Shown: positions 1 to 64,000 of the stretch, piece by piece
Position numbering within the stretch: position 1 is the first letter of the stretch
Layout of the letters: every line of letters starts with the position of its first letter
Origin: Narcine bancroftii
Taxonomy: Eukaryota
Direction of reading: 5' to 3'
Assembly: GCF_036971445.1 (NCBI RefSeq)
Contig: NC_091477.1
Location: 108,004,001-108,068,000, forward strand
DNA: 64,000 nucleotides
Program-made: the position numbers and the translations under genes
Notes under the pieces: generated by a model
Databases searched by the model: none
Told to the model about the DNA's origin: nothing
Seen by the model: only the letters and a program-made list of their open reading frames with translations

Positions 1-1916
1 AACTTCAAATATTATGTTCTTACACAACATGGTACAAGCAAATATTGCAGAAGTAACATCTAAATTCAATATCTGGATAAGCAAATGGCTTCTCAAAATC
101 AACTGATTTGAGTACAGATTTGTGATATAACATGCCTTCCAGTTTATCAAATGCTTCTTGATAAACTTTTCACTCTTCTTCAAAACATTAGTCAGGGAAA
201 GAGCAATACCAGCAAAGTTTTTACAGAATTTCCTGCTAGCAAGATTGGCTTTCAAAAGTTCATCACACAGTTTCTCTGCTGCAGTGATACCTTCTTCCCA
301 TGTATCATTCTCTTTAACCAAATCATCAATATAAGCATCTGTACGTTTTAAATTTTGAATTACAGAATTCACCATCCTCTGAAATGTTCCTGGAGCACTC
401 CTATAAACCCAATGAGGTTGCAAAGGCTGAAATTTCCTTTCCTTTTTCTGTTGAAGGAACACCCCAATAACCTTTTATAAATATATCTTTGTAAAGGATT
501 TGGCTTTTCCACAACTAATACTTCTGGTGAAGGCTGCTTCTGGCTAACATCCAAATTCTCAACATAAAGTTTTAACGTGATCGTGACAATTCTGTGTCTT
601 ATGCTTCCCATCAGGAGGTTTAACCACATAATTTACTTCATTTATTTTAGATTCTCTTTCATAAAGACCTGAAAAATTTGCTCTAAGAGGATTAGAAATT
701 GTGGGAAAAAGAGTTGACACTTTATCTCCAGTTTAAAAATTCTCTGTCTTGTTTTTGTTATTCCAGACTTTCATTTTATCTTGAGCCACTTTTAAATTCT
801 CCTCAGTTATCTTACACAATTTTTCCCAATGATCTTTAAACTTTGAAACATAATCCAACGAATTCAAATGCACACTTTCATTAACCCACTGTTCTTTTTA
901 GCATCATTAAAAGACCTCTAACTTCATGACCAAATACCAATTCCCTTACTTCAAATGAAAGTAAATGAACACCTTTATCCAAATTCTTTTCATTCTCACA
1001 ACAATAAATCCTCAACATAGTTTTTAAAATTGAATAAAACCTTTCCAAAGCTCCCTGAGATTCTGGGTAATATGCAGACAATGCAATTTGTTTAGCTCCT
1101 AATTTATAAACTAACTGTTGAAATACACCTGACATAAAATTCCTTCACAGATTTAATTGTATTTCTTTAGGCAGACCAAATGAACTGAAATTTTTTTCTA
1201 GAGCCCCAGACACAGTTTTTGCTTTAATATTCCTGAGTGGGATTGCTCAGGAAACCTGGAAACGGCACACATAATAGTCAACAGACATTTCTTTCCAGTT
1301 TTTGTTCTGGGCATTGGACCAACACAGTCCAAATTACTTTAAAAAAAACTTCTCCAAAAACAGGAATAGGTTTTAAAATTGCAACTGGTGGACCCTGATT
1401 AGGTTTTAAAGGTGCCACTGTGGGACCTTGATTAGGTTTCCCTGCAACTTGACAAGTATGACAGGTCTTACAAAATCTTTTAACATCTTTTCTTAAATTT
1501 GGCCAATAAAATTGTTTCATAATTTTACAGGTAGCTTCCTTTACCCTAAGGTGTCCACCAAAAGGCGTTTGTTGAGCTGTGTTCAAAATCTCACATCTCT
1601 AGGCTCTAGGAATTACAACCTGGTGAACCACTGTTCATTCTTCATTAGTAGGCACCTCCTGTGACCTCCATTTTATCATTAATAAAACCTCATTAAAATA
1701 ATATCTAACTGGCACTTTCTTAATTTCCTTATCAAAGAATGCTTTCTCTCTAACTTCAGGAAGATCACTACCTTCACTTTGTTTTTCTATTAATTTTGAT
1801 CTGGGTTCTGACAAATCCTTTTCCAACAGCTGTGCACTGTCAAGTTTATAATCAGAATCAGAATTCTGATTTAACAAAGAAATATTTAAAGTCACTGGTG
1901 ATTTTGTTTGCTTCAA
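1..1916 (-). mobile_element. Decayed Gypsy-superfamily LTR retrotransposon pol fragment, Gmr1-like order (INT then RT/RNaseH), in intron 4 of the fetuin paralog
   Basis: Integrase Zn finger (GGHLRVKEAT..FYWPNLRKDVKRFCKTCHTCQ, 1278-1586) and core (SAYYPESQGALERF, 881-1135). RT motif APGTFQRMVN...AYIDDLV lies further along the minus strand, with YIDD at 322-333. Many frameshifts and deletions. Confidence 0.85.
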
Positions 1917-2295
1917 GTATCGTCCTGACTCTACAATGCAAACACGAGTGAATGTCCAAACTTAGGAATTTTGGAGGGTTCAGCAACAATCAGCAATTAT
2001 ATCCATTTGTTGTAATCACTGAAATATTCTCAGATATAAAATGTCTTACTGGGACCTTTAGTGCCAATAACACACCTGGGCATTAGATCTCAAAATCTAG
2101 AGACTTCCTGAAAGATTTTACTTGTGGAAAACTTTTATGTTTTACTTTTAGAGGACTATTGTTACAGCGTAGGGGACTATTATCTTTGCCATTCCATTTC
2201 CACAGTTCTGCCCCATATTCCAGCAGACAATAATAGAATAGTTATTTTCTTTTCTTAAAATATGCTAAAAACAATGCAGTTAACATTTAGCCTAC

Positions 2296-2462
2296 CTGGT
2301 AGGAAGCTCTTGTTATTTCCTGTACAGCATAATTATTTGTTCTGTTGTTGTTTTGGTTATATTTTTGCAGTCCTACTGCAGCTGCATAACTGGCATCTGA
2401 ATGATTTAAAGCCATACGATGTGGGCAACCTGGACACCGGCTCAGAACCATGTCATCTGAAT
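2296..2462 (-). CDS. Fetuin paralog (gene B) coding exon 4, start of cystatin domain 2: (D)SDDMVLSRCPGCPHRMALNHSDASYAAAVGLQKYNQNNNRTNNYAVQEITRASYQ
   Basis: ttgcAG acceptor and CAG|GTAGGC donor; 167 nt, phase 1 to 0. Same length as exon 4 of the upstream AHSG-like gene. CxxCP motif present. Confidence 0.92.
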
Positions 2463-2864
2463 CTGCAATTAAAGCCAAAAAGCAGCAAAGCCTTGATATT
2501 ATTTTTAACTCATAGCAAAACTTTCTTCAAGTAAATTATGAAAACTATATTCTCAAAATAAATATTCTAATGCTTGTTCCCATGTAAAACAAATGATTCT
2601 TTACTAAATTACTAAGAATTTATCTTTCGATATTTGTTCTTTCCTTCAGCATTTAATAACCATATAACCATTTACGGAGCGGAAACACCGGCCTTTCAAG
2701 TCCGCACCGGTTCACTGATTTTGTGAGCCCCAGGGAATTTTACTGTGTTTTCATAAACTGCAGCTAACTATAGATTACTGTGGTCACTGTAAGCGTCAAA
2801 CCTGCCATCACTTGAAATATTTGACAGAAGTAGAACAGATGCATGCATTTAAGGGAAAACTAAA

Positions 2865-3104
2865 TGTAGAGCTCGTCGAAAGAACCAAAGACTTGTTGAT
2901 CCAAACCAAGGCTTTTATTAGCAAAAGACCGGAGCTCTTCACAGGTGGCCGACCAGTCCGGAATGATCCGACCTGGCTAGGGACACAACCCTTTAAGGCC
3001 CAAACAATAGGTGTGGCTTAGCTCTCAGCCAATCGCTGTAAGCACAGTCTAGATACAGTAACTATATACACTATGTACATTGGTGATAGATCTGTACTAT
3101 CACA
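2865..3104 (-). mobile_element. Solo LTR (240 bp)
   Basis: TG...CA termini, perfect 5-bp TSD CTAAA (2860-2864 and 3105-3109), AATAAA on the minus strand within 2911-2922. Confidence 0.85.
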
Positions 3105-3135
3105 CTAAATGAAGAAGAAAAGAATAGAAAGCTAC

Positions 3136-3386
3136 TGAGGTGGAACATGGTACTGCAGACATGTCCGGGCATGTCCTCACTGGGCTGGGCAGGCTGGTCT
3201 GCCTTCTGTACTTGTAGCCCTCCCCATAAGATCTCCTAATGAAGGCTGAGATCCCTAGTCTCCTCTCTCTCTCATACCTGCCTTGGACGTGAGCCAGCAG
3301 CATGTGGAGGCATGTCTGGGTCTTCTGATCAATAAAGACTTTGACTACCTGCTTCATGTCTGCCAGTGGTCATTGATCACGCCATG
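3136..3386 (+). mobile_element. Solo LTR (251 bp)
   Basis: 5-bp TSD GCTAC (3131-3135 and 3387-3391), TG start, AATAAA at 3331-3336. The 3' end gtggtcattgatcacgcca resembles the LTR end of the 37879-41179 element. Confidence 0.75.
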
Positions 3387-3467
3387 GCTACATTGATGGA
3401 ATTAGATGAAATAAGATGTGACAAGGACTGTTTGTTTCTCCGCTGTACACCCTTGGTTAATGATGGG

Positions 3468-4076
3468 CTCCGAATCATGGGTCCTCTACCGGCATCACCT
3501 ACGGCTCCTAGAACGCTTCCACCAGCGTTGTCTCCGCTCCATCCTCAACATTCATTGGAGCGACTTCATCCCTAACATCGAAGTACTCGAGATGGCAGAG
3601 GCCGACAGCATCGAATCCATGCGGTTGAAGATCCAACTGCGCTGGGTAGGTCACGTTCGCCAGAATGGAGGACCATCGCCTTCCCAAGATCGTGTTATAT
3701 GGCGAGCTCTCCACTGGCCATCGTGTCAGAGGTGCACCAAAGAAGAAGTACAAGGACTGCCTAAAGAAATCTCTTGGTGTCTGCCACATTGACCCCCATC
3801 AGTGGGCTGATCTCGCCTCAAACCGTGCATCTTGGCGCCTCACAGTTCGGCGGGCAGCAACCTCCTATGAAGAAGACCGCAGAGCCCACCTCACTGACAA
3901 AAGACAAAGGAGGAAAAACCCAACACCCAACCCCAACCCACCAATTTTCCCCTGCAACCGCTCCAACCGTGTCTGCCCGTCCCGCATCGGACTCGTCAGC
4001 CACCATCGAGCCTGCAGCTGACGTGGACATTTACCCCCTCCATAAGTCTTCGTCCGCGAAGCCAAGCCAAGAAAAA
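3468..4076 (+). mobile_element. 5'-truncated RTE-clade LINE (C-terminal ORF and 3' end)
   Basis: GSESWVLYRHHLRLLERFHQRCLRSILNIHW...LRWVGHV / RMEDHRLPKIVLYGEL..., with one frameshift. Ends GCCAAGCCAAGAAAA. 9-bp TSD AATGATGGG (3459-3467 and 4077-4085). Confidence 0.9.
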
Positions 4077-4429
4077 AATGATGGGGTAGTTTCTGCAATT
4101 TGCCTTGTGTAGCCTTGAGCAGGTTCTCTTATGGTCCCAGCGACAATGTTCGTAATGAAAAGAAAATCACAAAAGTTTAATATGTGAAGGCTGAAGAAAG
4201 CATTGGGAACATCATACATCATAAAACAAGTCACTCAATGTAAATTCCACCCCACCTGGGTGGGGTTTGGGGGTTGAACTATCAAAGCGCAAAAAGTAAA
4301 TCATTGGTAGCTGAGCTATTTTATAATTGAATGTCTCAAAGTTTAAGCAATATTGCACTAGTCAACAAACAAAACTGCCATCTTTGTTCAGCCCAATAAA
4401 GATCACAATCACAGAAACCTCTGACTCAC

Positions 4430-4517
4430 CCGGTGATATTAAGCACCAGTACTTGTGGACCTCGATGCATTGTGTTGTACTATTCATTTTTAATTTCATT
4501 TTACAGTCACCTGAAAT
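4430..4517 (-). CDS. Fetuin paralog (gene B) coding exon 3: ISGDCKMKLKMNSTTQCIEVHKYWCLISP(D)
   Basis: ttttctttgttAG acceptor and G|GTGAGT donor; 88 nt, phase 0 to 1. Same length as exon 3 of the AHSG-like gene. Absent from the ORF track. Confidence 0.9.
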
Positions 4518-4619
4518 CTAACAAAGAAAAGTCTGTCATTATTTATTTATAATTTAATTGTCATTGCTCATGAAGTATTTTTAACGCAGAACTGAGATCT
4601 GAGCAGCCATAAAATACCG

Positions 4620-5253
4620 CAAACGATAAACTTTTTGCACTCCTTTTTCTGCAAGAATAACTGACATCATGAGTTTTAAACTGTCCAGATACCAAATTTG
4701 GTTTGTGAAGGTTGCCTTGTTGGTAGCCAGGAAGTGTATAATGGTCATGTGGAAGTCCGACTTTCGATAAGTCAATGGAATACGGAAATGAAGTTCTCTT
4801 GGAGAAAATCATGTACAATTTGAGGAAGAAATATGGCACATTTGTTAGGATGTGGGAACCCTATCTGCAGCACATTGGCATGCAGATATAATTATACCCC
4901 TTTTGAATAAAGGAAATGCAACAATCTGTGGCAGTAGTGAAACGATTGAGATCAATGAAGTGGGTTGAGGCATAGATGACAAGCTCTTGTATTTTGTTCC
5001 TTATCTTTTTTTTATATTTTAGGTTTCTTTGGTTTTTCTCAAGTTCCCTTAAGGGTTTGTGAATTTACCAACATTTGGTTATTTGCATTTTTTTAAATTT
5101 ATATAATTTTTTTCTTTGTTATATTAGGGTATGGGAGAGAGGGGTAGGGGTAAAAAATAGACTCTGTATGCTATATACTATTGTTGGAAGAGACTGTTGT
5201 TTGTTTGGATTTGTATGTCTTTGAAAATCAAAAATAAAATATTCCAAAAAAAA
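4620..5253 (+). mobile_element. Old L1-clade LINE 3' end
   Basis: Degenerate ARKCIMVMWKSD...LEKIMYNLRKKYGTFVRMWEPYL, ending in AATAAA and an A-rich tail. Boundaries approximate. Confidence 0.65.
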
Positions 5254-5868
5254 CTGACATCCAAGCAGCATTCCCATGTCTCTTACTCCCATTCTCAGTT
5301 TTTCATTACATAACCTAAGATCACAATGAAATGTAAGCAGCCATATTGTGCTGGCCCAATCCCTGTACCAAAAATGACTGACCATGGAGTCCTCACTGTG
5401 TGTAGCCTGCAGATAGAAGAAGGTTTGGGGGGTGGGGGGAGGCGGGCGGGGAATCATAAAACAAGTTACGGCTTCTGAGATCCTCTGCCAAGACTGGCAA
5501 GGTTGAACGCCATTTTGTGTCCAATATCAGAGCATGCTGATAGACTGGCCTTCCAGAAAGTTTCTGATTTGACAGTTCATATTGCATATTGAGACTTACT
5601 GCAATTTCAATAATGGAACACTGGTGGGTTCTAATTAAAAAAAAGACAAATTGATTTCCCATTCTAAATCTTTATTCAGTGTATTAAGCTAAGAGTCAGC
5701 TGAGATGAAAACCAAGTTAGACTTTTATTCCCCACAGTCAAAATTTGTCATATTGCACATGTTACTAATGCCAGAAGTGAGTGGGTGCCCAACATTAATG
5801 AAAATATTCCTTAGCAGACCGGATTGATGATAAAAAAAATCATTTGTTAATTTCTAAAGGTAACATCT

Positions 5869-6077
5869 AATAGTTATTCTCAACATTTTTTTCCACTCAA
5901 ATACCACATTAATAATTCCTTACTAGCCACAGAGTGCCTTTGGCTGTAGTTCTCAACCTTTTTTTTCCACTCACATATCACCTTAAGCAATCCCTAACTA
6001 ACTACAGAGTACTTATTGCATAGGGATTGCATAAGGTGGAATGAGAATTTAGGGAGGGGGGCAGTTTGAAAACTACT
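5869..6077. mobile_element. hAT-like MITE with a partly duplicated left end
   Basis: tagttctcaacc...gtttgaaaactact termini, internal inverted repeat (ccttaagcaatccct / agggattgcataagg), left ~75 bp duplicated. Confidence 0.55.
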
Positions 6078-6109
6078 TTGTTAGAATATCTAAACAATGA
6101 TAAGTGGCA

Positions 6110-6650
6110 TTAGGTGGTATGCTGCAAAAAGAGGAAGGTCTCAGCAGGTCAGGCAGGATGCATGGAGAGAAATGGATTGTCAATGTTTTGAGTCAGGACC
6201 CTTCCTTGAGTCTAGGATTGGAAGAGGTGATACCAAACATAAAATGGAGTGGGGTAAAGACTGAAGGGCCAAGAGTTAGTACTGGTCAAATTAAAATGGA
6301 AGACATTGAGAGATGGGTAGGGGAAGGAAGGGAAGGGGTGGTGGGGTCCTCTCAGTGAGCTACCCTCTGCTCTCCCCCTCTATCACTTTTCAGCATTTTT
6401 CTCTTCAACTTTCCCACCTGTATCTACATAGCCTGAGCTTCTCCCCTTCCATTCCTCCCCTCCTGCACCCCGCCCCCCTCTCATCCCCACCACTGCACAC
6501 CTTTTTATTCAGGCACCTGCCTCTTTTCCTAACGAAGAGCCCAGACACGAAATGTTAGTTTCATTTTACTTCCTTTGGCTGCTACATGACCTGCTGAGTT
6601 TCTCCGCACATTTGTATATTGCATTTGACCCCAGCATTTACTGATTTACT
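6110..6650. mobile_element. Penelope-like terminal repeats in inverted arrangement
   Basis: Two oppositely oriented copies of the gaagggtc..cccgaaacg..gacctgctgagtttctccagc repeat type flank purine- and pyrimidine-rich tracts. Confidence 0.5.
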
Positions 6651-6787
6651 TGTTTGAATACGTTTGCAGCTGGGTGTTGACTAAATCAGTTTGTAAAGAA
6701 GGATGCTGGCTAAGAGGGAAGCTTTTCCTCATGTTACTCTAAATGATACCTTTTGAAAACATCAAACTATTCCAAAGAGAAACTTAC

Positions 6788-6898
6788 AGCTTCAGGACCT
6801 GATCGTACTTCACACTGTGCCACAGGTTTTGGATTCAGAGCGAGACATCTTGTTTCAAGTATCTCAAATTCAAAGTAAACAGGAGATGTGCCTCGCTT
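6788..6898 (-). CDS. Fetuin paralog (gene B) coding exon 2: KRGTSPVYFEFEILETRCLALNPKPVAQCEVRSGPEA
   Basis: tctttcAG acceptor and GCT|GTAAGT donor; 111 nt, phase 0-0. Cystatin motif LETxC-x10-C. Absent from the ORF track. Confidence 0.93.
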
Positions 6899-6944
6899 CT
6901 GAAAGACATGAAAATGCAATGAAATAAAATTAGTCCTGTCTCAA

Positions 6945-7700
6945 CATAAGATCATCAGATCAACCATTCAATGAGATCATGGCTGATCTGATGATAGGCT
7001 AATCACTTACTGCTTTTCCCTATTGTAGCGTAGATAAAAGTTCACACTCGACTGGAGGGAGAACTAACGCTTTTATTAGCTTACAACACAGGTAGGGTTC
7101 ATGAACAGGCTTCAGAGGGGTTCAGAGTTTAGGTGGGAAACCAGGATTATATACGGACCCCTGGGGTGGAGCCGGGAGATGGGACCAGTCGTTAGTACAG
7201 GACACTTCTAGTGAATCTCAGTTCACTACACCTGTATCCCTTAATTCCACTACTTTGTAAAAATTTATCCAACCATGTCTTAAATATACAAGAGATAGCC
7301 TCCACTGCTTCAACGGGTAGAAAATTCCATAAATTCACCGCCCTCTGGCAAAAGCAGTTCCTCCTCATTTTATCCTAAATCTACTACCCCAGATCTTGAG
7401 GCTATGTCCCCAAGTTCAAGTCTCCTTCACCAATGGAAACAACTTACCTATCTCTATCTTATCTATGCCTTTCACAATTTTATACATTTCTATAAGATTC
7501 TTTCTTATTCTTCTAAATTCCAGCAAGTACATTCCCAGACAAGTCAATCTCTCCTCAGAACCTTATCTTTGGAATCAACCTGATGAACCTCCTCTGGACC
7601 ACCTCCAAAGCCAGTCCATCCTTCCTCAAGTCAGGAGACCCGAACTGCACACAGTACTCCAGATGTGGCCTCACCAGTACCTTGTACAGTCGCATCATCA
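6945..7700 (-). mobile_element. CR1 LINE 3' fragment
   Basis: The reverse strand gives degenerate LVRPHLEYCVQFGSP.LRKDGLALEVVQRRFIRLIP. Interrupted by the solo LTR. Boundaries approximate. Confidence 0.75.
7024..7230 (-). mobile_element. Solo LTR (207 bp) nested in a CR1 remnant
   Basis: Inverted termini TGTAGCG...CACTACA, TSD CCTAT/CCTGT (1 mismatch), AATAAA on the minus strand within 7069-7080. Confidence 0.8.
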
Positions 7701-8384
7701 ATTCTGTTCACCTGTAGCTTTTCTGCCAAACTTTGCCCTGGCCTTACAAAAGAAGAAATAAACTGCTGATTCCATCTGCTCTATTTAATGGACTTTTTAT
7801 ACCTAGTCTATGCACCTCATCATGTTCTATGTTCTATATGCATGTCAATTGCTGCTTCATGAATATTCCCCAGCAACAATAGGCTACACCTTGCTAAACA
7901 GTAAGAAATAGTAAATGTGAGAGATTCCTGTGCTGAGAAATGATCTGTGTGAGAAAAATAAACATAATGAGAATTGCTGCCCTGAGAAAGTTTTGCTTTA
8001 TGTGTTCTTTATCACCAATGGTCATCACAATTTTTTGATCAAAATCTATTATAACAATGGTTGGCCATTATTCCTGTTATCTATTGCAGATAATGCTGAC
8101 AGGGTACAGCATATCTGTCAGTTTCTGAAAAAGGAGAATGGCAAATTAACTTTACATTGGCTGTAAATGCTGTGTTGAAGGTGCCACTCTCTCCAGACTG
8201 CCCCAAATTCACAGTGCTGTAACTAACTAATCGTGGTGCTATGTTGATGTCAGAGTGTATAAAACAAAACAAAGCTCATTATCCTCAGTCAAATCTGTTT
8301 CTCGAATTTTTATGGGACACAACTACGTGCTGTTCCTTCTGTGCTTCTCAAATCCTACAGCTGAGCACAATGCTTCATACTTAC

Positions 8385-8582
8385 CCCTCTATTTTCCTGG
8401 GCATTCTCAATTTTATTCAACACATACTTGTATCCCCCTGGCTGGTTTGCATTTATGTGTTCCACTGCCAGTTCTGCTGCCTTCACGATCCCCTGCTCAC
8501 TGCAGGAAAGGCCTCTGAATGAGGCTGCAAGTAAGGGCTGGAAAAGTTGAGTGCTAACCACAAGTACCAGCAGTGGCTTCAT
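8385..8582 (-). CDS. Fetuin paralog (gene B) coding exon 1, signal peptide and start of cystatin domain 1: MKPLLVLVVSTQLFQPLLAASFRGLSCSEQGIVKAAELAVEHINANQPGGYKYVLNKIENAQENRG
   Basis: ATG at 8582, hydrophobic leader, fetuin motif C..AA.LAV..IN....GYKY.LN.I, GGG|GTAAGT donor; 198 nt. Confidence 0.93.
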
Positions 8583-9079
8583 GTTCTATGCAGAGATGGA
8601 ACTGTTCTACTCTGGAGGGACGTCACGAGTGGTCTCTCCAATATTAGGAAACTCACAAAAGTAGAATCAAAAGTGCAGCTGTTTTAACCAAGTGCAATCT
8701 GGTTTGAGTAGAGATATTTGACCATGGGAAAAGCAAATTTGTTAACCTGAAAAATAAATTGATGGAAGTCAAAGAAACATCAAGCACTGACACAGTCACC
8801 GGTAAAACAGACGTCAATTGCACTACGTTTACAGTACTGATCGATGAGAAGGTAAACAGTGCATCTCTTTGAAAGATAAATGAAAAATACTCCAAATGTT
8901 GGAAATTTTAGTGAAAGTACTGGAATTCTTAGCCAAACAAATATGCACCAGATGCCATCTTTACTCTCCACTCAGCCTCAAAACACCTGGATGCCAAGGA
9001 CAAGTATGTTTGATGATTATTCATGGACTCACAGTCTACAATCAGTGAATTTCAAGACAAAATGTCCTCCAGGAAAGGG

Positions 9080-11030
9080 CTAAAGTGGGTTGCAAACATA
9101 GTCAGTGCCATCATGGGATTAGTCTTCACTTCATTATGGACATCTTTAAGAGCCAGTGTCTCAAGAAGGCAGCATCTACCATCAAGGACCCTCATCATCC
9201 AGTCCATGCCCTTTTTTTACTGCTCCCATCAGGAAGGAAGTACAGAACCTGAAGACACACACTCAACATTACAAAAACAGCTTCCCCCCCCCACCCCCCC
9301 ACCATTAGATTTTTGAATGGACATTGAACCTATTCTTACAGCCTCCATTTTTTGCACTAATTACAGTATTTATTTTTTTTAAATCTTGTATTTACTGAAT
9401 TTTAATTTATAGCAACTTTCACCTGTAATGCACAATATGGCTGCCGCAAAACAACAAATTTTGTGACACCTTCATGACATTAAATCTGATTCTGATTCTG
9501 AGCACAAGCAGCACCGTCATTCCTCAAGGATATGTACTCAGTCAATGACTATACTCCATCTACACCCTCGGTTGTACAGCTGAATATCATTCCAAACCAA
9601 TCTTTAAATTTACAGATGCAACAATCATATCAACCTAATCTAACTATCTCGGAGGAACTTTTCTGGACCCCATACAAAAGTATGGGGATAAAGTGTCAGT
9701 TCCTCTACTTCCTCAGAAGTTTGTAGAGGTTTGATATAACATTGGAAACTTTGGCAAACTTCTACAGATGGGCAGAGGAAAGTATGCTGACTGACTGCAT
9801 CACGCCCTGAAACGGCAGCATCAATATTTGAGCAGAAAGCCCTGCAAAGCGTAGTGGGCACAGCCCACTACATCATGGGCAAAACTCTCCCCAGCATTGA
9901 GAAAATCTACATAAAACACTACTGTCAGAGAGCAGCAGTAATCAAGGATCCACACCTCCCAGATCTGTTCTCATTGCTGCCATCAGGAAAGAGGTGTAGG
10001 TGCCACAAGACTTGTACCATCAGGTTCAGGAACAGTTGCTATCCCTCCACCATCAGACTCCTAAACCAGAAACTCAATCACTGATTTAAGAACTATTATT
10101 TTGCACATTATTTATTACTGAATATTTGTTTTCCTTCTGTATTGCATATTGTTTAATTTCTTTCTTTACATTTCTCTCTTTTTACATATCTTCTTTTTGA
10201 GTACTTCTTTTGCACTACCAATATGTAGATCTTCTGACTAGTCCACCTCTACTGCTTCTTTGGGAAAAGTATGCCAGAGTCATTACTTTTAGTCCTCTTG
10301 GTATTTGAAACACCATTGGGACTTTGGCAGCGCGATTATAGCGGTAAAACAGATGCAAGATGCATTTAGAATCTCTGCTTCCATGAGAAGAGCTTTTTTT
10401 TGGACACTGAAAGTCCAATCCATTTGCTGTTGATATAATGAGTAAAGAACATGTGCATTGTAGCCAAAGTTGCTGATGTTGATTAGCAAGTTGTTAGGAG
10501 GACACAAAACATCTCCAAAGTAATACCGAAAGCAGAAGCTGCATCACGGAATGGTCTAGGTGCTGGAGAGAAATAAATAAGAGGTCAATCTACACGACCA
10601 TAAGAGTAGCAGAGAGGATCACTGGAGTCTCCCTCCACCTATCGTCGTGATCTCCCAGGATTGTTGTCTGAAGAGGGCACATAAAATCATTGAGGACCCC
10701 TTCCACCCTGCACAGAGCATCTTTCAGCTGCTCCCATTGGGAAAGAGAAACAGGAAGATCAGAGCCAGCACCGCCAGGCTGAGGAACAGTTTCTTCCCAT
10801 GGGGTGGTGAGAATGCTGAATGACTAAAGGAACTGCTCACATGAATCATCCAAGATTCTCATATTCATGAAACAATATTTATTCATTTATTTGTATGCAC
10901 GAATAATTGTCCTAGCATTTTTCGTCTGTATGTGTGTATTGACTGGTTGTGTGTCTGCCTGTTTTGCACCAAGGACTGGAGAACGCTGTTTTGCCAGGTT
11001 GTACTTGTGCAATCAGATGACAATAAACTT
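9080..11030 (+). mobile_element. Cluster of three Rex1/Babar-type LINE 3' fragments (~9080-9500, ~9660-10220, ~10590-11030)
   Basis: Repeated degenerate IKDPH..LFSLLPSGKR......RFRNS.YP.TIRLLN C-terminus (ORF 9854-10084); one copy ends in a (gattct)n tail. Confidence 0.75.
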
Positions 11031-11310
11031 AATGACAATAGTTTAAATCAGGGCAAGACATTAGTAGAGGAGGCATAATGTGGGAAAAGGGTGGTTTGTA
11101 CTGTGAAAGGAAGAATAGAAAGGAAATTATTCTTTAAAAGGACGAAGACTACTTGGTGCAGTGCTTCAGAGGGATTTGTAAATTCACGTATATGAAACAG
11201 AGTTAGAATGCAAATTCAGCAGCCATGTTGGAAGGCAGATGGATGGTTGCCTTTATTTCAAGGCCCATAGAGGTATATAAAAAAAATTATGGAGCTTTGA
11301 CTGGGCTGGT

Positions 11311-11565
11311 TGATGCACGATCAATTACACAAAGACTGAAGTTGCCAAGACTGAAGGCTTTTAGTTACAAAAGATGGACAGCATCCCTGCATGGGTTGCT
11401 CACACTGACCCGGACACGAACTGGGGGCAGGCTTGTGGCATGACAGCCTTTATGGGGAAGAAAGGGGGAGGAGTCACGAGCTGGCCAGAGGAAGCAGGGT
11501 CAACCAGGAAAGGTCATGACATTTACATATGGCATAAAAATATATACAATAGTGGTTTCACCCCA
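11311..11565 (-). mobile_element. Solo LTR
   Basis: TGATGCAC...GTGGTTTCACCCCA termini are the reverse complement of the 37879 element LTR ends. TSD CTGGT/CTGGC. Homologous copy at 41545-41779. Confidence 0.8.
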
Positions 11566-11981
11566 CTGGCACACAGTTTTGTCTCCATATTGAAGAAAGG
11601 ATGTTCTCACCTTGAAGATAGTGTAAAAAAACAATGCTCGCTTAGTTGATTTCTGCATAAAGATGTTGAGTTCTGAGGAGAGGTTAAGCAGGCCAAGCCA
11701 ATATTCTTTTGACTGTAGAAGAATGAGAAGTGACTTTATTTTTTAAAAATAAAAGATTATGCAAGGGATTGATAGAGTGAATACTGAGAGGATGTTTCCC
11801 CCAGATGAGGTATCCAGAACAATGTTGTTTAGATTCTGAGACTTTCAGAGATTTTCTGTTTAAGGCTTATTGTTTCTTCCTTGAAGAGTGGCTCAGGCTT
11901 GAAACATCAGTAATACATCTTTACCAACTAAGGATGCTGAAAAGACCAACTGAGTTTCTCCAACATTTTGATGTTTTTCCT

Positions 11982-12046
11982 TCTTCTTTGGCTTGGCTTC
12001 GCGGACGAAGATTTATGGAGGGGGTAAAAAGTCCACGTCAGCTGCA
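11982..12046 (-). mobile_element. 65-bp extreme 3' end of an RTE LINE
   Basis: Reverse complement of the RTE tail at ~4012-4076. 12-bp TSD GATGTTTTTCCT (11970-11981 and 12047-12058). Confidence 0.85.
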
Positions 12047-12124
12047 GATGTTTTTCCTACAATCACAGCATCTGCAGACCTTTGTGTTTCATCCTGAACA
12101 ATGAGACAATGTTTCAGAATAAGA

Positions 12125-12370
12125 GACCTGGTTAGCTCAACGCTATGACCACAACAGTGACCTGGTTAGCTCAAGACTATGACCACAACAGTGACATGGG
12201 TTCAAATCCAGGGCTGACTGCAAGAGGTTTATGTATTCTCCCATTGTCTGCATAGGATATTAAAATGTATGGGGAAGAGGGGGGAGAAAGGGTTGTAAGT
12301 TAATTGAGGTTTTGGGTGGCAGAGACTCATGGGATGAAAGGGCCTGTTACTGTGCTGTTTGTCCAATTAA
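12125..12370 (+). mobile_element. Degenerate SINE with a tandemly duplicated 34-bp 5' segment
   Basis: gacctggttagctcaa..ctatgaccacaacagt twice (12125-12192), then a gggttcaaatcc B-box-like motif and the SINE body. Confidence 0.6.
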
Positions 12371-12884
12371 TTGTTTTAAAGGAGACATGGAAGAGTTTCT
12401 TCTATCAGGCCCTGACTCTTTTTAATATTCTACCAAAAGGAACTGATTATAGGAATATTTTCATGGTAGAGACTGATAGACAAGGTAGTAAAGGGTATGA
12501 GAAGAGACAGAGAAAGTAGTGTTATGGTGATCATTGGATACATTCTGATCTTAATGAATGGTGGAGAAGGCTCGAGGCATCATGAGCCTTTAACTGTTTC
12601 CTCTGTTTCTTGTAGATATCTGTCTACAGCATCGTGAAGAATATCTTATGTGAACTAACGGTTTAGGGTGTGAAATGTCTAATTATAATGCCATGCATAA
12701 TGTTAATTTAAATAATTATCTGGTAATTGTTATGGAGAAAGTGACATTCCCCATTTGATGAAAACACAACAGAATGAAGCACTGTGAAACCCTCCTCATT
12801 TACAACTGGTACCATCTTGTGCCACACATGAACTTAATTTTATTTTTTATTTATTTTTATTTATTCTTATTTTATGCCATAAGA

Positions 12885-13098
12885 CAAGGGTGGCCAAGCT
12901 TGCTTAACGCAAGTGCCAAATACAATAAACCAGATGTTTGAGAGCCGCAATCATGTGATCGCAAGCCATGCCAACTAAAAGCTACCATTGTGAGCACAGG
13001 CTTGTACAATTCCTGTCTCAGCCGGCATATTTCCGTGAGTTGCAAATTATATGTTAAAGAGCCACATGTGGTCACAAGCCACGGTTTGGCCACACATG
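12885..13098. mobile_element. hAT-superfamily MITE
   Basis: Perfect 8-bp TSD CCATAAGA (12877-12884 and 13099-13106). Imperfect TIRs CAAGGGTGGCCAAGC / GGTTTGGCCACACATG. Confidence 0.85.
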
Positions 13099-13814
13099 CC
13101 ATAAGATATATTCCATATTACTTTATAGCATAGGAGGCCATTCTGCCCATTGAATCAATACCAATTCACAAAGCAACCACATCCCCATAAACCAACTTAT
13201 TCCTCTTCTCATACTCATCAACTCCTTGAGATTCCACTACTGTCCTACATTAGAGAATTTACTCTGGCCTACTACTAATTACTTTATTTAGGCATATCCA
13301 GAATTTTTTTTTAAATTATAGTTGTTGAAAGTTTTGTAAATTTGATGATAAATGGCTCTACATGCTTACTGGTATTCGCATAAATTGTGGTTCAAAAGCA
13401 GCAAATTCACCCCCTCAACAGGTTTTGAGTTCAGGTCCTACTTCAGAACTTTAAGCACACAATCTGGAATTCCAGTTCTGCAGAGGGCCACAATTAATGT
13501 GGTGCCATCTTTGCAGATAATAAATCGTTCTACTCCCAAGCCTTATGGTCTTAGATGATGCTACATGTGCAGCCCTATGAAAAATACACAGGAGAAATTT
13601 TCTCCATATATCCACCAACCAACTTCATTAAAATAAACAGATGATCTGACCATTATGATATTGATATTGCTATTGCTGTGTACAAATGGTCACATCAGTC
13701 ACCCTCGTTTTGTTGCAATATGTCTTGAAAGTCTATGGTCATTAAAGGTGCTGTCCGAATGTTGGATTCATTTTCTTTTACACTAAGTTGTAAAAGGAGA
13801 CTAACTTCAAACAA

Positions 13815-13942
13815 TTTATTGCACATATAAAGTAAAACTCACATAACAAAAATTCAAAATTTCTGAGCAACTTTAACTGCTTCGACATGGTGACATATTT
13901 AATTTGTGCAATTCCCATGTAAATTTCTTTTTTTGTTTTATT
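13815..13942 (-). terminator. Candidate poly(A) signals of the AHSG-like gene
   Basis: AATAAA on the minus strand at 13937-13942 and 13815-13820, about 130 and 250 nt after the stop codon. Confidence 0.55.
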
Positions 13943-14069
13943 TCTATAAATCTTGATCAGGAGGAAACATACATTTTCTTTGTTCTGGTGCAGTTAATAA
14001 TTCTCCATACAGTCATGCAACATTTTTGTTAAGAATGGTTTTTGCCTTTTAGAAAGGAATTAAATTGGT

Positions 14070-14447
14070 TCATTGATGCTCAGGATACTTGCGTACTCCT
14101 GGGCAGCTTCCCAGGTGTTCAGGGAGGTCAGGGAACACTATTTTATTCACATTAATTAAGGTCTGTTCTTCAGAAGATTCTGAGGAGTCCAACTTCACTG
14201 ACCGTTTACGTTTAGGAGGAAAATCCTCAAATTTTTCAGCTTCCGGGAAACCTGTTGTAGGCAGACCATCATGAATTTCTCCATTAAGAATGGTCTGATG
14301 TTCTGCAATTGAAGGAGCAGTAGCCTCCTCTTCCACTATTGGTTGTTCCTCTTCTACTGTTGGGGGGACAGTACTCTGGTCGTCTCCTTCTGGGATGGGA
14401 ATAATATGGTCTTCCACTCTTGGGGACACCGGTTCTGGTCTTTCCAC
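14070..14447 (-). CDS. AHSG: Fetuin-A/AHSG-like coding exon 7 (Pro/Glu-rich C-terminal domain, KRKR, SSESSEE, terminal SCPG)
   Basis: ttacAG acceptor, phase 0, 125 aa then TGA. The terminal Cys in CPG is typical of fetuins. Confidence 0.88.
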   Translation of the reverse strand: MERPEPVSPRVEDHIIPIPEGDDQSTVPPTVEEEQPIVEEEATAPSIAEHQTILNGEIHDGLPTTGFPEAEKFEDFPPKRKRSVKLDSSESSEEQTLINVNKIVFPDLPEHLGSCPGVRKYPEHQ

Positions 14448-15159
14448 CTGTAATATCAAAATGGTCATGTTTTTTATTGGCTTTAAAATCTTTCCTGGAT
14501 AGATTGTAACAAATTATCTTTCTTTAGCTCCAGATTTTGGAATTAAGATGCTTTATTTCATGTTTGAAAAACAATTCTGAGTTTAAGAGATCATACACGC
14601 ACGCACACGCTAGTTTCAACATTACACAGCAGTAATTTAAAATGTTGAAATATTCTGGTATATTTTGAGTAGAATATTGCACCACTTTGTGCATAGAGTT
14701 GGTTGCTTTGTTTTATTGTTCCCTGTATCCTCTGAAATATTCTAGTAAAATAAGCAAATCCACTTCCATTCATTTACCGCAAAGAAGGCAAATAGACTAA
14801 TTGGTGTGGCAGCCTTTTATGTTTCTCCAAAATGCTTGGATGATCTTGGCAATGCACTGCCTCTAATGCTTACCATCTAAAAAATCCCACAACATGACAT
14901 CAATTTCCTAGCCAGAAAAGTAGCCGGGTAGAATACATTACTGCTCTAAAGAATATCAATCATATTTCAAAACGGTCACAAAATTAGAGGACAAAACATT
15001 CTGTGGAGTAGAGACACTAACGTCAAAATACAAGGTCTAAGATTGCAACAGCCATGTCCCAGCCCAGGAAAACAGGCATGCAGAGATATTTCAGTTTAAT
15101 TGCTCTTGGAAAGGCATTATAAACAGACAAGTACATTCCATAAATCTGCATACACCAAC

Positions 15160-15370
15160 AAGGCAGCACGGTTAGCAAAACACCGTTACAGTGCTAGCCA
15201 CCAGGATCAGGCGCTGCCTGTAAGGAGTTGGTACATTCTCCCCGTATTGGCATGAGTTTCCACCAGGTGCTCCAGTTTTCTCCCATCCTTCAAAAAAAAA
15301 CATACTGGGGCTGGAGGTTAATTGGGTTGTATATGCTTGAGGGCCAAAGGGGCCTATTACCATGCCATAG
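15160..15370 (+). mobile_element. V-domain-type tRNA-derived SINE
   Basis: ctgtaaggagttggtacattctccccgt...ggtgctccagttttctcccatccttcaaa core. The same family recurs near 23205, 29460, 37520, 44210, 48720, 50655 and 58495. Confidence 0.75.
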
Positions 15371-15770
15371 GAAAGATTTATTATATCTCGTGCTTACTGA
15401 CAATTAGGTGGGGCTGGGGGGGAAAAGGAGACAATTTGTGATCTTGCTGTCTACATCACCTGTTAATATCTGTTATTATACAAGGATTGTGCAATCAATT
15501 GGTCCACATGTATGAGGATCTTTTCAATTCTCTGAATCAGATATATTTGAAACAATTTAATTTGGGAATTCAATGCTCCCTATCTATTTTATATTAACTC
15601 TGTCTCAGTTAAATTATGCCTGTTAGTAATTTGTCTTTAAATTCTCTCTTCACAGAATGAAAGAACTACCTTATCAAATGCTTTGTCATTTTAACCACTT
15701 CTTTCAGATCACCATTTACCTATTGAACGTTACAGAATTCAGGAATGCAATACAATCTAATCTTGAATAT

Positions 15771-16890
15771 ATTTTTTTAAATTTTTTATTTTTCACACTA
15801 AAAAACCATATTGACCAAGATACATACAGACATTCTCTCTCCCGAATATATACAGTGTCATTCTCTCCCTCCCCTTTCCCCCCTCCCTTCCCTCCCTCCC
15901 TCACCCCCCCCCCACCCATTTGAAGCTCAATCTATAAGACACATTAAACCCGCCAAACAATGTTGTCACCCAATAAAAATAAACAAGAAATCCTACTGAG
16001 TCAGTTCTTTTTGTTGTCTTCTCCTTCTGTCATTTTAGGTGGTGGAAGTCCATGGTAGGATTTCCTATTGTATTTCATGTATGGCTCCCATATTTGTTCG
16101 AATATTGTGATGTTATTTCTTAAATTATATGTTATTTTTTCTAATGGAATACATTTATTCATTTCTATGTACCATTGTTGTATTCTCAAGTTGTCTTCTA
16201 ATTTCCAGGTTGACATAATACATTTTTTTGCTACAGCTAGGGCTATCATAACAAATCTTTTTTGTGCTCCATCCAGTCGAGTCCAAATTCTTTATTTCTT
16301 AAATTACTTAGGAGGAAGATCTCTGGGTTTTTTGGTATATTGCTTTTTGTGATTTTATTTAATATCTGGTTTAGATCTTCCCAAAATTTTTTCACTTTCT
16401 GACATGTCCAAATTGCAAGAATTGTTGTTCCCGTTTCCTTTTTACAGTGAAAATATCTGTTTGATACTGTTGGGTCCCATTTATTTAACTTTTGAGGTGT
16501 GATGTATAGCCTGTGTATCCAGTTATATTGTATCATGCGTAACCTCGTGTTTATTGTATTTCTCATAGTTCTGGAGCATAGCTTTTCCCATGTTTCATTC
16601 TTTATCTCTATGTTTAGATCTTGTTTCCATTTTTGTTTAGGTTTACCGTTTGTTTCCTCATTCTCCTTTTCTTGCAGTTTGATGTACATGTTTGTTACAA
16701 ATTTTTTAATTATCATTGTGTCTGTAATCACATATTCAAAATTGCTTCCTTCTGGTAATCTCAGACTGTTTCCCAATTTGTCCTTCAAGTAGATTTTCAG
16801 TTGATGGTATGCAAACATTGTATCGTGAGTTATATTATATTTATCTTTCATTTGTTCAAGGGATAACAATTTATTTCCTGAAAACAATTT
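15771..16890 (-). mobile_element. 5'-truncated L1-clade LINE (ORF2 C-terminal CCHC region and 3' UTR) in AHSG-like intron 6
   Basis: ORFs 16246-16887 and 16001-16249 (IQYNWIHRLYITP...C..E.GT...IWTC..VKKFW). A-rich tail. TSD TCTTGAATAT (15761-15770 and 16891-16900). Confidence 0.9.
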
Positions 16891-16997
16891 TCTTGAATAT
16901 TTAAGGTTTCATTCTACATGGCATCTGCTTCAAGATCAATATGTAAATTTCTCTTTGTAATACTGGTTTAGGTTTAGGTCTAGATCTAAAGCATTAC

Positions 16998-17084
16998 CTG
17001 AATGCTGTAGATTTCACAATTCACTTCAATCCCATTCACGCCACTAGGGCCAGGAGTGACAGTGGCTATGCAGAATCCAATGTC
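16998..17084 (-). CDS. AHSG: Fetuin-A/AHSG-like coding exon 6: DIGFCIATVTPGPSGVNGIEVNCEIYSIQ
   Basis: ttttgtAG acceptor and CAG|GTAATG donor; 87 nt, phase 0-0. GFC.AT...V.C.IY is the end of cystatin domain 2. Absent from the ORF track. Confidence 0.92.
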
Positions 17085-17319
17085 CTACAAAATGTAAAAG
17101 ACAGGAGTAAATATAATAATTAAATATCTAACTGCTATGCCTGTTCAATTATTTTGCATAATGTTCTATTTTCATTGAGTTCAAGCAGAGACTGAGCCAA
17201 TACCAAAGTACAATAACATGATGAAGGGCTCAAGCCCAAAATGTTGGTTTTCTATCTTTGCTTCCTATGGACACTGCATAACCTGCTGAACTTCTCCAGC
17301 ATTTTGTGTTTTTAATTCA

Positions 17320-17940
17320 TAGAGTCCTTGGTGTCCTCATGAACAAACCACTGAAAACTAACATGTGGATGCAGCTGGCCATTCAGAAGGCAAATGATAT
17401 GCTGGTCTCTGTCTCCTTTAACTGGAGAATTTTAATACAAGAGTAAAAAAGTTCCACAGCATAATTTGTCTTCTTATCTAAAGATAAATGTACTTGATTC
17501 TCTGGAGTGATAATTCACTACCATTGGCTCTGGAAATGGTAGGTCTGTTATATGAGAAAAGATTGAGTAGTCTAGACCTCAGTTCTTTAGAGATTAGAAT
17601 AATAGATGACCTAATTGAATATATTCAAACTTCTCAGTGGTCTTAACGGATCAAAATTTGGTGACTATAGAGATGGTATATCGCAGCAGAGAAGATAAAA
17701 CTGTGATTCCAATCTTGAGAGATAGATCATTTAGGATTGAAATTAAGAAAATATTTTTTACTCCCAGCTAGGAGAATCTACTCCAGTGAGCTATGGAAGC
17801 TAAGTCATTGAATTCAAACCTAAGGTCAATTAATTTCTGATTAGAGAAATAAAAGGATATGGGGGGAAACATGCTAAGGTAGTGTATCAAAAATGATCAG
17901 GTTTGTTAAGCTGAATGGCCTATTCCTGCTCTCAATATTT
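17320..17940 (+). mobile_element. Old CR1 LINE fragment
   Basis: Degenerate match to the CR1 RT C-terminus and 3' tail seen elsewhere in the window. Boundaries approximate. Confidence 0.55.
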
Positions 17941-19265
17941 ATCTCGTTTTCATACGAGTTTATAAATTGGTTTTATTCCGGTATTTGTTAACCATATTCA
18001 ATATTATGAGAGCTATAAATGTCTATTGGGCCATTGTGGATTATTCATTTTTGGATTAATAAAGATCCAAAAGTTAACTAAATGCTCAGCCACAAGGGTT
18101 AACTGTTGTTAATCTAACCAGGTACTCATTCAAAAGTAGTTTTTTGTTAAACATAAAGGTTAATATCAACTGAATCTATAGGAACATAAAAACAGGAACA
18201 GGGCAAAGACATTCCTCAATTTTATTTGCCCACTTTGTTCTCTATACTTTGATGAAGGTTTCTTGCAAAAGTTCATCAATGTGAAAAATTAACCCAGGAT
18301 CCAGAGTGTTTAAGAAGCAAGTTTCAGCTTTCACCTAGTGGTTTTGGAAAGAAAATCTTCAAATTGTCTCTTAAATAATAGCACTAATCAAAAAAGCTTA
18401 TTGTTAGGATTTTCATCATTTGTTTAGCAACTGATTATAAATCTTTTCAAGTCAAATCTGGCCCTTAATGCATTTCCATCATTGTGTCTCAATTAAAGAT
18501 GTGCAGAAGTTTGTGGTATTTCCCATGTCAGGCAACAACACAACATTCAATGAATGTGTGTAACTGCCTATCAGCCTGGGCTGACTTCTTTAGTTAACTG
18601 ATGATACAACAGTATCTGAGACAACAGCCATATGTGTGAAGCATGCATGTCTGACATGCTTGACAACACTGCTACATAATGAATTTGGTGATTGTGGTTA
18701 GAAAAATCAGACTCACTGCAACTGAAAAGCATCAACTAATCAATAGTTATCCAGCAAATAAATAAACTTCAAGCTACAAATGCTGAGATCATCTCAACTT
18801 GATAAAATTAACACCCCATTTATCTAAAATAAAATGCCCCACAATGGCCCGATAGACATTTATAGCTCTCATAATATTGAATATGGTTAACAAATACAGG
18901 AATAAAACCAATTTATAAACTCATGGGTGCTTAACTCCTAATATAGGTTCCATTCCCATGTGTCCCAGAGTTCCATAAACATAATAACTCATACTTACTA
19001 CCCTTAGGGCTCAAGTACCCTCAGCTAAAACATGGTAAGCTACTTGTTCAAGCTACACCTATTATTAAGATCTTATTCAACTCTCTTGTTACACTAATAT
19101 TTTTGGGCAATTTCAAACAAGCAATATTCAAGAAATAAATTAGCAGAACCCATTGATTATTTTCCAAACAATAACTATGTATTGATAATGTTACTTATAA
19201 ATTACTTCAATATAATTGGTAATTCAGTCAGCATTATTTATCTTATCTTTCTGTGTTGTACTCAC

Positions 19266-19361
19266 AGGATGTAAAAGTAGATTCAGAGTACATTGACTAG
19301 TGTGCTTGAAACATGTTGTCTCTTTGATGACAAATTCTACCATTACCGGATGTCCAACTCC
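19266..19361 (-). CDS. AHSG: Fetuin-A/AHSG-like coding exon 5: GVGHPVMVEFVIKETTCFKHTSQCTLNLLLHP
   Basis: tctttcAG acceptor and CCT|GTGAGT donor; 96 nt, phase 0-0. VEF.IKET.C cystatin motif. Confidence 0.92.
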
Positions 19362-19839
19362 CTGAAAGATAACCACAATAATGTTTCTGGTGAATGTCAG
19401 ATTCAACCATTTGTTGCTTGTAAATTCTAACTTCAGAGGCACTGGTATGAAAGAAATATCTACTTCTGATAGGATAACCTGACAGGAAAACAGGATCTGA
19501 AAAAATATCTGAGGATTAGGGTTCGGAAGAGTGTATTTGTGCTGCAAAGTTAGATGTTGAAATCCATGATGTGTATTAATTTTTATAATTTAATATCAGG
19601 ATAGATTGATGAGGCTGGGAAAGTAAGTTTAAACACAGTCAACCCAACAAGAAACAATGAGGTTCAATTTCCGTTTTCCACGTCAGATTCTTCCATCAAT
19701 AAAGATTAACATTGAATTAAGAACAAAGAGGAGCTTAATTCCATAGACTGACAAGAACTGGAGAATGGTTTTGCAATCCAAATCCAACTCACCTCGAATC
19801 CTTACATCAATCTAGAGGGGTCAGAAAAAATATCACTAA

Positions 19840-20300
19840 TATTGAAAGAGTGCAGAGAAGATTTACTAAAAGATTTCCGGAACTTCAGAAACTAAAATAC
19901 AGGGATAGGTTAATCAAGTTAGGACATTATTCCCTGGAGCATAGAAGAACGAGGGGAGATTTGATAGAGGTATACAGAATTATAAAGGATATAAAGAGAA
20001 TAAATGCAGGTAGTTTTTTTCCCACTGAGGTTAGGTGAGATACAAACCAAAGGATATGGGTTAAGGGTGAAAGGGGAACATCTTAGGGGGAACTTCACAC
20101 ACAGAGTGGTGGGAGTGTGGAAGGAGCTGCCAGCTGAAGTGGTGAATGCAGGTTCAATTTTAACATTTAAGTTTGGACAGGTACATAGATGGGAGGGATA
20201 TGGAGGGCTATGGACTAGGTGCAGGTCTTTGGGACTAAGCAAAATAATAGTTTGGCAGACAAGAAGGGCCGAAGGACCTGTTTTCTGTGCCATAATAGCC
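19840..20300 (+). mobile_element. CR1 LINE 3' end
   Basis: VQRRFTKRFPELQKLKYRDRLIKLGHYSLEHRRTRGDLIEVYRII. Confidence 0.85.
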
Positions 20301-21377
20301 TATGATCAGAGACAGTCTCCAGAACAATGGATGATGTTCTAACCACCCTACCTATTCCACCAAGAGAAAGAAAATATTGTTTATAAAGCCAAATTTTCTA
20401 TGATATGGCACCATGAATGGAGGCATCCCCACTCTTCCGCGGCACTTTGCAAACATCATCTTAAGCCTGATTTGAAATGTGTTTAGGCAGACTGGCAGAC
20501 CAAACAGGTTGGATACATTGAAATGTACAATAAGATGAGGAAAGTCTAAAGTACTTGGGGAATATGGAAGAGTTCTTATCGGTCAATAACATCATAGAGG
20601 TAGTTGGATTAAATGATAATGAATTCAGGTCATATGGATAGCTATGCAATGTTAGCTAATTTATACCTCTTGTAGTTATTACCCCATTTAAAAAAAAATA
20701 ACCTATGAGATTCCATTTTAATTCAATGTCTTTCTGAGATATTTCAAAGTATAAATACAGCATGAGGAACCAAAGAATATTTTGCTGAAAGAAATAATCT
20801 ATGACTTTGTTATGGTCATGGACAATCCAGTTCTTGTGCAGACTCTTCACCTTTGTTGAGGCAACAGAGCTAGTTTGGGGTTAAACAGGGAAGTAAGCAG
20901 AAGCTCTGATTGAATAAAATGGAGAGCAGTGCAAGGGAGCTTGGGTCAGTATTCGACGCAGTATTCAAGGCGAAATCCTGCTCTATGGGAAATCCTTGGG
21001 TCATGTGGGCCTTGCCTTGCTGTCATTGACAGTACATTAATATAATGCATCCTGTCTATTCAGATGAGCTCACTGCAGCTGCAACGGAAACAGTTCCCCA
21101 AGTCTCCCAAACACAAGAGGATGAAAACTAACTATTACAGATGGTAATTAGTTTTTAAACCGAACTTTATCAAATCAGTATTATGAGTTGTCATGGAGGT
21201 GAGTGAAAATGGAATGGGGATGATGTTTCAATAAAGAAAACCGCTTCCAAGTGGCTGCCTACAACTTTAGTACATCTCTGTACTCTCCATCGAAAGCTAA
21301 AAGGGAAGAATACAAAATGTGAACACGGGTAACAATTATAATAATTATAGAAAAAGTTTTTTTAAAAGTTCACCAAC

Positions 21378-21544
21378 CTTTGTGGAACTTCGTGATATTT
21401 CTTTTAGATCAAATCTGTGTGTGTGGTTGCTCCTTTCATTAAATGTGTTGAGTGAGACCTTTGCTGCATGGGTTGCTGGTTCACTGGTCGTAGGTATTAG
21501 ATGTGGACAGTCAACACATATTTTAGAAACATCTTCAGCTGAAT
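21378..21544 (-). CDS. AHSG: Fetuin-A/AHSG-like coding exon 4: (D)SAEDVSKICVDCPHLIPTTSEPATHAAKVSLNTFNERSNHTHRFDLKEISRSSTK
   Basis: tttgcAG acceptor and AAG|GTTGGT donor; 167 nt. SPDSAEDV.K.C.DCP...HAAK..L..FN...F.L.EISR matches recalled mammalian fetuin-A. Confidence 0.93.
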
Positions 21545-21690
21545 CTGCAAAGTACAGCAATATTATTGTGCATCCTGCTGGGTACAGTTGGCATTCAACC
21601 GGCTAGGTCATTGGGATTGATGGAAAAATTTTTAATTACTTCATTGGACTTGTCCAATAATTTACCAATTCAACAAAAACAAAACCATAC

Positions 21691-21778
21691 CTGGAGATAC
21701 TTCACACTTATAGCCAATTATATGAATGGGACTTCCAGACTCGACTTGTACCAATACCTTGCAATCTCCTTCTCCTTT
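21691..21778 (-). CDS. AHSG: Fetuin-A/AHSG-like coding exon 3: KGEGDCKVLVQVESGSPIHIIGYKCEVSP(D)
   Basis: ccttAG acceptor and CAG|GTATGG donor; 88 nt, phase 0 to 1. EGDC...KC..SP as in fetuin-A. Absent from the ORF track. Confidence 0.92.
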
Positions 21779-22889
21779 CTAAGGTAACAGTCAGACAAAA
21801 ATAATTTTAATTCATTAGTACTAAAACATGTTACATTCATGGTGCATTTCAAATACCATTTGGTATGTTTGTAATAATGGAATCACATAACAACTGTAAA
21901 ATTAAAATTTACTCCTTGTAATACAGTAACTTAAGAAATTCATACACAATGTCCATATCTATTTCTTTAATGAAGTTAATAGCAGACAGACATTAACTAT
22001 TAATATATGGAATGGTTTCCAAGTTTTAGTAAGCAGAAAATTTGTGCCAAGATTTTGCAGTGATCAATAAGATTATTGCTTTTTAATTTACCTGGCAAAT
22101 GCCAGATAAAACTATATTTTAAATTTTCTTATCATTAGTATGAATGGAGTATTTGTTTATACGTTTGACAGAAAACTTGAATAGACCAGCATTATATTCA
22201 CAATTAAAATAGCACTCCCAAACAAAGAACTCAGCCACATAGTTCAGAAGTATTTGCTACTTAGGTCATTAAAATTTTCATTCCATATTGAGGCTTTTCT
22301 GTTTAAAGACAAAAACAATTAATCCTTTTCCCTTATCCACCATGAACAAATTACAAATCTTTAAACCAAACTTGTCATAACATTATTTGCATCAATATAT
22401 ACCTAACACATGCTACAAAAAGCATTATAAATCAGCCCAAGCATCTAATAGATCCTTTACTAATGAACAAAAGTAAGGAATAACCTCTGTGATTTAATAG
22501 CCTGTGGAGTCTCTAATGGTCCTCAATAGGGTACAAAGCTCCAACTACCATTTTGAGATCTACTCTGCATTTTAGACCTAGATTGAGAGTTCAGACCACT
22601 ATCTCAAAATTTAAGGTATGTCAAATGTACAACAGTTACGAAGAAATTGGGGTTCCTTCCCTTGCCTTTTTTTTCCCCATTTTTATTGTGTTCCTTTTTA
22701 GTACAATAGCTAGCAAATATGGTTTTCCTGTCCATTTCTGGACAAGAAACTTTGAAACTAAAACAATGGTCTGAGTATATTGATTGATTTTTGGCATTAT
22801 AAAAGTAACAAATGAATCCAAAACTCCCCTTTTTGGACTTTGTGTTGCCCTTTTCCTCACTTGTTCTTATTATATTTTGAAAGACTCAC

Positions 22890-23000
22890 AGTTTCTATGA
22901 ATGGTCGAACTTCACAGTTCTTGAGTGGTTTAGGGTTCAGCACATGACACTTGGACTCTCGAGTATCAATGTCCAAATAGTAGGTTGTCTTTCCCTGTGT
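22890..23000 (-). CDS. AHSG: Fetuin-A/AHSG-like coding exon 2: TQGKTTYYLDIDTRESKCHVLNPKPLKNCEVRPFIET
   Basis: tctttcAG acceptor and ACT|GTGAGT donor; 111 nt. IDT.E..CHVL.P.P...C.VR fetuin-A motif. Confidence 0.94.
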
Positions 23001-23204
23001 CTGAAAGATAAATTTAACTCCTAGTATTAATGACACACTTTGCTGCAAAATAAAATGGGGACATCATGGCTGATCATTTAAGGTCGCAGGCCATCTACAT
23101 CACGTGCACACACTACTCTTAAAAGCAAAAGAATAACACAATGATGTAAAATAACACTATTAAAATCATTTCTGAAAACAGTGATATTGCATCAGAACAG
23201 GGCA

Positions 23205-23430
23205 ACATGATTAGTGTAGTGGTTAGACTAACGCCAGTAATTGGGACCGGGGTTCAAATCCCCCACTGTCTGTAAGGAGTTTGTATGTTCTCCCTGTGTC
23301 TGCGTGGAATTCCTCTGGGTGCTCTGGTTTCTTCCCACTGTTCAAAATGTACCAGGGGTTGTAGGTCAATTGGGGTAATTGGGTGGCATGGGCTCATGGG
23401 CAGAAAGGGCCTATTACTGTGTTGTATGTA
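23205..23430 (+). mobile_element. V-domain-type SINE
   Basis: A/B-box-like head (ttagtgtagtggttag...ggttcaaatccc) followed by the gtttgtatgttctccctgtgtctgcgtgg core. Confidence 0.8.
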
Positions 23431-24915
23431 TAATTTTTTTTTAATTAAAATAAAAACTATATTTATCAATATGACCATAATGCACTCACACAGGAGATTT
23501 ATCTGCACCCAAAGAGTTTTTAATTACTGTAGTTCAACATTAATAATATTGTAGTTTGGGCGTGCATTTGACATCATATTACTTCATGATGGGCTTATTA
23601 AATTTCCTTTAATATTGCAGTTTTGTTTGTGACTGGTCTGGCACCAATTTTGGATCGCATGGCATAGCAAGAGACAAGCTAGCACAGTCCTATTTGTACT
23701 GCAAGTCTTAAGAGATGGCTGAGAATGACACTGTCCTATCCAGCTGACAGCTTTTATGCTTTGATTAAGTGGGCAATAACTGCTCGACAGGCTTACTTAC
23801 CCTGGCAGCAAAATCTTTTCTACATTGTAGCAGCAACAGATCATAAAGTCTGCATTGAATAGAAGCAGCAGACCTCCACTTTTGATTTTCCAACTTGAGC
23901 GCAAATTTGGAGTAGCAAGAAATCAAAAAGTATGCAATATTAAAGACACCATTCTGGAAACAAATCAACGCAAGGACACAAGTGTAGAGTGTGGAAATTA
24001 GCTGCTTAAAATGTCAGCACTCCTTAAGAGCACAAAAGAAACGGATGAATTTTTGTACCGAGGTCAATATTGAAGAACAGAATCAAAGGTTGGGTGATCC
24101 TAGCATTCCTGGTGAACATAAAGGACTCTGCAAAGAGAAATCAGTGACTACCTTTCATAATTCCTTGCTGCACTGCTTATTTGATTGTGCATCAGTTCAG
24201 TCTTTTAGAAGCAGTGCCATTAGCCACATCAGTTTTCTGCTGTCTAATTTGAAATGCAACAGTTTTATGGAGAACTTTTTGCCCACCCAGCAATTTATTG
24301 AGAGTGGCTTAAATTTACATCTCTATTTCTAAGTCAAATAACATGAAGATTCAGATGCTGTCCTACATCCTGTGACATGGTGAGCTAAATTCGGAGGTAT
24401 CTCACTCAACAAAACTGAGGGTGGTAGCATCTAAAAATGCCTTGGAAGGTCTCATCATGCTGCACTTCCCCCCCCCCCCACCTCCACTTTCACGACCACC
24501 AACTCCATCTTGCTGGGGTCTTCCAAAAAGGCAGTTCAGGCAGCCACCGGCAGAGAGCACAAGAGCTGAATTATGCAACTAGGACCCCAGAGCAATTCTA
24601 GGATTGAATTGGAGAATGTATATGTGCTCCACTTGATATTAGCTGGGTTAAAGCAAAGACAATGCATAGATTTTGTTGATGTGAGGGGATCAAGAGCTTT
24701 GTAACACCAACATCAACTGCTCTTCTCTCCCAATCCCATCTTATTGCTGCTTCTCCCTCCAACCTCCCATCTCTCGCACACTCTGCCCACTGTGCTAGAT
24801 GAATGTTCATTCTGTAGAAACTGCAGTGTCACAAAATTTGCAATTAGAGACTCTATTAATTAATTATGAACATAAGAAATCATGAAAATAAAATCCTTAT
24901 TCATTCTTTTCATAC

Positions 24916-25107
24916 CTTTTTCTGAACGTTTTCTAATCTGTCAACGACGAACTTGTATCCATGTTTTTGATCCTTGTTGATGTAATCAATGGCCTTTTCT
25001 GCCAATGTTAGAGCTTCTTGATCAGTACATGGCACTGCTATATAATTTGCTACAACCCAAGCTGTGAACAACTCCAAACAAAATGCAAATGCAAGAAGTG
25101 ACTTCAT
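24916..25107 (-). CDS. AHSG: Fetuin-A/AHSG-like coding exon 1: MKSLLAFAFCLELFTAWVVANYIAVPCTDQEALTLAEKAIDYINKDQKHGYKFVVDRLENVQKK
   Basis: ATG at 25107, signal peptide, AIDYIN...GYK motif, AAG|GTATGA donor; 192 nt. The seven exons join in frame to give 372 aa. Confidence 0.94.
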
Positions 25108-25182
25108 TCTCCTTACAAAACTGCAACCTTACTGTGTGGACACAGAGCTAATAGAACTGGCAGTGACAACTCATGAGGACTG

Positions 25183-25248
25183 ATTGCATTAAATACTCTG
25201 GATTTGGGAAGAAATCAATGAAAATCTCACATGACTAAAAAATAAACA
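25183..25248 (-). promoter_or_regulatory. Candidate liver-type proximal promoter of the AHSG-like gene
   Basis: TATA-like TATTTAA (25189-25195) about 85 nt upstream of the ATG, ONECUT/HNF6-like AAATCAAT (25212-25219), FOXA-like TGTTTATT (25241-25248). These are motif matches only. Confidence 0.4.
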
Positions 25249-26098
25249 ATTTTAAAAACTAGGACTGGGTATCTTAGCTGGAATCAAATGATAAAATAAA
25301 GGCTGGCCTCAGTAAAGGAAATTTACAGTCTCACAGAGTGTATACTGGTTCATCCATTCATTAGCTCAAACAAAACATTTTTTTAAAATGAGAAATCATC
25401 ATGCAAAATTAACTCATGTTCATTGTTGCTTCTTTTGATGTTCAGTAGCTCCTCATTTGTAAAAATAACTTGCCTCCACTCCAATCCTGAAGTCATTAGA
25501 AAGATTATGTCAGATCTGTAGACTCTGCTAGAGGTGGGGTGGTTGTGCTAGTCAGGGTGGGTTACCTAAGCCAGCATTAACCTTAATGTTGATCAGCTGG
25601 ATGGAAGGTTAGCTCAAGCAAAAGCTAATCTGTATCCCTGGGAAGTTATTCTGACTTGGAAAGCACAGTAGCCATCACAGTAAACTTCTCTCTGCAGCTC
25701 TCAGAAGTCAGAGAGAAGGTGTGAACTCACAGAAGTTATTCAGGAATTTGGCCTCAAGGATCTGGTTGGAATACTGCACACAATTTTTTGTAAGCTCATG
25801 CAAGTGATCACATACCTCAATTCAGCACAAGCCCTATCACTCACCGATCATCAAGATTCCCATTAATTAAGACACAGACCTAGTATTTATTTGCTCTTTT
25901 AAATGACCAAATCCAAGATATAAACAGATATAAATATATTCAGCTTTGCTCCTGACATGCATCTCATACAGAAACTGATCACTCAACCTAACCTGTCCTG
26001 TTAAAGTATGCATGATTTTAAAGTACACAAGTGGAAATGCCTTGATAAAGGATTCAAGCCCAAAACGTCAGTTATGTATTTTTACCTTTGCTATATTT

Positions 26099-27289
26099 CT
26101 TTTTAATTTTTTTATTTTTCACACTATGAACCATACTGACCAAAATACACACAAATATTTCCCTCTTGAATATACACAGTGTCATTTTCTTCCCTCTTCC
26201 CCCACCTTCCTTCACCCCCCCTCCACCCACTCAATGTTCAACATATATGATACATTAAACTCATTAAACAATGTCATCACACAATGAAAATAAAACAAGA
26301 AATTTGCATCATCTGCTTTTACATACTGGGTCAGTTCATTTCGTCTTCTTCTCCTTCTGTCATTTTAGGTGGTGGAGGTCCGTGGTAGGACTTCTCTGTT
26401 GTGTTCCTTGTATGGTTCCCAAATTTGTTTGAATACTGTGATGTTATTTCTTAAATTATATGTTATTTTTTTTCCAATGGAATACATTTATTCTTTTCTA
26501 TGTACCATTGCTGTATTCTCAGACTATCTTCTAATTTCCAGGTTGACATAATACATTTTTTTGCTACAGCTAAGGCCATCATAATAAATCTTTTTTGTGC
26601 TCCATCCAAATCGATTCCAAGTTCTTTACTTCTTATATTACTTAGAAGAAAGATCTCTGGATTTTTTGGTATGTTGCTTTTTGTGATTTTATTTAATATC
26701 TGATTTAGATCTTCCCAAAACTTTTCCACTTTCTCACATGCCCAAATTGCATGTACTGTTGTTCCAGTTTCCTTCTTACAGCGAAAACATCTGTCTGATA
26801 CTGTTGGGTCCCATTTATTTAACTTTTGGGGCGTGGTGTATAGCCTGTGTAACCAATTAATCAACTAATCCCTTTCACAATAGATAATGGGAGAGAAAAG
26901 GGATCAAAAGAATAGAAAATTGTTTTTCGGGAAATAAATTATTATCTTTTGAACAAATGAAGTACAAATATGGTATAACTCATGGTACAATGTTTGCATA
27001 CCACCAACTGAAAACATACTTGAAGGACAAATTGGGAAGCAGGCTGAGGCTACCAGAAAGAAGCAATTTTGAATATGTGATTACAGACACAATGATAATT
27101 AAAAGATTTATAACAAACATGTACATCAAACTGCAAGAGAAAGAGAACGAGGAAACAAGATGTAAACCTAAACAAAAATGGGAACAAGATCTAAACATAA
27201 AGATAAAGAATGAAACATGGGAAAAACTATGCTCCGGAACTATGAGAAATACAATAAACACAAGGTTACGCATGATACAATATAATTGG
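26099..27289. mobile_element. L1-clade LINE insertion with a 5' inversion (twin priming)
   Basis: 3' part on the minus strand (26099 to ~26859), upstream part on the plus strand (~26860-27289). 17-bp TSD TTACCTTTGCTATATTT (26082-26098 and 27290-27306). Confidence 0.92.
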
Positions 27290-29734
27290 TTACCTTTGCT
27301 ATATTTAAAACACACTGTTTGACTTTCTGAGTTTCTCCAGCATTGTGTTTTCACTTTAACCAGTGTCTACAGATTTCCGTGTTTTACTGCAAGTGCTCTT
27401 TCGTTGTACCCGTTATTAGCTATGGTCAACCACTTTAAATTGTAACCATGGGGAGCACTTTCTGCTGCTGAATGATAGTTAAAAATCGGCAAAGATAAAG
27501 AAGAAGTAGATGGGGTATTAAGTTCCAATAGAACGTGATTGGAGTCAAATAAGTATTAGATTATAGATGATGAGATGAGTAATCATGGTGTACCCAGTCC
27601 GTGTATTTTAGCAGGCTTTCACTGCTGGCTCATTTACATTCGCAATAACCTAGAGCAATTTCTTCTACTCGTGAACATGCGGCAGTTTCAAGCTTTGAAC
27701 ACATTCAGCGAGCCCATAGGAAGTTGTTAATGATCCCCATTTCTTGTACACAACTTTCTTGGATATTCTTAATTTCCTTTATGAATTCTTTTCTTTTTGT
27801 CAGAGTGATTTTTAAAAACGCCATCTTAACATCACCCCATTTTTTTTCCCACCTGTAGTTCTCTACGTTGGGTTTATCTGTGATCACTTCCTCGATTTGG
27901 CCAATTGCTACTCTTGAGGTTGACGATCACAAGGTGATAGACAACCCAAAAAAAAATGACATATTTGAGAAATAAATTGTATGGACTCAGAACATTGTCT
28001 CAGGAAACTTGGTGAGTGAAGTGGCCATGAACACTGCTATGTCAATATGTTCAGAGGCAAAATAGTTTGAAAATATCCAAAAACAAAATGTTTTCAGAAA
28101 GCCTGCACACTTTAGCTTCATAATGTATTTTATTTGAGGCAGACTTGGTAGTGATAATATTTGAGACAAGCAGACGGAAATTCTATATTAATATTAGTGT
28201 AATATTTCCATCAAAAATGCAACCTTGTTAGTGAGTAAAGGAAGCCTGTCCCAAGATGTCTGTGCTTATGACACACAGTGACATCAAATGGATATACACA
28301 AGATCAGGGACAATGCAGTCTATTCACATGAAAAAAAAAGCCTTAATTAAAGGCTTCAACATTATTTGAAGAGAATCTGATCTTAAACTGTTTCTATGTC
28401 AAGAGATTCCAAGTGCTTCTTTTTCTCAGAGATCTCTCCCAGTTCCACCCTCTTCTGATAATCCAACAGATCACTCCAGATGAGTCCTTGGCCAATTACC
28501 AATGTGGCCACCAAACTGTCTGTGCACCTGACTATATCCTCCACTACCTATCCAAATGATTAGCTGTTCTGCCAGACCCTGACCCCCGATAACCTATCTA
28601 ACCAAGACCCCAAACCTAGCTCCAAAGTTCTCATCAATTCTCTATCAATTCCTAGTCAGTTCCCCATCTTCCAATCTTCTCAGGATGACCAACTGCATAT
28701 TTGGTCCCTATTGTCATGCTCACCTCACTAATCATGCTTAGATCCCAACCCCATCTTTACCACCCATTAAGCTTTCTTTCATTCAAATCAGTCCAAACCT
28801 TAATAATAATCTGCACAACAGGATGGGTATCCTGTGCAATAAGATTTCAAAGCCTTTCCTTTTACATTTTTCCTTTTATCTTAAAACAGATAAGGCTCTA
28901 CTTCTCCATTGTACCTCTTCAGCATCTCCATTGGTCATATCTCCCTCTGTGAGACAGAGGCTACTATTCAGGAATATTTCAGGCAAGCAATGAATGCAGC
29001 AAAGGGAACCTCAAGAAACAGAAGAGGATACAGGCCATTTTGCCTTAAAGCCTGCTCTCACATTCAACATAATCATGAATGACCAATCAATGTGCTTTTC
29101 TCAGTCTCTCCCCATACTCTTTATAGGTTTCCTGTTTAAAACAACTATCATTCCCTTTCCTAATATAATAAATGACCCAGCCTCATGTGGTACAGAATTT
29201 TACAGAGATCAATAAGCTCTGCATGAGGACATTTCTCTTCATTTCAAACCTTAATGTCTTATGCCATATCCTCAGATTGGGAAATCAGGTCATAGAAAAT
29301 ATCTTTCCTGTATTCATCTTGTTCAGTCCTGTCAAAGTTGTGTACACTTCAGTGAGATTTCCTTTCACTCTTCTAAATTTTTGTTGATACATGTCTAGTG
29401 AACCCATTCTCTCTTTATATGCCTCTTTTCAAAAATGTTTAAATTTAAATTTAATTTTTTAAAAAAATTTAGACATAACGCACAGTAACAGGCCCTTTCG
29501 GTCCACAGGCCCTGCCACCCAATTACACCCAATTGATCTACAACCCACATTTTGAAGAGTTGGAGGAAACAGCGTGAGATTCAACCCGCTGGCACTGTAA
29601 CAGCGTTGCACTAATCACTATTCTAACCATGCTGATCTGGAGCATAAAGACTGAATGAAGACAATAAAAGTTGTTAAAATTATGATTCACAAGAATGGGG
29701 TAGAAAATGTTTTCCCCAGTATAAAATTGTCATA

Positions 29735-30740
29735 TCAAGTTCAAGTTTATTTGTCATCTGATTGTACCAGTACAACATGATAAAACACCTCTCTCCTGTC
29801 CATGATGTAGAACAGTGCAAACACACAAACTGATAAGCAATACATATACACAGTACATATGTACATATATTAAAATAAATATTATTAATTAATAGTGGAG
29901 TCACAAAGTGTTAATTTAGCAGTCTCACTGCCTGTATGAATAAGCTGTTCCTCAACCTGGTGGTTCTGGCTCTAATACTTCTATAACTTCGAGTAATTTC
30001 GATGGGTAACTGGAAAATGCTGTACAATGTGCTGTGGTAGGGATCCTCCCTAATTTTGCAAGCCCTCTTAAAATTACAATCCCATTAAATCACATCGATG
30101 GGAGGGGCAGGGAAGGGAGGCCCCAGTGATCCTCTCTGCCACTTTTATGGTCCTGTTGATTGACCTCCGATCTGATGTTCTGCAGCAACTGTACCATACT
30201 GTGATGCAGCCAGCCAGAAAGCTCTCAATAGAGTTCCTGTAGAAAGTTGACAGAATGGTGATCAGAAGCCCAACCTTCTAAGGAAGTGCAGTCGCACCTT
30301 ACTAATGAGTGAGAAGATGTGTGTCCTGAATAGGTCACTTCTTAAGTGGATTCCGAGGAAATTGGTGCTCACCACTACCAAGATAATAATGTTTAGTGGA
30401 AGGTGGACATTCCTGGTCCATCTGAAATCCACAATCATCTTTTTGTCTTGTCCATATTGAGACTTAGGTTGTTATTCTTGCGTAATTTCATGAGATTTTC
30501 CACCTCTTTTGTTTCGCAATTCATTGTTGCTCAACTACCTTCATGTCTTCTACAAACAATCACTCTGCTGGAGATGGATCTGATGTCACATTCATGGGTC
30601 AGTAGCAGAACAGGAGCGGAATGAGCAAACAACCCTGAGGTGTGCCAGCTCTCAGCGTGATGGTGCTCAAGATTTCCCTGTCCACCCAGACAGACTGTGG
30701 CCTTTTTGTTAGGAAGTTCAGAATCGAGTCATTGGGAGGG
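29735..30740 (-). mobile_element. Rex1/Babar-type LINE fragment
   Basis: Homologous to 55935-58050 (ctatagaaagttgacagaatggtg; gtccacattgagact). Boundaries approximate. Confidence 0.65.
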
Positions 30741-31061
30741 GTGTTGTGTAAACTACCAAATACCAGAGGTTAGGCATCTAAAGTGAGAGGGGGAAAAGTT
30801 TAAAAGAGATGTATGGAGTGTTCCGTTTCCCCTCCCCACCCACCCACAGAGCAGTAGGTGCCCATAATAGGCTTCCAGGGATAGGTGGGTACAAATTGAT
30901 ACAATAGCAATATTTAAGAGACTGTTAATTAGACATGTGAATATGCAGGGAATAGAGGGATATGGATCTTTTGCAGGTAGTAGAGATTTCATTTAATTTA
31001 ATTTGAGACAATCATGATAAAGGACCTGTTTCTGTGTTATTCTATTCTATTTTCTATGCAC

Positions 31062-31983
31062 TGTTACGAGCCAAGGACCCATAAACCCAGCAGCAATAGA
31101 TATTCACCAAGACAAATGGTTACTTAAACAAAAGTTGCTTTTAATTATCTTTAAACATTAAAACAGAATCACACTTTAACCTAACTTTACCCCCTTCTAA
31201 TTCTCAGTGCACGTGTATATAATGTGTGCAAGTTCAGAAAACTTCTTTGCTTCACAGTCCAATCTCACTTCTTATTCCTCCAAGTTCATTGGTTGCAGGT
31301 CATTCTTAAACTATGCACAGAATTTAACATTTATAAAGTTCACCAGGCTTTGGTGCTTGAAAAGTAAATGGTTACCGCTCAGGAAGGTTCTTGTCAGTTT
31401 TCAGAGAGAGGTTTATTGTTCCTTTTTAATCAGCCACTTCAGAGTCTTGCTGACAAAACTTGCCCCTTCAGGGTTCTCCAGATGATAACCACTTTTTTTC
31501 AGGTCACCACAGAGTTCCTTTTTGTTTCCCTTATTCCAAGTGAAACATTAGACACCCACTCCTCTCCTCTTGCATGAACCACAAGGGCTTTGATTAGGCT
31601 GTCTTCCAAAATGGACTTTCCTGTTCCTGTCCCAGCTACTTCTGCTGGCTGTAACACTGTAGAAATGATCTCGGTCTCTCACCGAGATAAAGCCTATTTG
31701 ACTCTCTCTGCCTGCAAAACCACATGACCCTCTTAGAACAACAAGTTCTTTTAGACAATCTGTGGCTCCAACAAGATCTTTCATCTGTTGCCTTTTGTAA
31801 ACAACAATCCATTCATGAAGTTTCTTGAGCACTCTTCAAAGCTCTTGCAAAAGCTGTGGAGCCAACATGGGGCAGAGCTTCAGCATTTCAAATAAGATCG
31901 GTTTTAAAATGTTTGTATGTAACCTACTCTAACAAACATTTCCCAATTTATCTCCCAAAAACGTATCCATATACTCTGTCACA
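31062..31983. mobile_element. Probable long solo LTR (~920 bp)
   Basis: TGTTAC...TGTCACA inverted termini and non-coding content. No TSD found. Confidence 0.5.
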
Positions 31984-32044
31984 CCTCTTACAACTGATGT
32001 ATCATGCTTACTTGGAAGTCCGACTCCTCTCTACTTACAGCACA

Positions 32045-32380
32045 ATGGACTATGGAAAAAAAAAAACACATTAAAGAATAAATATGACACTTTTGTAAAG
32101 GTCTGTCTGCCATACCTGGACCACATAGGGGCCCAGATACAGTAATAAAAAGGAACAAAAAAAAGGTATAAAAGTAACTATTATACATACAAAATTGTTG
32201 TTTCCCAACTAAAATATATGCAAGGTCTGACAGTGAACGGATGTGTATGTAGGAAGAGGGGGGGGGGGGGGGGGCTTTTGTTTTTGTTTGTTGTGTTTGT
32301 GAGAAAAAGTTTAATATATTGTATATTTAAAATGTTACCATGTATAATTTTTTTTTAAAAAGCAAAAAAAATTCAAAAAA
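32045..32380 (+). mobile_element. Old L1 3' end
   Basis: KNKYDTFVKV.LPYLDHIG-like ORF2 terminus, G-tract and A-rich tail. Confidence 0.55.
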
Positions 32381-34977
32381 CCTCATGATAACCAACATGT
32401 CATTTATCTTCTTAATTGCTTGTTGCACCTGTGGATTTTCTTTCAATTACCATAGTGCAAAGTCACCCAGAACTCTTTGTACATCAACATGGCCCAATCT
32501 ATTAACCATTTAAATAAACTTTTCCTTTGTGATTTTCCCACCAAAGAGGATAACTTCACAATTATTCTTGCTGAACTCCATCTGCTAATTACTTTCTAAC
32601 TCACTTAATGTCAAAATTACCGTAACCGCCTATTCATAGTCACAATTCATAGTCCCACCCAGTTTTGCATTGTTGGCGAATTTAGAAATATTACAATTCC
32701 CCATCCATTGAAACTTCAAGAATTAGACGTCAAAGATCTTGTGGATTACAGATTGTGTGGGGAACATATTTGAAGAATTACAATACGATAAAGCCTCAGT
32801 CAGACCAAGGTTAATAAACTTAGATGTGCAATTGTGTTTCATGTGACAATCTCCCAGAAACATTAATGAGGTTAGTCAATCAATGGTTTTGTTTTTTTAA
32901 ACAGCTATTTGTCAGAGGTTAAACCTTGAACATAATAATAATTTACAGGTAGCATAGTTAGTTTTTGGTTGACTCAACTCATTTACAGTGCCATCGACCC
33001 CATGGGGTCATGGACCTGTTATCATGCTGTATCTCTAAATCAAAAATTTTAAATATTATAATTTTTATCTTATATATTTAATTTTATTCCTGCTCAACAA
33101 AAGTGCCATTGGATCATTGTTATCCAGCTGAGAGGAAGATGTAGCCTTCACAAAACATCCCATTCAAATTGTTTTGACTTAGACATGTTTCAGTAGAGTC
33201 ATTATGTGATCTTATCAGTTTAGGCCTATGCATCTATGCCATCATATCTGAGGCATTGGCTGCTCTTGATTACCCATTGAACATTTTTTTCCCCACAATG
33301 AGAATGTGTAAGAGATAATCCAGTGAGTTCAGAAATATAAACATTAAAAGAAATTGCTGATGCCGGAAATCTGAAAACAGAAAATGTTACCCCCACACAC
33401 TCAGCAGATCAGGCATCATTTTAGAAAAGGAGAGTTTACATTTCAGATGCAAGATTCTTTGTGGAACTAGGAAAGAGACAAAAATTGTAATTTTAAGTTT
33501 CATGGTAAGTGGGAGGACAAAGCAAAGTGAATATTTGTGATCGGGTGAGTCTGGGTGAAGTGAATAGTGGGTATTTAGAGATTATTAATTTTGATGTGAG
33601 GCCCTTGCCCAGTTATGCTGTATTAATGGAGACAAAAAAACTGAGTTGACTGTTGTGTGAGGAAACAAGTTTGGTAGGTCTCAAAGGCAAGGACTCTGAA
33701 CACAGTTTTGATGGGGAAAGTATTTTATTTACAGAAGGCAAGAGTAGAAAATGGTAACTGATGCAGCACACACACATGCACAGTTTACAGCAGCCGTGGG
33801 AAAGAAATAGTTGACAATTAATAACAAATGTGGGGAAAATAGCAGGGGAACAAAATATACACACAATGAACTGGTACTTCTAATGATCAAGGAAAAATCA
33901 CTACGATGTCCCACCACCCCTCGACTCAGAGCAGGCCCAGCTCTATGCTACAATGGATACTAATTAAAAACTCCCAACCCTTTTAACAGTGCACATCTTA
34001 CCAACAGTTTCTCCAGCACTCTTCCACATTTCTAGGCCTGGAGTGAAGTAGGGTGGTCCCAAGTTGGCAAAGAGAGAACAAAGAGCTGCTGGAGGGTCTA
34101 GCCCAGATCATTCATCATTTACAGGGGTCCAATGGCTTGGAGCCAGGAGGGTTAGTCCAACAGCCAATGGCCCAAGTACAGGCAGGCTGGAGAGTGCAGA
34201 CCATGGGGCCAACAGCAAGGTATGCTGTAATGGGTGGGATGGAACCAAACCTTGATTGGCAGTTGGTGTGTCCTCCAACGAGATGGGGGAGAGCAGAGCT
34301 GTCACATGACAGCCACAACCCTTCCCAATACATTGAGTGACAGCAGAACTGACCAATTCTGAAAAACATAGGCAAAAGTTAGCTAAAAGTGGTGAATATA
34401 ATGAATCTGGAGTGCTGCATGTGCCTAGATAGAAAATGGGCTGGTGTTCTTCAAACTTGCACTGGGCCTGTTTGTAAAAGTGCAGAGCTTGTAATAGAGC
34501 TCCAATAGAAAGTTGACAGGATGGTGACCAATAGCCTTGCCCACTTCAGTCCTCTCAGGAAATGCAGTCACTGTTGTGTGTTCATCATATTTCACTAGTT
34601 AAGTGAACTCCAAGGAACTTGGTGCTTTCTACTCTCTTCACTACAAAGTTCTTGATTTCTAGTGGAGGGTATTCGTCCCTAGTCCTCTTGAAGTCTACAT
34701 TTATCTCCTTTGTTTTGTCCACATTGAGACTCAGGTTGTTATTCTTGCATCATAACACAATATTTTCCTCCTTTTCTCTGTAGTGTGACTCATCCATGTT
34801 GCTGGTTGGTCCAGAAACAAAGCCGAAGGGATTTTGGGTAAGTCAAGTGGGTAAGTAAGAAGCAGCTATGTCATAAAACTTAAATGGCCTATTTTAACAC
34901 TGCTTCAGGTGAGGCAGCAATACCATGAAAACATGGTTGTTTCAGGCGTGATCACTGATAACTGCCTGTTAAATCAC

Positions 34978-35075
34978 TGTGACCTAATATCATGTGACAT
35001 GTGACCTAATATCATGTGACATGTGACCTATTATCATGTGCCATGTGACCTAATATCATGTGACATGTGACCTAA
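34978..35075. repeat. 22-bp tandem repeat, about 4.5 copies
   Basis: Unit TGTGACCTAATATCATGTGACA. Confidence 0.95.
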
Positions 35076-35739
35076 GGAGTATGGCAAAAGTTAATTTACC
35101 TCATCCATGAAGATTGGCTTAAGGATTATGGTGATGCCAAGCGATTCTTTGCAATTAACTTTGCCCAGAAAAATTTCTGGAGAACCACAGTCTGGATGAA
35201 AAGTTGTGACAATCTTGCTCAATTTCTGAAGTAAGTAATTTTCAGACATTAAACCACTAAAAAGGTGCACAGCCCAACCAAAATGGCTGGGCTATTATTT
35301 GAAATTCTTTCCTGTCTCGTTGGCAGAAGATTAACCTGTTTAAAATATTGCTTGAAAGTAAACTTTCAATAAATAGCTGATAGACAATTTCAAGCAAATG
35401 AATAAGCATTCATATTTACATATCTCACCATGTACCTTTAAACAGCGGAAACTTCCATTACTTTGGCTTAGATATAGCTGGTAATAGAGGAATCTTTTAT
35501 CTACAATGTCTAGCCTTTACATAGAACTAGGTGAATGAACAGAGTTTCATGTAAATGTGCTATTTGATGGTTATATTTTAACTCAACAATCAACTTTGCA
35601 GATCAAGTACACACAGCAGTTCACTTACAAAAATGTGGTAATTTTGCAAATGATTAAGATTTCATAAAGAGTGACAATAATGACACGAAGACTGTAGCCC
35701 TTCATGAATTGATTGTTGAAGTAGGAAGTGTTGTTGAAC

Positions 35740-36900
35740 AGGAAGGCCTTGGGCTACAAATACATAGTTCTCTGAAAGTGTTAACATAGGTAGACAGGGT
35801 GGTGAAGAAGAATATAGCTTGCTTGCCTTCATCTATAGAGGCTTTGAGTACAAGAGTTGAGAAATTGTGTTACTGTTCAAAACTTTGGTTACACTACATG
35901 TGGATTATTGTGTGTAGTTCTGGTTCTTCACACTACAGGAAGATTTGATTAAGCAAGGGAAGGTGCAAAAAAGATTCATAAGGATATTACCTGGATTGGA
36001 GGGCTTGAGCTAAAAGTTCTGGTTGCCTCATTAAAGGGAGAATGTGGAAGCTATGAAGAGGGTGCAGAAGGGGCTTATCAAGATTTTGCCTGGATTGGAG
36101 AATGTGACTCGTGAGGCAATGTTAACAAAACTAGGGTTTTTTTTACTTTGGAGTGAAGCAGGATGAGAGGGGACTTAATAGAGGTATATAAGATTATGAA
36201 AGGCATAGATAGGGTGGAGAAGCAGCACCTTTTTCCTGGGGAGAGAGCAGCACAAGGTAGTTTAGGAGAGATGCCAAGGGTAAGTTTTTTTACACAGAGC
36301 AGTGAGTGCTAGAATGCATTGCCGGGGTGGTGGTGGAAGCTGGTACAATAAAGACATTTAAAAGACTCTTAGACAGTTGCATGGATGCAGGAAAAATAGA
36401 GGATATGGGTGTGAGGTAGCGAAGGTTCAGTTTGTTGAGTAGATTTATTTTCATCGGCACAACGTCGAGGGGAAAATGACCAGTCCTGTGCTGTAATGTT
36501 CCTTATTTTATGAGAGATTGGGTAAGATTGATATGTTTTCCCTGGAGCATGAAGGCCGAGAGGTGACATGACAAAGCTAAAATTATGAGAGGCATAGATA
36601 CTGTAGATAGTCAAAGTTTACTTTCTAGGGAATGTTTAAAAGTACAGGATAGGTTTGAAGTGAGAGGAGAGAATTACAGGGCATCTGATGGGTAATTGTT
36701 TCACTTAAAGAGTAGTTGGTATTGAGAATGAGCTGCCAGAGGAGATGATGGAAGCATAAAAGGGGTAATAGCATTTAAGAAGCATCTGAACAGGTAATTG
36801 ATTGAGGAAAGAACTGAGGGGTATGGAATAAATGGGATTAGTATTGATAGGACTGATGGCATTGATGCAATGGACCAAGCAACCTTTTGTTATGCTGTTG
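35740..36900 (+). mobile_element. Stacked CR1 LINE fragments
   Basis: Repeated degenerate VQKRF.R.LPGLE....RMRGDLIEVYKIMKGIDRV segments and CR1 3' tails. Confidence 0.7.
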
Positions 36901-37878
36901 ATCTGTATATTTGTAATTATAATGCTTCTCTGTGGACTACTGCAATGCTCTGGCAAAGCCTAGGTTTTAGAAAAGTAAATGCTTAAATCCTTGTCAATCA
37001 GTGGCATAAATGGGGAAAGAAAGTTGAAACAAATGCATGATTTGAAAAGTTGTTTTCTTTGGATTACTCCCAAGGTCTCTCAGTATATTTGATGCCAGTA
37101 CATTTATTTAATAAAGCCTCACCTCTTTGGATTAGATCAGTACAAGGACACCCTCTGCCATCTTGAGCAATGAACCATCTCTTTCCCAAGGTTTAACTTT
37201 CAATTTGGCCAAACATATCTGAGTCTCAGCACTGGTTGTTGATTTACCCCTTCTGCATTCAAGGTCACTATTTACTGAAACTAAAGATCTGTACTTTTTA
37301 TTGATGTAATCTGGCATAATCCCACAGTATACAAAACAGAATTAATGCTACCAGGAGATAAAACCTAGTTATTAACTTTGTGAATAAATTCACTATCTGG
37401 GTTTGCTCCTTTGGTTAACTCAAGTCTCTGATTTGGTGTTACAAAGTCAGGAATTGCTTTTTAATATAAAGACTTGGGGACAATAAGGATCATTTCTATG
37501 ATTCTGTGCATGCAGAGAAGGCAGCATGGTTAGAGCAACACAGTTATAGCTCCAGTGAATCCAGCAATGTCCCTAAGAAGTTTGTACATTCTCCCAGAGT
37601 CTAAATAGGCTTCCTCCAGGTGCTCATCTTTCCTGCCACCCTTCAATACGTACCGGGATTGTAGGTTGATTGGGTGTAATTGGGAGGCATGGGCTTGTGA
37701 GCCAGAAGGGCTATGCTATATATCTAACAAAAAAAAGTGCTTCTAGGGACAGGACTACACTATCAGCCTAAAAACTGGAAGCAGGAGAAACTTCCAATCT
37801 GGCTGTTCCTACTACCAAACCAGTGATATTCTTCTCTGAGAAAAAAAAATGCAAGTTCTAAGACACCACATTCAATAT

Positions 37879-40800
37879 TGTGGTAAACCATTGTTATAAT
37901 GTGATTGGCTACTTCCAGCTGGACACACCTCCTGAGACTGATCCTACCCATTACCCTTTGCATGTTCCCCACTCTTCTTGCTATAGTCAGTCGATGAAGT
38001 TGGATGTTGCTCCACTCTATAATCAATAAATTCTATCAGTTTCACAACCTCAGTCTTTTATGGGAATTGATGGTGCATCAATTTTATTGACTATATTTTT
38101 CAAAGAAAATGGAGCAATACCTAAAAGCAGAGACTCAACGTAGACCGTCAATCCTATGACTCCCTGAACATGTCTGGCTATGTTGCTTTGAGGACTTCCT
38201 GATAGTGACCACGAACATTGTTAACACAGACAAGGACAGACTGAAGCTCCTCTTCTCACAAGTCGGACCCTTGGCCTTCCCAATGATCAACGATGCTAAA
38301 TCATTTGTGGAGGCCAAGGGTTCACTGAAGGTCCAGTATTGCAGAAGGGTGGACAAGGTCTATGCATATCATCACCTGGCTACCAGGATGCAGTAACCTG
38401 GTGAGTCAAGCGCCAAGTACCTATGGGCCCTCATCAGTCTCAGACAGTGAGTCCATATTGGCCTCCATCACCCTGAATCAAGAGGGACAACACAAACTCA
38501 CAACCACGATGGATGTCCAGGCACGAAATAAACTGTTTGTTTGATAGCGAGATTCACCCCAATACCGATAAGTGCCTTCCCCTCAAAGTGCGGCCAGTCA
38601 GCCATAAGATATCACTCACATCCAAATCCCATACAGCAGACATCCACAGATCTTGTAGGATGATTTTGATTGTTGGAGGTACAATCTACAAACACTTCAG
38701 GCTCCTCGTCATGCCGCAACTCTGCATCCCCTTGATACTGGGGCTGGACTTCCAGTGTCAACTTAAGAGCATTACAATGGAATTCGATGGACCCCATCCC
38801 TCCCTCACTGTTTGCAATGAACAATTCCTAGATGGCCTTCTACACGTGACCTGTGCGGTTTCAACTCTCAAGGTCACCCCCCCCCCCCCCCCACTGTTCG
38901 CAAACCTCACCCCCGACTGCAAACTGGTCCAGTGGTTGTTGGGCAAAGGCATTATTGAATTTAGCAAAAGTCCCTGGAGAGCCAAGGTGGTCGTAGTAAA
39001 GAACAGGGTGAAAAATAGGATGATCATTGACTAGAGCCAGATCATCAACCTGTACAAGTAGCTCTATGCATACCCCCTCCCCCACATATCCAATATGCTT
39101 AACCAGATTGCACAATATCGGATATTCTTCGTGATCGACCTTAAGTCAGCCTATCCCCAGCTCTCGATCCACCCGGAGGACCCCCAGTGTACTTCATTCA
39201 AGACAGATGGCCATCTTTACCACATCCTCCAGGTCCCCTTTGGCATCACCAATGGGGTCTCCGTCTTCTAGCAGGAGATGGGGACTGCATGGTGGACCTC
39301 TATAACCTGCAGGCCTCTTTTCCATTTCTTGACAAGGTGACCATCTGTGGCCATGACCTTCAGGGCCACAAAGCTCCTGAACCTTACTTATAACAAGGAG
39401 AAACTAGCCATTCTCAGCTGCATGGTGGAAAACAGCATCACTGGTCCAAACCCTAACCGCATGTGCCTTCTACTGGAGCTACCCATTCCCTACACCCTCA
39501 GTGCCTTGAAGAGATACCTCAGTTTCTTCTCGTACTACACTCAATGGATCCCCAACTATGTGGGCAAAGCTCGCCCATTGGTCAAAGCCACCTCTTTCCC
39601 CCTGTCAGCAGAGGCTTGCTCAGCTTTTGGCCATATCAAGGATGACAACGCCAAAGCAGATGCATGTAATAAATGAATCCACACCTTTCCAGTGGGATAG
39701 TGATGTGTCTGACTTCGTCCTGGCTGCCACACTCAACCAAACAGGCAGACCCATCGCCTTCTTCTCAAACACACTCCAAGGCCCTGAAATCCGCCACTCC
39801 TCAGTTGAAAAGGAGCCCCAGGCCATCGTGGAGATGGAACGACACTGGAGACACTACCTCACTGGCAAACATTTCACCCTCCTCATGGACCAGCAGGCAG
39901 TCACAACCATGTTCAACAACAAGCAGAGGGGCAAAATCAAGAATGATAAAATCCTCAGTTGGAGAATTGAACTGTCTACCTATAACTATGATATTCTGTA
40001 CATGCCTGGGAAGTTGAACAAGCCCATGGATGCCCTCTCCCGCGGAACGCACCAGTATCCAAATGGTCAGATTGCAGACCTTCCACAATCTCTGCCCCTA
40101 TGGAGTGACTACAGTCATGAAGGCCCTCCGCAATATCTTGATGCTCTTTAGGTACCCCAACTTCATCCACAGTGACCGGGAGACCTCATTCATGAGTGAC
40201 GAGGTGCAGGAGTACCTGTTGGCCAGGGGGATTGCCATGAGCAAGACCACCAGCTACAATCCCAGAGAGAATGGGCAGGTGGAAAGGAAGAATGCCACAG
40301 TCTGGAAAACCATCCTCCTGGCCCTGATGTCATGGGCCCTCCTCTTCTCCCACTGGCAAGAGGTCCTCCCAGATGCGCTCCACTCCATATGGTCGCTCTT
40401 ATGTATGGTCACTAACAATACTAACAATGAACGTATGTTTGCCTTCCCTAGGAAGTCTTTGTCAGAGACTACACCGCCTGTCTAGCTGACCTCCCCAGGA
40501 CCGGTCCTCCTTTGGAAGCACGCCAGGCAACCTAAGATTGACCCACTGGTTGAGAGGGTCCACCTCCTCCATGTAAATCCCCAGTACGTCTACGTAGCCT
40601 TCCCCAATAGGCATGAGGACACAGTCCCCATCCTGGATTTGGCACCATTGGGCGCCCCTCCAACCATGATCAACCACCAATAGACTCTCCCCCCTGCCCC
40701 ACACTGACATCTTGGGAGTCCCTGAACCTTGTGCTGACCTCACTCCACCCTGGCAACTGTTGTCACCCTTGATGCACCAGCACCACACTACCTCCTCCTT

Positions 40801-41179
40801 TCACCTGCCCCTTCCCCCCCAGCAAACTAATTGATGATGGCAGACCAGCCACACAAGCTGCCCAGTGGAGACCCCCTGGTGAGGAGACTTGACCTGTAAA
40901 ATGTGTATATGTGTATATATCTGCTTTGTTTTTTACCTCTCACCCTGCAGGATTCTTATTAAAAAGGAAGGGTAAATGTGGTAAACCACTGTTCTACTGT
41001 GATTGTGATTGGCTACTGCTGGCTGGACATGCCTCCTGAGACCAATCCTATTCATTACCCCTTTGCACGCTCCCATTCTTCCTGCCATGATCAGTCCATG
41101 ACTGTTGCTACAGTCTATAGTCAATAAAAGTCTATCAGTTTCACAACCTCAGTCTTTTGTGGTAATTGATGGTGCATCA
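37879..41179 (+). mobile_element. Internally deleted Gypsy LTR retrotransposon with both LTRs (37879-38080 and 40977-41179)
   Basis: LTRs run TGTGGTAAACCA...TGGTGCATCA. TSD AATAT/AATAC. Polypurine tract AAAAAGGAAGGG at 40961-40972. Remnants of gag, protease (CLFDS), RT (SPWRAKVVVVK, IDLKSAY), RNase H (SDVSDFVLAATLNQTGRPIAFFS...EKE) and integrase (IHSDRETSFMS...YNPRENGQVER) in the usual order. Confidence 0.95.
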
Positions 41180-41544
41180 AATACTTAATCATATCTTGCC
41201 TTCCTTGACACAAACAGATATTGTGTACAATTAGAAACATGCTACCAAAATTGTAAGCCTGTTGAACAATTCAACTGGCAAGATTATCCCCAATAAAAAA
41301 AAAAACAACTGGATTTCCACTGTCCTATTCCACTTGCCCAGGGACTGCACACCATTTGTGTGTCCACAATGATACCAAGGCCAAAAAAGCAGTTCATTTC
41401 TCCAGCCATAAGGCACAGGTATGGTTAAATTCGATAATGCAGAAGTAGAAAGGCTAACGTGTAACTACAATTAACTTAACAGTATTTAGTGGTAAAGATA
41501 ATAGAGTCTTCTTCTAAGACCAGTTAAAAAATAAGATATATAAT

Positions 41545-41779
41545 TGATGCACGATCAGTTACTCAAAGACTGAAATTAGTGGAACTGAAGGCTTTTATTA
41601 GCAAGAGATGGACAGCATCCCTTGCGTTGCTGGCTCTCCCCGACCCGGACTCAAACTGGGGGTAGGCTTGTGGTACGACGACCTTTATGGGGGATAAAGG
41701 GGAGGAGTCACGAGTCAGCCAGTGAGAGCAGGGTCAAACATTAAAGGTCATATCATATACATATACAGTAGTGGTTTCA
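41545..41779 (-). mobile_element. Solo LTR, same family as 11311-11565
   Basis: Colinear similarity to 11311-11565 (tgatgcacgatca..caaagactgaa..gatggacagcatccc..ggaggagtcacgag..gtggtttca). Confidence 0.8.
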
Positions 41780-42445
41780 AATGAATTCTCAATTGGATCT
41801 TGCTAGAGCTGACTACCATTTTTCAGGAGGTAACAGACAGCGATGAAATTGCTGATGTTAGTGCAGTGAATAATGGAAAAATAGGAAGAATTAATCTGTT
41901 ATCTGTTGCTTTTCCTCATTTTACTTTTTTGTGTTTTTAGACCTCACTTTAAGCTGTTTATTGAAATCAATGTGGTCTCCAATTATCTTCCAAATCTAAC
42001 TTTGCACATTAATTTCAATAAATAGTTCAAAGTCCTACCTAAAGACACTAAAAACACTTTCAGTTGTTCTTATCTTTACCTTGAAAGCTTAAGATGATAG
42101 GTGACTGCCAATCAAGCAGAGTACTTTTTCTTCAATGGATGTCAAACTTCTTAAGTCTCATCCAAGAAATTGAAGAGTATTCCATCAAACTCCTGACTTG
42201 TGCCTTGTAAATGATGCTAAAGCTTTGAGATGTCAGGTGGTGAATTACTTGCAAGAGGATAACTGGTCTTGCAGCTGAAGTATTTAATAGAACATAGTGC
42301 AGAACAATAACACAGCCTTCATCCCACCATATCTGTGCTACCATGAGGCTAATCGAATTAGTCTCATCTGCCAGCACATGGCCAGAATCTGTTCTCTACC
42401 TACTCATGTGTCTGATAGAATAGCCCCTAATATTTGCTATCATAT

Positions 42446-43554
42446 TTATCATTTGAAAAAATGAAGTACAAATATGGAATAACTCATGGTACAATGTTTG
42501 CATACCACCAACTGAAAACCTACTTAAAGGACAAATTGGGAAGCAGACTGAGGTTACCAGAAAGAAGCAGCTTTGAATATGTGATTACAGAAACAACGAT
42601 AATTAAAAGATTTATAACAAACATGTACATCAAGCTGCAAGAGAAAGAAAATGATGAAATAAGCTATAAACCCAAACAAAAGTAGGAAAAAGATTTGAAC
42701 ATAAAGATAAAAAATGAAGCATGGGAAAAGTTATGCTCTGGAACTATGAAAAATATAATAAATACGAGGTTACGTATGATACAATATAATTGGTTACACA
42801 AGTTATATATCACACCCCAAAAGTTAAATAAATGGGATCCAACATTATCAGATAGATGTTTTCGCTGTAAGAAGGGAACAGGAACAACAGTACATGCAAT
42901 TTGGGCATGTGAGAAAGTGAAAAAGTTTTGGGAAGATCTAAATCAGATATTAAATAAAATCACAAAAAGCAACATACCAAAGAATCCAGAGATCTTTCTT
43001 CTAAGTAATATAAGAAGTAAAGAATTAGGCCTCAAACTGGATGAAGTGCAAAAAAGATTTATTATGATAGCCTTAGCTGTAGCAAAAAAATGTATAATGT
43101 CAACTTGGAAATCAGAAGAGAGCCTGAGAGTACAGCAATGGTACATGGAAATGAATAAATTATTCCATTGGAAAAAAATAACATATAATTTAAAAAATAA
43201 AGTCACAGTATTCAAACAAATTTGGGAACCGTACATAGAACATAACAGAGAGGGCTTGCCTCGGACCTCCACCCCCTAAAATGATAAAATGAGAATAAGA
43301 CAAAATGACCTGATCCAGTGTGTAAAAGTAGATGACACAATTTTCTTGTTTATCTTCATTGTGTGATGACATTGTTTAATGGTTTATTGTATTGTATATG
43401 TTGAACGTTTAATGGGTTTGGAGGGGGTTGGGAAGAAGGGAGGGAAGGAAGGGGGAGAAAAGGGGAGAAAATGCCACTGTGTATATTCAAGAGGGAAATG
43501 TTTGTTTGTATTTTGATTAATATGGTTCATAGTGTGAAAAATAAAAAATTTTAA
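42446..43554 (+). mobile_element. 5'-truncated L1-clade LINE
   Basis: ORFs 42434-42685 and 42695-43279 with an intact CCHC (CFRC...H.IWAC). 14-bp TSD ATTTGCTATCATAT (42432-42445 and 43555-43568). Confidence 0.92.
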
Positions 43555-44939
43555 ATTTGCTATCATATCTGTTTGGACCAACTCCCCATGAGAAGAAGAA
43601 GCATGGTACCTAGGTCATTGGGTAAATAATCCACAGCCTGGTCTAATGGTCAAGATTCAAATCCCACCATTGGTTAGGGAATTTAAATTCCAGACACCCA
43701 CTCTATGTAAAACACCAACCTAGTAAACCTCCTTGAAAGTTTCTCCACTTTCACCTGAAGTCTATGTGCTCTAGTATTTGACATTTCCACCCTGGGAAAT
43801 GTAGATAGGGTCTGATTATCTACCATCCCTAAGCCCCTCATATAATGCTTTTGTGAGTTAACATCCATCGACTATCCTCGAACTCATTATCAGAAGCAAC
43901 TGAAGATTATTTGGTCTCGGAACACCCCTGTGGAACTACTGTGGCCATTGTCTTCGTGACAATGGGATGACTGATTTTTAATAACCACAACATGTTAATT
44001 TCCTCATGTTTGGACCAAGGGTTTTATAAGATCTGGAGGTGAGTGATCCCAGAAAAAATCCATATTGTCCATTGATGAGCCCATCGTTAATGAGCAAATG
44101 CTGCCTGATGTCATTGTTGACGACATCTTCAGTGACTCTGTTCTTGATTGAGAGTTGACCAATGGAATAGCAATTAGCCAGAATGAGTTCAATTTCTTTT
44201 AATAGAGAGGGTCAGCATGGTGACAGGCCATTTCTGCCAACAAGCCGGTACTACCCAATTACACACATGTAATCCTACTCACCCGTTCATTTTTGGAACA
44301 TGGGAGGAAACCGGAGGACCCACACAGACACAGGGAGAATGTATAAACCCCTTACAGCAGCAGATTTGAATCCATGTCTCTGATGCTGGAATAGGAACAG
44401 AAACCTTGCCACCTGAAGTTGTGTTGAAATGACTGGGCAATCTTCTCAGTTCTAGTTTGTAGATGTGCTGGAGCTGCTTGGCTGGAGGCATAGCCAGTTC
44501 TGGAGCCTTAAATCGTATCTTTTCTTCTTGGGATGTCATAAAGTCAGTTTCTGTTTTACTTTTTCTCTTTGTAAATACAGCAAGCCGTGAATTTTGACAG
44601 CTATTGATTAGCCTGGATGTTATTCCTTATTTGTCTCGTGTAAATTAATTATTTTGACATCAAAATGAAAATAACTAAGCTTATTCACTTCTAATTTATT
44701 GAAACAAAGTCACCATTTTTCATGAACCTAAGTTCAATAAAGTCAGAATGATCTGTTGAGTGAAAATAGCCACTCTGTAGTTTCAAACAGTGGCCACCAG
44801 AGGGTGGTCTTATCCCACTACAGCAATCCAATGAAAGTCTAGTCTCAATTCCCATCATCAGCCCAGTTATAGTACATACTGATATGAAATACAAATACCT
44901 TTTAGTATCAGTATTGGTTGTTGGGTAGTATTAATAGTA

Positions 44940-45490
44940 CAGATGTGTAGTGCGTAGTGGAAAATGTGCTGACCAGCTGCATCATGGTCTGGTATGGGAA
45001 CACCAATACCTCTGAGCAGAAAGCCCTGAAAAAGGTAGTGGATACAGCCCAGGACATCACAGGTAAAACTCTCCCCAACATCGAGAACATCTACAGGTAA
45101 CGCTGATGTCGGAGAGCAGCAGCAATCATCAAGGATCCACACCACCCAGAACATGGTCTGTTCTTGCTGCTGCCATCAGGAAAGAGGTCTAGGTGCTCCA
45201 AGACTCATAGCACCAGGTTCAAGAACAGTTGCTATTCCCCCACCATCAGACTCCTAAAGGAAATTCATTTCAGGACTCTTACTTTGCGCATTATTTATTA
45301 CTGCATTTTTTTTTTGCCTGTATTGCAGTTGATTTGTTTACATTTCTCTCTTTATTATAAATATCTTTTCTTGAATACAGTTTATTGTGCAAATGTTAAA
45401 TAGAAATTCTGCCTGGCCTGCAGGAAAAAGAATCTCAGGGCTGTATGTGATGTCATGCATGTCCTCTGACAATAAATCAGAACTTTGAAC
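44940..45490 (+). mobile_element. Rex1/Babar-type LINE 3' fragment
   Basis: VENVLTSCIMVWYGNT...KALKKVVDTAQDITGKTLPNIE...LLPSGKRSRCSKTHSTRFKNSCYSPTIRLL. Confidence 0.8.
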
Positions 45491-46059
45491 TTTCGTAATA
45501 TGTTAATTGGTTATTAGGTAATATTGGTTATTCAATATATTAGGTAAATATGCGTTAGGAAGCAGCAATTTCCACTTCAAACTCTAGTACAGTAGTCCAG
45601 TATTATTTTAGCATAATGGTCATGTTACTGCACCAGCAACAAATTTCTGGACCATTACTTCAGAAAAATTTGAATCCTACCACAATAGCTGGGGAATGTA
45701 ATTTCATATAAATGAATAAATATAGAGTTTAAAAGAGTTTAAAAGAATAAGCATGATGCCAGCAGATAGGCATTAAAAAAACATCTGGCTTACTAATGTC
45801 CCACTAGGAAGAAAATGTACCATTCTTATCCCATCCATCCTGATGAGATGCTGGACTCAAAACATTTGTTAGTTCTTAATTGTTGTCTCCATTCCTAAGA
45901 GATTTGAGATTGGCGCTGAAGATTGGACATCCAGATCCCATGAATAAATAATAAAAAACTTCAGCATGAATTCTGTCCTGCTAAAATATGAAATTAACTT
46001 CAATATATCAGGCAAAAATAAATAACGAAAGTTGCTATCTTGAGTGAAACATGAATGTC

Positions 46060-46445
46060 TGCAGACACTGTGATTGTAGTAAAAACACACAAAAATGCTG
46101 AAGAAACTCAACTGGGCTCGCAGCCTCCATTGGAGGTAAAGATAAATATTACCAACATTTCAGGCCTGAGCCCTTCTTCAAGGAATAAACAAAGAGCAAG
46201 AAGATTGTCCGGGGGTGGATCCCAGGCCAACAAAAGGGGTTAATTGGATATGATAAGAGGAGAGGTGAGAATTGATTTCCCTTTTCCCTCTGTGAAAGGA
46301 GTCCAAGGGAAAAGGAAAAAGAGAGACAGACAGACAGACACAAAGCTGGGGGAAAGAAGAAGGGGAGGGGAGGTTTTAGGGAAGCCGGAGAAGTCGATGT
46401 TAATGCCATTGGGTTGAAGGGTGCCCAGCCGGAAGATGAGGTGTT
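46060..46445 (-). mobile_element. Penelope-like element 3' end (GIY-YIG endonuclease C-terminus and terminal repeat)
   Basis: The reverse strand reads HLIFRLGTLQPNGINIDFSGF (46381-46443), then a pyrimidine tract and a hammerhead-like motif at 46151-46183. Confidence 0.8.
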
Positions 46446-48719
46446 ATATTATCTTATCTTGTTTGATCCACATAGGACTCTTGCCCCACAGTAATGAACA
46501 ATTTAATTTCCAGGTTAATTGGCCATAACTAAAAAGTCGTCAATGTTGTCCATAGTCTTAGTGAAAACTAATATAAATGTTGATTTTTGATTATTGCTTT
46601 ACTGCTAATAAGACTATTTAAATGGTTGCATCTTTTTCTCTTTTAACACTCAATACCAGCAGCAAGGCAGTTTTCAATTCAGAATAGCCAATGTACTGAT
46701 TGAATGGCTCTGTCCCTTGTGGCAAGCATCAAGGGCAAAGCCACATTAAAATACCAGTATCCAGTCTGACACACAGGAAGAGATTGGGTGCCTGGAAAAG
46801 ATCCAAAGTAATGATTTCTAATCTTCAGTCTCTTAACAGATTACATTAATTTTAAAAATTTGAGCTTTCTTCACAGAAGCAGTAAAGACTTCAAAGTGTG
46901 ATGCGATAGTTTAAAATTATGGGAAAAAAAGATCTTCCGGTTACTGTTATTTGAATTGTGAGGACAGTGGACAGGGGTTAGATGCCAGGAATTATTTCTC
47001 TTCACAGAGTCCCCGACCTCTAGAATAGATAACAACAAGGATAAAAATCACTTCAGATCCCAAAACAGATGCTGTCTGTTTTCTTGAGAAATGAGGAAAC
47101 TTCATGTAATTAAAAAGTTGATGAAAGACCATTGTAATTGTTGAGGAACGTTCCTGCAGATTTCTCGATTCTCTTCACAGGTCAGTAAGGAATTTTCCAG
47201 AGGTTTTTCCAAGTCTGAGTTTCATTCTGACTTATTTTATGATTTCTTCAGTCTGGAATGTTTCATGGTTCACAAAAACTTCACCTTTACAGGATAGAAT
47301 GATCTTGATGGGTAAATTGACCTGCTTACTCATTTGTTCCCGTTGGCTCTTTTTAAAATTAATAATATTATGACAATCTGCAAATATCAGTGCATCATTT
47401 TATGTTATGGCCCCACAACTACTTGAAAATAGATATGGGAGAACCCTAATTAATTTTAGCATCAGACACACTCAATGAGAGAAATAGCTCTCATCCTACC
47501 ATTACATGTTAGATACAAACTAGGTCACAAAGCCAGAGTACAATTTTTTTTTTAATTACGTAGACTGAATGCCTCAAAGTCATTCTGCAAAATGTCACTA
47601 ATAATTTAATCTAATGTTTCTCTCAGTTGGAGAGAAGTAACAAAATCTGGGGTTTTTTTTAATTTCAAGAAACGTATTAAAAATAGATGTAATTTCTCAT
47701 TCTTTGGGAATTGCATTTCCTTTTTCCCCAACAAAGCCTTTAATAAAATTTTCAAATATTCTGCGTATGTAGATTAAAAATAACTAAGATAACATCAAAT
47801 TAAGCCACAAAGTATGATCATTTTTGAAGATAATATTTTGTAATAGTTTAACGATTAACTTGTATAGTGCAGAGGAAAACCTCATCTATTGGAGCCCTGG
47901 CCTTATTTATTGCTATGCCTTCAGACTTTGGAAAGAATAAAAGCACTAGTTAACGACTCAGAATCCCATACAGAAGTGTGATCTGTCCAAATTCAAACAA
48001 AGCTGGATCATGACCTCGAAATATTTCCTTGTGAGGGTGTAAAATGAATAATACACAGCAATGTTTGCTTCCGAAATATTATGTCTGAAGTTGACCTGAA
48101 TAATAGAATGAATTGCTAAAGATACACAAAGATCTGGAAGAATGCAGATCACAAGTCAAAGATGGTGGGTCATCATAGATGGGACTGATTGGGTCAGAAC
48201 TGATGATGGCTGGCAGAAGGAACTGAGGATTTAAAGGTTGGGCATGAGCATTAGGAGCAGGGGATTAGGATTAACTTGGTGGGAGCAGATTAGATCCTGA
48301 CCTGTGGGTGGGGTCACCATTCAACTAAAACTGGATGGTGGGACGACTGAAGCAAATCAGTTGCAAGAGTGATCAGGAGGACAAAATGCCTGATGCAGGT
48401 ACAGCTGGGAAAATGTATATTTTTATCCAATAAGTAATTAAAATCTATTACTCTTTTATCTTGGCAACTTTGGTTATACAAAGGGAAAACATGCCCACTG
48501 CCCTCCAACTGAAGATCAATTGACAGGTTTCTGAAGAAAATTCTAAAATTAATTATGGCCAATACATACTGTAGAAGAAATGAAATACATGCAGAGAAGT
48601 TATAACATGAAAATAGGGCATTAAGCACAAGTCTGAACAGCTCCTTCAAACACTCATAAACAATCTGTTCTCAGAGCTTATTCTCTACCTATTCAATTCT
48701 TTCTTGAATTTTTAAAATT

Positions 48720-48965
48720 TATTTTTTAGTTTAGACATACAGAACAACAACAAGCCCTGCTGACCCATGAGACTGCGTGGCCCAAATATTTCAATTAATC
48801 TTCAACTCCCAGGACGTTTTGAATGGCGGGAGGAAACTGGAGCACCAGGAGAAAACCCACACGGACACTGGGAGAACATACAAACTCCTTACAGGCTGCA
48901 CCAGATTTGAACCCGGATCGCTGGAGCTGTAATAGCGTTCCACTAACCTCTATGCTAACCATGCT
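48720..48965 (-). mobile_element. V-domain-type SINE
   Basis: Reverse complement of the SINE core (gggaggaaactggagcacc...gggagaacatacaaactccttacag). Confidence 0.8.
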
Positions 48966-49839
48966 GCTTGTCACATATTTTGCTTAGCTGCTAACTCGGG
49001 AAATAAATGCCCACTCTTACAGAATTATATCCTATTCCCATGGGAGAGTTAATTTGTTGACTACGTAGAGTTGATAGACAAACAGGGCAATGTGAGATAT
49101 AATAGAATTTTCCAAAAGCTCAGGTTGTGAATGGAAACATTTAGGTTCTTGTTCAAGTTGTGAGGTGTATTTGCCAACTCATTGCATGGAATAATTTACA
49201 AAATACATAAAAGCTCCGTGTTGGGTTTAATCTTGCATTGTGATGCAAGATTTGAATTATGGAATTGCACCCAATGACATCAAAAGAAAATTCAACCGAG
49301 TGTAAAACAGACTGATAACTTACCATTATCCAACGGACATCATCACCTAAGGCAAATTTCATCCCATTAGAATTACACAATTTAACCATTATGTTTCCCT
49401 GAATTAAAAACACAGCAGGCCTAACTGTTCAGTAATAACCATGCCAAGTTGGATGCACAGTCAGCACCTGCCAGAAGGAACACTAAGAACATTTGTGATT
49501 CTGTCCTTGATGTGAACATCCTTGACTCTTTATCACAGTATTCTATCTTGTCCAACCATGCTGTGTGTCTGTGTCCAATAAGAAGGCAGAATGCCCAATG
49601 GAAAGTAACAAGACCTCGAGCGTTGAAATTCTAAAACTTTGCAGAGAGGAGCTTCAGTTTCACAACCTCATCTTCTGCATTTGCGAAGGAAAGGATATGT
49701 CTGAAGACCTGAAAGTTACTCTATTCATAACTACCTTCAGAATAAGAGCCTGGCTAATTGTGATAGCTACAGTGCAAACCGTTCTTGAAAATGCTTGACA
49801 CCCATGGCCACTCTTGAGAATCCTTGGCCCATGACTACT

Positions 49840-51550
49840 GAAAATCACAAGATATAGGAACAGAAGCAGGCCCATTGGCCCATCAAGTCCGCTCTACCTT
49901 TCTAACCATGAGCAGATCCATCCTCCCACTGAGCCCCACTTCTGGGCTTTCTCCCCTTAACCCTTGTTGACCTGAATCATCAAATACTTGTCAATCTTTT
50001 CCCAATGACCTCACTTCCACAGCCACCTGTGGCAACGTTCCATAGACTCATGATCCTCTGACTATATAAATTTTTCTGCATCTTTGTTTTAAATTTATAC
50101 CCTTTTATCCTGAAGTTATGACCTCTTATCCTAGAATCCTCTACCATGGGAAATGTCCTTGCCACATCTGCTCTGTCCAAGGTTTTCAGCATTCGAAATG
50201 CCTCCATGAAGTCCCCCCTCATTCCTCTGTGTTCCAATAAATACAGTCCAAGAGCCAACAATCATTCCTCACGTGCTAACCCTTTCATTCCCAGTATCAT
50301 TCTAGTAAATCTTCTCCGGCAGCACGGCTTTTCTCAAATAAGGCACCCAAAACTGTATATGGTCCTCCAAGTGAGGTCTCACTAGTGCTTTATAGAGTCT
50401 CAACAATTCATCACAGCTCTTATATGCTGTCCCTCTCGAAATGAACGCCAACATTATATTCACCTTCATTACCACCAACTCAATCTGGAGGTTAACCTTT
50501 AGGGTATCCTGCTCGAGGACTCCCAAATCCTTTGCACTTCAGAATTTTGAATGTTCTCCCCATCTAAATAATAGTCTCTGCTGGTCTATTTCTTTTAGCA
50601 AAGTGCGTGACTGTCCACTTTCCAACAATACATTTCACCTGCCAGCTTTTTACCCTGGCATGGTTAGTGTAGTGGGTTGCGCAACACGGTTACCGCACTA
50701 CCCATCGAATCCTGCACTGTCTGTAAGGAGTTGGTGCATTCTCCCTATGTCTGCATGGGTTTTCCCCGGGGGTTCCAGTTTCCTTCCACTGTTCAAAATA
50801 TACCTGGGGTGTAGTTTAATTAAGTGTATTTGGGCAGCAAGGGCTCATGGGCCAAAATGGGCTATTACTGTGCTGTATTCTAAATTTAAATATTCTCTTA
50901 ATCTCTCCACAGCCTTTTGGTATCCTCAGCACCACCTGCCCTATCACCCATTTTGGTATAATCTGCAAATTTAGACACAAAGCCATCTATTCCATAATCC
51001 AACTAATTTATATTCAACATAAAAAGAAGTGGCCCCAACACCAACCCCTGCGGAACACCACTGGTAACTGGTGGCCAACCAGAATAGGATCCCTTTATTC
51101 CCACTTTTAGTTTCCTGCCGATTGGCCAATGCTCTGCCCATGCTAGTATCTCTCCTGTAATTCCATGGGCTCTCATCTTGTTTAGCAGCTTGACGTGTGG
51201 CGAATGCCTTTTGAAAGACCAAATCCACTGCATCTCCTCTGTCTATTCTATTCGTGATCTCTTCAAAAAAATTGCAATTGGTTTGTCAGGGATGATTTTC
51301 CTTTCAGAAAATCAAGCTGACTTGGGCCTATCTTTTCATGCACCTTCAGATATTCCGTAACCTCATCCTTGACAATTTACTCCAGCAGCTTCCCAACCAC
51401 CAATGTCTGGCTAATAGGTCTATAATTTCCTTTCTGCTGCCTCCCTCCCTTCTTAAACAGTCCTCCAGTCCACCAGAACCATGCCAGAACCCATTGATTC
51501 CTGGAAGATCATTGCCACAATCTCTACAGCTACCTCCTTCAGAACCCGAG
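49840..51550 (-). mobile_element. CR1 LINE RT fragment with a nested SINE (~50655-50890, plus strand)
   Basis: VTSGVPQGLVLGPLLF, LLRLYKALVRPHLEDHIQFW.PYLRK, LGLYLLEHRGMRGDFMEAFRML. Confidence 0.88.
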
Positions 51551-52379
51551 GGTGCATGCCACCTGGTACACCTTATCAACCCTTAGACCATTTAGTATCG
51601 TCTCTCATGATCTTGACCGCACTCACTTTGCCACGGTTACGTACTTACCTGCATCGGGCGTGGTGCTGGTCGCCGCTGATGACGTGCAGGAGTCATAGCA
51701 TGCACGCGCGGGTTCGTTAAGCAGCCAGCTTACAGGTGATGGACCTTGGATGCAGGAGGAAAAGAGTGAGAGTGTCGGGATCACCCATGTGAAAGTGAGC
51801 CAATGTGAAGATCAGAGGGTAGCGTTTGGGGGGCTGAAGAATGCCGTGTGGTGTCCGAAGAGAATAAAGAAAGTCGACTCCATTTTGCGATGAAAGAAAC
51901 GAGTGAGTGTATTCTTGATTTGTTTGTAAACAGTGTGCTTACAACTTTTCTTCCGAGAGAGCCGCAGTGAAGACTGATCCAAAATGGAAAGAAGAAGCAT
52001 TCAGGATGCCACGGAGAACCTTGGATCCAAGGGAGGTGTCAGATGGATCCTTTTATCACAAATCAACTGCCTGCTTTATCCCATTAAGCACCTCCTACAC
52101 CACTGACATTAGAATATGAGTGTCTCACCACGGATCTGAGTGGAAGCAAGACACTCTGCCCTGAGCTTGGAGCTTAAGAAGAACTGTCAATCCGCAGGAA
52201 TGACCAGCAATGGACAGTTATTGGCAGCTCCTGGCCCCAAATATCACATTCTATCAACACATTTTGGGGTAGAAGGCAAGTTGCCAGTTAGTGAGAGTTC
52301 CACTGACTCATGGCCAAAGTGAGGGAAAAGAGAAGGAAGCAAGAGGTGCAATCCAAAATTGGGGGCTGTCTTGAAGGGA

Positions 52380-52760
52380 CAGGGGGGGCGGGGCGTGCGC
52401 AAAGTGGGTGGCCCTCCAGGGGCGGGGGCTGGGCAAGGTGGGTGGGTTGTGGTGACAATCAGCCAGCAAAGTGGTGTGGCTGGGCGCAGGGCAAGAGCCG
52501 GTGGGGCGGCTGGGTTGCTGCCGGGCGGTGCGTGTGCGCGCTCTCGCGTGCGGCGGATCGGGCGATGCCGAGCGCCTGGCGGTGCTGCCTGATCTGCGGC
52601 TGGCTGCTCTGCTCGCTGCTGCCGGCGGGCGCGCGGCGATCCGGGGACGGCGCGGCTGCGGAGGGCGTATCTCGCGCCAGGTGCACCTCGCGCTGCCTGG
52701 CGCTGCACATCGTACACCTGAGCGCGAGCTTCAGGAGTCTGCAGGTAAGGCTGGCCCCTG
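52380..52760 (+). promoter_or_regulatory. CpG island promoter with GC boxes (anosmin gene)
   Basis: Sharp GC and CpG enrichment in an otherwise CpG-depleted window. GGGGCGGGG (Sp/KLF) at ~52385 and ~52419. Confidence 0.8.
52565..52744 (+). CDS. ANOS1: Anosmin (ANOS1/KAL1 family) coding exon 1: MPSAWRCCLICGWLLCSLLPAGARRSGDGAAAEGVSRARCTSRCLALHIVHLSASFRSLQ. Later exons not found in the window; may be the anos1b-type paralog.
   Basis: Signal peptide plus V.RARC.SRCL.L.I...SA.F...Q, matching recalled anosmin-1 exon 1. CAG|GTAAGG phase-0 donor; 180 nt. Confidence 0.85.
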
Positions 52761-54470
52761 GGTCTGGGGGGGGGGGGGGAGGGAGGGAGAGGGGACCCTG
52801 GGTCTGGGGAAGGGAGAGGGGGTCCCTGGGTCTGGGGAAGGGAGGGGGGGTCCCTGGGTCTAGGGAAGGGAGAGGAGTCCCTGGGTCTGGGGAAGGGAGA
52901 GGGGGTCCCTGGGTCTGGGGAAGGGAGAGGGGTCCCTGGGTCTGGGGAAGGGAGAGGGGGTCCCTGGGTCTGGGGAAGGGAGAGGGGGTCCCTGGGTCTG
53001 AGGGAAGGGAGAGGGGGTCCCTGGGTCTGGGGAAGGGAGGGGGGGTCCCTGGGTCTAGGGAAGGGAGAGGAGTCCCTGGGTCTGGGGAAGGGAGAGGGGG
53101 TCCCTGGGTCTGGGGAAGGGAGAGGGGTCCCTGGATCTGGGGAAGGGAGAGGGATCCCTGGATCTGGGGAGGGGAGAGGACTCCCTAGATATGGAGAAGG
53201 GAGAGGGGTCCCTGGGTCTGGGGAAGGGAGAGGGGGTCCCTGGGTCTGGGGAAGGGAGAGGGGTCCCTGGGTCTGGGGAAGGGAGAGGACTCCCTAGATA
53301 TGGGGAAGGGAGAGGGGTCCCTGGATCTGGGGGAAGGGAGAGGGGTCCCTGGGTCTGAGGGAAGGGAGAGGGGTCCCTGGGTCTGGGAAAGGGAGAGGGA
53401 TCCCTGGATCTGGGGAAGGGAGAGGGATCCCTGGATCTGGGGAGGGGAGAGGACTCCCTAGATATGGAGAAGGGAGAGGGGTCCTTGGGTCTGGGGAAGG
53501 GAGAGGGGTCCCTGGGTCTGGGGAAGGTAGAGGGGTCCCTGGGTCTGGGGAAGGGAGAGGGATCCCTGGGTCTAGGGAAGGGAGAGGGGTCTCTGGGTCT
53601 AGGGAGGGGAGAGGAGTCCCTGGGTCTGGGGAAGGGAGAGGGGTCCCTGGGTCTGAGGAAGGGAGAGGAGTCCCTGGGTCTGGGGAAGGGAGAGGGGTCC
53701 TTGGGTCTGGGGGGGGGGGGGGGGGGGGGAAGGGAGAGGGGACCCTGGATCTGTGGAAGGGAGAGGAGTCCCTGGATCTGGGGAAGGGAGAGGAGTCCCT
53801 GGGTCTGGGGAAGGGAGAGGGGTCCCTGGGTCTGGGGAAGGGAGAGTGGTCCCTGGGTCTGGGGAAGGGAGAGGGGTCCCTGGGTCTGGGGAAGGGAGAG
53901 GGATCCCTGGGTCTGGGGAAGGGAGAGGGGTCTCTGGGTCTAGGGAAGGGAGAGGAGTCCCTGGGTCTGGGGAAGGGAGAGGGGGTCCTTGGGTCTGGGG
54001 GGGAAGGGAGAGGGGACCCTGGATCTGGGGAAGGGAGAGGAGTCCCTGGATCTGGGGAAGGGAGAGGGGTCCTTGGGTCTGGGGGGGGAAGGGAGAGGGG
54101 ACCCTGGGTCTGGGGAAGGGAGAGGAGTCCCTGGGTCTGGGGAAGGGAGAGGAGTCCCTGGGTCTGGGGAAGGGAGAGGGGTCCCTTGGTCTGGGGAAGG
54201 GAGAGGGGTCCCTGGGTCTGAGGAAGGGAGAGGAGTCCCTGGGTCTGGGGAAGGGAGAGGGGTCCCTGGGTCTGGGGAAGGGAGAGGGGACCCTGGGTCT
54301 GGGGAAGGGAGAGGAGTCCCTGGGTCTGGGGAAGGGAGAGGGGGTCCCTGGGTCTGGGGAAGGGAGAGGGGTCCCTGGGTCTGGGGAAGTGAGAGGACTC
54401 CCTGGGTCTGGGGAAGGGAGAGGACTCCCTAGATATGGGGAGGAGAGAGGGGTCCTTGGATCTGGGGAGA
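52755..54470 (+). repeat. 27(-28)-bp G-rich minisatellite, about 60 copies, in anosmin intron 1
   Basis: Unit GGGTCTGGGGAAGGGAGAGGGGTCCCT. The 9-aa periodic ORFs (GSLGLGKGE, GVPGSGEGR, PWVWGRERG) confirm the period. Confidence 0.97.
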
Positions 54471-55160
54471 GGGATTCCTGGATTGGGGTGAAGGGGAAAT
54501 CCCTGGATCTGGGGAGAGAGAAGGGGAAATCCCTGGATTTGTCGAGGGGAAAGTGGTCCCTAGATCTAAAGAGAGGAGAGGGATCCCTGGATCTCAGGAG
54601 AGAGGGGGTCCCTGGACCTCAGGATCTGGGGAGAGACAGGGTTCCTTTATCTTGGGAGAGAAGAGGGAACTGTGGATCTCAGGAGAGTGATCCATGTATT
54701 TCGGGAGAGGAGAGGGATCCCTAAACCTCAGGAAGGAAGAGGAATCCCAGGATCTTGGGAGAGGACAAGGATGGGGATCCATGGATCTTGAAAGAGGGGA
54801 GGGATCATTGGATCTCAGAAGGGATCCCTGGATCTCAGGAGAGGAGAGGAATAGCTGCATTTGGCAAAAGAAGGAGCTCTTGCATTATGAGAGGCGAATC
54901 CTGGGTATAGGATCAGGCAAATCCCTACATCTAGGGAGAGAAGCGGGAATCACTGGATCTCAGGAGGAGGGAAATTCCCTAGTTCTGGGGGAGAAATAAT
55001 GAAAGAGGATTCCTGAATACAAGGTGAGATAATTGGGGGTTCCAGGAAGTGATAATCCCTCGATCTTGTAGGGGAGAGAGAAATCCTGAGACTGGGAAGA
55101 GGATTGGGGATCAGGGAAATCCCTAGACCTGGGAGAAGAGCGGGGGTTTCTTGAATGTGC
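54471..55160 (+). repeat. Degenerate older extension of the minisatellite
   Basis: Recurrent ..atccctggatct(c/g)ggga(g)ag.. units that diverge progressively. More remnants at ~55570-55650. Confidence 0.75.
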
Positions 55161-55934
55161 GAGAGAAGGGAGATTCCTGAGTCAGTGGATATACAGATAC
55201 CATTTATGCAATAAAACAGATACATAATATTACATGAAATTGCCTTGAGTCTACCATAAGCCAGAAAAAGATTCATAGCATTGACATTGTGCAATACCAC
55301 TTACACTCAGAGAAAAAGAAGCAAAAGAGAGTTTCTCCCCACCCCCCAGAAGGATTCTCTTGGAAATACAAGAGGTTGTTCCTGATTCTATAAAATAAGT
55401 GAGATTGCATGTACTGTGGAAAAGAAATATCAAATAGCAGGCACTGGGTAGAGAGATCATTCTTGGATCCGCAAAGCTGCAAGTAGCAAAGGGAATTCAT
55501 AGATCTAAGAAGAGATAAAAAGGCCACTCTGGATCTAGTGAGAGGAAGGAAATCTGTGAACCAAGACAGAAAGAGGGGATCCCTGGATATTGGGGGAGGG
55601 GAGATGAGTTTAAGATGAGAAAAGGAAGGAATCCCTGGATATTGGACAACATCCCCTTTGGGCATAGACATCTAGTGCAAAAAGGCATAAAAGTCGAAGA
55701 CCTGAATGATTCTAACCCTCCTATTTAGCTACCTCAGAAAGTGAAAATCTGTTTTGGCAAAACTGATTTTTATGGCTTTTCCCAATAGTTGTTACAACTA
55801 GGAAATCGTTAAGGTACAGAAACAAGGATATAAAGTGGAATCAGCTCTCAATTATATCTTTGCACTGGATTCCCACTATCAAACCCTAATCCTGGAGAAC
55901 AGGAAGGGGAAAAATAACATTTAAGACTTTCTGT

Positions 55935-58050
55935 ATTCAAGTTTATGATCACCGGACTGTACAACCTGACAAAACAGCATTCTCTGGTTCTTGGAACAAA
56001 AACATGCAAACACATAACCAGGCATAATACATATGCAGATAAGTGATGCATATGCAGAACTTATATAAAAATAAATATTGTTTAATAAATAGTAGCATCT
56101 CAGCAGGTTAGTGTGAGCAGTTAATTCAGCATTCCCAGCCTGCTGGTTCTGGCTCTGATATCCCTGTATCTCTCCCAACTGGAGCAGAGAAAGATACTGT
56201 GTGTGGGTTGGTAGAGGTCTGTTGTGTTCAAGAATAGGTTTGATGGATTCAAAGAGAATCAAGGCTGGACACATGGGCTTTATTTACGCACAGAGGAAGT
56301 CACTAAAGGGCACACAGATCAGGTGCAAATAAATCACTACTGAACATTCTCAACTCCTGATTGGGATTGTGAGGGTTGAACACACAATACCATCAACTCA
56401 CTCTACCTCTAGCAGGCACAGCACACTAACAAACAGTAAATTCATTACAACTAACAAGTATACCAAATGAACCTGGTCTCTAGCATCACCCACAGCTTGG
56501 GATCCAGGACAGGCTCATTGCATTCGGCCCTCTGGAGCTGCCTGTGGCCTGCAGCCTAGAATTCAGAGATGATCTACATGCAACAGCAGCAAACAAAGAG
56601 AGAGGGGGCAGAGACTGCACGAGCTCGGCTTTTTCAGTGCAAGATCCATCCACATGACCTGCAAGGACCAATCATGCATAAGCCTCATCTGTGGGAAAAT
56701 CTAACCCTTGACTGGCAGATGAGGTGACTTCTGACGAGGGTCCAACCAGAGGGGTCACATGACTCTCTGCAAACCACATTCCTACCTGATTCCAGACAGA
56801 GAGACCACATTATCCTCACAATCCACACTTCCACCAGGTTCCAGATGACGAGACTACATGGGCCTCCACAATCCACACTGCGGGGTCCTCAAAGATTTTG
56901 CACCCCCCTCTTCAAACTTCAGTCTTGGTAGATTACTTCTTTGTTGGGGTGGGGGTGGGGGGAGCCCCCAGTGATCCTCTCTGCTGCTCTTATGGTTGTG
57001 TGGATTAACCTCTGATCTAATTTTCTACGGCAACCATACCACACTGTGATGCAGCCAGCCAGAATACTCTCGATAGCACTCCTATAGAAAGTTGACAGAA
57101 TGGTGGCTGGTAATCTTGCCTACCTTAGTCTTCTCCTGACAAGTAAGGAGATGTGAATCTAGAAAAGGTCACTTTTTAAGTGGACTGCAAGGCACTTGGT
57201 TCTCTTTAGTCTCTCTACTACCGAATTATTAATGTGTAGTGATGGGTGGTCGTTCCTGGTCCTCTTGAAGTCCACAATCATCTTTATTGTCTTATCCACA
57301 TTGAGCCTCAGTTTGTTATTCTCGTGCCATATCACGAGGCTTTGCACCTCTTCTCTATAGTGTGACTCATCATTATTGATGATGAGCCCAACTACTGTTG
57401 TGTCATCTGCAAACTTGAAGACTCTGATGGAGCTAGATCTGACAGTGCAGTTGTGGGTCAGTAGCATGTGTGATGGTGCTTGACGTTCTGCTGCCAAGGC
57501 GGACAGACTGTGGTCTTTCAATGAGGAAGTCTGGAATCCAGTTATAGAGATCAGTGTTGAATCCCAGCATGGGCAGCTTCTCCACCAGCCTCTGAAGAAT
57601 TATCATATTAAATGCTGAACTGATTTTGATGAATAGCAGCCTAGCGTATGAGGCGTCATTCTCCAGGTGGTTCAGGATGGAGTAGATGGGCAAGACTATA
57701 GCATCATCAGTGTTTCTTCTATAGCCGAATTAAAATGGGTCCATCTCTCTGGGAGGTATACTTTGATGCTTTCTTTCTCCTAACCCTCCTTGCATTTCAA
57801 AATGAAGGTCAGTGCCATGGGGCAGCAGTCATTGAGGCCTGTTACAGTTGCCCTCTTTGGTACCAGGGTGATAGTAGCTTGAAACCCACAGGGACGATGG
57901 ACTGCTGCAGTGACATGCTGAAGATGTCCTTAAGGACCTCTGTTAGTTGGTCCAAGTAGTCCTTCAGTACCTGACTAGGTATGTTGTCAGGCATTGCTGC
58001 CATTTATGGGTTCACCTTGGATTGGGTTCCCCTCACCTCAGTCGCACCTA
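55935..58050 (-). mobile_element. Rex1/Babar-type LINE RT fragment interrupted by an LTR-like insert
   Basis: LNHLENDASYARLLFI..SSAFNMI; FKFADDTTVVGLIINNDESHYREEV...LNVDKT..MIVDFKR. Confidence 0.85.
56220..56913 (-). mobile_element. Probable 3' LTR with its polypurine tract
   Basis: On the minus strand GAAGAGGGGGG directly precedes TG (56902). The segment ends in ..AACACAACA at 56220, with AATAAA about 60 nt before the end. It interrupts the Rex1 copy. Confidence 0.5.
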
Positions 58051-58494
58051 TGGATTATTAAGTGAAGGAAAATTCCTTACAATGGATTAAAGATTATGAA
58101 AGATTTTTTTAAATTCAGTCATCGAATAGAAATTATCCACCAACAGAGAGATTAGGAATCACAATGTGAAAATCTTATATTTTTTGCGTAATTGTCTTCA
58201 AATGTTTTAACAGTCAGATTCCACAATTTTCTTTCCTAAGATAGAAGGCCTGATGAAATATTTTACTTGTTTGGAGGATAGTTTCAGGTAGTGTCAGAAT
58301 TCCTTTTAAAATCAACTGGTATTTCTCCATATATTGTCATGGAAATTTAACCAAATTCAGGCAGTTCTTTAAACTCATTTGCAAAACTTAGTAGAGTGTA
58401 GAAAGTGAAAGAAGCCAGTCATGTCACAGATCTTTCACAAAATTTGATTTAGCATTTTTTACCTTTCTAGTCCATTGCACATTATCAATGCCTT

Positions 58495-58700
58495 TACATT
58501 GCCAGCAACTGGGACAAGGGTTCGAATCCCACGCTGCCTGTAAGGAGTTTGTACATTTTTCTTGTCTCTGCATGGGTTTTCTCTGGGGGCTCTAGTTTCC
58601 TCCCACCGTTCAAAACATAGATTTACTTGAGTATAAATTGGGAGTCATGGACTCATGGGCTGAAATGGCTTGTTACCGTGCTGTATGTCTAAAAAATTTT
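58495..58700 (+). mobile_element. V-domain-type SINE
   Basis: gggttcgaatccc B box followed by the ctgtaaggagtttgtacatt core. Confidence 0.8.
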
Positions 58701-59278
58701 TTTAATTAAATATTAGTTTTCTTGGGAACAAGACACTTCTGTGTTTCCAATATGTCATCAATATATTTAACAGTTTCCCTCAAATCCTAGAATTGTCTCA
58801 GAGATTCCATTCCTCATGGATCCCAAAACCATCACTGTACCCACAAATCTCCAACAACCAATCTCATTCCGTATCCTGTACCATGAGACCAGTCCTCACC
58901 AAGGAACAGATATCTGCCTTCTTTGCACTATTCTTGACTATCTCAGAGTAAATGTAATCCATCTTCCTGAGCACCTTGAGCTTCCAAAAACAAAACCTAA
59001 AATTGTTAACTTGAACCTGCCACGCTGTCCACCATGTGTGTGTTTGCAGACACTAAACTTTTGATTTTACTTCATTTTTTTTTGGAGAAGGAAACAACAC
59101 GCTGCTTTACAACAATATTTTTTCTTGGGATCATTCTAAGATAAATATTCTGGTGAGTATTGCTTTCAGGATTAGGTAATGGCTGTGCATAAAGATTTAA
59201 GGGGCTCTGTGCCAACAACTTTCTCAATATGCACAGGATTTACAATCTGACCAAACTAATACACCTGCATTAAGAATA

Positions 59279-59956
59279 ATGGCAATCCCCAGGTTAAAAA
59301 TGAGTTGCATTACCTAGGTCTGTCTTTAATTAGGATTTGTATGCAAGTCGAAAAGGTACATATAGTCTTTATTTAGTGTCAGTTCGTCAAATGTTTATCT
59401 TAGTATATAGTGTATATCTTTCCTTTCTTTGCATATAAAACACCTCAATACACTAAAATATCTTAAACATAATAATTCAATACATATTATCCCTCACAAG
59501 AGAACATGATGAACTCTCTTGCAATACTGGGCAATGACAATGCACTGACCCTAACCCCATTGTCTCCAGCATCTTCATTTGCTTCCTCCCCCGTCTTGCT
59601 CGCTTGTTCCCTCCCTCCCTCCTGCTTACCCGCTCGCCCTCTATCCTGCTTGCTCGCTCCCCCCTCCCACTCGCTCACTCACCCCACCTCTGCTCACTCA
59701 CCCATCCTCTGCTCACTCATTCCCCCCCTCCCACTCGTTCACTCACCCCCCCCCCACTTGCTCACTCACTCCCCCCTCCTTCCGCTCACTTGCTCTCCCC
59801 TCCCTTTCACCTTGTTGGGTGATGGCATCGTCGCGTGTGAGTGTCCTGCAGCATAACCATGCTCAAACTAGAAGTTCAAAACATTCTACTTCTGGTTGAC
59901 TTTTTGGAATGTATGATTTCTTCATAGTTCGGCGTTTTCAACCTGGGGACTGCCTG
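59279..59956. mobile_element. Tigger/pogo-like non-autonomous DNA transposon
   Basis: TIRs ggcaatccccaggtt / aacctggggactgcctg, the right one followed by TA. Contains a C/T-rich low-complexity tract at 59580-59810. Confidence 0.7.
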
Positions 59957-62900
59957 TAAGCAGTTTAAAAGATAAAAAATACTACACTGAACATGCTTCA
60001 CTTTTTTTTTTAATTTTCAGTCACATTCTTTGAAAACATTTAACTGTTGCTGCATTTACAGGTTCCTCCTGCTCTACAAAGCCATCCAAAAAACATATGA
60101 TAACATTATAAAATAATTAAATCCCCCACCCCCCAAGTTTACAAATAAAGCCTCTGATTGAGTGAATCTTACTAAGCAGAGAAAAGGAGACACTTTAAGA
60201 GAGTCACATAATGACATCAACCAGTTCTTCATCCTGGGCAACACCATTGCTGTTTCAAACAGCTGCTACAAGCAAAGCATGATCAAGGCTCTGCACTGGC
60301 TGAATATTTACTCTAGTCTTCACCAAAGGTTTACGTGTTACTTCAGGGAACATTTACTTTTACAATTTTAAACTTACATATTTTACTTATTATTCTATTC
60401 TTATTTATTTTAATTTTTAAAATTTATTTTGCCAGTTGCTTTATGTGGTGTCAAGGCTGATCAGCCAATTGTGTTGAATAATTTCTGGAGGCATGCAGTA
60501 AAGTGCTGACTAATTAAAATTGTAAGGGAAAGCTAATTAATGGTTAAGGCTTGCAGCTGCAATAAAAGAAGAAATTAAATATTAAGATAAAATGATAAAA
60601 ATACACTTAAAATTACATTTTTTAACCATGGAATAGAATGGATGAAATCACCTTATAAAAGTGTGTTTGGAGCTGGAGAGGTGATTCAGCAAAATTTGTA
60701 ATTTTATACATGTTGACAGTAATAGTTCGATCAGTGAGAATTTCTATTTAGCATTTTTTTTGCAGCAAGAATATTGCATAAAAGTTTACACTAACACCAA
60801 ATTATTGATTCTGTGCCATTTAATCTACGAGGAAGAAGGGAATCCCATTCAGCATCGACCAGATTGTGTGGATACTGAAAGCTGTTCCCAGTTCTACGTA
60901 GCAATGTGGCATCAGACTTTGTCATTACATCAGCAAGCATTTGGCCCTACTAATAATCAAGGCTTAATTTTATTGAAAAGTACAATAGAAACAGTCAATT
61001 TAATCTCAAAATTAGTTCAAGGCATCTGCATCACATATTTGTCAATAAACTTGATGATGCATTGCATCTATAATAGCATAACATCCTTATAGTATCTCCT
61101 CTGTCCAGATGGGCAATAATGGATAACTTTCATGGGCAATAAATGTTTATAATTTTGCAGCTAAATATTCCATTTTCTAAATTAGCTTTAAAGCTGGCTG
61201 AATACTTCATTATTTATAACAGAATCTTAATTTAAAATTGCTTTTTAAGATTCATCAAAATGCTTTGGATTTTTAAGTTATGCTCAATTATGTTTAAATA
61301 CTGTAAAAGCCAAAATTATAGTACCACCTGTTAATTTGTACTTAAATTAAATGCATCTTGGAAGAATACCTGTGTGTTATACTGAATTGTCCATCATTTT
61401 TATAACTACTGCTGTTCAGAAATTAGAAAGGTAAAACATCTTCTGCTTGTTAAGGACTCCTCAGAAGAAATCTGTGCAGAATTCTGAATGAGTGTGGAAG
61501 AATAAAAACAAAAGTGAGTACTGAACTAGAGGTCAGGATTTTTTTTAAAAGAAAGCACTTTCATCTTAGTCCATGATAAAGAATTCACTTAAGTGCAATG
61601 ACATTGATCTGTTTTTTTGGGGGGTAGGCTGGGGGTGGGGTGAGAACCTTTGTGTGAATGTAATAAAACAGAAGCTTTTTGTTAATTTTCTCACTGACGT
61701 TTACAAGTTACTTCAGCTTCGATTGAATTCCTGTTGGTCATGTATTAGTTGAATAGTAAATCACAAGTATCATTTGAAGCCCAGCATAAATGTTTCCTTC
61801 ACTGCGGGTCCTTATGCCATTAAAGGGTTGATTTCACAAACTTTTAATAAACCATGGAGCTTTTCATGCCAGGAATACTTGCCAGGAATTTGGACAGGAA
61901 GGTTAGAGATCCCCTCAGGATCTTATATCCATTAATTTTAATATTGCAAAACCCCGTGTTCTCTATACTTTGTTGATAGTGTTTGGTCCATAAGAAAAGC
62001 TTCTGCTAGAAGCAGTGTAATCTACTTATCCATCTCTAGAAGTTGCAACATCATATAAATGTCTTTATCTTTGTTTAAAAGTTGACAGGTGGCTTCTAAT
62101 TTGCATTAACATTTGAATTAACTTTTGATACAATTGTGGAACAAATTCTGTAATGTAGCTGAGAAACAAACAAAATATTGAGGAATTCAGCGAGTCATGC
62201 AGCATTCAGAAACAGCAAATTATAGTCCATGTCATTGCCCATCTTTTGCCTTCCATGGAAGCTGCCTGGCCTGCTAAGTATCTTCAACTGTTTCAAAGTT
62301 TAACTTTATTGTCAGAGTACATACATGACATCACATACAACCCTGGGATTCTTTTTTTCCTGTGGGCCAGGCAGAATTGTGTGCTTCTCCAGTTTATCAC
62401 CATCTGTAGTCTTTCTTGTTTACCTGATATACCAGAAAACTAAAAAAAAATGTTTTGGTTAATTGTGCAGGTGAAACAACTACTTATCCTGGATGTAACA
62501 CAGATGAAAACATTTGTGGTTTTACTCACATTGCTGTAGACTACTGTTGCACATTGAATGTTTGATATCAATTATACTGCAGCTCAGTTGTTAGTCACCT
62601 CTTCACTAATTCTGCAGTTGTGATCTGGTAACTTAAGTATGTAATACAGGTTGAAACTCCACCACAATACTGAGGATAGACTAAATTGTTGGAGATGCTC
62701 TCTTCTAACTACAATATTTTTTTTCCTCATGTGGACATGCATGATCCAATGGGATTGCTTCAAATAACAGAATAGAAAATCTACAGTGTCCCAATCAATA
62801 ATTATTTTTGAAGCAAAATTGTTAATACAGATCAACAAGTCATTATCAACTACCGGTAGTTCTCTGTGGGAATTTGCAGTGGTCAAATTGCCTGCTGTAT

Positions 62901-62959
62901 CTGAGTACTAATTGGCTGTTATGCCTGAGTATGCTTCAACAGTACTCATAGTTTGATGC

Positions 62960-63390
62960 GAGAATGTGCCTGGGTCCAAGCTATGCACATCTTTTTCTGG
63001 GGTACATGGAATGGTTGGTTTCAGCCCTATTCAGATCTCCTCCCTCAACTCAGTTTTCAATACATATGCTGCTACGTATACTCAAGCTAAACTCTGGAAT
63101 TTCAACACCTACCTCTGAGATGTCTTCCTTTTTAAACCATGGCTTCTTCTCCAGGGGGGAAATGATCCTTGACCACATTTCATATATTTCCACTACCTCT
63201 GCAACCTATCTCCATGACAACTGTGGTTTCACCCTATCAGAGATATTAATTGCTCTATATATTTCTTCTCCACCATCTCTGCAACTTAAAACTAACTTTT
63301 TTTTTTCTTTTCCCTGTTCTAAGGAAGAGTCTTTGGCCCAAAACTGTTTCTCTTTCCACAGATACTGCTTGTCCATTTTCCTCAGCATCC
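62960..63390 (+). mobile_element. Heavily deleted Penelope-like element
   Basis: LGPSYAHLFLGYME (RT motif) and SEMSSF segments, then a decayed terminal repeat (gaagagtctttggcccaaaac..tttccacagatactgc). Confidence 0.65.
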
Positions 63391-64000
63391 TCTGCTTTTA
63401 TTTTATAATAAAAACAAAACCTAGCTGCCTGAACCTCTTTTCACCCTCTCATCTGCTAACTTCACAATCAATGCTCTCAGTAGACCTGGTTCTTTATAAT
63501 CATAAAAGGTTCCTACTTTCCTCATTTGAATGTTTTGGAAGCATACGCATAAAAAGAAAGATCAAGAGCGATATTATAGAGTGGAGCACTGAAATCCAGT
63601 AGGAAGGCATGATTAGAACTTTTAACTTTAGGTTAGAAATCTGTGATTTGTGTTTATACTGAAACTTTTAGATGTGACTTTATGAATAAATCTAAATTTC
63701 CTCATTCATTTCAACCATAGCAGACAATTTCAAGCCCTATGTCAAACCTCTTGAGATTTAAACTGGCTACTTGATTGCTTCAGATGTGTTAAAATACTAT
63801 GACTGGCTGCAAGCTATGGTTGGTGTATTTTTTCACTTTCATATATACTACATACATTACATTGCCTATTTACCAGAAATATTTCAAAATTATGCAACAT
63901 TGCCATTTCATTTGTCTTTTATAAACTTTTATGAGAAAAATTTATTGTTTTATTTCATTTGTGAATCTACTAAGGATTATAGATCCTTTCAGCTTCTCAT

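Follow-up and report, generated by a model that had tools for sequence, protein, structure and literature searches.

The window, that is, the whole 64-kb stretch of Narcine bancroftii DNA analysed here, carries a 3.3 kb Gypsy remnant (37879–41179, +), a dead copy broken by stops, frameshifts and deletions. Its 5′ LTR (37879–38080, +) starts with TG, ends with CA and is identical to the 3′ LTR (40977–41179, +) in 168/195 ungapped columns (86%). The element is flanked by target site duplications, AATAT on the left (37874–37878, +) and AATAC on the right (41180–41184, +), with one mismatch between the two copies. Downstream of the 5′ LTR, a start codon opens a decayed, shortened gag region interrupted by stops (38109–38542, +), for which comparison with P0027 gave no tblastn match at E 1e-3. 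It is followed by the remains of protease and reverse transcriptase (38543–39667, +), in which stops, frameshifts and deletions have accumulated, an RNase H remnant (39666–40094, +), an integrase remnant that has lost its N-terminal zinc-binding part and is without a chromodomain (40111–40653, +), and a polypurine tract (40961–40976, +) that abuts the 3′ LTR. The TG…CA LTRs, 5-bp target duplication and purine tract are those of Ty3/Gypsy elements, as is the domain order protease–reverse transcriptase–RNase H–integrase, which is present both here and in relatives of the element. An Rfam scan of 37000–42000 gave no match.

Elsewhere in the window, a 63-nt piece at 41538–41599 (−) resembles the LTR end of the element's own family, hereafter family A, at 77%, and a 17-nt piece at 49654–49670 (+) matches that LTR end exactly. 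Two 3′ remnants, at 42431–43279 (+) and 16246–16908 (−), are related to each other and resemble L1/Tx1-type ORF2 ends. A G-rich minisatellite of 60–75 copies of a 27-bp unit (52782–54849) lies just downstream of a GC-rich, promoter- or first-exon-like stretch (∼52300–52780).

The sequence that follows the 5′ LTR reads ATTTTATTGACTATA (38081–38095). Within it, the 14-mer that begins one base past the LTR, TTTTATTGACTATA (38082–38095, +), is the exact reverse complement of 41116–41129 (+) in the 3′ LTR, as the initial annotation of this DNA had reported. The equivalent arm of the 5′ LTR (38018–38031, +) is complementary to this putative primer-binding site at 12/14 positions; the two differences that had been noted between the arms hold for an ungapped comparison, while gapped alignment reduces them to one substitution and a 1-nt loss in an A run. 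The 14-mer and its complement occur once each within the window, and in ∼18,900 stretches of 203 nt drawn at random from it the complement to the post-LTR 20-mer reached 9 nt at most. The arm in the 5′ LTR overlaps an AATAAA, with a predicted cut at its 3′ end, and a predicted R/U5 hairpin (38033–38071, +; z −2.5 for a fold of 38010–38105) lies immediately 3′ of it. An initiator-like TCAGTC (37987–37992, +), the A of which (37989) is 43 nt before the arm end, is a candidate transcription start on the basis of its sequence and of the analogy with families B and C described below.

The site is not of the tRNA type. The lack of a TGG-type site after the 5′ LTR, remarked on in the initial annotation, extends to the clade at large, 0/19 of whose sites have TGG in their first 8 nt. 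The comparison with host tRNAs that it had proposed was carried out with 27 distinct tRNAs representing 13 anticodons, a partial set, and gave longest matches of 5–8 nt. One family's site matched the anticodon arm of tRNA-Asn over 8 nt, which is within chance, and this candidate was rejected. As a control, the host genome supplied five integrase-first (Gmr1-type) elements, whose sites contain TGG and whose self-complementarity is only 5–7 nt. Of the 12 SH3_Tf2-bearing loci picked as chromovirus controls, 10 were integrase-first by domain order or reverse transcriptase match and one had no match; L153 supplied the chromovirus query. Loci L154–L162, which are of the Gmr1 type, pass the SH3_Tf2-1 cut-off, and their primer site, of the TGGGGG type, lies 4 nt past the LTR.

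Relatives in the host genome were sought with the family-A LTR and leader, which yielded 2,594 first-look candidates, 40 of them scored. Seventy-two places in the genome match the LTR end and site of family A exactly. In 29 other family-A copies the site paired with the copy's own 5′ LTR at a mean of 12.6/14 positions (control 8.1), perfectly in 7/29; because the query carried the mutated arm, the search itself did not favour pairing from the side of the LTR. Family B is a young sister family with an ORF near 1,450 aa and LTR pairs that are mostly 97–100% identical; within its single ORF, Gag and protease are separated by an Ala/Thr-rich tandem repeat that varies (P0006 residues ∼315–440; L032–L050). 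Families C, D and E are also present. Each sister family has its own distinct site and an arm that matches that site, and the sites of A and B are separated by four compensatory changes. Among the family-B junctions listed, ∼87/94 carry a perfect 14-mer (a by-eye count in the first 100 rows), and the bases after the 14-mer vary.

Named relatives of the element come from rays, catsharks, cnidarians, molluscs, an isopod, a tunicate, moths, a ctenophore, a nematode and other insects. We tabulated one copy from each of 18 families that are 45–80% identical in protein; L099, which is off register by a 2-nt spacer, was counted as a miss, and family E (L038), which the anchor missed and which is paired at 13/14 positions by eye, was left out. 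Covariation across subfamilies had been put forward in the initial annotation as a check, and the sites do change from family to family, each still pairing with its own LTR, both in the table and among A, B and C. Site positions 1–13 are Watson–Crick paired in 15–18/18 families, pairing decays beyond position 16, and only 4–6/18 families are paired by positions 17–19. Positions 4–13 are perfect in 13/18 own pairings as compared with 2/306 cross-family pairings, and 10 of the first 14 positions show at least two pair types, some of them due to register. The arm end is nearly always AAA and then RCC, with the site beginning one base after CA, and arm position −10 is G in 16/18 families. The 18 families are related to each other and are therefore not independent. 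In a metagenome sample of 80 loci, 25 had enough leader, several of them from one assembly; a rule-based scan found a perfect 11–19-bp inverted repeat in 17/25, beaten by 0/30 shuffles, and of the eight that failed the scan four pair imperfectly on inspection. The pairing of site and arm is real, functional-looking and clade-wide.

The initial annotation had pointed out that the paired segment includes the poly(A) signal. This is so in the window, where the arm overlaps AATAAA, and not universally so in the clade: AATAAA or ATTAAA stands at the arm end in only 9/18 families, the other nine having no canonical hexamer there. Masking of the 5′ poly(A) signal by the predicted fold is plausible, because the hexamer would lie inside R.

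A search of viral contigs found no relative, and none of 30 representatives that were looked up yielded an element name. Motif searches of the text-readable published supplements for the named animal clades Cigr-1, Tor2, MolGy and PolGy gave no match; the clade may already carry a name in the reference sets of PMC8556966, PMC6238403 or PMC12471100.

The absence of a chromodomain, from which the initial annotation had suggested a separate lineage, holds in the window, where a scan of six frames matched no chromodomain family, and in 40/40 full-length relatives, among which neither a chromodomain nor a Tf2-type SH3 was found (0/40); the fish reference set does have chromodomain-bearing elements. 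A reverse transcriptase phylogeny, also advocated there, was built from RT–RNase H domains (291, thinned to 66 and then 45 rows) that included fish chromodomain elements and other Gypsy domains, with fish sushi-like rows present and Tf1 absent. It places the clade (support 100/100) outside the chromovirus branch (100/99), Mag-type rows receiving 97/95. The Mag A/B/C and CsRN1 labels of tree rows, which were assigned from motifs, are presumptive. A grouping of the clade with these presumed Mag rows was supported at 80/90, was unstarred and was absent from the quick tree. Nesting of the clade with the fish sushi-like rows gave p-AU 0.051, and a sister relation to all chromoviruses gave p-AU 0.36. 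A lineage separate from the chromoviruses is thus upheld in so far as the clade is robust and lies outside them, although the tree test leaves room for the two being sister groups. The RNase H fragment of the window, included in the 66-row tree only, falls next to P0006 and P0027 with support 99. As judged from domain content and tree position, the clade falls outside the Tf1/sushi group as that group is defined, and self-priming would likely have had an origin in it independent of that group.

If the element's own RNA serves as primer and stays attached, plus-strand synthesis should sometimes overrun the 14-mer into LTR-complementary bases. A footprint pattern consisting of the LTR end, the site and the next LTR-complementary bases was fixed before the search. 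Family B has 271 such junctions and family C 124, some of the latter in tandem arrays, and in each family 99 of the 100 listed show the predicted base; in the window's family A 2/5 matches are of this kind, and L223, L227 and L289 are inverted-LTR products of that family.

Breakpoints were mapped in 90 of the 271 family-B loci. Full snap-backs, in which a full LTR runs through a single A into positions 192 to 1 in inverted orientation, account for 21/90. Perfect 5-bp duplications flank 16/21 of these, and likewise 14/14 U5-truncated products with both ends in view, which argues that the products were inserted by integrase. A fold-back template switch could occur at any inverted repeat, so that the full snap-backs alone are no proof of priming. 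In 13 loci the inverted copy jumps to element sequence, and 12/13 of these (10/11 distinct joins) stop at LTR positions 136–155, 38–56 nt from the arm end, 136 being the farthest. Position 141 is the A of a TCATTC situated 52 nt upstream of the arm end, with CTTAAAG ∼30 nt upstream; TCATTC fits the initiator consensus TCAKTY (PMC3601003). Seven further loci stop at 80–177 with no element neighbour, so that 12/20 stops overall fall at 136–155. In 29 loci a truncated U5 piece is joined to element sequence, 24/29 of them starting at 181–202 with a mode of 192, which is the arm end of the family. The other 27/90 loci had no neighbour by the rule used, or took other forms. The inverted copy runs through all of U3 to position 1 in 60/90 loci. 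Some inverted copies (L223, L231, L342), among them one of family A (L223), continue into the purine tract and internal sequence.

In family C, 30 of 124 loci were mapped. The initiator A is at 130, and stops at 132–137 occurred in two independent events; six U5 pieces start at 176–192, around the arm end at 183, and others at 51–202, one of them at 129. A TATA/initiator pair is common to families B and C. We infer that the cluster of jump stops marks the RNA 5′ end and the cluster of U5 starts the end of the strong-stop copy. A strict TCAKTY 30–60 nt upstream is found in only 4/18 families, and primer length may therefore differ elsewhere.

Two candidates were discarded in the course of this mapping: six loci with a U5 start at 210, considered as a poly(A)-site signal, proved to be single LTRs into which an inverted U5 piece had been inserted, and were left uncounted; and the footprint breakpoints spoke against an 18-nt primer that would begin 4 nt ahead of the arm. 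Other aberrant forms include single LTRs of families B and C with an inverted U5 piece right after the arm (L205, L234, L239, L263, L265, L266, L327, L344), a 5′ LTR with a simple inversion of the arm-to-site loop and gag next to it (L269), and inverted copies reaching 4 nt into the purine tract (L237, L243, L279), which recall tract retention on Tf1 cDNA ends. Tandem arrays with a 278-bp unit made of a family-C LTR and an inverted primer copy were seen at L330–L333 and L341 (arrays at G000:C11:238647254–238650055 and G000:C9:30112839–30114252). They are likely to be one aberrant product that kept amplifying, and the unit is possibly a non-autonomous derivative.

Taken together, the element belongs, as a decayed copy, to a Gypsy clade that is animal-wide and lacks a chromodomain, and we consider it probable that this clade primes reverse transcription with a ∼45–55-base fragment that is predicted to be cut from the 5′ end of its own RNA. 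The proposal of self-priming in the initial annotation is supported by compensatory change, by sites with neither TGG nor a match in the partial tRNA set, and by the breakpoints of aberrant insertions. Transcription would start at an initiator ∼50 nt upstream of the arm end, most likely 43–54 nt before it; this places the start of R ∼30–40 nt upstream of the paired segment, and not at the segment itself as had been suggested. The arm would pair with the site, a 5′ hairpin and the R/U5 hairpin flanking the duplex, and the RNA would be cut just 3′ of the A run of the arm (after AATAAAA), probably by the element's RNase H, by analogy with Tf1. Reverse transcriptase would extend the new 3′ end, copying one base and then U5 back to the cut. 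With the primer still attached, plus-strand synthesis would use it as the template for a fresh copy of the site, and site and arm would thereby stay matched. Retroviral plus-strand synthesis is stopped by a modified tRNA base; here it would normally halt after ∼14 nt, perhaps at the 5′ hairpin, and overrun would give rise to the inverted-LTR products that integrase inserts. The primer would be 52 nt in family B (start near 141, cut at 192/193) and 54 nt in family C, and by extension perhaps 43 nt in the window family, from the TCAGTC at 37987. With such starts the primer would be longer than that of Tf1, and only its 3′ 14 nt would pair. The leader of family B folded from position 141 gave a z of only −1.5, with the predicted 5′ hairpin partly open in the centroid. 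On the complete scheme, an independent, animal-wide self-priming with a capped, hairpin-bearing ∼50-nt primer that pairs only through its 3′ 14 nt and is cut immediately behind the poly(A) hexamer, with the hairpin acting as plus-strand stop, its cap and cut mapped by hundreds of integrase-made insertions, our own judgement is evenly balanced.

An arrangement exactly like that of Tf1, in which transcription begins at the arm itself or no more than a few bases away and the primer is only 14–19 nt long, would fit the sharp end of pairing at 13–16 nt in most families and the YA-type step ∼18 nt before the arm end in several, and Tf1 itself works in this way (PMC7175516). Nevertheless, the jumping inverted copies stop mostly at 136–155, at the TATA/initiator pair of families B and C, and only five family-B loci stop at 170–177, making this arrangement unlikely for the clade in general; a Tf1-like short primer may hold for some invertebrate families.

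The arm copy in the 3′ LTR might instead provide the primer, if a cut after AATAAAA near the 3′ terminus of the genomic RNA left an end that pairs with the site. The overlap of arm and poly(A) signal in half of the tabulated families speaks for this, as do the copies that reach position 1 and the three that go on into the purine tract and internal sequence. Such a primer would have no end at 141, where the jumps cluster, and the U5 pieces start near 193, away from the cap, indicating that the 5′ copy of the template is cut; the run-through could also arise if the primer copy were transferred to the 3′ repeat. We find this route improbable.

Equally little credence attaches to priming by a host RNA, a tRNA half or another small RNA, with the role of the fold-back confined to masking the 5′ poly(A) signal or aiding packaging. 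Copia lineages are known to prime with tRNA halves (PMC6317226), sequence conservation is seen at some arm positions, such as the G at −10, and our tRNA screen covered part of the host set. Against these stand a site that varies among families yet tracks each LTR, a best tRNA match of 8 nt among the tRNAs compared, and the U5 pieces, since an outside primer should give a strong-stop copy extending to the cap at 141 and 24/29 pieces start at 181–202. That the complementarity is a chance match or a one-off inversion without function is next to inconceivable, the A+T richness of the 14-mer notwithstanding, given its fixed position and its compensatory change across families so divergent in protein.

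Self-priming by the fragment of the element's own 5′ RNA, if true, would make a large animal clade, with hosts among ctenophores, cnidarians, molluscs, a nematode, arthropods, a tunicate and cartilaginous fishes, a further origin of this mode of replication, and the clade would escape dependence on tRNA supply and silencing by tRNA fragments. Reading breakpoints makes the prediction testable from genomes, giving start and cut site for families that have not been assayed, and it explains a class of palindromic LTR insertions, together with 278-bp tandem arrays, that would be overlooked in repeat annotation. To our knowledge, fission-yeast Tf1 is the only element for which experiments have demonstrated self-priming; elsewhere it is a prediction from complementarity. 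Some animal Gypsy entries in Repbase are called self-primed. A literature search, which lay outside Repbase and most subscription papers, found no account of self-priming in a non-chromoviral animal Gypsy clade.

The trait is also predicted outside the Tf1/sushi group, in other hosts and lineages: plant Tcn1 chromoviruses and the copia elements TAR, Houba and Osr1 show LTR–site complementarity of at least 10 bases (PMC6317226), for which the account given there describes no breakpoint evidence. Skipper is reported to have neither a tRNA site nor a complement (PMC5006619). The flatworm elements Saci2 and lennie resemble the present clade as non-chromoviral Gypsy elements with a fused gag-pol and a variable primer site (PMC12471100), but are described as having 4-bp duplications and tRNA-Leu-type sites (PMC12471100; PMC4558846) where the clade has 5-bp duplications and no TGG; no flatworm-named protein appeared among the clade matches listed. 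The Mag lineage, weakly nearest in the tree (80/90), shares short LTRs, a 5-bp duplication, a compact build and the lack of a chromodomain. The Mag elements described, however, use tRNA-Leu, -Ser or -Arg sites (PMC3286476), whereas the clade has none and has a long stem of its own. The closest parallel in mechanism is with Tf1/Tf2, Tj1 and the wider Tf1/sushi group, which likewise lack a tRNA site and have a site that complements their own 5′ LTR and an adjoining U5 stem (PMC7175516; PMC4600332); for Tj1 and the vertebrate sushi elements self-priming has been inferred (PMC4600332). Tf1 primes with the first 11 bases of its RNA, cut by RNase H (PMC7175516), and about half of its cDNA keeps the copied site, which guides odd insertions (PMC11042837); a copied primer sequence at the cDNA end, visible in odd insertions, would be common to Tf1 and the clade. 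Unlike the Tf1/sushi elements, the clade has no chromodomain or Tf2-type SH3, has one ORF of ∼1,200 aa, and has an RT–RNase H outside the chromovirus branch. Its arm is 13–19 nt long and, as judged from DNA breakpoints, would be set back ∼40 nt from the RNA 5′ end in families B and C. What these two young families add to the known systems is breakpoint evidence and a putative long primer, unlike the 11-mer of Tf1.
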